Shown: one piece after another, positions 1 to 64,000 of the stretch | Position numbering within the stretch: position 1 is the stretch's first letter | Layout of the letters: each line of letters opens with the position of its first letter | The notes under the pieces: model-generated | The model's input: only the letters and a program-made list of their open reading frames with translations | Told to the model about the DNA's origin: nothing | Databases searched by the model: none | Assembly (NCBI GenBank): GCA_025786725.1 | Contig: JAHLTZ010000004.1 | Span: 558,001 to 622,000 of the forward strand | Direction of reading: 5' to 3' | DNA: 64,000 nt | DNA from: Syncephalis fuscata S228 | Lineage: Eukaryota > Fungi > Zoopagomycota | Translations under genes and position numbers: made by a program

Positions 1-179
1 TGTCGTAATATAACCGTATCGTTGTTTTGTTAGCGTATAAACGTAATAATAATAATAAATTTTCTACGAAATTTACCTGTTAAATGAACAACAGAAAGTG
101 GCGATTGCGTGATCAATAATTTGTTGTGAAAGATTTATCGATTCAAAAACTCGATGGCCTTTGAAGTTACGCTGTATAT

Positions 180-203
180 GGTTGGATTTTACTTTGGCCC
201 CCC
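180..203 (-). mobile_element. Putative 3' terminus of a Fanzor-carrying DNA transposon (MULE-like GG end)
   Basis: GGTTGGATTTTACTTTGGCCCCCC closely matches the TIR start GGTTGAATTTTACTTTGACTCCC at 14569 and lies about 240 bp downstream of Fanzor relic 1. No partner TIR found. Confidence 0.6.
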
Positions 204-419
204 ATTCAACGCAATAAGTCATTTTACGCAATCGACCATAATGATTTGAATGATTGATTCGCGTTTAAACCATCGTTCATTTGAAACATTAATTCACAAC
301 AAATATTAACGTGATGTAACAACATTGTTATTACCATAAAATAGAATTGATTAAATTTAACAAAACATTGTATTATTAACTACTATTTTAAACATTTAAA
401 TAGAACTTACATCCGATAT

Positions 420-640
420 CTAAATAGTCCCCTCATAGGAGAAGACTGAACCCGCATCCTTAGCGGTGATTGTGTTGGTCTGAGATGGTCTGGCAAACTC
501 AGCTGGTCTGCCATTTCCACTTTATATTGATTTGATGATATGAAAAATTCTTACTAGCCATGACATCCTGATTCCACACCACCTGGCAGTTTTAACAGAC
601 TAAGATGGTTTGTTAAGTATGACCATTTATACTAATATTT
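420..640 (-). pseudogene. Fanzor/TnpB-like nuclease C-terminal relic 1
   Basis: Manual translation gives TILVC*NCQVVWNQDVMASKN, then a frameshift, then FHIIKSI*SGNGRPAEFARPSQ...EGTI*. This matches the Fanzor C-terminal pattern CxxC-x3-WNRD-x-(N/M)A-x2-N...RPxxFxR. It contains stops and one frameshift. Confidence 0.8.
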
Positions 641-1052
641 TTATTGACTTTTTTTTCTTTCTTGATGGATCACTATTTAATTGTATATACAAGGCGTAGT
701 TTAGAATAGATGTGTTTACAAGTATTTTATTTAACATTCAATAAACACTCTTGCTTATATACTAAATCTAGTGCTTAAAAGTTTAGTTGTCAATTATAAT
801 ATCATGTTCTATGCTAATGACATTTTTTTATGCATTGATATCTATTCTCCTTACTTTACCAGTGACATTGTTCTGTAAATATATTTGATTTTATGCAATT
901 GATTTTTATTCTTTCTTTTATTCCACCACTTGAACAATTCCCTTATCCGTATTTCAATTTGTTCGCAGTCTTTCTATGTACAATGCCACTTGATTTATGG
1001 CTTGTGTATATTACATTGATTATTAATTAAATAAAGATAATCGTTTTTACAT

Positions 1053-1983
1053 TAAACAATTTATTAGTCATTTAATGTAATTTAATAGTAAAATGACTAC
1101 ATTTAATAATATTTACACATTTAAATTAAACTTTTTTTCTATTGAACATGAAACTAGCGTAATTCACATCAGGGTCCAAAATACCCATCAGCATAGATTC
1201 ATTATCCAGTATGCATATATTCAGCACACATATATACTCTATTTACATATATCATCCTCATCCTATTTCACAGTATTATATACTATTCTATTCCATATTA
1301 GATACATTCTATTGTTTATACGTTCTAATAAACTTCATTCATTTCCCTCATTACGTTATATGCACTATAACTTTAACATCGTTTTATACGCTTTCTTACC
1401 GTACATTTATCATTTATATATCATTCTATACTTGCATAGTCTTTCTGTATCAAAAATACATTTATTTTTATTTTAGCTTTATTATTAAAAAAGTTCAACT
1501 AATGTTGGTCATCTTGTTCATGCATATATGCTCAATAACTTAAACATTGCTAATCTCGTTCAACATTGTGTATCCATTATAATGTTTATTATTTTATTAT
1601 ATATTGGCTATACGCTGTCTATAGCCGTTGTCGGTATGGTTCCAACTCTTTTATTAATAAAATTAACATATTGCACTTAGTTTGTTCACTGAGTTATATT
1701 GGTAAAACAAATAATATGAATATGAACGGAGTTCTGTTTTATTGAAATTATTTATAAATAAATTAAGCCATGCCAATTAGTTATGCTTTTAATGTTAATC
1801 AAGCAAGGTGACGGGTATATATAGTAATAACACATACTGTGATGATATATGCATACTGTATAATAAATCTATAATGATGAGTATTTGATGATTGATGTCA
1901 CTCACCACTTGTTCCCATGTTCAGTAGATTGGATGTTATTAAATCTGGTCATTGGCACCCAAATCATACTAAATGGCTAATTT
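1053..1983 (+). mobile_element. Non-autonomous long-TIR element, family A copy 1
   Basis: Imperfect ~170-bp terminal inverted repeats around TCTATTGAACATG / CATGTTCAGTAGA. Core 1138-1936 is near-identical to the reverse complement of 9355-10153, with a diverged copy at about 34531-35365. No credible coding capacity. Confidence 0.85.
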
Positions 1984-2458
1984 TGCGTCTATTGCAGTTG
2001 TACAAATCCTTAGGGCGGTGAGGAATACAACAATTTTCAATAGAAAAATCTATTTTGAAAATGGTGCCGGAAGGTACTTCAACAATTGTTTCAAATTTAT
2101 GAAACTTCAATCATTGTCATATGTGCAAAATATTGGTTTTTCGGTTAATATCCGAATTAAATACCGTTATTTATCCAATTTTTTTATTAATGTACAAACT
2201 AAACATTTATACAGCATAGCTGACTGCCACCACTTGTTCCTTTGCCATATCCAATGCACCTATTTCCATGTGTGCCGCCGCTAGTAGTATTAGTTACATA
2301 TTTTATGGGTAACAAAAAGAAACTTCTATATTTACAAAAAACAAGTCGTGTTTCACCAAGCTTATCATAACGGCGCTGAAACTTCCGTATGGCTTAAATA
2401 ATTGCTTATTTTTTAATCTATAATTATTGCCCAGTTTTTTTTTGCATATTTTTATATA

Positions 2459-4407
2459 ATGATGAATACCATAGGAACGCTTATACTATTGCTACACTTT
2501 ATTGTGTCTGTTTTTGGTACAGCCACATTTCGTGTAGGCAATCAAACATTCCAATATCACACACAAGATTTATTTGAAGTTACAGTTGCACCATATACAG
2601 CTCGTGGTGTTTTAGTAAATGCTGTGTTTAGCAAGAACGCATCATGTGAAATACTGTCGTCTGTCCTTGATACAGCTCGATCGGCACTGGATGGTGTAAA
2701 ATCGGATAACATCACAGATGTAATCATTGCTATTGATGAAAAGAAAGCATTCGAAGGTGGCTGCAAAACAATTACTCATGTAAGCCATCAGCACCAGTAT
2801 TGCAATAGCATGTTTTAATTATTATTATTATTATTATTATTAAAAATAGGCGGGATTTGCAGTTTCTGATCTTAAGCAGTATTTAAATTATACAGGTGGA
2901 GTCTTTATTGACACGGCGCTTTACATATCTCATACAAAGCCAGGTCCTGTTTTCGGTGCATATCATACCTTGAGGTATACAACGTTTGGATTTAATTTTT
3001 ACGAAGAAACTTTACCATTCAACATTGCATTGCTACCCTATGATGATTATCGATTTGTTGTAGATGCAAGCAATGAGCTAAGCACAACAGTCATTGTAAC
3101 AGTTGAAGAAGGTGATTGATTTGCTTTGATATTGCTATCACATTTTGCGCACTAGCTAATGTATAAACTGTGTATCTATAGAGCCTGGGCCTTGGAATGG
3201 TGTTTTTTTATCGACTGGCTATCGAGCATTTATATATTGCACAATGGCTGCATTTATAATTATTATATTATATAGCTTTGTAACTATATACCGCTTGATC
3301 AAAGCAAAAAGGATTATTACTAAGCAACATATTGCGATATATGTTTCTGCGCTATGCGCTGCAATATGTAAGATGGACTCATAATTACCAATATCGATAA
3401 TATGCTAACCATATGCTTTTATATGTTAGTCTGCATCATTGGATTAACGCTTAAAATAGACAGCTTGGCTTATAAATGTGTAACATCTTCTCAAGGAGTT
3501 TTCCTGTCCATTGGATTTCATGTGCTTCTAATGTTGTGGTATGTTACGTGATGTAGAGATTTATCACAAGCTTTATTAAATCCACTAATAATAATAACTA
3601 ATAGGCACTCAATTGCAATCAGCGTACAAAAAAATCGATATTTAATATTACTTCAATATGGTATTATTCTTTTATTTGCAATTGCAATTATCAGCCGAAT
3701 ACTATATATTGTTTGTGAGTTTATTTCATCATCTGCGGTACGAGGTGAATTACAAATAACCAGCGCCCGTACTATATTGGCGACTCAAATTATAATTAGC
3801 ATTGCATTTATTTATTACGGTAATTACATAGCATCGTTCGTAAATACTAAAATTTTAAACTGTTGTGTTTAGGCATAGCATTCTGGCTAAAACAAAACAA
3901 ATTGTTGGCAAACAGTCCTGTAAAACATGCATTGTTATTAGTAAGTAGCAAGAAAATCAAATTATTAAACAAAAATATTTATCACTAGCATGCTAGGTGA
4001 CAAAAATATGTGCAATATTTTCATTCGCATATCTAATGGTATTTGCTGAAAATATGATATATTATACAAAAGTTTGGGATTATAGTGTTGAGGCCGAACT
4101 TGCTCGCGTGATTATTTATAAACTTTCGTATGCTGTGCGCATCGGTGTGCTTCTTTTTTTCATTGGTTTACGTCCAAAATCCAATAGCGAGTGTAAAGAT
4201 AGTGCGACAATTAAAATGAACAGCAGGAGTAGTGCTACGATCTCGGTACAAGATATGCATAATATATACGCAAATTATGCTAGCGCGCTCATGTCATCAA
4301 ATGTCGATCCAGATGCACGTCCATACTCGAAGATAGTACATTCTATAGCAGAACTACTACGTATAATTAAACTATTATATGGTTTATTAGTAATGCAAAT
4401 TATTTGA
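2459..4407 (+). CDS. Signal-peptide, multi-pass (about 7 TM) membrane protein with EPGPWN motif; 7 exons
   Basis: Splices in frame through GT-AG introns starting at about 2780, 3112, 3368, 3539, 3820 and 3941. N-terminal hydrophobic signal, extracellular region, then EEEPGPWNGVFLS followed by several hydrophobic helices. Confidence 0.75.
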
Positions 4408-6226
4408 TGCTGCTTATTACGTCGACAATAGCAATTATATTTAATTATAAAACACAAATGTAATATATATTAATAAAGCATTCTTAAGTGTGTAAACTAT
4501 TTTTATACAAAGCGGCATAAAATGTATTACGAGATAAATAATTTGGTAATTGAAAAGGTTTAAACATGTTATGTATTCATACAAAGCATACAATAAATAC
4601 CGACAGATGTATAATAAAGATGTCTGGTCAAGGCTGTAAAAAACACTATTGACATTAGGTATTAAGCTAAAATAAGTATATAACAGCTACCTGGCATTAT
4701 ACTTATTTATTTGTTGTGTAAGTTGACATGTGCGAATAGCAATGCGCATGTTGTAAATATTAAATGCCAAAGTGTTGTAAGCGGAGTATTATTGTCAAAG
4801 AATAATTTGTGCCTTATTAGCGACAAGCCATTAGAGAAAAAACCAATAAGTCATTAAACAAAGTTTGTAATTCATTAAAAGTAATAAACACGCTGTTGCA
4901 CCAATAATTAGTTGTTACAGCCAATTGAATGAAAGTGGTCATCTTGAATTAGAAAATATGATTTGACGTTTTATTAGACAGTTATAAATTATACAAAATA
5001 ATTTTAATATTAACAGCATTTCATCAGTATAAGCTATAATATCAGCGTGTTTAAATACTATAGCTGCAATCATAATTTCTATCGCCAATCTTGTTATTTT
5101 AAATATGCATTGGCAGTGCATTATTATAGAATACTATAAAAAATATATTACAATAAATAACTAATGCTGCGGACCATTATCTAATGCCAGACAGTTGAGG
5201 AGAATACCGACTCGGCTAACACCTATGCCGCTTTACTACGCGCGTGTATTCAATACAATTACACAACATTGGCTTGGAAACATATATGTATACTAGGCAG
5301 GTAGATTATTGTCGGCAATTACCCGTTTATTCTAACATCACATGTTAGGCATACCAATTTAGGATAGATTATGACTTCAAAACGGAATAATGCACACGTG
5401 GTGCAATTTTTTCTCACTTTTGCTAACACCGCCACTCAGTGCCAATATACCCCATAATTCTTCACTGCTAAATATATTAATAAGAAACACACTTTACTGC
5501 TTTGTCGCTTGTGATCCTGCCCCTCCTTTTCTTTTACATTTCTTCTAGTTCACGATAACGATACGTTATCACGCCACATCGTTTAACAACGTTTATGCTT
5601 GTGCGGTGTACGTGTGTAACTTAATAATTTCTTTTACGACTTTTTACAGCCGATATCAACAACACATCTACTTGGTAAGTATATTTAACAAAAACCCCTT
5701 ATCCTGGGATGTTCTACATAAATGTGTAGTATTACCACGGCAGAAGCAATTATTAGTCGATGAAAGTAATGGGCGGGAAAGGCGTGTTTCATCATGGATA
5801 CACGATACAGGTAGTAGCAATTATGGACAAATTGGTAGATTTTATTAGCTTGTGATTGTTGGAAACATTGCCCATAATGCTGACGTTTTTCTTTCACTTT
5901 TAATTCAATCTGAAAAAGAGACGAGAACGAGTGTGGAATTGATTAGTGACGAAAACGGAAATACGTGCGGGGAATTATTGGCTAACTTTTCTTTTTTGGC
6001 AATTTTAAATGTGGTGTCCATATAGGCCATTATTCTTTCCTGCAGTGACACGTTTATAACACACGCCAAGTGACGACCCGATTTTTTTAACTTCAAAGAA
6101 CAATAACACGAATTATTAACGAACCAACAAACAACGAATCAAACAATTAATTAAATAGTAATTTATTTACTTTTATCAAGATAGATCTGTGTAGCGTGGG
6201 CATATTTGACTTGTACTTTTATCGTC

Positions 6227-8709
6227 ATGTCGTTCACAGGTAGTCATAACGATAATAATCGTTTTAATACCGGCCAGAATATCACACATATTTCAGCGCC
6301 GGAACGTGCCCATGTAGGCCCTGGAGCTAATGCTCGCTTTGATTTGACCGGCTATGAGACTGATGCTATGTCTCGTCAGGGACCCATGTCCAATTATGCA
6401 GCAACTGAATATAATGCCGTTGACCGTGACTACATTGAAGAAAAACCAAAAACAGGCATGCAGCGATTTTTCAAGACTCGTCGTCGAATGTGCCTATGCA
6501 TTTGCTGTCTACTTACACTCATTATTATTGCTGTGTTAATCCCGGTTGTCATTTTTGTTGTTGTTCCGGCACTAGCCCAGTCCAATGTCAATGGCTCAAA
6601 AATGGTAATAACATCGACCAACATCACTAGTCCACAAGAAGATTCGTTTGTCATGAAAATGGCCGGTACTGTGACAGATACTGGACCTTTTGATGCGCAA
6701 ATTGAGTTGAAAGACAAAGTGAAAATGTATTACAACGATGAAGAACTTGGACAAATGACCATGGATCCAATTAATGCAAAAGCCGGTGTAGGTGCTACCA
6801 TAGACGCTGCACCTACATTCGAAGTAACCAACAAAGATGCCTTTGGTCGCTTTTCTAAAGTTATGATGGGTGAGAAAAGTTTTACATGGGTCATGAAAGG
6901 AACCGCTCGTGTACGTGCAATGGGTTTGCTTACCATTGACAACATTAAGCTAGAAAAGGAGCTGACATTTGCTGGTATGTACAGCGACATTAAATGCAAA
7001 TTGAATTACACTTACACTGCGCTGCTATAGGTATGCAAAACTTTTTGAATGTTAAGATCAAGTCATTTGATTTACCATCAAATCATCCACTTGGTGGCAT
7101 TACAATGAACGTCGAGTCATCAATGGAAAATCCATCGATATTTGGCATGGAATTAGGCCATTTAACATTCGATATATTTTACAAAGATGTACAGATTGTC
7201 ACAGCTAACGCTACCGGGATCAATCTTGTGCCGGGTGTAAATGGACTTGAAATGAAAGGCCGTATGATTCCACAATCACGCAGTGAAGATCTTGCTGTGG
7301 TCGGTAAAATGTTTAGCGACTACATGAATGGCCGATCGTCGGACATGAAGGTTGTTGGTGTTTCAGTACGCCCAACACCCGACAGCAAGCCGATTTCATG
7401 GCTACAGGCTGGCTTTAATGGACTGACGCTTAACGTGAAGCTGGACAGCAAAGAAGATGGCCGACTAATCCAAAGTCTTGATCTTGGTCCGCTTGAAATG
7501 AACTTTTCACCATCGACGGCATGGTCGCCTGTTACGTCGGCACCGAATGTCGTAGCCGGATTTAAGATGCCGTTCGGATTCCCGCTTGAAATGAAGCAGG
7601 TCGAGCAGGACATTACAGCATATGACAATGGCGTAGCTATGGCCACAATGAAAGTACCAATGGGCAAAGCATCAGGCACATCGGCATCAGGAAAGATTGT
7701 TACAGCCATCGACAATATACCAATGAATGTGATACCGAGTCAACATGCACAATTCAGCAAATTCGTTAGCGATTTAACGCTGGGCAGTGGCAAGTCAATG
7801 ACCATGCGTGGTACCGTGTCGTCAGTCGCAAGCACGGCTATTGGTGACGTGCGCATTGATGGAATCAAATTGAATCAGAAAGTAACTATTGAAGGCTTAC
7901 AAGGATTAACCACTGCTCCTGTTATAGTAAGTAATGTTCAACTTGTCGGCGGTACACCAGAGGCATTAGAAATTCACATGACCTGTACCATGACCAACCC
8001 TTCCGACTTGACTTTATTAGTTGCTGCTGAGTTAGCTCTTAAAATTTCTGCTGATAATGAAGATGTTGGCAAAGCAATCATTAAGACTATGCAATTAAAA
8101 CCGGGCGTCAACAATATTGACGCAATATTTTATTTTTCGCCACAAACTGAAGCAGCGCACCAAGTAGGCCGACGCATTTTAGAAGGATTTATCAGCGGCA
8201 CCGACTTTAGAGCCGGTATTGCAGGATATGATGAATCCACCTCGATTGGCTCGCTTTTAAAGGGATTTTCGCAACTAAGATTTGTCTCAAGTGTGCCATC
8301 TAATCATGAGCCACTTGCGCGTGGCGGTAAATACGTGCTTAATCTTCTTTCAGTTGCTTTGTCAAGCCGAACCCAAGCAAAGATTACTCTTTATAATCCT
8401 TTTGATACCGCCATGGTTATCACGACGCTTAAAACGCCCGTAATTTGTAAAGGAATGACTTTGGGAACTGTCGAGGCCCACTTTCCTGGAGAAGGCTTTG
8501 TTTTGGCACCAAAGACCACAACCGAGTCGCCAGTATTGCAGCTAGTAATTACTATCAGCTTAGGCGTGCTTACTAGTGTCCTTACCGCGCCAAATGGTCT
8601 ATTGATTGCCGATATCGATGGTGTTATAAATGCAAATGTTGGTGGATACCCGCTTGAATTAAGCTACAAGCAGAGTGGGATACGAATGGAACGTGTTGGC
8701 TCCCTTTAA
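6227..8709 (+). CDS. DUF3712-family single-pass membrane protein (about 808 aa), one intron 6975-7030
   Basis: RRR + Cys-rich TM helix, then repeated beta-rich modules (TGPFDA, FDLPSNHPLGGI, NPS...LG.L.F, PFGFPL) typical of fungal DUF3712 proteins. The intron joins the two long ORFs in frame. Confidence 0.8.
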
Positions 8710-9204
8710 CTCGTACTATAGCTACATAAGCAGCGCGAATACCCTGTAAAGACCATTAATTATTGTTATATTCAATAAAGACTCGGACAGCGCTTTAACA
8801 AAAATTGAACCAAATAGTTAATACAATGATTGTATTATATCGCTTAAGCAATTTTATATTTATTTAAATAACAATAATATAATTTAAAATTATTTATTCT
8901 ATATATATATATATATCAAGTTGCAATGTAATTATTACTATAGTTATAAATCATTGTAAACTAGGCACTCGATTCGATATTAGATTGTTCATTTATTATT
9001 TGTATTGTAAATATAGCTTAAGTTAATAAATAATATAAAGTAAAATTACCATTAACAATAAAAGTGTGCGCTAACATCTGTTTACAAGCAAAGTAATACC
9101 GTCATTACCATTATATGGCCAGTATAAGCAGTACAGTATGCAATTAACAGTCTTTTTTTAATAAAATATGAAGCAAAGTGCTGAAGTAATAATGATAAAC
9201 AGCA

Positions 9205-10180
9205 TAGTATGATTTGGTGGTCAAATGACTATTTTTAATAACATTTGCGTAATTGAACTACACATTCGAATTCGGATTTATTAGCTTGAATGAGACAACG
9301 GCCCGTAGGACCTAACCGCGCATTTGCAGCATTTGCCTGCCACCCCTGAACTACACATCCAATCTACTGAACATGGGAACAAGTGGTGAGTGACATCAAT
9401 CATCAAATACTCATCATTATAGATTTATTATACAGTATGCATATATCATCACAGTATGTGTTATTACTATATATACCCGTCACCTTGCTTGATTAACATT
9501 AAAAGCATAACTAATTGGCATGGCTTAATTTATTTATAAATAATTTCAATAAAACAGAACTCCGTTCATATTCATATTATTTGTTTTACCAATATAACTC
9601 AGTGAACAAACTAAGTGCAATATGTTAATTTTATTAATAAAAGAGTTGGAACCATACCGACAACGGCTATAGACAGCGTATAGCCAATATATAATAAAAT
9701 AATAAACATTATAATAGATACACAATGTTGAACGAGATTAGCAATGTTTAAGTTATTGAGCATATATGCATGAACAAGATGACCAACATTAGTTGAACTT
9801 TTTTAATAATAAAGCTAAAATAAAAATAAATGTATTTTTGATACAGAAAGACTATGCAAGTATAGAATGATATATAAATGATAAATGTACGGTAAGAAAG
9901 CGTATAAAACGATGTTAAAGTTATAGTGCATATAACGTAATGAGGGAAATGAATGAAGTTTATTAGAACGTATAAACAATAGAATGTATCTAATATGGAA
10001 TAGAATAGTATATAATACTGTGAAATAGAATGAGGATGATATATGTAAATAGAGTATATATGTGTGCTGAATATATGCATACTGGATAATGAATCTATGC
10101 TGATGGGTATTTTGGACCCTGATGTGAATTACGCTAGTTTCATGTTCAATAGATTGGATGTTATTAAAAATAGTTATTTG
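9205..10180 (-). mobile_element. Long-TIR element family A copy 2 (core inverted relative to copy 1)
   Basis: 9355-10153 is the reverse complement of 1138-1936, with two substitutions seen by eye (copy-1 positions 1262 and 1575). TIR arms present on both sides. Confidence 0.9.
9266..9346 (-). mobile_element. 81-bp insertion with 12-bp target-site duplication; possible 5'-truncated non-LTR retroelement
   Basis: TGAACTACACAT occurs at 9254-9265 and 9347-9358 and interrupts the family A TIR consensus. The insert is GC-richer than its flanks and has AATAAA near its minus-strand 3' end. Confidence 0.7.
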
Positions 10181-10209
10181 TTCACAAAAAACAAGGTGTG
10201 ATGATGTAA

Positions 10210-10335
10210 TGATTAAATAAAACTTACCACTTGTCCCATGTTCAATAGATTGAATGTACAGTTCAATTACGCAAATGTTGTCAAGTTTAGCCATTTAACT
10301 TCTAAATTATATTAAATGGTTAATAAATTGTTTAT
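10210..10335 (-). repeat. Solo, older family A TIR arm
   Basis: ACCACTTGTCCCATGTTCAATAGATTGAATGTACAGTTCAATTACGCAAATGT... Its reverse complement aligns to the family A TIR, and its outer part resembles 1053-1100. Confidence 0.75.
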
Positions 10336-10554
10336 TAATTTATTATTTCTAAAATAAATAGTGTAGTTAGTTATATTTAATTAATAGTTGCAAAAAGCTG
10401 TTTAATTAATAAAGGATACCTATTTATTTATTATAATAATTTTGTTAAATCAATCGCTAATGACACATTTAGTTTATAGTCATAGAATAGATAGCAATAT
10501 AAATGATAATGTATAAAAAAATACTTGTGCAAAAAGGAATGTCTACAATTATTA

Positions 10555-13500
10555 TTATTCTTCCTCTTCCTCCTCTTCTATCATCATGGCAAGTGCGGGT
10601 GCAGCCTTGGGTCGCATAGTAGAGCGGGTGGCAGAAGACGTAGCGTCTAAATCGCCTCCATTGCCACCATCTACTAAACCGCCACCACCCTCTTCGTCTG
10701 CTTCTTGGATATCATTTGCTGCCTCCTCAGACGCCGACACTGAACGAACAACATTTAACAGGTTGCGTCGAGTCACCATAGTGGTTGTTGAAAACGGATG
10801 TTGTAAAGAGCGAGTTGGTGAGCCAGCTAGTTTCCACGATGGTAGTGGCACTGTAGCTATGGCTATGGGCGATGTTATAGATTCAGGTAAACCAGTAGAT
10901 ACTACCGTTGGTGATTCAATAGAGTGTTCAGTGCCATTGACTCCATCAATAGACGGCGCTGTCATATTCATAGCCTCTCCACGGCCAGATGTCAACGACG
11001 AAGTAGCGCCATTAGCATCATCAATAGACGGTGTTGTCATATTCATTGATTCGCCATGGCCAGCTACTAATGGCGATGCAATACCATTACCTGTTGCACC
11101 TGATGTTATTTTAGTACTACTTCGTTTAGTACTACGTTCACTTTCACTTCTGGTTAATCCCGTAGCTGCTCCTACACCTTTAATACCCTTTGGCACCATT
11201 GGCATAGGATAGTCGCTGGCAGCTTGTGCACGGCGGTGTTCTTCAGCAACACCTCTTAAATCGCCAATACTTCGTGATCGTGGATCTTTAGCAATATTAT
11301 GAACATTTTGACCACTACTGCTATAGTCTTTTGAAGAGTGTCGTACATGAATTGACGGGACACCAGACGGTTTTAATGGGCCACCGTTAAGCGATGGCAT
11401 TGGCGGGGCACCTTGAGCCATTTCACGTGCTCGTTGAGTTAAAGTTGGGTCCGACGACCATTGTTGCCATCGGTGACGTTCAGGACTTCTTTCTTTACTG
11501 CTACTACCTGTGCCACGACGTCTTAGATCGCGGAAAAGCGTACTTAACCGGTTAGGTGAACGAGATCTGCGTTCTTTTTCTCGTAAAGTAGTTGGAGCGT
11601 CTGCTCCATCATTGGATGCTGCACCATTACCGTTACCACCACCACCATTTGATGCTGTCATCTGACCATTACCAGCCGTTGCAACAGCCATAGCACTATT
11701 ATTATGCTGACTATGGCTGTGCTGATTATTGGTAGACGATGAAGACGAAGAGGTAAATGACAGCCAAGGAAGTGACATCTTCCGTAAAGCATTATCCATA
11801 CCATGAAGTGGTTGTGGGGCGGTGACATAGACATGGGTGTGCTTTCTATGGTTGATAAATCCTCCGGATTGGATTTATTAAATCGTGTTATAAGTGGCTG
11901 ATTGGCAAGCTGATCATCATGTCTTGATGTGCTACGTAATTGTGGTGCTGTTTTTACACTACTTGCGGCAATAGACAATGCACTATTGCGCCTTCGAAGT
12001 CGAGTGCCCAAAATGTAGTAGAGTGCTGTCAGTGCATCACATGCATCTCGTCGCACCGATCTTTCCATAGCCTTTGTGTTAATACCAACACGGCTTAGCA
12101 TAGCCATCAGCTCGCCTTCTTCTAGGCTGTCTGTCGATGAACGAGCACTATTGCTATTGGCGTTAGACGCATTTAACGCCACATTCAAGTGATCTGATTG
12201 TATAAGAGGAGCACTGCCTTTACGCGGTGGTGTGGATCTTATATGTGGCATGGATTGGGCAAATGATTGCACCAATGACATAGGACTGCTACTTAATTGA
12301 TCCAATGATCGTCCACCACTACCGCTTCCATAGCCATTAGCATATGGTGAAGGCGATTGAGGTGGCGGTGATTTTGGTAATGATTCTGGCTTTGTTTCAT
12401 CATCAGCCTCTGATGTTGCTGCACGAAATAGCCATGGATGCACCAAAATACGATCTATATCAACACGATCCTTGGCGCGTACTTGTAGCATTGCCTTGAT
12501 TAGATTTGCCGCTTCTATATTATATACAATAAATAGTATCAATTTAGTTTAAATTAATCGTTATTTACATATAAATAACTGACCTGGATCTATTTCATTA
12601 GGAATTGTATATTCGCCAAGTACAATTTTTCTATTGGTTTGCACGGGATCGTCTTCGTCAAATGGCAACCGTCCACATAATAATGTATATAGAATTACGC
12701 CCAGCGACCAAATATCTGCCTCTATATATCATTAACATAATTATTACCATGTTATTAATGTCGACAAAACTGTATATTATAACTACTTACCTGGACCACT
12801 ATAACGTTGTCCACTAATCATTTCTGGTGCAGCATAAGCCATAGATCCACAATACGATTCAAGCATGCGCCTTTGATCAAATTCACGTGTAAAACCAAAG
12901 TCAATCAATTTAACATCTAGTTGGTCGTCTAATAATATATTTTCTAATTTAAGATCTCTATATAATTACATTAATTATATAGTCAGTATATTCTAGCAAC
13001 TACTTACCGATGAACAAGATTACGACGATGCAGATAGGCTACCGCATCTGCCGTTTGACGAAACCATTTACGCGTATCTCCCAAAGTAGGACGGCCTACT
13101 TTATTCACCCATAAGAGCAAATCACCACGTGATGCATATTCCATGGCCAAATATATTTTAGTTTCAGTTGTTAACAGTTCGTAAAGTCGTACGATATGCG
13201 GATGATTAAGCCGGCGCCAGTGTTCAACTTCGCGCACCACAGCATGAGCATGCGTTTTGTCGATTACCTTCAATGCCACCTAAACAGTAAACACATACAA
13301 ATACACACATACACAAATAATTATACCCATACAAGGCCATTTAGTGTTGATTCTTATAATTTAACTTATACCATTTACCTGATGTCCAGTCAGCGCATGA
13401 AGTGCCAATTTAATTTTGCCAAATGATCCTATTATACAACAGATATTAATAAACACGTCTATCGAATTCTACTACATCAATTATATTATTACCTTGGCCA

Positions 13501-13711
13501 ATGGTTTTGTCTAGCATGTACGTGCCAACACATTTGGGTGTCTTGGAGACCAGCTCCTGGTAGAGCTCCTACACAGCGATATTACAAAATAAATGGGCCA
13601 TTGGTTTAATTACTAGTACCAAGATCAAAGTGCCAATTGGTATATACATACCTGTACACGTTGTAAATCTTGACGCTGCTGCGTTCCTTTTTTTCTTTGT
13701 AAAATATTCAT
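10555..13711 (-). CDS. CAMK-group (AMPK/MARK-like) Ser/Thr kinase with UBA-like domain and long disordered C-terminus; one apparent frameshift near 11817
   Basis: Spliced motifs GQGSFGKIK, VALKVIDK, HRDLKLENI, DFG, CGSMAYAAPE, plus UBA-like segment SVRRDACDALTALYYIL. 7 exons. Confidence 0.85.
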
Positions 13712-14817
13712 AGCTTCGGCTGCTATTGTACGCGAGTTTATAGCATAAAGGCCAGTAATAACACGACAGACGAAAGGTAAGAAAAGGCGATATAGAGATA
13801 AGAAGGTGAAGAATAAGAGTAGAGATGATACAACAATGCTGCAAGTAACGACTATAGTTTGCGCTGTCCTTTCGACTAAGCTGGTTAGAATGCAAAATGA
13901 TTGTAGTTGTAGTAATAGAACGAGTTTTACCAACACAAACTGGCACCAAGTCAAGGCGGTGATAGCAATGCAAGAAGCACTACACGTGGAAAGCTGTTCG
14001 GTGGTTGTGGATGTGCTTTAGGTGAGTGTGAGTGACCGAGCGAACAAATGGGTAATGGGTGTCCCCAAGCAGGATATCGTATAGTTCAGTGTGAATACTG
14101 TTTCACGCTTCGGTGTTCTACATACATGTATAACGCCGACACGCATCAATATCGGCCGACGACCTTATATATCTACCAGCAGCGACAAGGCCAAGCACAA
14201 GCCAGTTCACAAAGAAGAGCGTATAATCCGGTTTAAATGCGGCTTTTTATCTTTACTATGTACCGCAAGCAAATACTGGATTTTTTATCTACAGCCAAGA
14301 AGCAAGCAAAATGCGCAGCACGCAAATAAAAATAGCATACAAATAAATGAAAACGATGGTGCTTGGCAAGTAAACCAACAACAATGAAAACGACTTGCAA
14401 ATGAAGAAACGAAAGATGACTACAAGTGCTGCAATGTCAAAGGCGACAGCTCTGTTAATACCATGAACAAATCGATCAACAGCGGAGAACAAATTAAAAT
14501 AACTAATAAAAATGATCAATAGACTGTTGGGCCTGACCCATATCAATATTAAGCAATACGAATAAAATGGTTGAATTTTACTTTGACTCCCTGTCCTTAA
14601 ACTGGGATAAAAAGATCAATAACTTGAATAGTAAGCCGTCGATCATTTTTTACTACTGAGGAGTGTGATTTGTCGATGTAATGTTATGCCAACTTTATTT
14701 GAATAATCCAATAGCAAGTAGCAGATGATTCAAGTATTGTAGGCTGGCGTAATTACAATTGGTTAGATTTTATTTTCCCACATTGAGTTTCTAAAGTAAA
14801 ATTCGTTCCAATTGAAA

Positions 14818-15174
14818 TCATGTCGTCGTTATACGCAACATAGTTATATTACTTTTTATTAAAACGCTGTTAATAAATTGATTTAAATAAATAACGTAAA
14901 ATACTATTTGATTTCTTTGGAACATTTGAGGCTGACTATTGTCGTTGTTGGCCATGTGTAGGAAGATTGATCGAATATGAATAGAAGCCATATGATTGCA
15001 ATTCCATGTCATTCCGCATTTGTTATTGTTGCATCTACGTACAACATGGATTCTTGCATCTGAATGGTCTGTTCTATTTTCTAATATTCTACTGTTGCAT
15101 TTTGGGCATATTTGTGATGTAGGATCAATATTAATATAATTATTATAAAAGTTGTTTATTAAACAGCCATCTTC
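14818..15174 (-). pseudogene. Fanzor/TnpB-like nuclease C-terminal relic 2
   Basis: One open frame: EDGCLI...IDPTSQICPKCNSRILENRTDHSDARIHVVRRCNNNKCGMTWNCNHMASIHIRSIFLHMANNDNSQPQMFQR. This is a degenerate RuvC-II (IDExxTSQ), Zn ribbon (CxxC...Cx4C), RuvC-III (WNRD to WNCN) and RPxxFxR tail. The catalytic E and D are lost. Confidence 0.85.
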
Positions 15175-15419
15175 TTATAGTCAATCTGACTAAATAAATG
15201 GCATTTGAACAATTTATATTATAATGACAATATATATATTAAGCAATAATAAAGATAACCAATTAATTACATTATTGTATTGAAAATTACACATAAATTA
15301 ATTAATGTTGGATGCAATATTATACATTTTATAGTAATGAATGGGTGTTTAATTGTGTCTAAAAGTGAAGGAAATGAAATGAGTAAATAAAAAATGATAA
15401 AAATTGCTGTAACTATACA

Positions 15420-15555
15420 TAATGTTAAATAATTTATTAGTAGACTCATGTGATTCAATGTTAGACCAAATTGACATCTTTACTTGATTAAACTACACAT
15501 TTATTGTTCTACTAAACATGGAACTGGATGGTAAGTGACATTAAATATCAAATTA
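15420..15555 (+). repeat. Degenerate family A TIR arm nested in element B
   Basis: ATTAAACTACACATTTATTGTTCTACTAAACATGGAACTGGATGGTAAGTGACATTAAATATCAAAT aligns with the family A TIR as seen at 9251-9410. Confidence 0.6.
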
Positions 15556-15938
15556 TAATGCCTTGAATACTTTACAGCAACAATAACATGGATTAACATT
15601 TATCTATTTATTATATCCTATTGTAAGTAACATGAAATACTATTTAACATTTATTAACACTGATATTGGACATTAAAGATAATACTGGTTAATTGACACT
15701 GATTAATTCAATCAAAGTTGATGTGGCACTGCTTTAACAAACTCTTCTCAGTATTAAAAACTAATCGACGGTTTATTGTTCGAATTATTGATTTTTTGTC
15801 CCAGTTTAAAGCTAGGGACTCAAAGTACAGTAGCTCCCATATAATAAAGTAAAAATTACTCTAGAATATCTAGCCCAATGTTTTTTATTGCAAAAAAGCA
15901 AGTAAACAGTTGTTGTAGTAACGCTCATCATTTATTAA

Positions 15939-17019
15939 TTACTCCTTCTTTTTCTTTTTATCCGCTGATCGGCGTCCTTCATCAAATACAGCATCTCTTA
16001 GATAGCCTGTGTAAATGCCTATTAATACGGTTGAGGTCAATAGCAGTGTAAACAAGCAAAGGAAAAAAGCTAGACGTGGTGTAATATAGCCGTCTCTAGT
16101 AATGCCTGTAGGCTGGTACAATTCCTCTTGAGTAGTAAACGGTGTTAAAAAACCATGGCCATCAAACCATCTAATTACGTAAAATTAATTGGTTGATTAA
16201 TTAATTAATTAGTTAGTTAGTTATTATTATTATTGTTGTTGTTGTTGTGCCACTAGTGCAAATTCTCACTTTACAGGCATCATAATAGAGTAAAACTCAT
16301 TAAGTTCTGGCACCTCCCATTTCTCGTGGACTATATTGCATAACCAAAATGTTAGTCGAGATTGCCAAGTAGCGTATATTTGCATCAAAGCATACCTGGA
16401 TATCCGGAACCACCCAGTATCTGGCCCTTTTGGGCATGGAATATCATATGCAGATTATTGGTTAGATGTAGTGATTTATTAGCAACATGGCCTTTAAACA
16501 ATAGTGGAAACGCAACATGTCGATCGGTATCAAGACGATTGACTGGCAAACGACATGATATCATTTCTAATAAACAGCCATTTAATTAACTACTATTACT
16601 ATAATAATGATAAATATTATTACCTGGACCACGGGTAACTTTGGCCATATACGCCATCATTTTAATGTCCATAAGCCACGTACATATAAGAGTGTCGTCG
16701 ACTGCATATTCAAAGGTCGGCGGCTTATGCGTCTAACAATAAGAGCGGCGCTGCATTACAAAAGAGGCGCGTTCATAGTCGGTCAACTTACCTCGATACA
16801 AGGTGGCAACGGCTGCCAGGTAGGCTCAACGTCGGACGTGTAATTAACTAAACACTCTAGCTGTACAAGATCGCCTCGTTGGAATTCTAATATTCGCAGT
16901 CTTCGGTGTCAATACAAATGGGCAGTTAGCGTGAATAAAGCTATGTTACCAAGGCGTCCAGACGACTCGGGGTCGTCATAAAGTGATTTGTCGACTTGGT
17001 CAGTACCCGGCGTGGCCAT
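15939..17019 (-). CDS. Hypothetical single-pass membrane protein with C-terminal dilysine motif (KKKE); start uncertain
   Basis: Six exons splice in frame (MATPG..., FQRGDLVQLEC, SCRLP, GQILGGSGYP, WFDGHGF), followed by a C-terminal TM helix and a KKxx end. Confidence 0.65.
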
Positions 17020-17290
17020 CGTATTAGTAATGATATTAGTAGTAACAGAGGCAGAAATCAAGATAGGTATCAATAGGTTGAACGAGCGTGCAACAGAACA
17101 GGGAAGAAATAGCAGATGTATTAGGAATCAGCTAATCAAGGCGGCTGCTTTTGGCAATGGCTCGCCTTGTCTCACTTTGTATTCATATCGATGACGTGTG
17201 GATACTCGACTATAAAATGTCGTTATCAAACGATACTAGTCAACGTTTGCATTTTAGATACTTTTGTTCGTTCCAATTACTCTTTTGACC

Positions 17291-18248
17291 ATGAATTTCT
17301 CTGCTGAAAATAACGCTCCTACGTTGGGTGCGCGTTTCCAGGGCGATACCTGTAAGTGGTGTTAAGTATGGACCATTGTCAGCATGGCTAACTAGATAGC
17401 TGTGTTGTGTGTTAGTGGAGGAGCGTCTTGTTCGCTATGTGTTCCAAAATGCCACATTCAACGATGCCGAGAGCGTGGTCAAGACGATGGATCGTTATGG
17501 CCATGAAAGTGAAGAACACTACATGTTTGTAGGAGACGACAAAGGTCCCATCATCGATGAAGCTATTCGTGAGCGCAAGCCCAAGATTGCTTTTGAATTG
17601 GGCGCCTACTGCGGCTACAGCGCCGTTCGGTTTGGCAAGCTTATCAGAGAGCTGACGCCGGGTGCCAAGTATTATTCCTTTGAATTTAATCCCAAGTATA
17701 TGGAAATTGCCACTGAGGTATGTAACCAAGATGCACCACCAGATTGGCTACAGTAGCTTACTAATATCACACGCACTACTACTCCATGCTTGCCATATAT
17801 AGATCGTACGCTTCGCTGGCCTATCCGACGTGGTTGAGGTAAGGGAATATGTTAGATGGCCAGTATTCTTCCTAATGCACCCGCTGTACAGTTTACACAA
17901 GGCGCGTTCAGCGACTCTATCGATGGCTTTTTGGCCTCTCATCCAAGTGTGAAACACATTGACTTTGCACTAATTGACCACGTCAAGCAATTTTATCTCA
18001 AAGATTTGAATTTGATGGAAAATAAAGATCTTATTATTAAGGTGGGTAGATTAACAATAATATGGTATGCTGCTCATTAGTTGCATCAGGATACGGTTGT
18101 TGTAGGTGATAATATCATTTATCCCGGCACACCAGAATACTACGAGTACGTTAGCACCAGTCCCCACTATCGTACCGTTCTTCATAAATCCAATGTGGAA
18201 TATCGCAAGGAGGTTGAAGATGCCGTTGCCATCAGCATTCGTTTATAA
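17291..18248 (+). CDS. COMT: Catechol O-methyltransferase-like protein, paralog 1 (5 exons)
   Basis: MFVGDDKGPIID, ELGAYCGYSAVR (SAM motif I), LIDHVKQFYLKDL, VVVGDNIIYPGTPEYYEYV. Confidence 0.9.
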
Positions 18249-18831
18249 ACTCTAGTTTGTTTATAGGGCGCAGTTAATACGTTTTCATTGCAGTCATAAT
18301 AAATATAAACGAAATAATTGAATGTTTATATATTTTAATGTAATTATAATTTCTATATTAATTAAAGTATATACCATTTATATTGCTTAGTAACACCAAT
18401 GCTACAACAAATTAAACTGCTATAACATTGTCATTTTTTTAACGTTTCCTGTAATTAGCATATAATAAATACCAATATATATATATTAGTTAATAGACTT
18501 GACCTAGATTCATTTTAAGAAAAATACCAGTTATCACGTGTGCCGACAGTGCATCTACATGCATGTGTCTGGTGCCATGAGTGTGAAAATTTACGATGCA
18601 CATCTACTTTTATACTAAATTGCAGCTGTTCAAGGTTGGTAGACGCCAATAGCGTTTAGTAATCAACAGTCAATATCAGAAATGCTGGCCATACCTAATC
18701 AAGCAGATCCAGTAAAGCTGCAATATAAAATAGTCTGATCTAAGCGCCATTGCATGATAGTAGCCATTGCTTCTGTGGCTATTATTTCTTCTAATTCACC
18801 TATTTGTTCAGTTGGTTTTCTCGTGAACAGC

Positions 18832-19812
18832 ATGCCATTTTCCGCGGATAGTCAATTAACACTATTGGACAACGGCTTTTACGGCGACACACGTGAGTGT
18901 CAATATAAGTTTGCTTATTCATAATATAATTATATTTGCTATTTTGTATTTATCGTTTATCACGTAGGCGAAAAACGCATACTCCACTATGTTCTAGAAA
19001 ATGCAACACCAAACAAACCAGATAGCGTCATTAAAACTATGGACGAGTTTGGCTATACCAAAAAAGAGTTTTGCATGTTTATAGGCGACGAGAAAGGCGC
19101 CATTATAGACGATGCCATTCGGGAAAATACTCCCGAAATAGCATTGGAACTAGGTACATACTATGGCTACAGTGCAATAAGATTTGGCCACTTGATGAGC
19201 CGACTGGCTTACGGCGCAAAGTATTACACATTTGAGTCAAATGCTATGTTTGCCCGTATTGCCACTGAGGTTAGTAAAAAGCACAGAACAAGCCTAGCTA
19301 TGAATAACATTTATTGCCTACTCTGTTGCATACGCCACAAAGCTTATAAATTTTGCTGGCCTATCTCATGTAATAGAGGTATGAATAATAGAATACCACA
19401 TAGAAGCTTTATTTAATGGAATTAACGCTTATTATCTATAGATCGTTCAGGGTACTTTTGACCAGACGCTAGAGAAGTTTTTGACCTTACATTCCGAGAT
19501 AAAAAGCATTGATTTTGTGCTAATTGACCATATCAAAAATCGCTATTTAAGTGATATAAAACTTATGGAAAAAAATAAATTAATTAAAATAGTAAGTTAA
19601 CAGATAATAAATATGTAAATTAAGTATTTCAAAACTAATTTTTTTATTTCAAGGACACTGTGGTGGTAGCTGACAATATTATCTTTCCAGGTGCACCCGA
19701 TTACTACCAATATGTCAGTACCAGCTCACATTATCACACCGTGCTATACAACACCAATCTTGAATATTCTTGTGATGTCAAAGATGCAATTGCTATAAGT
19801 ATTCACCAATAA
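18832..19812 (+). CDS. COMT: Catechol O-methyltransferase-like protein, paralog 2 (5 exons)
   Basis: MFIGDEKGAIID, ELGTYYGYSAIR, IDHIKNRYLSDI, VVADNIIFPGAPDYYQYV. Intron positions match paralog 1. Confidence 0.88.
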
Positions 19813-20155
19813 GTTACACACACACACACTAATATATCATGTAGTTAAACCAAAACAAATAAACACTGTGTTACAATTCAATAATTAATAAATTAATTAT
19901 AAATATTTGTCAAACGTTACTAAAATAAACAATATATTGGATAGTTACTATCGACTTGCATGTTACAATACTTTATTATCATTAATGAACATTATTATTA
20001 TTACGCAAAATAGCTTGTCTTTTGTCAAAAAAAAACACATTTACTAAAAAAATACTGCTGCAACACTGTCAGTCCGCGTACTCCACACCTGTAGTGCATA
20101 CTAGAGTGTTTTTACAATAAAAAAATAAAGCTGCGCTTTAAAAACGCAGCAAAAT

Positions 20156-20237
20156 TGATCAGGGTGGGATTCGAACCCACGCCTCCGGAGAGATTACGGC
20201 CTTAACGTAACGCCTTAGACCACTCGGCCACCTGACC
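20156..20237 (-). tRNA. tRNA-Leu (anticodon AAG), 82 nt, no intron
   Basis: GGTCAGGTGGCCGAGTGGTCTAAGGCG TTACG-TTAAGGC-CGTAA, variable arm, GTGGGTTCGAATCCCAC CCTGATCA. Forms a full cloverleaf. Confidence 0.97.
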
Positions 20238-21323
20238 ATTTGAAAGGACAATTTTAGAAAGGCCGCATGTTCATTTTATTAGAAAATCGATGAAAATGGT
20301 TACGTGACTGTTTTTAAAAATAAAATAAAATAGGCACAAAATTAATCACGTGATTTGATTGCGATTTTGTCATTTATCCCCAGCTATTGTTTCTACTCAG
20401 TGGATGCCAATCTATTTACACATGCACATTATTTGTATTAGTAAACTGATACAGTTCTGTGGCACCATGATGTTGCTGCAACAATACTAGAGCATTACAG
20501 CTCATTTATGATTTTATTGTACGTAAATATGCTAGATTGGTGCTGAAATGATATGTACACTCGATAATCTAATAGTTCAATAAATTAATAACAACTTGAC
20601 CCACAATGGCTTGTTTAACAGCTAATCTGGTAGTTACATATATAATGCTTGTATTATCTACTGGTTACTGGTTAACTTGAATCACGCGGTTCATACCAGA
20701 ACCATCCAAAATTAGATTATCCGAGGCAAGCGGATGCGTCACCGCCATGCAATGATGACTTTATTAAATCATTTTGTCGTACCAAATACATTCACGCCAC
20801 TTGGTTCCCTGTTCTATGCCACAGTGCCACAACAACGCATGCTTTACTTGTTCTAACCTTTGTATCATTTTATGCAATGAAAATAGCCCAAAGTGCTTGT
20901 ATCTATAATGATTGGACAAATATGTCACTGCTGGAATATAAGTTTTATTGTAAATGTAATAAATCCAGCAAACTGTTGGTATATTAGCAGCTGTTCATGA
21001 TGTTCAGCGATACTATGAATCAAATATACGATAGTTGTAACCCACGAGTACCATGTAGCGTACACGTGAGGTGAAATGTTGTAATGCAGGTGAAGGGAAA
21101 TCATTTCTTTTACTAGTCTGTATTACCCGTGCGGCTATTGAAGAAACAAGTTTATGCATAGCGCTTCTTTGTCTCGCTGGCCAGGCCAGAAAGCTCACAT
21201 TCTGTGAAATTCAAATAAATTACACGAGATTGTTTCTCGGGTTTTGAATAATCGTTCATTACCTATCTTTTAGTGCTTATTGTATTGCTTTTATTTAGTT
21301 ATTTAGCGTGTAAACTAGCTACT

Positions 21324-22664
21324 ATGCGGGAAATTGTCCACCTACAGGCTGGCCAGTGTGGCAACCAGATTGGTGCTAAATTTTGGGAGATTATTTCCGA
21401 GGAACATGGCATTGGCACTGATGGCAGCTATTGTGGCTCAGTGGATCAACAACTTGAACGTATCAGCGTCTATTACAACGAATCCAACAATGGCAACTAT
21501 GTGCCACGCGCCGTAATGGTTGATTTAGAACCAGGTACTATGGATACTATCCGACAAGGGCCATACGGCAAACTATTTCGCCCCGACAACTTTGTCCATG
21601 CTCAGTCCGGCGCCGGCAACAATTGGGCCAAAGGACATTACACGGAAGGTGCTGAGCTGGTTGATGCTGTTATCGAGACAATTCGTCAAGAAACAGAGAG
21701 CTGTGACAGCTTGCAAGGCTTCCAGTTCACACATTCATTGGGCGGTGGCACTGGCTCTGGTATGGGCACACTTCTTATTTCCAAAATTCGTGAAGAGTAT
21801 CCGGATCGTATGATGTGCACCTTCTCGGTGCTACCATCACCAAAGGTATCCGACACGGTCGTCGAGCCTTACAATGCCACTTTGTCAATTCACCAATTGG
21901 TCGAAAACTCTGACATGACTTTCTGTATTGACAATGAGGCTTTATACGACATTTGCTTTAAAACATTGAAACTTACTAGCCCAGGCTATGGTGACCTGAA
22001 CCACTTGGTATCAATGGTCATGTCCGGTGTTACCACCTCATTGCGGTTCCCTGGTCAACTCAATTCTGACATGCGCAAAACGGCCGTCAACTTGATACCA
22101 TTCCCGCGTCTTCATTTCTTCATGGTCGGCTTTGCTCCACTGACTTCGCGTAACTCGCAGCAATATCGTACCATATCTGTACCGGAACTTACCCAGCAAA
22201 TGTTTGACTCTAGTAACATGATGGCTGCCGCCGATCCACGTCATGGCCGCTATCTTGCAGTTGCAGCCATTTTCCGTGGTCGCATGTCTATGAAAGAGGT
22301 CGATGAGCAAATGCTTCAGATTCAAAACAAAAACAGCTCAGTCTTCGTTGAGTGGATTCCTAACAATGTTAAGACCGCTGTATGTGACATCCCGCCTAAG
22401 GGCTTAAAAATGTCATCAACCTTTATCGGTAACACAACCGCTATTCAAGAAATGTTCAAGCGTGTCGTTGACCAATTTAACGCCATGTTCAGACGCAAAG
22501 CCTTTCTTCACTGGTACACAGACGAAGGCATGGATCAAATGGAGTTCACCGAGGCAAGATCCAACATGAATGATTTGATATCTGAATATCAGCAGTATCA
22601 GGATGCCACCGTAGAGGGTGAGGACTATGGAATAGGCGAAGATGAAGATGAAGATTATGAATAG
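21324..22664 (+). CDS. TUBB: Beta-tubulin, intronless and divergent (446 aa)
   Basis: [17 protein letters not shown] start, GGGTGSG signature and acidic tail in one uninterrupted ORF. Confidence 0.97.
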
Positions 22665-23880
22665 TTAATTTAATATATAGTAGTCGTTTAATTTATAATA
22701 TTAATTCATTAGTAAATATAAGCCAGCTTAATGAGCAAACTTTGGCTAAAAAGTGGAGTATTTACTAGCATTTTTTACACAATAAATACTTGGAATGCCT
22801 GTATTCATAATTTTATTAATGTATCATAATACTTGCTATTAAAGTAACTTATCAATTTAGCAGTAAATGAATCAAGTCAATGAGTTCTATTCAATAAAAA
22901 TGAGCTGCAATTGGATTAGAGCGGATATAAAATTATATTTGTTTGCTAGTTAACAATTTGGTCCCATATATAGTGTTGGAAAAAGGAAGAATAATTAGTT
23001 TATAGAAACACTATGCAAACTTTAACTGACTACTCAGTTGAATACTACATTTTAATGATTTATGAAGCAATGTATACGCTTTTGTTAAAGCAAACGTACC
23101 ATTAATCTACTGGTATTAATGCTACTACAATTGCTAATAATAATATTGATTATCGTTTGATATGTGATGATGAAATCACGTGTATAATTTGTGTTCATTT
23201 TATACATCTCTTAAACAGTAGCATTGCCACTTTACCACACAATTTAATATGCTAGCTTGTAACACACTTATTGCAAATTAGAATGTTGCTACAGCCTTTA
23301 TTTGTCACCACTAAAATTCACAATTATTGGTAACGACGGTGTTTGAGTTTATTCCCCTCGTCTTGTTTAACACACCTTGACTTTGTAAAATATGTCACAA
23401 TCGACTATTTGAAATCATATTGAATATACTAGTTTAAATGTTGCTAACTGCACCACAGACATTGATTGATATGTCTTGAAAAAGCCCTTCAAGACGCCTT
23501 GAGTAATGAGAGTAGTGGCTATTGAAAATAATACTGGTACCCAATCCAATAAATTCTTGTTTATTTGAAACACACTGAGGCCAACTGCATCGCATGTCAC
23601 AGTTTTAAACATTCCCAATGGCCATTAAATCAAATTTGCAAGGATTAAACAAGTTTATACGACTGCGTGACCCAAACTGGTTTCATGCTTCTATGGAATC
23701 AACGGCACAAGGGCAATGCCGGTATTGGGGGAAGGGCGTATGTGCGATGAAACGAGCAAGCCTTTATTTAAACAGCACTAAACAGTGTGCTAATGGTCAT
23801 TGATAGTCAACTGCAACAGTGTCTTCTCAACTTTACACTTTACATCTTTTCTACACAATTAATACGATTTTCTAGCCATC

Positions 23881-24171
23881 ATGAAGCTTTCTATCTTATT
23901 TCTCGCCACTGCTGCAATTCTGGTAATTGCCAACACGGCTTATGTCAATGCCTATCCTGCTGATAGACAAAACGACGATGGAAGCAATGATGCTGGTTTC
24001 AATAATAACATCAACAAAAACCAAAATCATTCCAAGAATAACACTCCAAGCCCTGATAAAACACCAAACAACAATAGCCAAGAAGATTCGGTGGACATGG
24101 ATCAAGTGCAGAGTACCATGAACAATGACTCGGAAACTGATCAATCTTACTTTCGAATGTTCCGATTTTAA
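23881..24171 (+). CDS. Small secreted protein or peptide precursor (96 aa)
   Basis: Clear signal peptide MKLSILFLATAAILVIANTAYVNA, an Asn/Asp-rich spacer, and a C-terminal SYFRMFRF. Isolated ORF. Confidence 0.75.
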   Translation: MKLSILFLATAAILVIANTAYVNAYPADRQNDDGSNDAGFNNNINKNQNHSKNNTPSPDKTPNNNSQEDSVDMDQVQSTMNNDSETDQSYFRMFRF

Positions 24172-24467
24172 AGCCAACAAAGCTGTTTAAAAGCCCAGTC
24201 AGAATCTCTCGCTAAATTAAACTGACTCTTTGGCCAAACACTTTAGTCTCTGTTTATTCATTGCACACATATACATAGTAAAAATATTTGTTATTTAATA
24301 TAAACCAGTAGTAAAAATATTTGTTAATGTTGTATTTACTAAACTTAATCGACACGTGACTTTGTACATTTGAACAAATCTGAATCCTAACAAAGTAAAA
24401 TAAAAAATAAAAAATAATAGCTGAACTTTTGTTGTCAATTTTTACTGCATTTTCATTTCTGCTGGTC

Positions 24468-27285
24468 ATGTATGAGCAACATCAGTTTAGTGATGCAGAG
24501 GAAACGGAGGCAACGGTGGTGATTAAAAACGTAGTGGCCACGTCTGATCAGCCAGAGCTCGACAATACTCCATTGACTGACGATAGCTACAGCGATGAGT
24601 ATTACTATGACGACGATGAAGAATATGAAGCGGAAGAAGACGATTTGAATGCTGCCGACGCCTGGGTAGAGGCTACTGGAGGTAATAGTCTATAGCTAGT
24701 TGTGTTTTTTGTCTAATTAAACTGTGCGCAAGATTTTACCAAACAGTACAATCGAATGCGCCAATTGGTTACAACTGCTGGCAATACGAGTGATAAAAGT
24801 AATGACACACTTAATGGCCAGTCATCCAATGCAGCATCCAAGACTACGTCGATTATTGTTAAAGGACAGGCTGTACGTGCTATGGCTCTTAGCGCTAAGA
24901 AGCAAAATACGGTTAATACCAAACAAATAACTACTTCAACGACCCATACCAGTAACGACCATAGTATTGAGAGTCAACTGGCAAGTTTAAGCAAATACGC
25001 CCACCGTATTCATTTAGGTAGGAATAATCGATATGTAAAACTGTATAAATGTTAATTATTTAACTTAATTTAAATAGATGAATTTGGTAGTGGCAGTAAT
25101 GGAAGTGGAAATGTTAAAGGCATTTCAGCATCTGTGGCCAGTGATATTAAACTTAGCTCAAAGAAAGCCCAAGGTGATCGGTAAGTGGTTATAGTATGAG
25201 TAAATTTAAATTTAAATTTAAATTATGTCTTCTTACTGATTTGTAATGTTATTAATTAGGCACCGTACGACAGACAAGGCAGATCGTGCCACAGTAGAAC
25301 AGGTGCTTGATCCTCGTACACGTATCATTTTGTTTAAACTGCTTAATCGCAATATTATTTATGAAATTAACGGTTGTATATCCACCGGCAAAGAGGTAAG
25401 TAGCGACTGTTTTGAATAAATCGTAATTGATTGACTATTTATTACTGGCTACCGTCTATACTAGGCCAATGTCTATCATGCCACAACTGAGAATGGCCAA
25501 CATCGTGCCATTAAAGTGTACAAAACGTCGATTCTTACTTTCAAAGATCGTGATCGATATGTAACTGGTGAATTCCGATTCCGCCACGGCTACAATAAAC
25601 ATAATCCACGTAAAATGGTCAAAGTATGGGCCGAGAAAGAAATGCGTAATTTGAAACGCCTTCACCAAGCAGGCATTCCCTGTCCCGAACCAATACTACT
25701 GCGCCAACATGTATTGCTTATGGAATTTCTAGGTGACCAAGATGGATGGTAAGTTGAATAGATGGCTCTATGTCGAAAGGTGCTAGTTATACAAATGCTA
25801 ATACTTGTTATAACAGGGCATATCCACGACTTAAAGATGCGGTTATTGCTTCATCTCGGTATCCAGAACTATATCGCCAGCTTGTCAAAGCAATGCGTAC
25901 GCTTTATCAGGTGTGTCGTCTTGTCCACGCTGATCTTAGTGAATACAATATATTGTAAGCTACTATTATATTATATCTATTATTAATTAAATTGAGCTAA
26001 TATTATTTATGCTAATTTAGATACCATTCACGGACATTGTACATCATTGATGTATCTCAATCAGTTGAACACGATCATCCACATGCTATGGATTTTCTAC
26101 GTAAAGATTGCCAGAATGCTAACGACTATTTTCGACGACATGATGTACAAGTTATGAAGTTGAGTGAGTTGTTTGAGTTTATCACAGGTACAACATTTGG
26201 CAGCGATGATGATGCAGTTGAACAAGAGCTTGATCGGGTAAATACTATACAAGTACATCATTGTATCATTCAAATTATTAATTAGTTTAAATTAAATAGA
26301 TTGAACAAATGATTCGAGACCGGCCATTATCACAAGCAGCTGACGATCAAGTTGATGAAGCAGTATTCCAGCAATCCTATCTACCACGTACACTTGATGA
26401 AGTTGTTGATGTAGAGCGTGATGTCAATCGTGTCCACCGAGGTGAAGCAGATCAGGTAAGTAATATAAATAGATTTGGTAATAAAATTAATAGTTATTTT
26501 ATTAATATTAACATTAATATTTTAATTAGTTAATTTATCATAAATTAACTGGTTTAACGACTAAAAACACAACAACAACAACAGCCACTAATGCTACTGA
26601 TAAAGTTTATTCTAAAGAAAAACATAAAGATACATTTGAAGCTACTACAGCATCAGTAGTTATTTCGGCATTACAACCAACATTACCGAATCAAGCGGCC
26701 ACATTATCGACGGCCGTAGAAGCTGAAGAATCTAAGAAGAAAGGTGTTCGATTTGATATCGATAATACAGTACAAGTAGAAGTAGAAAAAGAAAAAGAAA
26801 AGGAAGACGATGAAGAGGAATTAGATTCAGAGGATTCAGAGGAATTAGATTCAGATTCAGATTTAGATTCAGAGTATGATAGCGAAATGGATAGTGACGA
26901 AGATAGTAGCTCAGAACGATGGCGCCGTCGTAAAGAGAAGCCATTGCGTGGTAAACGACATGAATCTGCCGAGTCACGCAAAGTAAGTAATGTTAATATA
27001 GTAGGGAAAAAGAATTTATTATTAATTTACTAATTTCATTTATTCTATATTACTTATTACTTATTAATATTAATGTTATTATTATTATTATTATTATTAA
27101 TTACTAATATTCATCGATCTTGTGGCTCAATTGTCTTGTAATTGATATACACGTATACACGTTTATAGGAACGTAAACAGCAATCGAAAGAAGCAGCTCG
27201 CGAGCGACGAAAGACGAAAATGCCCAAGGCAGTTAAGAAACGACGAGAGAAATTGACGGCCAAAGGCAAAGGCAAAAAGAAGTAA
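24468..27285 (+). CDS. RIO1: RIO1 atypical protein kinase
   Basis: [65 protein letters not shown] and a basic C-terminus. Multiple GT-AG introns. Confidence 0.95.
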
Positions 27286-28144
27286 TTGCCATTATAGTAA
27301 TAATAATAATAATAATAGTGGTGGTAGTAGACATGATTGCTTATAAAGAAGCAGATTATTTGATTAAAAACTTTTACAAAAACAATAAACACTATTGCTA
27401 TCGTTGTAATAATGATTGCAGTTATTGCAATTGTTATTGTAAATGGTGTACAATTTCCTGCCCAGAAACCGTGTTTTACACCAAACGGAGAAAAGAGTGG
27501 TGTAGTGGGCATGGAAAAATGAACGAATACACATAAAATGATAACAAATGAACTAAAGAGCAACGCTGAACAAAGCACACAAACAGCAAACTAAACGGAG
27601 TACTACAAAGTGAGTTGCCACTTAGTGTTATTACTGCTTGTATCTTTGTAGCATCACACTGTCATTACTATCACCGCATATGTTTTCGCATGGTGATGAT
27701 GATGCAGAAAAGAGCAGTGTTATGGAGTGAATGCAAAAAAATATAAGGCATAGGAGCAGTAGAAAACACACGCAAGATAAATGGTAATGTAACTAGAGCA
27801 TGCTGTGCATAAGGAACAGCCTATTAACTGAAAAAAGAAAAAACGAATCTCACAAATTAAACTATCAGTGTTGTAGTGATAGTGGTGATGATAGTGTTTG
27901 TCGTACTGATATATATATATAATAATAATGTATAGAATGAATAGTAACTGTAGTTTTGGTGATATATTGACGCGGCCAGCGCTTATTCTACCGTCGTTAA
28001 CTAGCAGAAATAAAAAAGCCATTATTGTCACTATTAATAACATTAATAACAAAATGATTATCTGCTTGTCCAATCGTCCATCTATCTACTGATGGTCTTG
28101 TGTATAATAGAATGATTGAAACACGCTATTTCTATCATTCAGCG

Positions 28145-31001
28145 TTAACCATACGCTTGTCCATGAACACCAGCATCGCCTACAAAAGCGGTGGCGGCAG
28201 CTGGATGAGTTACTGTGGGTAGAGCGCCATAAGCGGGATGGCCACGCATAGCATCGGCCAAAGTACCGGCATCCATGGCACCCATAGCCATAGTGTTGGT
28301 CAGTAAACTTGCACTGGTACCGGCAAGTTGAAGTTGAAAGAATGGATGGCGTAGTGATTCTTCAGCCGTGATACGCTCAGATGGATCATAGACGAGCATT
28401 CGGCGTACAAGGTCTAGAAGATAGATGTTGAATGGACAGTTGGGCACAATAATATTGTCTAAACGACGCATGGCCGCAACACATCGTCGACTGCTACGCG
28501 ATGTATCAGCCGATGGGTAATTAAGTCGGCCATGACGGAAGAATTCGCGACCAGCTCGATTGGCGCGCTGAACCATCGAGGCAGGAATGGGACCTAGAGC
28601 GCATCCATCATTGCTAGATGTTCGAGGTTGTCGTGCGTTTGAAATAAGGCCTCGCCCGTAAAGAATTCGACTAGAATACAGCCAACAGACCAAATATCGC
28701 ATGGGAACGACCAGCCACAGCCAATGATAATTTCAGGTGCCCGATAATGCCGTGTGCTCACCACAGCACTGTGGTATTCTTTTTCAAAGGTTGCACTGCC
28801 AAAATCAATCAACCGAATCTCCGTATCCATCAGTAGGCGGCGTTCTTTGCCACTACGTGTTGTGTACGGGTGTGCTGTTGAATCGACAAGCAGTATATTC
28901 TCTGGTTTCAAATCGGTATGTACCAAATCAATACGATGTAGGAATGCCACGCTTGTCAATAGTTGGCGGGCCAGCTGTTGGATATGCTCGGCTGGGAATG
29001 GCGCAAAGTGATTAGATTTCATAAAGTCAAATACACTTTGGCTGTATAAATCAAATACCATACAGATATGATTTCGATAGTCAAAGCATTCTCGCATATG
29101 AATGCATCGGCTATAAAGTGCAAATAAATACCACTATTAATTCACATTGAACTAATTAAATAATACAACTTACTTTTGATTTTTTGGATCCCATCGTTGT
29201 AGTTCGCGTAACACACGAATTTCAATACGTGATGCATCGCGATATTTTTGTACGGCACGAATAATCTTAATGGCGCAATATTGTCGAGTTTGTCTGTCCC
29301 AACAATGGGCTACTTTACCAAATGTACCTTGGCCAAGTAGACGCATGATTTTATCTATAAACAATAGAATTGATTTAGTATATATTTAAATAAATTGCGT
29401 TATATCATTTGTATTAGTAGCATTACTTACAGCGCGGTGTCAAGTTTTCATTGGGGGTTACAATGTAATGACCTTCCTTATCATCGCAGGGTGGTAATGG
29501 CTGGTTGCCGGTAGATACAGTGTGTGGCATAACGTTACCGGCTGCCGATACCATAGATGTTGCTACTGCGGTGAGCGGCAGTTGTTGTGTTTGAGACGCA
29601 ATATGATTTGCATTGACGGCTGCTGCTACAGCAGCTGTTACGGCAGCTGTTGATATTTTGCTACCATTATAGCTTAAATGTGGCATAATAGCGGCATTAG
29701 TAGCTGGCAACATTGCTTGCGAATAAGCTAGCGATGTCATAGTAGCGGTAGGTATCGATGCCGTCGTTATAGGAGCGCGTGAATTTACTGTTGAGTTAAT
29801 TTGAGGTGCTGTAGCTGCTGCTGCTGCCGCTGCCGTTGCAAGCGTATATAACGAATCCGATCTAAGTGGAGTAATCGGTAGAATGCATGCATCGCATCGG
29901 CAAGGTGTAGCTGGCAGTTGGTCAGCGTGTTGCAGTTTGGTGTTGTAGGAAGGCTGCCATCAGCGTGCACGTGAGAGACAATTGGCCGTGATGATAGTAT
30001 ATGGCCAGCTCTTAGTGTAGAATGTAGTTGGTGCTGCTGCTGCTGTTGTTGTACCTGTTGTTGTTGTTGTTGAATAGATCGGCTAAATTGATTATACGGT
30101 GCAGCATTGCCTAAATAAATGGCTGGTGTTCGCAAATCCTCTTTGCCAATTCCCATCGCCGCTGCCATATGGGCGTCGCTAAATGAAGGCATGACAAGAC
30201 CGGCACTGGATGGAGCAATCGGAAGTGTAGTCGGAGTGAATATTGAGGGGTACATATCCGGATGTGCGATATACTTGATGCAGTCACCGCTACATTGTGA
30301 ATACTGATCGGTGCTGGCGGATTTCTTCTACGGCGTTTGGTACGAGGTGAGTCATCAGCTACTAATTGTTTTGGCTGATCATCCATTTGTACTAGTGGCC
30401 GTGTCTGGTCCCATTGCCGTTGCTGTTCCTCCAGCATCCAGCGTAGATGTGCACTGTCCTGTAGTGACATTTGTTGGTCTTGGTGTTGTTTTTGCAAACG
30501 TGCACGTGCACTACGGGTCATTACTCCATTCCAGTGTCGCCAAGGCTCCTGTGGCGTTAAAGGTAGCTGTTTATGTGACGATGGCGCTGTACTGTAACCT
30601 GTTGATCTAACAAGAGGAGGTGTATGTTGTGCTAATGGCGTTGACAGTGATGGAATTAGTCCTAATGATTCAGCCTGTTGTTGTGTCGCTATTGTTGATC
30701 GTTGGGCGACAGTGGTGACGGTTGACCAGGTGCCAATCGTTGCGATTGCAATGCAGACCAATGCTGCTGCTGATGATGATGTTGTAACTGTTGCTGTGTT
30801 GTTGTTGTTGTTGTTGTTGCTGCTGCTGCTGCTGGTAATAATTATGATGCGACTCTGCCGAATAATGTGGATCTGGTGACGGTGTGTCTTCAATAACAAT
30901 TACTTCACGGCCTTCATCAGTTGCAGTATAGTGCTCATAATGCCAGTGTGCATCACGTGGTCTCTTGCCAAGAATACTCCTGATACCATGGAATTTGCCA
31001 T
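28145..31001 (-). CDS. KNS1: LAMMER/CLK dual-specificity kinase; six apparent 1-nt frameshifts
   Basis: DDKEGHY, LGQGTFGKV, HTDLKPENILL, DFGSATF, VSTRHYRAPE, EHLAMM signature. The N-terminal low-complexity region was reconstructed across frameshifts, so the start is inferred. Confidence 0.9.
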
Positions 31002-32513
31002 TAATAAAGCAAAACAAACGTGCTGTTTGGAAGATAACAATAGTGAAAGGTTTGAAAGTGATTATATCGATCGGTCTTGCCAAAAGGTCCTTAGTAGGCC
31101 CTATGGAAACCAGGCGAATAATCAACGCTTATTCAATTGCCTATGTGGTATAGATACTTCTTTCTGTGGGGGTGATTCACAGTCCAATGTTTTGTTTAAA
31201 CCGACTATAATCACCTTCACTATGAATGCGTGCGAGTGATATCTATAATGATGTGAAAATTACTGATCGTTAGTTGTAAATCCAAAAAGAAAAAACAAAT
31301 CGATCGCTATCTTTTGCTATCTTCCCCTCCCTTTCAATTTAATAGACATTACTTGCCAATGAGCATGTAATTCTAGCCTTGAAAGACAAAAGCAATTATA
31401 ACAGTGTTATCATAATAAAACAAGCTATTAGCTGTAAACAACTGTGCTTTGTATGAAGCGCAAGCCTGATTGCTTAGTATATGCTATATGCTGTATGTTG
31501 TATGCACATATGCTATGTGCATTCATAATGAGCATAATCGCCACTGTAACCTATCCATAGTTATCCACACTGTACACACACACACACCTAGACCAATAAT
31601 ACCACTAATAGCCAAAAATTAAAAAGATAATCGAATGAGTATAAGCGATTCGACAAGTTAGATAGGAGGATAAGGGAATAAAAAAGGGAGCATATACCGG
31701 TAAGCATGGATGCGAGTCAAACCGATATGAACGGAGATCAAGGCAAACACACTCACACCCATACTAACATACACACCACTACATTCATCTAAACCCGTGC
31801 ACATCACGCATACACACATACACACACCCGTCCTTCTCCTAAAGGACTCTGTGATGTCCAGAAGCAGTAACGGCTCTTGATACCGCTGTCACCTATGGCT
31901 GTTCTGCCATTTACACGCACATTTACACCGCGGATACAGATGGTGGGTGGGTGAAAGCTATAGACTGGTGGTTGTGAAAGAGTGGGTATCAGGTTTGAAA
32001 CGAATAACTAAAACGTAAGTGACTCACTACTAAGAAACGTATGGGAGTGTAGTAAATATACACACTTGGAAGTAACGGAACATTGATGAATAACAAATGA
32101 AATAAACAAGATAATAGAGGCCGGAGGCGATTAAGCCGTCAAAAGATGTTATCAACGCGCATATGTACTTGGAAGCAGCTGCAACGACCGGGTATGCGTC
32201 ATACAACACATACCTAAGCATATTCGCTCATGGCGATTTGCTTATTAAGACTGCCACATTTTTAATAAAAATAGCAGTATTAATCATGATGCTAATAATA
32301 ATAACAACTGTCATCACAAATGTATTGTTATCATTTGGCACCAACATTACGTTAATGGACTTCTATTGTCACTGCTGTTACAACAATAAAACAAGTATTG
32401 CTCCATTCATGTGAAATAAAAAAGCTTGGCCTTTTGTTAAATCTAAATAGAAAACCCACAAACATAACAATATCACTAATAGGCCTGATATTGTATTCTT
32501 GGCCATTGATTGA

Positions 32514-32742
32514 CTATTAACTACAATCGTATTTGGCATGGCTTGGGAGTTTGGCGAGTGAAGTGTCGTGTACACGTGTGTCTATGCATATGCATTGTTG
32601 CTCGCGTCTATCGAGCTCTGTCTAATTCTGTCTATCGTCGATAGTATTGGATAGACGCGCGAAACGATATACATATGTAGACAGCTGTGCACAACACCTC
32701 TGTCAAACTCCCAAGCCATGCCAAACACACTTCAGTTAATAG
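32514..32742. repeat. Long imperfect inverted repeat or hairpin (about 100-bp stem)
   Basis: Perfect 22-bp pair 32532-32553 / 32704-32725, inner 10-bp pair 32603-32612 / 32650-32659, outer CTATTAAC/GTTAATAG. Confidence 0.9.
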
Positions 32743-34530
32743 ATTCAAGAACCAGAGGACTGAGGACTGGTCGATTGAACACCACCTTTGGAATTCACCG
32801 AGCAAAGTCAGTAGTCAACTGGAACAATAACCAGCGAAATCTACCATAAACCAAAAGACTTGCTTGAACAGCATTATACGCTACACAAGCCGGTTTCCCA
32901 TTCCGCACGTAACACCTGTGAACCTACCTAACGTTTAGTCAGTTAAAAAGTCCCAATGTTACTCTTGTACCAAATATAGTGAACGGGTATAATGAATAGA
33001 CGATAAATGAAAGGAAACAAGGAAAGAAACGCGGAAACAGAGACAGTTGCTTTGAAAGGTACTGTTAATAGAAAAAGAGACGGAGAAGAAGCAGGAGGAA
33101 AGTAAGGAGCGCGGCTGTGCGGCCCAAGCTTGATTCAAAGTGAAGGCTTAAACGACTGGCAAGCAATGAATCAAGTGGAACACCAAAAGTGCAGCTGTAG
33201 TTGTATAAAAAGAGATGACCTTTGGTTTAACAAAGCGAAGCTGCGATAGCTGTGCGAGATACGTCAAGCGTTGAATAGCCGACGTGCTGCACAGAATTGC
33301 CACAACGTGGAAAAAGAAGAAAAGTACGAAGAAAGAATACGACAAAAAGTAAGTGATAAGCGTATGTGGGCGCGCGCGCGTGTGTGTGTGTGTTTGTGTG
33401 CGTGACAGGCTAAACCAAATGACAGATGCAGCAGAAGGAGAAAAGCGTGGCTGTAGTATGATAACGAACGACAATGACAGCAACAATGACAACAAAAACA
33501 ATCGTAAGGAGAAGCGGTAAGCAGCTAGAATAAGCGAATAAAGCGAGCAAGATAAGAGAAGAGAAGAAGAACGAGAAGAGAAGAGTGATAATAGTAATAA
33601 TAAAAGTGGCGGGATCTTGAAAACAACGAGATAACACTTGCCCGACTGAGGACCAATACGGTAATGGCCAGTATGGGTGTGTGTATGTGTATAGAAGTAC
33701 TAGTTAATATGAACAAGGCCAGAGTAGTAACCAAAATCTGCTGTCACCTCGTTTATTGCCTCGTTTTCTTGTTTTCGCGGGTGTTTCTGTCTCACTTGTG
33801 TGTTTGTGCGTGTGTATATGCGTATATACTTGCTCCTACTCCTGTTCCTCCTGTATTGTATTGTTGCTGTTGTTGCTGTTTTTTGATAGGGGCCGCACAG
33901 TAACGATGGTGACTATATAGCATATTGCACGCATAGCATTGTTTGATAAATGCCTGTGATTGCTGTAGGCAAGCGGGAATTCATCTACAAAGAGCGCCAA
34001 CGGCTAATGTATGGCAAATGGCCCGGCCTATGGCCGTTTTAGTGGTATAATCCGGATTAGACCGGCATGCTTTGTTCTAAGCTCCGCTCGTTTAAAAAAC
34101 ATGCCCATGAATGGCGTTCAACCTCTATTCTAGACCGTTTCCTTTTTTATAGAAAATGCTAACATCCTCCCATCGCACATTAGTTATTCATAGTCATTTT
34201 TTTCTTAAGCAGAAGCCGCGAACATACTGCATCTATGCTTTTTTTAAAAGGCTATATAATATCATGATTGTTATAAACAATCACAACGTTCATTCCAATA
34301 TTACCAGGCAATATCAGCACAACCTACTAAACATTAATACACGGTTAGTAAATAAATAAATGCAAAGTCTATATTTTAGCAACATTATAATTAACCACAA
34401 TATAATCAATACATTTTATTGTATTTAATAGTGTTAATAATAATAAAAAATATTATACAATCACTATATCTATACATACTAGCCAATCATTAGCTAATTA
34501 AAGACAATATTTTGTAATCCTCAAATAATT

Positions 34531-35365
34531 GCTAATAATTATAATGTAATTTGTGGGTCAATGATTAAAATCAATAATATTCGCGCAATTAAATTAGACA
34601 CTCAATCTATTGAACATGATGATGGGTGGCGAATGACATCAAAGTTTAAAATACTCATCATCGTAGATCCATTATCCAGTATGCATATATCCTCTATTCA
34701 CCTATATCATTCCCATTCTATTTCATACTAGACACATTCCATTGTTTATATGTTCCAATATACTTCACTCGTGTTGCTCATTACGTTATATGCACTATAG
34801 CTTTTAATATTATTTTTATACTTTCTTACTATACATTTATCATTTTATATATCATTCTATATTTGCCTAGCCCTGTTCTGTCCAAAACTGTTTCTATTTT
34901 TGTTCTAGCTTTATTATTAGTAAATGTCGACTAATGTCGATTATTTGCTCATACATATATGTTCATTAATTTTGACATTGCTAGTCGCTACGTAAATTCG
35001 TATATTCATATTATTGTATATCACTTTATTATATATTTGCTGTGCATTGTTTAAACTGTTGCCTGTTTGTTTCTAGCTCTATTATTAATAAAAGCTGGCT
35101 TATTAAACTATACTAATAGAACAAATGATACAAATATGAGCAAATTTATTGATTTATCAAGCCTATTAATAAATAAATTAGCTAATGTCAACTATCTATA
35201 ATTTTAATGGTAATCAAGCGGAATTCATATGTGCATAGTGAACAATAAAGCTAGAATAATGAGTATTTGATGATTGATGTTACTCACCGCCCATCATCAT
35301 GTTCAATAAATTGGATGTTATTAAATATTAGTCATTTGACCACCAAATCATACTAAATGATTATT
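34531..35365 (+). mobile_element. Long-TIR element family A copy 3 (diverged)
   Basis: Collinear with 1060-1980 throughout (shared CATTATCCAGTATGCATATAT, CTCATTACGTTATATGCACTATA). Its own TIRs share the variant CATGATGATGGG. Confidence 0.85.
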
Positions 35366-36173
35366 TGCACTATATCGTCAGTAATAATGCCAATAGTTTG
35401 ACTTATTTAACATCATACCATCAGTATAAATTGTAATCATATTCACCCATCACCAATAATCTAATACACCATAGTTCAGCGATCAAGATACACCGCTTAT
35501 ACCAATTAACAGCAAACAAAAATTTATGCTAATATTGTTATTATTGCTTTAGGTCTTTAAGTGGTTGGCCGTTAACGCACTGAAATAATAACAACTATTT
35601 TAGATAGCTATATATTAACATATTAGCGCTGCTACTGTTATTTTAATGCCAAATATGCCACAATGTGAGGTGTATTTTATTAGGATCACTAAACTTACTA
35701 GTGTCTGTACTAGTGTTGTTTTTAATAGCTGTCTTAAAATTCATTGTGTTGTTGTCATGGCGGTAGCTTATGTTTCGTCATTGGCTACGATATACGTAGA
35801 TGGCTGTACAGGGCGTAACCATGAATAAGTTTAGAGTTGAAAGAACACGTTTATCATTGTTTTCGATACTTGTTTCGCCATGCCAACAACAAAGCAATAG
35901 CCTTATTAATGGCTAGTGGCAATTATAATAAAATAATGATATAGTAACAAAGAGATGCTATCTATTAATGAGTGTGTCAGTTAATTCAATGGTTCAATAA
36001 TAAGCGTGTAATTAATGATTGGTTTATAATAACGTAAAAATATTGAAATAAATCATTGATTCCATTATTAAATAAATATTATTAAAATGTTTGTATTGTG
36101 TGTGTGTCTATGGGCACAGTATTTTCTTTATTGTTAATACTAGGACGCTACGTTTTTTCTTATTATTGAATCC

Positions 36174-39096
36174 ATGAGCAATGTCAATGAATTCTCCAAC
36201 GATCCGTCCTCTGCTACTATTAATAACACGGCAACACCTCCGATAAATAGTAGTAGGCCGTCTACAATGGCAGAGACAAGTGGCGAAGAGAATGTAGCGT
36301 CGGTAACACTAGACACTGCACCGGCCGTATCGTCTGCTGCTGTACCTACAGCGCCAGCCTCGCTTATGTCCTCTATACCCGTGTCAAATTTAACTGCACC
36401 ACAGCAGCTGCCACGACGCAGTTCTTCACGTATTGCTGGTAGCCATTTATCGCGTGCCGGCTCTCTTTCCCTCGATACCGCCTTTTCGGTACTTGATGCT
36501 TTTACTCTAGCGCAAACGCTTGACGATAATGAATATAGCAATTATCGACGACAACGAAACCGTTCGAAAAAAGCAACTGGTCAGTCAACTAGTAGTCGTA
36601 GTAGTAGCAGTGGCGGTCGTACCCGACCACGGCCTTCATCAACGGTGGGTACAGCAGACGTGAGTGCAGATCATGGCCCGCAGCTTGAAGGCATGGCAAG
36701 CAATGCGGATAGCCATCGCGGAATAACAGAAGAGCCGACCAACAACGCGCAGGAAGGAGAGGAGGAACAAGGAGGAGTACAACGGAAACGAGTACGCCAT
36801 GAAGAACGGCCGCGTTGGCAGACCCAAACGTACATGCTCGTACAGGCATTGAGGCGAAACCCGCGCGGTGAATGTGCTCGTACCGAATTGATTAAAAGTG
36901 CCATTGAAATTGACGCTGAAGTGGCACGGGAACGTGGATTACCACGTGTATTTCGCGGCAAGGTAAATATTTGTATAGTGGATTACAATAATGTTAACAA
37001 TATAACTATAGACACCAGTCAATAGTGCTAGTGCATGTTTAACTATGAACAAAGATAAAATGTTTATTGCTTTCAAGCCGCCAGGTGCTCGTTCGACACA
37101 TTTCCGTTTAGCATTTGAACCAGGCAACTTTGACTATGCTCGTCAATGCTATCTACGATGGATTGACACGCTTACTCAGCACGACTGGCCTATATGTTTT
37201 GGCAAGTTAAAAGAAACCTCTCGTTGGAAATTAGATACTGTATGGCAACCAAAACACGAATATACATTTGAAGAGCTGGAAAGAAAGAAAGAAGCAGAAG
37301 AACAGCGACAACAACGTGAAAAGGAAGAACAACAAGCAAAAGAACAAGCGGTTATCATAAAGCATATAACCGAGCCTATTAAAGAACAAAATAACTGTCA
37401 TAGTTCCGATATATCAACTATAGCTAATATAGCAGTAACCGATAAACAAGCTAATACAGTAGATGAATGTAATAGCACAGTCAATCCATCTCATGGTATT
37501 GCCACCAATACAACCATTGAACAGCCAAAGAGTAGTCCAATAGTCGATAAATCTATACATGATGATGCACTAAGTTCAGTTACAGCATTAGCATTATTAG
37601 AAATGGCCAATGGTTTAAACACCAGGAGTTATTTAGAGGAATCGTGTAATGGATCCACTAATATAGACAGTAATTTATTGGAAACAACATCTACTACAGA
37701 AGAGGCGGCAAAGACAGAGATAGCCGCTACAGATACGGCTACAACATCCACTACAGCAACATCATCCACGGCTTCCAAATTACAAATACGTCCTATTAAA
37801 TTGTCACCTCGAGAACAACGTGCATGGTCAGAACGAGCATGGGCATTCCGTAATATAGACATCACTTATAATCCAGCACTTCAAGTTATGCCAGCTGCAT
37901 GTGATCCAAGTTACCGTCAATGGACAATACCAAAGTGGAAACAGTCAGTTATTTCAACAACTACTCCATCACCAATGTATCCAGCCAAAACACGAGATGT
38001 ACAATCGTCAAATGAACATAGCGGTATTCAATCAACGATAAATAATGTGGCCAATTCAAGTGAAGACCAATTGAGTGTAGATAATGACGGCGATACAAGT
38101 ATGGCAGGAATAGAGATACCATTTGATAATAACATTATTAATAATACTGTCGAATCTGTCAATTCAATGAATATTGATAACACCGATTCACTAGCCATTT
38201 CTAATCAATCAACGATAGCAACAACAAAAACATTGCCGTCCAATAATACAAATGGTGACACGGCTATCAATACTATCAATTCATCTACTGCTACTAACGA
38301 TACAATCTATAATAAGATGGACACACTAACAAATACTAGAATTACATTAGAGGACATTGAATCAGTTGAACATCCTAATCAACTCTCTGATGTAGTTTAT
38401 GTGGCCGATTCAACTATTCCTAATGCCGGTCGAGGTCTATTTGCTACTCGTCATCTTCCACCCTGGACACCTATTGGATTCTATTTTGGTGTCCCTATGA
38501 CTGAGGATGAATTTGATATGATGAAAGATGGTGTTGGTCTTTCCTCTCATTATTCAATTATGTATCGTCGTACGGTTCTAGATGCCACAGATAATGAAGG
38601 ACAGCCCTGGACAGACCCCGAAGCATTGGCCTCTGGCGGTATGTATTGTCCGTTTCATTTTATGAACGAGGATGTTATGCGTGGTAATGTAGCCTTTCTC
38701 GAAGGGTCTGAAGTAAATCAAGTAATATGTATGACGACAAAACCGGTTCTTAAAGATGAAGAACTATTTGCTTATTATGGAGGAGAAGTAGATCGTCATT
38801 GGGCAAATGCAAATGCAAGTACAACAAATACAGCTACTAAAGAAGAAGAATTTAAAGGAACATTAGAGTCGAATACTATGGCAGAGATGGCTACAGATAA
38901 TCCAGTAGCAATAGCAGACATAGCAACAACAGCAACAGCAACGCCAATAGTATCAACGACACCAATAGTAACTGCCATTCATGAATCAACAAATTCATCT
39001 AGTCTAGTAATAGATCAAAATACTAGTAATAACACTATAATGCGTGAAGAGCCAGTCAATACTATTGACGGATCAGCTATTAACAAGGATAATTAA
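36174..39096 (+). CDS. Protein with N-terminal HARE-HTH-like domain and C-terminal SET domain; intron 36963-37011
   Basis: LVQALR...RTELIKSA...FRGKTPVNSASACLT resembles the GKTP-x2-S HARE-HTH motif. STIPNAGRGLFA, FHFMNE and EELFAYYG mark the SET domain. Confidence 0.8.
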
Positions 39097-39353
39097 GTCA
39101 TTCTACATTTATAATTGATACTATGGATATAGATTGATATTAACACAAAAGAATAGAAATATTCTACATTAGTACTCTAATTTGCTTTATAGCACTATCA
39201 TTAATCATTGATTTTAAATGAATATAATATAAAAGTCATTGCCACATTAATCTATGCACTATTCATTTGTTCTTTGAGTGTTACATTGAAACTATAACTA
39301 TAACCTAATATTTACTATATAATTGTTATAGTAAATGACTTTAAACTAATTTG

Positions 39354-40406
39354 CTAATGATTAACTTGTGCACTGCCTCCTCCACGATAACCACGATAGC
39401 CACCACGACCACCTCGTCCACGTAGTTCACCACCTCTGCCTCTACCACGACTAGACGGATAGGATGACATACGATGGCTATTATTACTTTGATTGTATGA
39501 CCGCTGTCCACCATATCTAGAACGATCTTGATAATTGCCACCTCTACTATGACGCTGATACATACTTGGTGTGGATTGATGGCGTTGTAGGAATTTTGTA
39601 TGGGCCAGTTGTGCTTTATAGGCTATCATGGCCTTGGTGCATCGTTCACGTCGTTTTGCCCATCGCATACGATGTAATTTGCCGGTCGTAATTTTCGTTG
39701 TATTTTTAATTTATCTGCCGCTGTAGTTATAGTAGTGCGACGGTCATATGGTATATGTATCACTTTATGAGTGCAGCTATGACGAGCCCATGGCAACTGT
39801 GCATCACGGACAATTTGATCAGCAGTGACGGCAACAGCCGCAAATCGGTCAGCTAATGCATCAGCACTACGATAATATTAGTCGATATAAGTTAATATGA
39901 ATTGAAATGGTTAAACCTACTCAAACATGGCAGCTTCTCGCTGGTTATGACGTTGAATATCGGGTTCATTGGTCCGTTCAGACAAATCAATGACGCTTAA
40001 CTCGCCAGAAAATAGTGGAAATGCAGCTAAATATTACTATCAATACACTATTTGATATTAATAAACGCCATTTACCTAATGAAGTGTCCATATCCATTGA
40101 TTCGTCCTGTATTGATGTATCTTCATCGCTATTTTGCAATACTGGTTCTGTTTCCCATAGCAATGGCCTGAATTGTTTAGTATAAGCATTCAGTAGAGTA
40201 GGATCGACTTGAGATCCAGTTGAGGAATGAGTAGCAGTTGCTGTATCGTCGGCATCGCCAAATAGATCACAGCGATTAACTATAACGCCGCCCCGAGGTA
40301 CTGCAGACGGTACAGGTCGTCGTCCCTGAGCAGCATTAGTAGCTAATTTCGCTGCTATACTTGCTTGTTCAGACGCAATCGTAGAATTGAGTCGAGTAAA
40401 AGACAT
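39354..40406 (-). CDS. Conserved fungal protein, DUF2011-like, with RGG-rich tail; frameshift near 39684
   Basis: Three exons with AFPLFS, RFAAVAVTADQI...LPW...KVIHI, RPGK and a C-terminal RGG run. Confidence 0.6.
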
Positions 40407-40553
40407 GATATTAATATTATAGAATCTAGTGTTAATCAACTTTTCGTTTAATCAATCATTATTCATTTGTTCTTGTGACCCATCTCGTGATCATTGCAAC
40501 TAAGATGATTAATAAAATCAGTATTAAATTAGTAGTGATAGGAATACTTAGCA

Positions 40554-40584
<31 letters not shown>

Positions 40585-41170
40585 CATATACGCACACAGA
40601 TACACATATTAATACACATAAATCATTAGCCAGTGGCTGTGCCATGATTATACAGTTGTTTCTATGGATAACGGAGATTCCTCTTTTAATTTTGCTACAA
40701 GCCACGAGTGCAGCCATACATGCAGGGAGGAAAAGATAACACGATGACTGGAATACTCCGGCCAAGAAGAACAAAAGAGAGAGAAGCGGCGGCAGCGGTG
40801 ACGGCAGAGTATGGAATCACTGCGTAGTAGTGATAGTAGAGAAAGGAACGGTGAATAAAAGGGAATTTAAAGAAGAGTGAGGCAGTCCGAGTATACAAGC
40901 AACAATATAACTATATCCTACATTAAATGAATGAATGAATAGCTATACTATTGTTTGTATATAAAAAGAAGCGGAAAGAAAAGCGGCCATAGTCATAGTA
41001 TTGCTTAATAGACTATAGAGTAGCCATACTATGATGTGTCCAATCCAATTACCCGTACAATAGAATAGGTCAGTATTATTGCAATCGTAATAATTAGCGC
41101 TCATCCACTCGGTCGGTCGATCGGTCAGCTCTCTCTCCTCTCTCTTTCAATATGGGAGTTGATTGGTTGT

Positions 41171-41651
41171 TTAGATAAGTAGACTTTCGATTTGCGTCTT
41201 GATGGTCAAGATCATTGGACGTAGATCAGATGCATCGTTAGAGGTGATGGAGCAGGCTACTACAGGGCGGGCTACACCGCAGGCACGGCCAAGTGCGGTC
41301 TTTGAAGATACGAAAACGTAAGGGACGTTCTTATCTTCGCACAAGAGTGGCAAGTGCAATAGAATCTCCAATGGTGTCGTATCGGCAGCCATGACAATAA
41401 ACTCGGAAATACCACGATTCAAGGTCTTTGTAGCCTCGTTGGCACCCTTCTTCAATTGCTTGTAGTGAGTGGCCTGCTGGACCAAGTCCATGATCTTGCT
41501 GGTTAGATCGGCATCAGCCAATGGGAAGGCACGTGGATCGACAGGCTAGTAATTGCAATAGTAGCAATAGTAGTAGTAGCAGTAGTAGCAGTAGCAGTAG
41601 AGTTAGTAAGCAAATAAATAGTATATAGTCTATTCAATAAATACATACCAT
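41171..41651 (-). CDS. SNU13: Snu13/15.5K (L7Ae family) K-turn-binding protein; first coding exon is the ATG only
   Basis: PRAFPLAD...[49 protein letters not shown]. Intron 41546-41648. Confidence 0.96.
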
Positions 41652-41829
41652 AATGAATAAAGAAACGGCTGCGTTAATAGAACTAAGAAACGATAGACGA
41701 CAATAGAAAGAAAAAAGTTCGCGCGTAAAAAAAAAGCAAAAAATTTTATTTACTTTGCTGAAAAATAACAGTTTTTACATTATGTGAGAATCGTTAGTTA
41801 TCATTGTTCAACTTTACTAAAATGATCTT

Positions 41830-43002
41830 TTACAATGAAGTATCTCGTGTATGAACATAGGTAACATCAGGTACCTTAACACGTAGATCTTCCTTATGAA
41901 GTCGGATACGGTCAGAGAATTCGTGGTTAGTGTCGCGGTGCATAGCTTCATCGGCACGGATAGCCAGTGTAACATCGCGAATACGTGCATCTGTTGGCAA
42001 ATTCCAGTAGTCAATAGCTATTTGTGGTGCTGGATCATTGGGTATCTGTCCTTTATCGATACATTTAAGCATTTCTGTATAGGATATAATGGCTTCTTCT
42101 TCTAGATAGCCTACAACGCTAAATACTAATATAGTTAGTTGATTATTTGTATAATATTAGCATCAATAGTTACCGATGGGCTGTCTTGGACGATAATATG
42201 TACAATAGAAAGTAAACATTAAAGAATATACCCTATAACGAATTAGTAATAAATCATACTTGTGCTATTATAATGCTTACTTGAACTGCTGTTACAAGTG
42301 CTCGTTCAAGTAAAGTAGGTTCAGTTAGTTTAATCCAAACTTGTAAATGCATTCTAGAGAGTAGCTAGTTAATTTGTAATCAGTTATATCGGATAAAATT
42401 ACCGTTCATTTTCCGCTTCATTTAGTAGATGATGAATCCAGCCGTTATCATTTTCCATACGTCGTAGACTACGTAAGTGGAGAAGTACACCGGCTACCAT
42501 GCCAGGTACAGCGGCTACAGTCTCCAGCTTTATTATTTTATTAATACCAAGCTAATAATAGTGATGCAAATAAACTTACAGTGACAGCTCGATGTAAATA
42601 CTTTTCACGAAAGAAAGCATCGGCAAACATACGTAGAAACTTGACGGTTTTTAAAGCAACATAGTCGGATATATTTTCCGGTTTTCGATGATCATGAACA
42701 CCAATATCAATTTGTTCAAGTTCTTTTGTAGAAAGTGATTTAAGAAACTCGTCACGTACGAGTTCCGGTTTATGGTCTGGCAATCGGTGCTCAAGACTTG
42801 TTTGATAAGCTTGTTGTAGACAAAGAATGGCAGGTTGGAAGCGTACGGTTGTTCGATGTTCCAACATAAAAAGTCGCAACCACTATAAAAGAAGCAGCAG
42901 CAGCAACATAAGCTTAATGTAAATAATAAACATTTAGCATAATGTATAACTTACATGGTTATAGCGGCCAATAGGACGAGCAATTAAACGACTATGAAGC
43001 AT
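41830..43002 (-). CDS. AOX: Mitochondrial alternative oxidase
   Basis: Di-iron motifs [27 protein letters not shown] and [13 protein letters not shown] across spliced exons. Confidence 0.95.
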
Positions 43003-43398
43003 ATTAATAGTAGTCAGCTAGTTAGTTAGTTACGAAAGAATGCAAGAGCAGTTGTTCAGCACAGCAATTGTAAAATTCCCCCTGATATATTAATAGTAAG
43101 GAGGCAGGTGAACAATGTATTTATATCATACAATATTGCAATGATACAATAATTCGTATAATATGGTACATGTCAAATAAAATGTATATTTATTAAAAAT
43201 GCTTACTGGTTAATTACTTATTATCTGCTATAGTGCAAATAGTACAACGGTTACTGATAAATCAGCACTCATTTTAGTAATTAAAATGGTCTATAATTTG
43301 GCTGGTTGTCAGGTTGACATCTTTTTCATATTTCACTACTACGCAACTTCATCTTGCCTTGTTCACATTCCATTGTTCGTCTTGCTTACCCTATTGCT

Positions 43399-44222
43399 AT
43401 GGCTGGAGTAAAAAGTAAGTCTTTATTGATCTACATAGTCGCAATACTTATAAATCTATAATAATAATCCTTTACCATTTAATAGCGTATGTGTTTGTAT
43501 TGACTATAGATTCTCGTAAACCATAGCTTACTAACCGTGTTAATCGCTATGAATAATACCGATAATACTAACGACTAGTATTATTGGCCTAGCCTTTTGT
43601 TTGGCATGCGGTCTTTTACTTATTATCCTATCCTGCGCTCTTTATCAGAATTGGTGGCCAGTTCTTGTTGGTGAGTTGAAAAAAAGGGGAAATATATATT
43701 GATATTATAATAATCATAACAATAATAATGAACACTTGTACTGATAATGTATATGTTATTTAGCGGTAACCTATTGTCTGGCACCATTACCGAATATGCT
43801 ATGTACACGTTATGGCTATAGTGATGATATCTTTGTAGATACACAAATGTAGGTTGATGTATATATATATGTGTGTGTATTTATATAACACATTTAATTA
43901 ACCATGACTATAGGGGATTTGCTGATGCTGGCTACTTCCTTACTTCGGCACTTGTTGTTTCTGGACTGGGTAAGCTATATGATGTATTTATTGGTTAATT
44001 TATATTAACCATCTACTATAATTAAGCAATGCCTATGGTATTGGCCCATGCTGGTGTGGTATGTATAACTACTGGCCTATTTATTATTGATAACAACAAT
44101 TAACACTTAATACGATTTAGATTCATACGGCGGCCATGATTCAAAGTGTTGTTGGCGGCCTATTGGTATATGGGACTATTGTAGCGTACAATCACTTTTT
44201 CGGTCAAGATGATGAATTTTAG
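43399..44222 (+). CDS. VPS55: Vacuolar protein sorting 55 (OB-RGRP family); includes a probable 1-nt exon at 43486
   Basis: MAGVKTIIGLAF...LIILSCALYQNWWP...YCLAPLPN...FLTSALVVSG..MPMVLAHAGVI. Not present in the ORF track because the exons are short. Confidence 0.9.
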
Positions 44223-44543
44223 TCATAGATCTATTTAGTTTGTTATGTTATTTGTGATCTGTGTCTTAAAGAAATAATATGATTATAGTTATGGTGTTTA
44301 TCTGTATTTATTACAACAACTCTACTATTAATGTTAATACGAATGTTATTAATGATTTAGTATGTTTATTTCTAAACATAGACTTGTGATAATAATAGAA
44401 TTGCGTTTGAATGAAGGGGGCAGTATTTTGTTAGTGTCAAAAAGAGTAATTGATAAATGACTATGATATAAAGTGAATTGCTAAATTACTTTAGGGATCA
44501 ATACAATTTTGTTGTAAAAGCGCAGGATACAAGTAAAAAGGTT

Positions 44544-45538
44544 CTAATAATGATTCGATTCAGCTAAACAGATCTCTATCTCTTCCTCGCCATCTCCATC
44601 GCCATCTCCATCGTATTCATGATCAGAGAATGGGCTGTATAAATATGAGCAGGGAAGAGCATCTAACGACAGTGCCGACAACGATGAAGTAAGTTCAGCA
44701 GTTGCCGATAAAGGCATTGATGTCGATGTTGCAACTGGTGAATGGCGGTGATGATGGTGATGATGGCGTCGATGATGTGTTGTTGTTGTTGTTGTTTGTG
44801 GTGTTGTTGATTCTACACTGCACCGAGTTGTGAATGCATTCATAAGTGATGAGAGTCCGTCGTCATGGCCGATATCCATGCTGATAGAATTACCAAAACG
44901 GGTGTCGACAGAAGTATTCCATGTAACGGCAGCCGCTCCATTGCGATCAGATTCACGAAATGTTTCAGTCCATCTAGAGCGTTCTGATAGTGGCAATGCT
45001 TCTAAAAATCGCAAACGGGCTACTAAGCATTCATTGTAAGGCTGTAATTGACGATCTAGTGCATATAATGCTTGTTGTTGAGCCAATGGATCCACACTAT
45101 CGTTGCAAATACTAAGACCTCGACTGCTGGTCACACTATGGTTGCTACTGCCACTCGCCGTCGAGTAGGCTCGTCGTCGTCGTTCAGTATAATCCCTTCG
45201 ACGATCCCGTTTTCTACGTGGTACCGAAAAGGATAGACTATTCACTACAAATCGACGACTTTTTGCCGCCAGCTCTTTATGCGCACGCCGTACAGTAGTG
45301 GATAGATTGCCGGCTCCATTAGAACTAGCCGACGATGATGATCGTGATAACGAACGTGATGATAAGGAGGGTGACATTGGTATAGGCGTATCTGGGCGAG
45401 GATGTTTCCAACGTTTCGTGAATCGGTACCCCCACTGGCATGGACGTTCTGTTGTTGGTCCATCCATCATCCTTGTCGTTTGCGGATATAGGACGGCATA
45501 AAGTGTTCATGAAAAGAGGAAAACGCGTCGATATTCAT
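44544..45538 (-). CDS. Hypothetical Ser/Arg-rich protein; probable frameshift near 45471
   Basis: 308-aa ORF. An upstream in-register segment MNIDAFSSF... joins it if one base is added. No family recognised. Confidence 0.6.
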
Positions 45539-48438
45539 GGCAGTCGGCGTCGTGTTAGTTATAACAGGAGTAGTCGAAGTATGAATTATAGTGCGTGTGT
45601 GACCACCACCACCACCTCTACTACTATTACTGCTACTATTATATCGTCGTCGCATCGTTTATTTATGAGACCGCTGTGAATGAAAAGAGTAAAACAATAA
45701 AAAAAACCAATTCCACGTATATAGTGTGTGGGTATAAGTAAAGGCAAGCGTGTTTGACTAGAGATCAGTGGTGCGTATTTCTCTGGTCAGTGTATACAGA
45801 ATTGGAAAAGTAGATTGTAGAAAAAAGAAAGCTTGGGCAAAGAAAAAAGCAAAGGTGTGTACAGAGGATGAATACGGTAACGCGATACAATATGAATAGC
45901 TCCGCTTCACCGTCCTGTGACAACTTCTGTCATTCGTATTACTGTGACGCTCTCTCTCTCTGTGTGTGTGTTGATATACACTCAATAGCTGCATTAAAGC
46001 AGTATCATTACATAGTAGTAATAACTGATTAATATGTATCTGTTTCATACAAATACTATTATCACCTGACATTTATATGACGTCAATATAGCCATGTTAT
46101 GATGGCATGGCGATATTTATCAGTTACTAACAATAATATTAATAGTAATGAGCACAAGATAGGCCTTCCATGTTTGGTAGTGATTTATTATAATAGCGGA
46201 GAATGAAACTAAAATGTAGCTCAATTCGGACTAGTAAAAGTTGTATTTAACGGGGCCATGGTTCTACAATTAATGTAGGCCTTTAGATGAAATAAAATAG
46301 AATAGTCATAGCTTTAGCAATAGTAGTCATAATAGTAATATTAGCCATAACAGTAATAGTTACCAGAGCCAGTTTAGCATGATAGCCATAGTTTGTTCTA
46401 ACTATAGGATTTAAGGCCTAATAGCAAAGTACTTTTAGTTATTATGACACAAAGTTTTAATGTATTTATATTAGCGCAAATACTAGCTTATCTAGCACAT
46501 GATCTCACCCACCACACACGCACACAATCATAAAAGGTTCTTTTTAACTTTCTATTGTAAGCTATCACTATAAACTAATGAGGGGATGGAAGGTAAAATG
46601 GGGCCGATGCCGCTTATAGACCAAGCATGAGCATGTCGTTCCATAGTCTCGTGGGGTGAAGATATTTGACTGATCGTCGTTGACCATGTGCACGGCTAAC
46701 TAACCAGTATTAAAACCAATCATGAACCAAATAGTGTTACACCGGGACAGTCAATTTTGAACTATAAGCACGCGCTTGTCTTACATGTAGAGCCATGCGG
46801 AAGGGTATCGTGTGGCTTGATGACCATCTGACCGCTGGCTTGCCTATGAGCAAAAAGAGGAAAGTGGGTGGGACCGCGTGGGGAGCCAAGCGATTTTAAT
46901 TTATTCGGCAGTAAATATATATATAATCTATAGAAAGAAAATCTGTAGTACGATAATTTTATTTATCTTTTCCCTGATTACCATTTCTTCGTATTTTAGT
47001 ATTTCACGCTTCGTCAACTCTGTTCTTCGTGTATTGGTATTACGTCTATAATACCATTACCACTACTGTCTATCGTCATTACATTGTCATAGTCATCATC
47101 GTCATCATTGTCATAGTCCTTTTTATTTCGTAATACTACGTGTACTCTTGCCACATTACGATTAATTATCTAATATAATCATCGTATAGTTACATATTAT
47201 ACGTTATCTATAGTTCTATTTAAAGCACTATTTAATCCTTTATCTAGTGTCTATTAGACTGAACCCATACGTGGCAATAGTAAAGAGCTGTTTTAATAAA
47301 CAAATAACACCCTTTTATTTGTTCTTTTGAATTAAACATTCAAATCGCACTTATTAAAACCACAATAAACAATAACAACTCCTATAATACCTGTAATAGC
47401 TACGCCCTTAAAGGTAAGTTAGTAGAATGATAGACCTTGTCCTCTTGCATAGCCCACGCTACGCTGCATGGCAAACAAGTTGGTTAAGGGAATTATATCA
47501 AGCCAAGCCTTGAATTCTTGCCATTGACGCCTTTGTCTTATTAGATCACATATCCCGTTTGGTTATAACCGGCAAATTGGCAGATTAATCGACTGTTTAA
47601 AGTTATTTTGTTGTTTGCCGCTTTCTTCGCCGCTTATTAAACATAATTATTGAATTAAAAGGTAAGAGAATATCCATAACTATGAAACAAACTGGCGAAC
47701 CTATCAAATGAACCCCCTGTTGCGGATATTGAATAGCTGCAATTTATTTCCTCCTTAAGACTTGATACCTCCGATACTTAACAATTCAATCACCGCTTAT
47801 ATTGTAGGCTTTCCTTTTTCAGTTTAACTTCTTCTTTGCTTACCTCTCTTCTCCGTTTGTCTGCCTGTCTCTGTCTCTCCTGCGTGTGTGTGTGTTTATG
47901 TACGTGGACATTGCTTTATTACGCTTGTCTTCTTGCATTCATCGCTTAAGCCTTATCAACGCAAATTTTCCTATTGGCGTACATTCTTTGTACAAGCCTA
48001 TTGTGTCATCTACTTAATACAGAAAGAACAAAAGGCTATATAGTTGTAGTGCAAACGTTCAAACAAACACCAACTCAGGGTTTATTTGACGTCAATCTTA
48101 GTCTCCGACGCGGGCGTGTTTCACTTACTCGTGTTTAGCAATTATATTTATTCTTATCGCGCCTGCTCCATAAAGCGCAAGCTATTTTTGCTTGACCTCT
48201 TCTCATCAAAAAACGCTTTGCATCTCTTTTTAAAAACACTCTTACATTTGGTGGCCAGTTCCGCACATACAGCTGCTTATTTGCACTTTTACTTTTTCGC
48301 TTCTCCTCATTAACGTTTCAGCTTTTTCTTTGTTTTATTCGGCCAGTACCTGCAAGGGTAAATACTCTTAGCATAGTGTAAGCTACTACTTTAGTGCCAC
48401 TTTCAGTTTTCGTTCTATACCGCCAAGATCTAACGACC

Positions 48439-50770
48439 ATGGCACTTCATGACGCACGGGTTAGCCAGCTACTTCCTACTATCAAGTGCAACAACTGTGG
48501 CGATTCAATCGAGTTCCGTAAGCTAAGTGAGCATATTTGCGGCGCAGTACCAGATATGCCGGCCCTTCCAAATCAGTTTAAAAGCAATCAACAAAAGAGT
48601 AAGTGATTTAAGACTCAGTGTATTTATTTACTAATGCGTCAATAATTAATTAGGCTTTGATCGTTTATTCAAAGATGAGTCGGTATTGAATTTGGAAGAC
48701 AATCGATCATCATTGGCCACAAGTGAAGGCAGTTCATTTGAGCATGAAGAAGTATTAAATGACATTTTACCAACACGTACTAGACAGAAGCCGGCTACCC
48801 GCGAGCCACTTACCGATTATGCTTCTCGTTTTGCAAAAGAGACCGAAAATGTCGATGCGGATAACCAAACGGCCAATTTCCTTGAACGATACGATCAATT
48901 GCTCGGTGAAGGTCGACAGCAACTATCAAAGTCGCCACCACCAATTGAATCACCTGAAGTAAATGATCGCAAGCCAAAAGGGCTTAAAATCAATACTAGA
49001 CGAGAAAAAAGCGAAGATGGCTATGCTATGAGACAATCTGGATCGCGTTCCAGTTCTGAGGATACACGCTCACCACCCAACAGTAAAGGTACTCGATCGG
49101 CTCGTACTCGATCAGAACGCAGTAGTGGTTCATCATCAGCCACTCCACCCGTCCCATTGATGTACCAAGCAGCACACGTAACAGTGGCAGCCGTTCTCGT
49201 GTTAATGGCGATCACAGTCCATTATCACCACGTTCACTGCGCCAAAATAGTGGCGAGCCACTTTCACCCTCTATACTACGACCACCAACAGATGCTTTCT
49301 TTGATATGCGTACCGGGTCACCTCGTCTAGAGAGGTCAAACGATGGCTGGTCTAATCCACGTCCAGCACCCAAGCCAACTGGCCAACCATTCAGAAACAG
49401 TCCAGTGTCACCTTCTACACTAAGTGAATTCGGTAATCTTAACTTGGAAAGTACACGGCCAGCACCACGTCCACCCGGTTCAAGTGGCCGCCAACACCAG
49501 GTAGCAGTAGTCGTAACGACGCATCAAGTGCTTCTCGTTCACGTACACCGCAACCTGGGACAATATTGGATCCTCTTCAGCTAGAGGACGTAGCCCAGCA
49601 CTGCCCTCTTCTCGCCATGTACGCCGTGCTAGTGGTAGCAGTAGCAGTGGTGCCAGCAACACTAGTTTATCTAGATCCCGTGAAGCACTGCCTATGGCAC
49701 GTGGCCGTTCCTCTAATGAATACGGACATGAAAATCAATTAAGTATTGGCTCTGACCCAAATATTGACGAGCCGCCTAGTCCAGCATCTCGTCCAAACAG
49801 CCATCGACAATGTTTAACCTGTCGCAACAAAATTGGCGGATCAGGTGCTATTCACTTGAACGATGTGGTAAGTTATAGAATGGAAAAGTAGTTATTAATC
49901 AATATTAACCAATATGCTTATTAATAACGATAGTCCTATCATCGTACTTGTTTCCGCTGTTCTGAATGTCGTGTTGGACTTGATGTTGAAGATGACTATA
50001 CGGAAATTAAAGGCCGCGTACTATGTAAAAGCTGCCACGTACCATCACCCGGCTCTAGTGCACGCGGTCCACCTGTCTGTGCTGGCTGGTAAGTTATAAT
50101 GGTTACTAGTTGAATAGCTATAGTAGTCCTAATTATCTATTGTATTATATTAGTAATGGTGTTATTACGGGTAAATCAATTAAAGCACTTGGTGCTGTGT
50201 GGCACGATGTCCACTTACAGTGTGCCCATTGCCGCCAGCCACTAACCCGTGGCCATGTTGAACACCGAGGACGTGCTTATTGTCCCGAAGACTTTACACA
50301 TCTCTTTTTGCCTAAATGTAAAGGCTGCACAAAGCCTGTTGAACGAGAAGCGCTGGTCGCCTTGGATGGTAAATGGCACACTAAGTGCTTTAACTGCCAA
50401 GTATGTCATAAACCATTCCCCAACAAATCGTTCTATGTGTTCCAAAAGCAGCCATTCTGTAAATTCCACTATCATATGCTGAATAACTCGATATGTAAAC
50501 GATGTGAAGCGCCGATTGAAGGCCCTGTGCCCAAGTATTGGAAGGACGATTCCATCCACACTGCTTTAGTTGCGAGGTAAGCTATACTACCATTACTATT
50601 TAGATTAATACTAATATTTTATATAATCCTATTAGACATGTGAAATGCCATTGACTGATGTCTATTACAATTTCCAGGGTCGATTCTTCTGTGAACATGA
50701 TGTTACAGCCATTCAGCGTCGCATGAATATGAAGGCAGATCGTCGTAAAACGATGATTAAAAACATCTAA
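48439..50770 (+). CDS. Paxillin-like LIM-domain protein; four apparent frameshifts
   Basis: N-terminal LPTIKCNNC..H.C zinc knuckle, disordered middle region, and four C-terminal LIM domains (e.g. CKGC...WHTKCFNCQVC...FCKFHYH). Confidence 0.85.
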
Positions 50771-51543
50771 TTACCACACATGCTTTTTATATTCATGATT
50801 GATGATCGAGAGAGGGCACACTACCGTTCTTTTAGCTGCATGTTCGTCCTCCTCTATCCATCATTTCAGTACTCTCTATTATTTGTCTTTAGCTATATGG
50901 TCATTCCTAGTGAATGGTTTTCTTTTGTCCTTTTTGTATATCCTTCTATATGAACTTATTTTTATCAGCACTACAGACGCTATCATTATTGTTCGCATTA
51001 TTATTATGATTTTCTTTTTTGACAATGCTATCTTGCGCATAACTATATTTTATATTGAACTATGAATTGCCTACTACCGATCTAAACGATGACAAAGCCT
51101 ACAATTGTTAAACTATTTAACTTTATGGCAACTATATAAATCATTATATCATTTAACTACAAACAAGCTATACAAGTCTAGCAGTAATAGTTGTATTAAT
51201 AAGAATGGATACTAGAATAGATAACGATGGATGAATATAAGACATGAATGGTATTGGTATTTAGCAATCACATCGATGTTATTACAATCTAAATATATTA
51301 AGATTGCTATTAGCGTATTTATAGATATGAATATGGATAAATATGGTTGATTCGCCTCAGATTGTATCACCATTGCCTTATAAAAGCTCAATAATTGGCA
51401 TTGGCCACGTCACCGCTAATCCACGTATTTTGTTCACCGTTGTCGCTGTTGTTATTAAAGTACTTTCTACATAACACTTACCACCACTACTTGTCTACTG
51501 CCACTTGTCTACTTTGTTGTTTAAAACACGCCATCTATTTACC

Positions 51544-54377
51544 ATGACTTTCTCAACTTGCAACGATACGTTGATTAATTTCCAACTGAACCCAGATCAG
51601 GTCAAAACGTTGGGCAACAGTATTATTCAGCGTAGCCGTGAAGTATATGACGGTATAGCCGCTGTATCAGATACAAATAGCAACTTTGATACGGTAATTC
51701 GTCCCTTGGCTGAACTCGAGAACTGGTCATCAGCTGAAGAGAACGTCATCACGTTCCTACAATATGTATCGGCGGATAAAGTGTTGCGTGATGCTTCAAT
51801 GGAAATTGATAAGCAGATGCAAGAATTTAACATTGAAAGTGCTATGCGACTCGATTTATATCAACGTGTACAAGCCGCTCGTGCCAATACACCCGCCGAT
51901 GCACCCGGTCTGTCGGAGGAGGAACGCCGACTTTTGACAAGATTGAACTTGACTTTAAGCGTAATGGTCTAGCCTTGCCTGAAGCAGACCGCAATAAGCT
52001 AAAGGAGATTAAAAAGAAATTGGCCGATCTAAGTATCGACTTTTCACGTCGTATCAACGAAGATGTAACCAGTGTTGCTGTCGATGAAGCCAACCTTGAT
52101 GGCATGCCCCAGGATTGGATTGAAGGATTGGCGAAGAACGATGCCGGTCAGCGTATTGTTACTATGAAATATCCAGACTTCTTCCCTGGTAAGTAAGAGA
52201 GCCCCGATCTACTAGATGGTATTAATTCATTATTGTAACTATAATACAGTTATGAAGCTGTGCAAGGTTGAAGAAACACGTAAAAATATTCTATTTGCCA
52301 ATGAAACTCGCTGTAAAGAGAATGTAGAGACATTGGAACAGGTAGATAGCATTAGTGTATTATTAGTTTATTTGTTATTAAATATAAATAGGCCATTGAA
52401 TTACGTAAAAATGCCGCCAAGGTATAATTTACTATTAATACATAACTAGGTAATACTAACACTCAATAATAGCTACTTGGTTATGATAACCATGCTGCCT
52501 TTAAACTAGAAGTAAAGATGGCCAAGAATGTGCCAGCTGTCGATTCAGTAAGCTATCTGATTATAGTCTAATATAAATTATAGATAATTAATATAATTGC
52601 TATTTAGTTCCTATTGGATCTACGTAAGCGTCTTTATGTTTTAGCTGAAAAGGAACTCGATGTACTTCGACGTGTAAAGAAGGTAAATCAATTTATTATT
52701 TATAAGTATATATATTTAATAGAATAAATAAATATATAATAGGAAGAGAAAGAAAGCATGTCACAGTCAAATGATGGCCAGATTAATGCATGGGACTTTC
52801 AGGTAGATTAATAGATGAACCAATGCTATTATAATACTAAACGCTTATACATTATCATTGTTATTCTAGTATTATTCCCGTCTATTAAAGGAGAAAGAGT
52901 ATGATGTTAATGATGAGCTAATTAAAGAATACTTCTCAATGCCTTCAGTTACAGCTGGTAAGTCATTTAATGTTTAACTGATAGCATAATAATAACTGGT
53001 TAATTAGGTATGCTCAAGATTTACGAGACTGTGCTTGGATTGAAGTTTAAAGAGATTCAGAATCCACCTGTATGGCATCCAGGTAATTACATAGAATAAA
53101 TCAATAACACGGCATTTATAAAGTATTTTCTAGATGTTCGTCTATTTGAAGTAACAGATACTGCCAGCAATGACATTATCGGTCACTTCTACTTGGATCT
53201 GCATCCACGTGATGGTAAATACACGCATGCTGCCTGTTTCGGTCTACGTCCCGGCTGTGAACGTAAACATGGAGGACGTACATTACCGGCTGCAGCTATG
53301 GTGGCCAACTTTTCCAAACCGTAAGTTGTTATTACTGTACTATGACTGTATTATAGCTCTATCTTACTACTATGAATAGAACGGCCGATAAGCCATCTCT
53401 ACTTAAACACGATGAAGTAACCACATTCTTCCATGAATTGGTAGGTGCATTGTATATAAATGATTACTATCTAATAGCATCTATAGGGCATGTTATGCAC
53501 CAGATCTGTTCTAAAGTACATTGGTCACGATTCCATGGTACTGCTGTTGAACGCGGTAAGCATTATAAATACTTTATTAATACCGCATTAATAAATTATA
53601 TCTGTAGATTTCGTTGAGGCACCCTCACAAATGTTGGAGAATGTAAGTAATATATTAATGAATAGACTTATTACTTATTTATATCTATATCTATCCATCT
53701 ATCTATCTGTTACAGTGGTGCTGGGACTCGTCAATATTGGAAAGGTTATCGGCACATTATGTCCGTAAAGATGAACCATTACCAAAGGAATTGATTAAAA
53801 AGATGGTTGAAGCCAAGAATCTAAATGCTGGCCTACTTAATCTACGCCAAATCTTCTTTGGCACTTTTGATATGACCTTGCATTCATCTGGTAAGTGTAA
53901 TAATGAATAACATACATTGGATAATACTTATTACAAGCATTAGATGAGAAATTGGATTCAACTGTACTATGGTCTAAATTACGTGAAGAAGTGACATTAA
54001 TTAAGAATATGTCTGTAAGTTGTTTATTAATTTAATGCTTAATAATTAATTATTATTAATAGAATACATGGGGTGCTTCAACCTTTGGTCATATTATGGG
54101 TGGATGTAAGTAGAACTAATTACAAATATAAACTTATATAATTAACATGTTATTAGATGATGCTGGTTATTATGGCTATTTATGGTCAGAGGTATTCTCG
54201 GCCGATATGTTCTTTAGTCGATTTGAGAAAGAAGGCGTCGAGAATCCAAAGACTGGTATGGATTACCGTGAATGCATTCTCCGTCCAGGTGGCAGTGTTG
54301 ATGGCAGTCAAATGTTACGCAATTTCCTAGGCCGTGATCCAACGATGGATGCTTTCCTCCACAGTATTGGCCTGTGA
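51544..54377 (+). CDS. PRD1: M3A metallopeptidase (thimet oligopeptidase/saccharolysin), about 15 introns, two apparent frameshifts
   Basis: [26 protein letters not shown] (HExxH), [33 protein letters not shown]. Confidence 0.93.
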
Positions 54378-54634
54378 GTCTTGCATTATATGCACTAGTA
54401 TGAACGGTTATTGATTCAACAGTCAATGTTTACAGCAGTCATTATATGATTCGTTCTGCTTTATAAACTCGGGTTTAATTCAAATGTAATAGGAATTGTG
54501 TGTCATAAACATGTGTGTGATCATTAATAATACGTGATGAATCATTGTTTAATTTTTATTTACACAACTTTACACTTTTCAATACGTGTGCGCGTCATTT
54601 ATCCTTACATTTATTCAACTTATTGATTGACACT

Positions 54635-56233
54635 ATGACAAGTCATTCACCTACTAAGAACGAACTGGTTGAAGGCGATGACAGTACCGTCACGGCTATT
54701 GATGTTCTGCAGGCACAAGTTGCCTTGGAACGTGAAGCTGCCGAGGTATTGCCGGGTCGGTTTGACCGCTGTACTCGGTCATTAGGACCAACACGACAAA
54801 GTGCCTATGCTTGTCTAACGTGTTCTCCTACACAGCCACACGGCATATGCTATGCATGCAGTATTGCTTGTCATGCTGACCATCGTCTTGTTGAATTGTT
54901 TGAACGTCGACGATTTCTATGCGACTGTGCAACTGATCTACCTACTAGTAATAGTAATAGTAATAGTTGTCAAATTCAAAGCAACGATACAAGTATTTAT
55001 GATATAGAAAATGAAGATAAAGGAAGCGGTAATACAGCTGTTACTACATCATCATCATATACTACTACCAAGAATATTAAACGTAATCAATATGATCATA
55101 ATTATCTAGGTCGATTCTGTCGGTAATACTATTGATTATAATTGTAATTAACTATTAATAATATCAATATAGATGTGATGAGGAATATGATCCAGATAAA
55201 GAACCTGGTACAATGTATCAATGTGCTATCTGTGAAGATTGGTTTCATGATCGTTGTATTAATAATGTAAGTAGTATATATATATATATATATATAGATA
55301 GATATATATAATAACAATTATTTATCAATTTATTTATAGATGCCACAATGCACTGATCTATTTGAAGAGTTTTGTTGTCAGTCATGTGTTGTGCGATTAC
55401 CATTCCTTAAACACTATGCAATTGATACCAATAATACAGTCATAGATAAAGATACACAAGTGGTGGAGAAAGAGGAGAAGGAGAACAGTGAAGAAAAAAA
55501 ACGATCCTATCCAGATAATGATACCACTATTGAAGAAATAACTACAAAACGAGTTAAAATAGAATTGAATAATCATCATAATCATCATAATAATGTCGAA
55601 TTAGAATCTAAAGTAACTGAATGTCAACTATTAAACAAAATAGATACTTTTTTTCTTCTTTAAATGATCTATTTTTTGCATCAGGTTGGCGTAATCAATT
55701 ATGTCATTGTCAACAGGTAAGTGTATGTACAAAAGTGTTCATTGACTTATATAATATTAGTGTATGGATATTTATAACAAGGAAGATGTTACTTATTTAT
55801 TATCTGTTGAAGAAACATATCAACCAGAAAAGGATGAAGATTCTGGTAAGTAGAATAGTAATCATTAGATCATATATAAATATACATATATATATACCTA
55901 CTGATAACCCTCATATTGATTAGATACTTCATTATTTGAATTGGGAATGCAACAGTTGGCACATATGGATCGTACACGGGCCATTGATGGTCTTTTAGCC
56001 TATAATCAATTATGGTAAGTGGTATAACGGTAATACAATATTGTAATTAATACACGATTATAACCATTATAGTGGAGAGATTAAGTCATTTCTGGGTCAA
56101 TTTGCAACTACAGGCAAAGTAGTTACAAAATCTGATGTAGAATCATTCTTTGCTGTAAGTATTCATTGTACATTGATATACTATTCATATTAATAACACT
56201 ATTCATTATTAGGATAAAATGAGAAAGAATTAA
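54635..56233 (+). CDS. UBR7: UBR7/Mlo2-like UBR-box + PHD E3 ligase; frameshift near 55650
   Basis: YACLTC...ICYACSIACHADH.LVELF.RR.F.CDC (UBR box), NQYDHNYLGRFC, MYQCAICEDWFH. Confidence 0.9.
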
Positions 56234-56300
56234 TCATTAAATGTAGTTAATACGTATTTTCTAATAAATAGCCAATCTATTATTATTATTATTATTATTA

Positions 56301-57484
56301 TTATGGAGTATTTAATTTTGCTTGTAATTTTGCTTCTTTAATAGCCCGATAAGTTGATACAACTCTATCTCTTTCTGAAGCAAGAATACGACGTGTAGCC
56401 GGGGTCATTGTCTTTAAACGCTGTCGATGACGAGTACGTGTCTCATCAACCAGTGCATCACCACGTGTCTTCTTTGACTCTGTCACTAATGCTACTGATG
56501 TCGTTGTCGTTGTTGTCGTATCCGATACTGATTTAGATTTATCCGATAATGATTTCATTAATTGAAGAGCAGCGGCCTTTCCACGCAATTTCGGTTTAGC
56601 TGTAATAGTAGGCGGTTGTTGTACTACTTCACCAAATGATACTTTATCGTGTAAATCATTAAAATCAATTTGGCTCTTTTCTTCTTCTAGTTTCTCTTTT
56701 TTACGCTGTTCCTTCTCTTTCATCTTTGCTCTCCATCTACAATAGATATTGGTATTACTATTTGATATCGTTACCTGTATTCATATAAATACCGTTTCTT
56801 TCTATCACTTTTGGCTACATTCTCACTATCCAGTTCATTTAATCGTTGGCGTGTCTCTGTCTTTAATCGTCTATTATATCAACTACCATTAATAACAGTC
56901 TATATATATATATATATGTGTGTGTGTGTATATCTATTGCTTACCGACTATAATCGTTGAATGTTTCATTGGACCGCATTTTCATTGCTATCTATATTAT
57001 TGTATAAATAATAATAGTTTATAATTACTCAATACTTACTTTTGTATCATCGACGGATTTCTATTAAATGTATTACATTAGTATTCATATAAATACTATT
57101 TATTTAATTACTTGCCGTAGTTGCTGCTACTTTATTGCTTGATGTAGATACTGGCTCACTTTTCTTTTTCTTTAACATTGCTTCTTGATGTAACATAGTG
57201 CGGAATGCTCGTGGATAATCCGCCATATCCTTTTTACTATGTCCTAGTAATCCTTCATCTTGATGTTTATCTTTAAATCTTTGTTTTTTCTGTTGTCGTT
57301 TCGTTTGACTAGTCACAGTAGTAGTAGGTGGTAGATCTAATCTATTGCACCATTATTAATACTACTAATACTAAATAAATAGTAAAGTATATATATATAT
57401 ACATATATACTTATACATATATACTTACTCATTGTCATTCGCTTCATTGCCCAATGAACGAGCTCTTTTCTTCTTAGTAGGCAT
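56301..57484 (-). CDS. CCDC137-like basic nucleolar protein
   Basis: Spliced exons give D.PRAFR.ML, NETFNDYSRR, DKVSFGEVVQQPP.I..KPK and RDRVVSTYRAIK. Confidence 0.65.
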
Positions 57485-57720
57485 AATGAATGAGTATTAA
57501 ACTGAAATTCAGTTAATGCCCAAAATATAAAAGAAAGAAAAAGTCTTAATTTTCTCCGTCTATTTAATAATTATTGATATTTTATTAATATTTTTATTAT
57601 TATTATTGAATCAGTATTTACGGTAATTCTTTTACTTTTACCACCCTTTTACACTTACTTATCATCGTTGTCATCTGTTTAACTTTACATCTTTATCGTT
57701 CATCTACTCGCTTATTCACC

Positions 57721-59137
57721 ATGTCTGAACTGCAGCCTGAGTGGGTTGCCGTTTTAAATAACTTTGAATCGGCTTTAACTTGCAGTTCAACTCACAATGT
57801 ATCTACATTTGCTCTCGGGCTACTTATCTGTCTTGGTATGTTTGTATCCTATTTACCCCAACACTATAAGATTATCAAGTCGGGCACTAGTGAGGGATTC
57901 AATCCATGGTTCCTACTACTTGGTGTTTAGGTGCTTGGAGTAATGTACTTAATATTGTACTATTACAATGGGATGTGATTGGTTGTTGTTCTATTGTGGT
58001 GAGTTAAGCAACGTCACACTTACACATAAATATATATACACTATAATGACTATTAACTGACCTGAACACTATACATTTATCTATTATAGACAGTGGGCAC
58101 TTGTATAGAACATACACTGGGTATTATTCAAATTGTTGTTCAATGGATGATGTTTATTATAGTGTATCCTTTATAGCAATTAGAGTGGGTTACTAACTAA
58201 TAGGACTGTTAATATATATATATATATTCTTAATGGATTTACACTAGATTCCTTCTATTTCTTATTTATTTCCCTATTCATAAACGATATATTCGTCAAA
58301 TACAACTACCGTTAGATGATGAGAACGAAGAAGAAGAAGAAGGCGAAGGTGAAGAGGCTACACAATCCGGTATGCCTTCATTCGATGTCTCATCTAGTCT
58401 ATCCGGCTATGCAATTACACCACTTGAACTATCTAACGAGTGGCGTACTTCATTATATATGCTGCTGCAGTGGCAGTTCACTTTGCAATTACACTTTTTA
58501 CGAGTGTTGTACTATTGTCAAGTAACGGGGCCAGTCACCCGGAAACACGTCAATGGGCCGGTGTACTAGGCGTGTTTAGCATGTTAGTGGCAACTATTCA
58601 ATATCTTCCACAGATATGGACGACTTGGCGGGCTAAGGTAAGTTATAGCATCGCATATAGTTATTATATGCTGGATAGTTAGAAACTTACTAATAGTATT
58701 TAGATGGTGGGCGCATTAAGCATTCCTATGATGCTTATTCAAACACCAGGTAAATAGCATACACTTTTGGTATTGTTAGTTAACCACCTAGTAATCTAGG
58801 CTCATTTGTATTTGTTTATACGCTTGCTTCACGAGAAGGCACTAATTGGACAACATGGATCACTTATTTAGTAAGCGGCTGTTTACAAGGTGTTTTACTA
58901 TCGCTATGTATTCTATGGCATCGACGTGAACAAGAAAGAATAAAGATGCTTACATCGGCATCAGAGGATGTTATTGACGGTGAAGCCACATCCTCTGACG
59001 ATAATAACTCGAATGCAGGTGATCCTGCCCCAGTAATTGAAGGACAAGCAGTAACAGCTACGGTAACAGACACCACAGTCGATGATAATCCACAGGTCAA
59101 TGAACCAACTGAAGACCAACCTTTACTACATACATAA
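57721..59137 (+). CDS. PQ-loop repeat membrane transporter; two apparent frameshifts
   Basis: Two PQ motifs (SYLPQHYKII..GTSEGFNPWFLLLG and QYLPQIWTTW..K.VGALSIPMMLIQTPG) and multiple TM helices. Confidence 0.88.
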
Positions 59138-59407
59138 ACTATGTAACATGTTCGTACATTTTGATTGGTCAAATAAACATTAGTCACGTGATCAGAATCC
59201 AAATCATACACATTATAATGATGATGGCTTTGAATGTCTTCTCTTTTCTTCCCCCACACACGCAAACATACCGATTCCGTATATGCATACTAAGCTTTTC
59301 TCGTCTTTTGATTTCACATCTCGTTGTCCTCCGACATTGTACGCGCTTCTTTCAAGAATAGAGAAACGTTTCTGAATCTTGTTTATTATAATATATTGTT
59401 TACCAAT

Positions 59408-61621
59408 ATGGGACGGCCACGTGATCCAGCAGGAGTACGAGTGGCATCACTGCGATCGGTAAGTTAGATCGTTGATTATAGCGCAGTGTTTGTTAATCAA
59501 CGGGTATATGCGTATATAATAGACTGCCAAACGTATACGCAGCTTTGCTGATATAGATGGTAAGTTTATTAGTATAAAATACTGGTCAAGTGTTGATAGG
59601 TGTTATGGTAATGAACGGGTGCATGCATAAGGAATAGACGATTTTAGTCAAGGAGAAGATAATGGATTTGTATTTCGTACACGGCGTTCACAGCGCAATA
59701 ATACAACAAATACCAATGGTATTAAGGTTGTAGGCACGACGGCAACAAAGACTGCCACACCCGCTGCAACACCACGGTCTAAGAGTATTAGCGATAAATC
59801 AACTACGCAAACACGATTGGGTAATAGTAGTAAGCCAGCAAGATCTAATAGAAAGCGTATTCAACCTGCTTTCCCATTATCTCCTTCTTCTTTACAATCT
59901 GATCCAGAAGAGCCGGAATCGCCGGTATTTCGAGTTGGTACACGGTCAACGCGTAAAACAGCGAAAGAGAATGCAGCGGGCAGCCTGCAGTTGGCCGGTA
60001 ATGATACATTGCACACCAATACGCCTACACAGCCTAAGCGGAGAGCTACAAAATCACCTCGTAAAAAAACTTCGTATCAAACTACCGATACTGTAAAGGA
60101 TAAATCGATTGAAGCCAAGTCCGATAATGGAACGAGTAAGAATGCTGAAATAATTAAACAATTACCAGTCTCTGCTGCGCATAAATCATCAGCACAAAAG
60201 CGTAAATTAAAGTCTGTTACGGCACAGTCTAAAAATAACGCTGTATCTCTTCAAGTAAGTAATAGTTTTATAATTTATTTAAATTAATAGTAAATATAAA
60301 ATATAAAATAAATAGAATAAAGCTGTATTACCATCGCATCCACCTACTACTACTACACCACGTAAGAAGCAGCGAATTGGTAATGATGACGCCCATCATC
60401 GTACACCACGTCGTTCTCAACCCGACTACACCGAATTATTTGTTCAAATCCCAATAGCAGAGACGCCGATTGCTAATAAGAACAGAGAGATGCGTAAAGA
60501 ACGGCGGCGCTCAAGTTTCACTATGCGTGGAAAGCGTAAATCATCATTTGGTGGCAGTCTAGGCCTAGGAGGTAAGTAGCAAGTGATGATAAGTAGTTAC
60601 AAAATGATACTGGTAAATATTAATGTTATATTTAATTTATTATAGCGCTACCACATCCGGATATTTCAACTGATAATTTCTATCGACATATTGAAGCTGA
60701 TAAAGCAGATGTTATTCGAGTACGCCAATTATTACTATGGTGTGCACATCGAGCAACAGATCAACAAACTGTAGATGATACACCTCTTGATACTAGTGCA
60801 CTTGCTATTGGTAAGCTTATTAACTATAACAAAATAATATATTGCTATAAATGTTAATATATAAATAATATAGCGAGAAAAGTACAAGAAAAGGTGATTG
60901 AAAAGTTTTATAACGGAAAGATTGATACGACTTACTTCCGACGTGATGTAAGTAATACTATTTATATAAATAGATAAATAGATAAACTAATAATATGAAT
61001 AATAATAATACAGACATCTTATGATGAAGAGCCGACAGAAGTTATTAAACATCAAAAGCATCCAGAAAATGAAACGAATTTAGTAAAAAAGACTAAATAT
61101 GAAGACACCATTAAACGGCAAGTAATATAAATATTTTATAATAATAATAATAACTCTCTTGTAGATTACGTGCAGATATTGATAAATGGCATTCATTGGT
61201 ACGATCATACAACAGCTATCATAGTGAATTGTTTGATCGCTACAAAAAAGAAACGGAAGAGACAAATGTGGATAACACTGAAGAGCAGAAGATGGCAGAT
61301 TTGAATTTAACAGCATTGCGACCATTTGAAGCGGAATTTGCACGCGAATTCCTGGTAGCTACCACACAAGAACAAGAAATAGATACAATAACCAATGATG
61401 TGGATGAGTTGGCAACCGTTATTTCAAAACTAAGCGACCGAATAGGCACCATGTACGGACGAACACATCAATTGGTCCAGAAGAGTGAGGTGGCCGCTCA
61501 ATATGCACAAGATGTAATGGTTGAGATTGAAAAACGCGAACATACCACGAGCAATGGTAAAAGCACTAAACCAGCGGATACCATCGACTTACTTCGTGCC
61601 GTGTCGACATTCCATCGTTGA
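59408..61621 (+). CDS. DSN1: Kinetochore Mis12-complex subunit Dsn1/Mis13
   Basis: EDNGFVFR, RRRSSFTMRGKRKSS (Aurora-site region) and PHPDISTDNFYRHI...RVRQLLLWC. Confidence 0.8.
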
Positions 61622-62078
61622 TCCATGTCTTTATGGCACTTTTTGTTTTTTCATTGTATTATTTGTCCTCATCATAGTGGATTTGTCTAATTTTATATTC
61701 ATCTTTACAACTATTTGCGTAGTTGTTGTCACTACTGTCGTTGTCAATTACTATTCTATCTATTTGATAAATCATTTCATAGCGACCATATAGTACAATG
61801 AAAGAATGTATATTAGCGATATCACCTTGACAACGAATGTAAGGAATAATTGCATTTGAACATGTAGACCAATCCACGGTATCTAGGCTGGAAGTTGGCC
61901 ATTTGACGAGCAACACCTAGTTGAGAGTGTTATTATTGTCGATTCATTGACTTGTTTATTTTGTATATTGAAACTGTGTGTGTGTGCGTGTGTGTACGTG
62001 TACGCCTGTGTGTATTGGTGGTATTGGTGTGTACCTATTTGCACATATCTACGTAGGTGTATTCACGTGTACGTAACA

Positions 62079-64000
62079 ATGAGGTCTTTAAATACTATGT
62101 TTTCACAGTGTTGTGCTTTCTCGTCGGCCCTTCACTGGCTATCGGCGTTATGCTATTTTGTACGGTGGGCATCAATAGCTAGCACGGTGCTTGGATTGGT
62201 GCCATTGGCACAGGCCGCCACATGCGGTGAAGGACGTGGCTGTTTGTTGAAATCACTGCCGAGTCCAGTGGCCGCGGTGATTTTAGCTGTTGCTTTACTT
62301 ATAGGCCTAGTAATGCTTGTAGTGCTTGCTCGGCATCTTGGCTTATTTCAACGTCATTCTAATCATGATGAAAATATTCATAATAACAATGTCAACAATA
62401 GCTATCACCACCATCATCGACATTATTATTCAAATTCATTGCCTAATGAAGAAAATGATATTTATTATTGCCAAAATGATAATAATAATAGTAAACATTC
62501 ACGCAATGATATTAATAATAATAGTAACAATAATAATAATAGCAGTCAGCATTATTATCATAGTACTAGCAGCAATGCTAGATATCGTCAGCGTCGATGG
62601 TGGAGACGTATGCGTGTATTTCCCTGGACGGATCACGAAGGCACTCGACGACAAGTTAGAACGACCAATCGCGAAAAGACAGAGCTATATCGGATTGATG
62701 TGATACCAACAGAACATACTTATTCATCAGATGGATTAGTATTGCTAGCAAATACAACTGATACATTATCAGGGCCAACTCAAGCAAGTTATGAAGGACG
62801 TCGTCGTCGACTGTTTTGTGAAATCAATGAAATACCACCCTCACCACCACCACCACCACCTTCTCCGACATTAGTGGCCATTACAAAGACAACGACAGCA
62901 GCAACACCAGCAACAGCAGGCATACGATCAACTGATTCAAGACTACACAATAATAGCTATACAAATTATATATCAAGTAGTCATCATAATACAGCATCAC
63001 ATAATATGCCTATATCGATGACAGGTACACCACTAGTTCATCGGTGGTCATCACCTACTAACTATTATCCAATGGAGTTGGCAATTATGATGCCACGGCC
63101 ACCACCACCTGTTGCATTGTCGGCATCACTTTGGCACTCCAATTTTCCACGACCTCGATCACCGCTTACTTATATTACTGAATTACCGGCAGCAGAAATA
63201 GCTGAACAACAACAGGAGCAACAATCGGAAGTGTATCACAATGGTAACGGTGAAGTAAATGAAGAAGAAGAGGAGGAAGAGGAGGAAGAGGAGGAGGATG
63301 TAGGTGATGAAACTGAATTTGAATCAAATGGTACAGCTACAACACCGATAGCATCTCGTCGTCAATTAAGCCACTTACCCGTGCGGCTACGTGGTCACCA
63401 TCAAGAACAGCAACCGATTTATCAAATAGTGCAACCATTGTGCCCAAATTGACCGATGAGCGTACAAAATGTTTAAAGATGAATGAAGATCGAAATAGCC
63501 AGTCTAATAACTCTATTAATGGTACAAAAGTTGCATCTACGTTATTTACTGCAAATGGCCATAGTAATAATAATAATGATAATAGTGGTACTAACAATAA
63601 TGGTAATAGTAATCAGTATCACATTATCACTATGCTAAACACAAAATGGTACCTATCAATATGCTTGTCAATTTATCAAGACAACATGTATTGCCATCTA
63701 TGGATCGTAGCTATATTAATACTGATAACTCGGTACAAAAACCATCTTTACGGCCTCGTCGCTATCCGCGTCGATCGCTTGTTGTGGCTGATACACTGGC
63801 ACGGTCTTTAGCAATGGCAGCACGAGCTACATCTTCTCCAGGAACTGCTACGCAACCAAGTCCTTTGAATGCCATTGCTAGTCCATCTCTATCAATTACT
63901 ACCAAAGAACTAATTGGTCAATCGCAACAACAACAGCAACATATGACATCGACAACCTTTGAGTCTAGCTTCCACTTTCTTCATCTCTTGGCAGCTCAAA
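62079..64000 (+). CDS. Hypothetical single-pass membrane protein with long low-complexity tail; probably runs off the window
   Basis: Hydrophobic N-terminus and TM helix, ORF to 63452. Adding one base near 63444 and one near 63620 keeps the frame open to the window end. Confidence 0.55.

Follow-up and report, generated by a model that had tools for sequence, protein, structure and literature searches.

Syncephalis fuscata S228 carries a short minus-strand reading frame that resembles the end of an RNA-guided nuclease and that lies between inverted repeats. Two questions arise at this locus. Is the peptide a piece of a Fanzor nuclease, and what kind of element carried it there? The locus is part of a 64,000-nucleotide stretch of contig JAHLTZ010000004.1 (positions 558,001 to 622,000, forward strand), which we refer to as the window; coordinates given alone are positions in it. 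A preliminary description, made from the sequence without database searches, had placed a Fanzor relic inside a MULE-like element with terminal inverted repeats (TIRs) at 14569-15838. Our main reading is that this segment is an old, immobile, non-autonomous transposon copy made from the 3' ends of two Fanzor1 lineages that lie head to head. We give this reading a probability of roughly 0.9.

We found that 14569-15838 is a 1270-bp repeat unit, with edges of homology that are sharp on both sides. In comparisons with more than 70 other copies in the genome, coverage fell from 24-35 copies to approximately zero directly outside 14569 and 15838. The limits that had been proposed therefore bound a genuine repeat unit. 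A terminal motif of 19 nt had 227 matches in the genome, compared to one for the reversed control, far more than chance would produce, and the Fanzor tail peptide gave at least 150 scored matches in the S. fuscata genome, from 851 candidates. By homology, the number of these tails in the genome is no lower than 150 and is likely to be several hundred. The list of open reading frames held none the size of a transposase gene within 14569-15838. The unit has the properties of a non-autonomous (MITE-like) TIR element: it is short, free of a transposase ORF and present in many copies with common, sharp ends and inverted termini. The only near-identical match (~99-100%) was on contig C207. We ruled out that this match is a recent insertion; it is an assembly duplicate, because 769 bp of unique flanking sequence is also ~100% identical.

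We found that the peptide matches the C-terminal end of Fanzor1 nucleases. The preliminary description had quoted the minus-strand frame 15174-14818 correctly, and its 118 codons are open. The 64-aa ORF mentioned there is the ATG-started tail of this frame (14818-15012), the only part that the ORF list holds. When the window frame alone was compared to Pfam, the top match was to PF07282 (Cas12f1-like TNB, formerly OrfB_Zn_ribbon), with 18.3 bits (E = 0.0026) against a curated cut-off of 26.3 bits. Because the window copy's own score falls below this cut-off, the assignment to Fanzor1 rests on the family and on full-length profiles. Eleven of 13 aligned family members matched PF07282 (best E = 7.5e-10), and this domain scored above the cut-off at 26 places in the S. 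fuscata genome (all 87 candidates scored).

A profile of the window family (A1), searched against 1.84 billion representative proteins, matched 494 at E <= 1e-3. The domain was C-terminal in the 10 long matches that we scanned with Pfam, and the best PDB match of the profile was Fanzor1. We also made a profile of 617 positions from 23 full-length relatives (A2). In these relatives the RuvC-I Asp (GxDPG) is nearly invariant, and the Glu in DEYxTS, four Cys residues and the Arg-Asp of RuvC-III are invariant. Among solved structures, A2 matched the Spizellomyces punctatus Fanzor1, SpuFz1 (8gkh; E = 1.3e-60), the Parasitella Fanzor1 (1.2e-47) and the Guillardia Fanzor1 (4.6e-45), compared to only 1e-10 for the mimivirus TnpB-like (Fanzor2-like) protein L79 and weak matches to TnpB/Cas12f. 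Single full-length relatives, compared to the PDB by phmmer, gave no usable matches; only the profile succeeded.

The window frame matched A2 with E = 1.2e-20 (70.6 bits), over positions 531-604 of 617 only, and the same tail was found in the genome search with E = 8.3e-18. None of the remaining six-frame segments of the element matched A2. The zinc ribbon in the window copy consists of CPKC and a second pair, C-x4-C, aligned with the four invariant Cys residues of the relatives. The tail is 49% identical to relative P0005 and 41% identical to the Rhizomucor protein P0008. These matches identify the peptide as the C-terminal end of a nuclease of the Fanzor1 type, as had been proposed. The preliminary description had named two findings that would count against this identity, best matches to a non-RuvC zinc-finger family and homologs without a D-E-D triad; the matches were to the RuvC family, and the triad was present. 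It is highly improbable that the peptide is a fragment of an unrelated zinc-ribbon protein or a chance open frame: the score of the window copy alone is too low for the Pfam threshold, and matches to further zinc-ribbon families had E = 0.006-0.7, but PF07282 led the Pfam matches and recurred in 11 of 13 family members, Fanzor1 led the PDB matches of both profiles, the frame fits the full-length profile, and the external homologs carry the catalytic triad.

Comparison of the copies divided the element into the following parts, in which A and B denote two Fanzor lineages that are only 28-35% identical to each other.

14569-15838, no strand assigned: the whole composite non-autonomous element, defined by sharp stops in homology to more than 70 copies and without a transposase-sized ORF.
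14569-14760, plus strand: left arm, made up of the right-end region in inverted orientation and a spacer of ~94 bp; the TIR is alignable at 14579-14666, and the arm occurs elsewhere only in copy L002 among the fetched copies.
14761-14809, minus strand: canonical 3' terminus of the lineage-A element, internal here; the homology of most copies ends exactly there.
14761-14907, minus strand: conserved non-coding 3' region from the Fanzor C terminus to the element end, alignable in 15 copies; by position, a candidate remnant of an omega-RNA scaffold.
14821-15174, minus strand: open frame of 118 codons, in which the tail is preceded by ~17 initial residues of non-Fanzor sequence.
14908-15123, minus strand: Fanzor1 tail with a RuvC-II remnant, C4 zinc ribbon (TNB domain), RuvC-III remnant and RP..F-type C terminus, from profile A2 and PF07282.
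15395-15420, minus strand: an internal, degenerate version of the terminal repeat, at which the short lineage-A form has its 5' boundary; coverage falls here from ~60 to ~34.
15425-15603, plus strand: stretch from the interior of a lineage-B Fanzor element, lying upstream of the coding tail; 85% identical to 2028-1847 of copy L068.
15603-15619, plus strand: deletion junction; longer copies have 466 bp here with the lineage-B Fanzor tail (L068 1381-1846, without a counterpart in the window).
15619-15838, plus strand: lineage-B 3' non-coding region and right end, including the right TIR arm (15741-15827) and, at the terminus, the 19-mer with 227 genomic matches; 82% identical to L068 1380-1160.

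The abundant short form of the family is ~630-670 bp and extends from the canonical lineage-A end to the repeat equivalent to ~15395-15420; the flanking sequences beyond are unrelated. Its two ends have a 12-nt core in common, inside an imperfect TIR of ~24 nt. The first ~22 nt of the left arm in the window copy are a variant end type that contains this common core, TACTTTGACTCC. The lineage-B element is seen whole in L068, where the B ORF (L068:1432-1824) has intact DEY and RD motifs; the B coding tail is deleted in the window copy. A third Fanzor lineage is present in L069 and L072. The earlier suggestion that this fungus hosts or once hosted a Fanzor1 family holds: at least three lineages are present in the genome. 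The alignments show a composite: in the window copy, a lineage-A tail, followed by the hairpin end that belongs to it, is joined to the 3' end of lineage B. Either nested insertion or recombination between ends could have built this composite.

The preliminary description had given TIRs of ~140 bp that were 82% identical over 84 bp. Inverted ends at ~82% identity are indeed present. The alignable arm, however, measures ~98 bp instead of ~140 bp, and the two ends are unlike each other in their outermost ~10 nt. We found one pair of inverted arms at 14610-14666 and 15741-15797 (57 nt, 81%) and a second at 14579-14613 and 15793-15827 (35 nt, 86%); blastn merges the two pairs into a single match of 88 bp (81.8%). 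Among the fetched copies, only the window copy and L002 have this long-TIR form. The long-TIR appearance that lay behind the MULE idea is thus a rare variant; most copies carry the imperfect TIR of ~24 nt and a hairpin end.

The minus strand thus retains ~72-90 codons from the end of a lineage-A Fanzor1 gene, then the 3' non-coding region of that element and its hairpin end. The plus strand retains the lineage-B 3' non-coding region and terminal repeat, with the coding tail deleted, and the left arm is an additional inverted copy of the lineage-B end repeat. We infer the following origin. Internal-deletion derivatives would have kept only the sequence next to the transposon ends, which in Fanzor/TnpB elements means the 3' part of the nuclease gene together with the region for the guide RNA. 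A transposase from another locus would have copied these derivatives in trans. The copies would then have decayed by point mutation, and the Fanzor lineage would have gone extinct.

The window copy was described earlier as dead, and the alignment bears this out. The position of the catalytic Glu is Ile, the Arg-Asp of RuvC-III is Cys-Asn, and the RuvC-I segment and everything else upstream of RuvC-II, including the N terminus, is absent. All three catalytic residues of the D-E-D triad are gone, ~12% of the profile length is kept, and the architecture of a full-length Fanzor1 (N-terminal WED/REC and RuvC-I, about 560-1040 aa) is not present. The frame opens with ~17 residues of unrelated sequence that most copies have in common; they mark a family-wide breakpoint just upstream of RuvC-II. 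Every copy has at most 81 open codons upstream; L074 and L075 reach slightly further in that direction. DEY is still found in L075, and WNRD in L073 and two others. Among 64 non-redundant copies, the RuvC-III motif is WNCN in 23, WNRN in five, WNCD in five and WNRD in three, and 49 of the 64 have stops in the 72-residue core. The core of the window copy is 80-92% identical to that of other copies (median 87%). This pattern is that of neutral decay, not of a conserved inactive variant. The fragment is incapable of acting as a nuclease and would have no present function; we assume that it is not expressed.

The preliminary description had also raised the possibility that intact relatives exist elsewhere in the genome. 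We searched with full-length queries (the 568-aa P0005, the 863-aa Rhizomucor protein P0008, and profile A2), and genomic matches were confined to the last ~140 positions; genome-wide, every A2 match was within positions 467-610. These full-length searches scored only the best candidates, and we therefore repeated the search with a profile of the N-terminal part only (A3). There were five matches to A3, on contigs C317, C46 (two matches, within 518000-519000 and 582000-583000) and C24. The match at C317:733831-734270 spans positions 303-450, takes in the RuvC-I region and lies in two open frames, one of 235 and one of 131 aa. None of the N-terminal fragments was near a PF07282 match (all 87 PF07282 candidates scored). 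PF01385 (OrfB_IS605) had no match in the genome, a result that is uninformative for divergent Fanzors. A protein search with residues 430-863 of P0008 found no Syncephalis protein, and one with the lineage-A ORF gave no candidates above the word filter. In short, neither the full-length nor the N-terminal searches detected an intact Fanzor gene in the assembly; in place of the suggested intact relatives there were C-terminal tails and the five N-terminal fragments, none of which adjoins a tail.

We looked for evidence of how the family moved. The 9-mers flanking the window copy are alike at 5/9 positions, and those flanking L002 at 4/9. For 18 pairs of ends (some of which use the internal repeat of long copies), the identity of the flanks at 8-10 bp was 0.37-0.41, compared to 0.33-0.35 for shuffled pairings. 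The best flank identity over lengths of 4-11 and shifts of -4 to +7 was 0.44, less than the mean maximum of the null (0.48). There was no signal of a target-site duplication (TSD) of 4-11 bp across the 18 end pairs, and inspection by eye of the true short-form pairs only gave no consistent duplication. A 6-mer that occurs at different offsets beside the window copy was rejected as a TSD; it is a chance match in AT-rich sequence. We found no autonomous partner, TSD or empty site that would prove a mode of mobilization.

It is possible, though unlikely, that the family moved without making a duplication, either as a rolling-circle element like Helitron2 or by a single-strand mechanism like that of IS200/605 or IS607, with the hairpin near the 3' end as the recognition structure. 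Such movement is consistent with the lack of a detectable TSD and with the strong 3' subterminal hairpin that better-preserved copies have a few nt from the end. This hairpin, of ~45 nt, is next to the canonical lineage-A terminus (the equivalent of 14761). It is strongest in L057 (-11.4 kcal/mol, z -5.3), has z of about -3 in L063 and L028, and is not significant in L003. In the window copy it has been destroyed by a 6-nt deletion (-0.8 kcal/mol, z +1.2). The inverted repeat of the short form is likewise short and asymmetric, and pairs a segment near the 5' end with an arm of the 3' hairpin. There is also a precedent, in that Fanzor1 is carried by non-autonomous Helitron2 elements in Chlamydomonas (PMC3627910). 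However, a 5' terminal hairpin, one of the Helitron2 criteria, was not significant in any of five copies, and the 3' repeat is inside the hairpin, whereas the definition of Helitron2 puts it upstream. In addition, a TSD of 2-3 bp, as made by Tc1/mariner and PIF elements, would escape notice, because the copies are only ~80-87% identical.

A second possibility concerns what the short elements did when they were active. Fanzor and TnpB systems have their guide RNA encoded at the gene's 3' end (PMC10711439), from where it runs on into the end of the transposon, and 14761-14907 may, from its position, be the remnant of a guide-RNA (omega-RNA) scaffold. The short elements could then have been satellites that provided only a guide and were served in trans by Fanzor from full-length elements. 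The derivatives of all three lineages keep the 3' tail of the gene, the ~150 bp downstream of it, in which the guide RNA would be encoded, and the end, and their copy number is high. Simple deletion would yield the same pattern, because internal-deletion derivatives must keep their ends. The single-sequence fold of 14761-14907 has z -1.7, the consensus fold of the 3' region across 15 copies is weak (-5.9 kcal/mol) with no convincing covariation, and the region has no match in Rfam. Together with the absence of a detected intact nuclease from the assembly, these results make the satellite idea doubtful.

The element had also been described as MULE-like, and we consider it improbable that it is a non-autonomous member of this group (MuDR superfamily). 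Several points favor the idea: the window copy has inverted ends of ~98 bp, the S. fuscata genome has MULE transposase domains, of which four exceed the Pfam cut-off and lie in open frames, and MuDR-type carriers of Fanzor1 have been described in Mucorales. Those of Rhizopus, Phycomyces and Mucor were placed in MuDR on the basis of TIRs and TSDs of 9 bp (PMC3627910). The flanking sequences in S. fuscata argue against it. TSDs of 9-11 bp define the superfamily, and neither the window copy nor L002 has a 9-bp TSD. The best flank identity of the 18 pairs is under the mean maximum of the null, the long TIRs are found in only two fetched copies, and no MULE locus was linked to the termini. A MULE is not supported, because a 9-bp duplication should stay obvious at a copy identity of ~80-87%.

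A neighboring ORF at locus L071 is 100% identical to a protein of S. fuscata, which confirms the host. The named close relatives of both lineages are all from Mucorales: Thamnidium, Mucor, Parasitella, Blakeslea, Cunninghamella and Rhizomucor for lineage A, and Absidia, Rhizopus and Backusella for lineage B. Lineage A is 47% identical to a Thamnidium protein over 99 ungapped residues. Transfer from host to parasite is conceivable, because Syncephalis parasitizes Mucorales. Dense sampling of Mucorales together with ancient, shared paralogy would account for the pattern of affinity equally well. A combined proposal, that the elements were guide-only satellites of two or three Fanzor1 lineages, which may stem from the Mucorales hosts of this mycoparasite, strikes us as rather improbable.

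The closest known elements are ROr-4 and PBl-3, as well as MCi-4, of Mucorales, which have complete Fanzor1 ORFs and 9-bp duplications and lack a transposase gene (Bao and Jurka 2013, PMC3627910). The S. fuscata family is like these in that the host is an early-diverging ('zygomycete') fungus, Fanzor1 is flanked by inverted ends without an accompanying transposase gene, and there are multiple lineages per genome. It differs in that the copies keep only the last ~90-140 codons and have no detectable duplication, that most of them have a short, imperfect TIR and a 3' hairpin, and that the host is a zoopagomycete mycoparasite. SpuFz1 (8GKH) and the Fanzor1 proteins of Parasitella and Guillardia (9CF0, 9CER) belong to the same family, and their zinc-ribbon and RuvC-III region is the part to which the window tail can be aligned. 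In contrast to the window copy, a catalytically dead remnant, these proteins are complete, active RNA-guided nucleases.

CRe-1, CRe-2 and CRe-3 of Chlamydomonas (PMC3627910) are also similar: these Helitron2 elements are high-copy, non-autonomous carriers of Fanzor1 that have a hairpin at the 3' end and an inverted repeat that is short and asymmetric, and many of their copies are 5'-truncated. In contrast, the Syncephalis family has no significant 5' hairpin, has its repeat inside the 3' hairpin, and shows no variable duplications of 7-19 bp.

Bacterial TnpB-only insertion sequences and the protein-less derivatives of IS200/605 have no TIRs and depend on a Y1 or serine recombinase. They may offer an analogy, in that they likewise keep the ends and the guide-RNA region, need enzymes supplied in trans and make no duplication. 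They also differ in being prokaryotic.

We found no literature that pairs Fanzor with the genus Syncephalis; this negative covers the genus, not the phylum Zoopagomycota. The segment at 14569-15838 is a genuine Fanzor fossil, yet it is ordinary transposon debris, and it yields no usable nuclease. Elements of this kind are known (Bao and Jurka 2013), but the host lineage is new: the segment is a record of Fanzor1 transposons from Syncephalis, a member of the Zoopagomycota. Annotators of S. fuscata can use it to account for many short 'orphan' ORFs with a zinc ribbon, which form a large class there. It also provides two modest leads: whether tail-only derivatives persist through a retained guide-RNA module, and whether the exclusive affinity of lineages A and B to Mucorales reflects transfer from host to parasite. 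The results also indicate that entire Fanzor families can go extinct, with mini-elements that consist of a tail plus an end remaining.

The best-preserved Fanzor tail that we saw belongs to lineage B, the second Fanzor lineage, and lies at locus L068 of the S. fuscata genome. Its DEY, RD and four Cys are all intact, and in the genome search it scored 144.6 bits with the A2 profile of full-length Fanzor1 relatives. About 100 nt upstream there is an intron-like stretch, GTGAGT...ACAG. The window itself contains a smaller second Fanzor relic, and a search with an N-terminal-only profile found pieces of the remainder of the protein elsewhere (contigs carry the prefix G000).

L068:1432-1824 (G000:C339:387036-387428), minus strand: lineage-B Fanzor tail, 131 open codons
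Window 423-591, minus strand: smaller second Fanzor relic with A2 profile matches; repeat homology at ~176-402
G000:C317:733831-734270, minus strand: Fanzor1 N-terminal match covering the RuvC-I region
G000:C46:518315-518593, C46:582515-582793 and C24:557715-557885: further Fanzor1 matches, N-terminal three quarters
G000:C90:23312-23599, C351:15327-15614, C336:21728-22015 and C339:307853-308140: PF10551 MULE domains

In the profile search, the window relic matched A2 positions 568-583 (E = 0.0011) and also 593-614. A broken zinc-finger pair is followed by a RuvC-III-like W-x-Q-D motif, and the DNA after the relic shares 82% identity with the 3' region of a different subfamily (loci L009-L011).

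In the whole genome, only the C317, C46 (two) and C24 loci matched Fanzor1 within its N-terminal three quarters. At C317 the RuvC-I region is in open frames (235 and 131 aa), and there is apparently no zinc-ribbon tail nearby.

G000:C207:10032-11194 is ~99-100% identical to window 13800-14962. Transposition was rejected as its origin because the unique flank is duplicated as well; the match is a haplotig or assembly redundancy.

Other features were noted. An AT-rich dispersed repeat family (window 9748-10294, minus strand; L063:163-492; L074:2876-3199), which gives rise to similar Tyr/Ile-rich pseudo-ORFs in several loci, has no relation to the Fanzor elements. Two similar plus-strand ORFs ~1.6 kb apart (window 17409-17756 and 19039-19416) appear by eye to be tandem paralogs of a gene resembling small-molecule methyltransferases. 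L061:431-4405 (G000:C68:531430-535404, minus strand) is a Ty3/gypsy-type retrotransposon, possibly young or active, with an uninterrupted 1324-aa ORF resembling, by eye, protease, reverse transcriptase, RNase H and integrase.

The MULE transposase domains (PF10551, 65-73 bits) lie within open frames of 204-243 aa, indicating that the S. fuscata genome contains MuDR-type elements with coding capacity.

Follow-up and report, generated by a model that had tools for sequence, protein, structure and literature searches.

In the VPS55 gene of Syncephalis fuscata S228 (Zoopagomycota), the first coding exon and the next long coding exon are one base out of frame with each other, and the question raised by this locus is which base restores the frame in the messenger RNA. 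The gene lies in a stretch of 64,000 nt of forward-strand DNA (contig JAHLTZ010000004.1, positions 558,001 to 622,000), here called the window, and all positions given without a contig name refer to it. The first-pass annotation, made from the sequence alone, had proposed that a single C between two introns serves as an exon of its own. We conclude that this base, C43486, is almost certainly a genuine one-nucleotide spliceosomal exon of the single-copy VPS55 gene. The call was based on the sequence signals and the mature mRNA product, and on finding this gene structure again in a plant and in several other fungi.

The VPS55 gene and its mature transcript

Members of the Vps55/LEPROT (endospanin) family have four transmembrane helices. 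The yeast literature describes a role for Vps55 in endosome-to-vacuole sorting together with Vps68 (PMC13133770). In the window, the VPS55 gene was located at 43399-44222 on the + strand, with seven coding exons of 384 nt in total that encode a 127-aa product of the Vps55/LEPROT family (Pfam PF04133). The features of the gene, with the evidence for each, are as follows.

43336-43398, +: 5' UTR, minimum extent; the spliced RNA contig begins at 43336
43399-43414, +: coding exon 1, MAGVK plus A, the first base of codon 6; sequence, RNA contig piece 43336-43414
43415-43485, +: intron a, 71 nt, phase 1, GTAAGT...TAATAG; sequence, spliced out of the RNA contig
43486, +: coding exon 2, the one nucleotide C; sole AG-N-GT of the interval, single letter C in the RNA contig
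43487-43578, +: intron b, 92 nt, phase 2, GTATGT...TAG; sequence, spliced out of the RNA contig
43579-43670, +: coding exon 3, T followed by 30 codons (IIGLAF...YQNWWPVLV) and a final G; Pfam Vps55, RNA contig piece
43671-43763, +: intron, 93 nt, GTGAGT...TAG; RNA contig joint
43764-43848, +: coding exon 4; Pfam match, RNA contig
43849-43913, +: intron, 65 nt, GTAGGT...TAG; the flanking pieces abut in the RNA contig, positions 280 to 281
43914-43969, +: coding exon 5; translation, RNA contig
43970-44026, +: intron, 57 nt, GTAAGC...AAG; RNA contig joint
44027-44058, +: coding exon 6; translation, RNA contig
44059-44120, +: intron, 62 nt, GTATGT...TAG; RNA contig joint
44121-44222, +: coding exon 7, with the stop codon TAG at 44220-44222; Pfam Vps55, RNA contig piece 44120-44300

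Coding exon 1 reads ATG GCT GGA GTA AAA A (ATG plus 13 nt) and ends in phase 1, followed by GTAAGT at 43415-43420. The next long exon starts with T43579, the third base of a codon, immediately after a TAG that ends at 43578 and before ATT ATT GGC. All coordinates that had been given for the phase-1 end and for the one-base deficit of the next long exon were found to hold. C43486 is the second base of codon 6, so that A43414, C43486 and T43579 together form ACT, or Thr6. With C43486 included, the protein begins MAGVKTIIGLAF, in line with the fungal Vps55 consensus. When the N-terminus was checked against the consensus of two alignments, A1 and A2, the family pattern of MAGxK(T/S/A) and a first membrane helix up to CALYxNWWP was present as MAGVK + T + IIGLAF...CALYQNWWP. 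The earlier expectation that the split codon would give MAGVKTIIGL, as in fungal Vps55, thus agreed with the consensus MAGLKTIIxLAF of alignment A1.

The Pfam profile was scored exon by exon, against a family gathering score of 24.6 bits. The highest score, 40.6 bits, came from 43580-43669, where residues 1-30 fell on profile positions 1-30; 44121-44220 scored 25.1 bits (profile positions 90-120) and 43766-43846 scored 15.9 bits (profile positions 32-52). A scan of the genome with the Vps55 profile gave 52.7 bits for neighbouring pieces, and the assembly (371 contigs, 29.4 Mb) contains no second VPS55 locus. Outside this locus, L004 (G000:C317:343724-343837) matched the profile weakly (E = 0.5, profile positions 78-115), which could be due to chance or could represent a distant relative such as Vps68.

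The interval between the two exons, 43415-43578, is 164 nt long, corresponding to 71 + 1 + 92 nt. Within these 164 nt, TAATAG/C/GTATGT at 43486 is the only AG-N-GT, with the acceptor ending at 43485 and the donor at 43487-43492, as the first-pass annotation had described. The interval contains 28 C's, of which C43486 alone sits between AG and GT; the other 27, none having both AG before and GT after, were rejected as the source of a C in the mRNA. To judge how easily such a site appears by chance, we counted YAGNGTRWGT in the 64-kb window and found four occurrences with both strands counted, where chance alone predicts 4.3. The probability that one falls within a particular 164 nt of one strand is about 0.006, and it falls to about 0.0015 if the single base has to be C, as it is in the RNA. 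The other introns of the gene are 57-93 nt long, and an undivided 164-nt intron would be an outlier of about twice their length.

The branch signals differ between the two introns. Intron a has a weak branch site, without a good CTRAY or TACTAAC motif, and from the sequence its candidate branch site would be AATAATC at 43464-43470. Intron b contains two perfect TACTAAC boxes, at 43530-43536 and 43566-43572. The branch A of the proximal box (43566-43572) lies just 7 nt from the AG, an unusually short distance. A perfect 12-bp hairpin was also seen at 43559-43587, with arms at 43559-43570 and 43576-43587 and the loop ACGAC. Both the proximal TACTAAC and the acceptor of intron b lie within this hairpin, which reaches nine bases into the next exon. 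The hairpin might favour the distal TACTAAC (43530-43536) as the branch site. Across 43405-43590 as a whole, the predicted RNA fold was no better than that of shuffled sequences (z = -1.23).

The mature transcript was then compared with the gene model. One public run had a matching contig, 3712 nt long with a depth of 273, which aligned to the window in six pieces, 548 nt in all, without a mismatch. All six modelled introns were removed from it. The library type of the run is only guessed as RNA, but a contig spliced at six GT-AG introns must derive from mRNA. Between 43414 and 43579 the contig has exactly one letter, C, so that the mRNA reads AAAAA-C-TATTATT. The RNA junction that had been predicted (AAAA-C-TATTATT) was thereby borne out, and the proposed introns of 71 and 92 nt are both absent from the contig. 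With a single VPS55 locus in the genome, the possibility that the transcript came from a paralog was rejected. The contig begins at 43336, and the 23 nt that directly precede this window part are presumably the remnant of a sequencing adapter; 43336 may be the 5' end of the transcript, giving a 63-nt 5' UTR. The 3' UTR extends past 44300. The RNA support consists of one contig from one run, and an assembled contig cannot reveal minor isoforms or splicing intermediates, nor which intron is removed first.

To see what would follow from other splicing outcomes, we translated them in silico. Loss of C43486 caused a frameshift with a stop after nine codons (MAGVKILLA*), and retention of intron a ran into stops. 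A functional protein thus needs C43486, because both skipping and retention of intron a end in early stops. No isoform that skips the C was seen in the one RNA contig, in which minor forms are not visible, and inclusion of C43486 is probably constitutive.

Two neighbouring features were recorded. At 42544-42879 on the - strand, an ORF piece matched Pfam alternative oxidase (AOX) with 28.6 bits at profile positions 5-59; it probably represents a single exon from an AOX gene that lies upstream of VPS55 on the opposite strand. At 44547-45470 on the - strand, a 308-aa ORF rich in Ser, Thr and His runs is convergent with VPS55; it had no Pfam match. Used to seek an independent assembly of this locus, the ORF matched no record of the gene collection exactly. 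The 3712-nt RNA contig continues towards this ORF.

VPS55 in other fungi

To explore whether other fungi share this gene structure, Vps55 proteins and their loci were collected. The queries were single exons or database proteins. A search of representative proteins with the peptide of the second long exon gave six usable matches, among them an environmental full-length Vps55 protein (P0004) that starts MAGLKTIIGLAF, and this led to about 160 fungal proteins. A search from P0005, an aphelid protein, gave four matches. A protein search with profile A2 gave 1623 matches, and the best 120 of these 1623 were almost all fungal, plus two crustacean transcripts. Four further loci were then read for the first coding exon, the microexon site, the next exon and the resulting codon, given below in this order with slashes at the splice sites.

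Geosiphon pyriformis (L005): ...AAAAA/GTAAGC; TTTCTAG/C/GTGAGT; CCCAG/C ATC ATC; ACC, Thr
Phycomyces blakesleeanus (L006): ...AAAAA/GTAAGA; CTCTAG/C/GTAAGT; TTCAG/C ATT ATC; ACC, Thr
Benniella sp. (L007): ...GAAAA/GTATGT; TTATCAG/T/GTAAGG; GGTAG/C GTC ATC; ATC, Ile
Contig L019/L020, 68% G+C: ...GAAGA/GTACGC; CCCAG/C/GTACGG; TGCAG/C GTC ATC; ACC, Thr

The flanking exons were one base out of frame in all four, with a phase-1 end upstream and a third-base start downstream. The inner acceptor has its own polypyrimidine tract in Geosiphon, Phycomyces, Benniella and L020, and a branch motif lies just upstream of it in Geosiphon, Phycomyces and Benniella (TACTAAC, CTGAC and CTAAC, respectively); in L020 the motif ACTGAC lies further upstream. 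Benniella contains a second, poorer candidate AG-N-GT that would give ACC (Thr) but leaves a 33-nt intron, and L019/L020 contains another candidate C, located 45 nt further downstream, with ACC (Thr) resulting from either. Judged from their sequences, Benniella and L020 thus have two candidate AG-N-GT each, and the exact microexon is not fixed. The comparison of gene structures that had been suggested at the outset accordingly returned an AG-N-GT at the homologous codon in four other fungal or eukaryotic loci, as well as in the Arabidopsis-like contig described below.

Other lineages have one or neither of the introns. Fomes fomentarius (L012) and a contig with 57% G+C (L016) have only the upstream phase-1 intron (A/GT...AG/CG or CC). 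No intron was found at the split codon in the chytrids Spizellomyces and Hyaloraphidium or in Tuber, where the codon is ACA or ACC, and the aphelid Amoeboaphelidium is intronless there as well.

Next, the residue before the IIxLAF motif was tabulated for the 148 fetched proteins in which the motif could be located. Thr was present at the split codon in 106 of the 148 fungal Vps55 proteins. The models from Dikarya and chytrids read ...KT almost without exception. Among the named models from Mucoromycota, about 30 of 36 were aberrant at exactly the split codon. Some had Ser or Arg in place of Thr, which fits a model that reads the final AG of the intron together with the first base of the exon. 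The Geosiphon model (L005 1660-1690) has an inserted NDMEIFF that comes from an invented 22-nt exon; we rejected this exon, since the seven inserted residues are absent from all homologs. The Rhizophagus irregularis model has an inserted YVF, and models from Rhizopus, Umbelopsis, Mortierella, Linnemannia, Mucor, Pilobolus and Backusella have N-termini misread from the intron. The wrong models were P0010, P0013, P0017, P0026, P0072, P0074-P0077, P0079-P0085, P0090, P0098 and P0148. Because the models go wrong at exactly the split codon, the pattern suggests that the one-nucleotide exon structure is general in Mucoromycota. Together with the loci listed above, the structure would cover at least Zoopagomycota and three subphyla of Mucoromycota. 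The annotation of VPS55 in Mucoromycota therefore contains a systematic error that alters the predicted first membrane helix, like the error reported for plants.

The plant VPS55 microexon

The first-pass annotation had pointed to one-nucleotide exons in plant APC11 and VPS55, and both are confirmed in the literature (PMC4674806 and PMC8831610). Yu et al. (2022, Nat Commun) reported a one-nucleotide microexon in plant VPS55-1, Arabidopsis AT3G11530 (PMC8831610). The supplement lists it as Cluster 2, Vps55, with size 1, phase 1 and blocks 19,1,52. Its cluster table gives the VPS55 microexon for vascular plants and the text adds other land plants, with fungi unmentioned in these portions of the paper. 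To compare the two kingdoms directly, a plant locus was recovered by scanning the published AT3G11530 sequencing primer against metagenome contigs. This returned a 31-kb, Arabidopsis AT3G11530-like contig (L013), which also contains the published forward primer and has the following structure.

L013, first coding block, 19 nt: ATG GCG ATG ACC ATC GAA G/GTAATC
L013, 2666: microexon, TTGGTACAG/T/GTAAGT
L013, 2772-2823: 52-nt exon, 17 residues
L013, following exon: starts GCA TGC GCG ATA TAT GGT AAC TGG TGG, at Pfam position 18

The block sizes of 19, 1 and 52 in L013 match those published, and the contig also agrees with the published 13-residue deficit of the annotated protein, as the next Met is residue 14 (PMC8831610). 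The split codon is GTA (Val7), with the microexon as its second base. In both the window and L013 the residue after the split codon is position 1 of the Pfam Vps55 profile (in L013, 17 residues before position 18). The distance from the split codon to NWWP is 23 codons in both, and GLAF lies at +3 to +6 in both. On these alignments, the one-nucleotide exons of plant and fungal VPS55 split one and the same codon, and the phases of both introns agree.

The similarities extend to the canonical AG/N/GT, to a first coding exon of just five to six codons and to an exon that is routinely missed by annotation. The differences are that the base is C (Thr) in Syncephalis fuscata and T (Val) in Arabidopsis, in a different kingdom, and that the introns are 71 and 92 nt here compared to 295 and 105 nt in L013. 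Plants also make microexon-less forms or paralogs (PMC8831610), whereas none were seen here in the one RNA contig. The conserved plant donor, GTRAGT (PMC8831610), does not follow C43486, where the donor is GTATGT; it fits the donors of Geosiphon (GTGAGT) and Phycomyces (GTAAGT) and does not fit those of Benniella (GTAAGG) or L020 (GTACGG or GTAACA).

The first-pass annotation had also suggested that a microexon shared with plants would imply very deep conservation. The positional part of this suggestion stood, since the codon and the phases of the plant microexon correspond to those in the fungus; that the two descend from one exon, and did not converge, is inferred rather than proven. From the gene structures, we regard it as probable that land plants and zygomycete fungi (Zoopagomycota and Mucoromycota) share an orthologous one-nucleotide exon in VPS55, which would date to the plant-fungus ancestor, near the last eukaryotic common ancestor.

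The exon could instead be real and have arisen separately in fungi and plants, by splitting of an inherited phase-1 intron at this codon, which we find doubtful but deserving of attention. Along such a route, for example, one intronic base with a cryptic AG and GT would be recruited after a one-base loss, and the shared position would follow from a shared ancestral intron; the scenario in the Fusarium paper likewise starts with a one-base loss (PMC12940212). Given two events, the coincidence would not be very improbable, as an ancestral intron leaves about two landing positions for the split. On the other hand, one-nucleotide exons are extremely rare, with three gene families in the literature searched, and it would be unparsimonious for two of them to have originated independently in one gene with identical codon position and phases. 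The base itself, C (Thr) in most fungi and T (Val) in Arabidopsis, speaks for separate origins, but Benniella may have T as plants do, and the base is then no clean marker of kingdom. Fomes and L016, with the phase-1 intron only, and the chytrids and the aphelid, which are without both introns, would also fit separate origins, but these absences are explained by intron loss, which is common. A single origin of the exon therefore remains our preferred reading.

Splicing of the one-base exon and its significance

In the mechanism that we propose, introns a and b would be removed one after the other, in an intron-definition mode. We infer sequential removal because the region of the intron b 5' splice site (AGC/GTATGT) overlaps the 3' end of intron a (TAATAG/C). 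U1, and later U6, would read the donor region of intron b, which overlaps the last bases of intron a. If intron a were removed first, a usable site AAC/GTATGT would be formed, and if intron b were removed first, the usable site would be TAATAG/CT. The branch sites would be near 43467 for intron a and the TACTAAC at 43530-43536 for intron b. In short-intron fungi, the introns rather than the exons would be recognized, and from this it would follow that there is no minimum exon size.

A regulatory role was also considered, in which skipping or retention would give non-productive transcripts that tune VPS55, or alternative proteins as in plants. In Selaginella and in non-vascular plants, some transcripts contain the microexon while others lack it (PMC8831610), and a perfect hairpin spans the 3' splice site of intron b in the window. 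In Syncephalis fuscata, however, the sole transcript form seen has the C (in one contig, where minor forms are not visible), skipping or retention leads to early stops rather than to an alternative protein, and the fold of the region does not rise above shuffles. We therefore consider regulation improbable; the simplest reading is that two old introns have persisted side by side, rather than that they form a regulatory device.

An assembly or strain artefact, in which the genome is without one C at an exon edge, the 164 nt are an ordinary intron and the internal AG/C/GTATGT is a coincidence, deserves almost no credence: the RNA contig by itself cannot separate loss of a C at the exon edge from a C taken inside the intron, but an internal YAG-C-GTRWGT has the low chance given above, an equal one-base deficit with an internal AG/N/GT is present in four independently assembled genomes and the Arabidopsis-like contig, the 164 nt are about twice the length of the other introns of the gene, and a missing C beside a run of A would be an atypical homopolymer error. 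An assembly deletion at 43414 or 43579 is thus very unlikely on the sequence comparisons and the chance estimate, and we return to C43486 as a spliced exon.

Recursive splice sites, or zero-length exons, and fungal stwintrons are known arrangements in which a 3' and a 5' splice site adjoin and two successive splicing reactions take place. The VPS55 junction differs from them in that it leaves one base in the mRNA, essential for the frame, whereas theirs leaves nothing. In a search of the full-text literature for one-nucleotide nuclear exons, only plant APC11, plant VPS55 and Fusarium CYP621A were found, and the search returned no report of a fungal VPS55 one-nucleotide exon or of one shared between plants and fungi. 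In Arabidopsis APC11, the one-nucleotide exon reported by Guo and Liu (2015, PMC4674806) is constitutive and correctly spliced, and shows that the spliceosome copes with a one-base exon; it is in another gene and at another position, and is known in land plants only. The Fusarium CYP621A P450 genes contain a one-nucleotide exon that its authors call the first in fungi (Nelson and Syed 2026, PMC12940212). As in VPS55, this is a fungal nuclear gene with AG/N/GT in which the single base is the middle of a conserved codon, the two introns together span about double the usual intron length, the exon is confirmed by RNA reads, and the gene models are wrong at the site (PMC12940212). In contrast, the CYP621A exon is confined in reports to Fusarium and Nectria orthologs and is apparently young (PMC12940212), whereas the VPS55 case spans phyla and matches plants.

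The VPS55 exon would be the second one-nucleotide exon known in fungi and the first beyond Fusarium, with support from RNA and from its recurrence in more than one fungal phylum. If the single origin is true, it would be the oldest known microexon, and two introns one base apart would have survived together for well over a billion years, while one or both disappeared from Dikarya, chytrids and aphelids. The plant link makes the age of one-nucleotide exons, and the capacity of the ancestral spliceosome for them, testable through the gene structures of VPS55/LEPROT, and Phycomyces, Mucor, Rhizopus and other experimentally tractable fungi are possible systems in which to study how a one-nucleotide exon is recognized.
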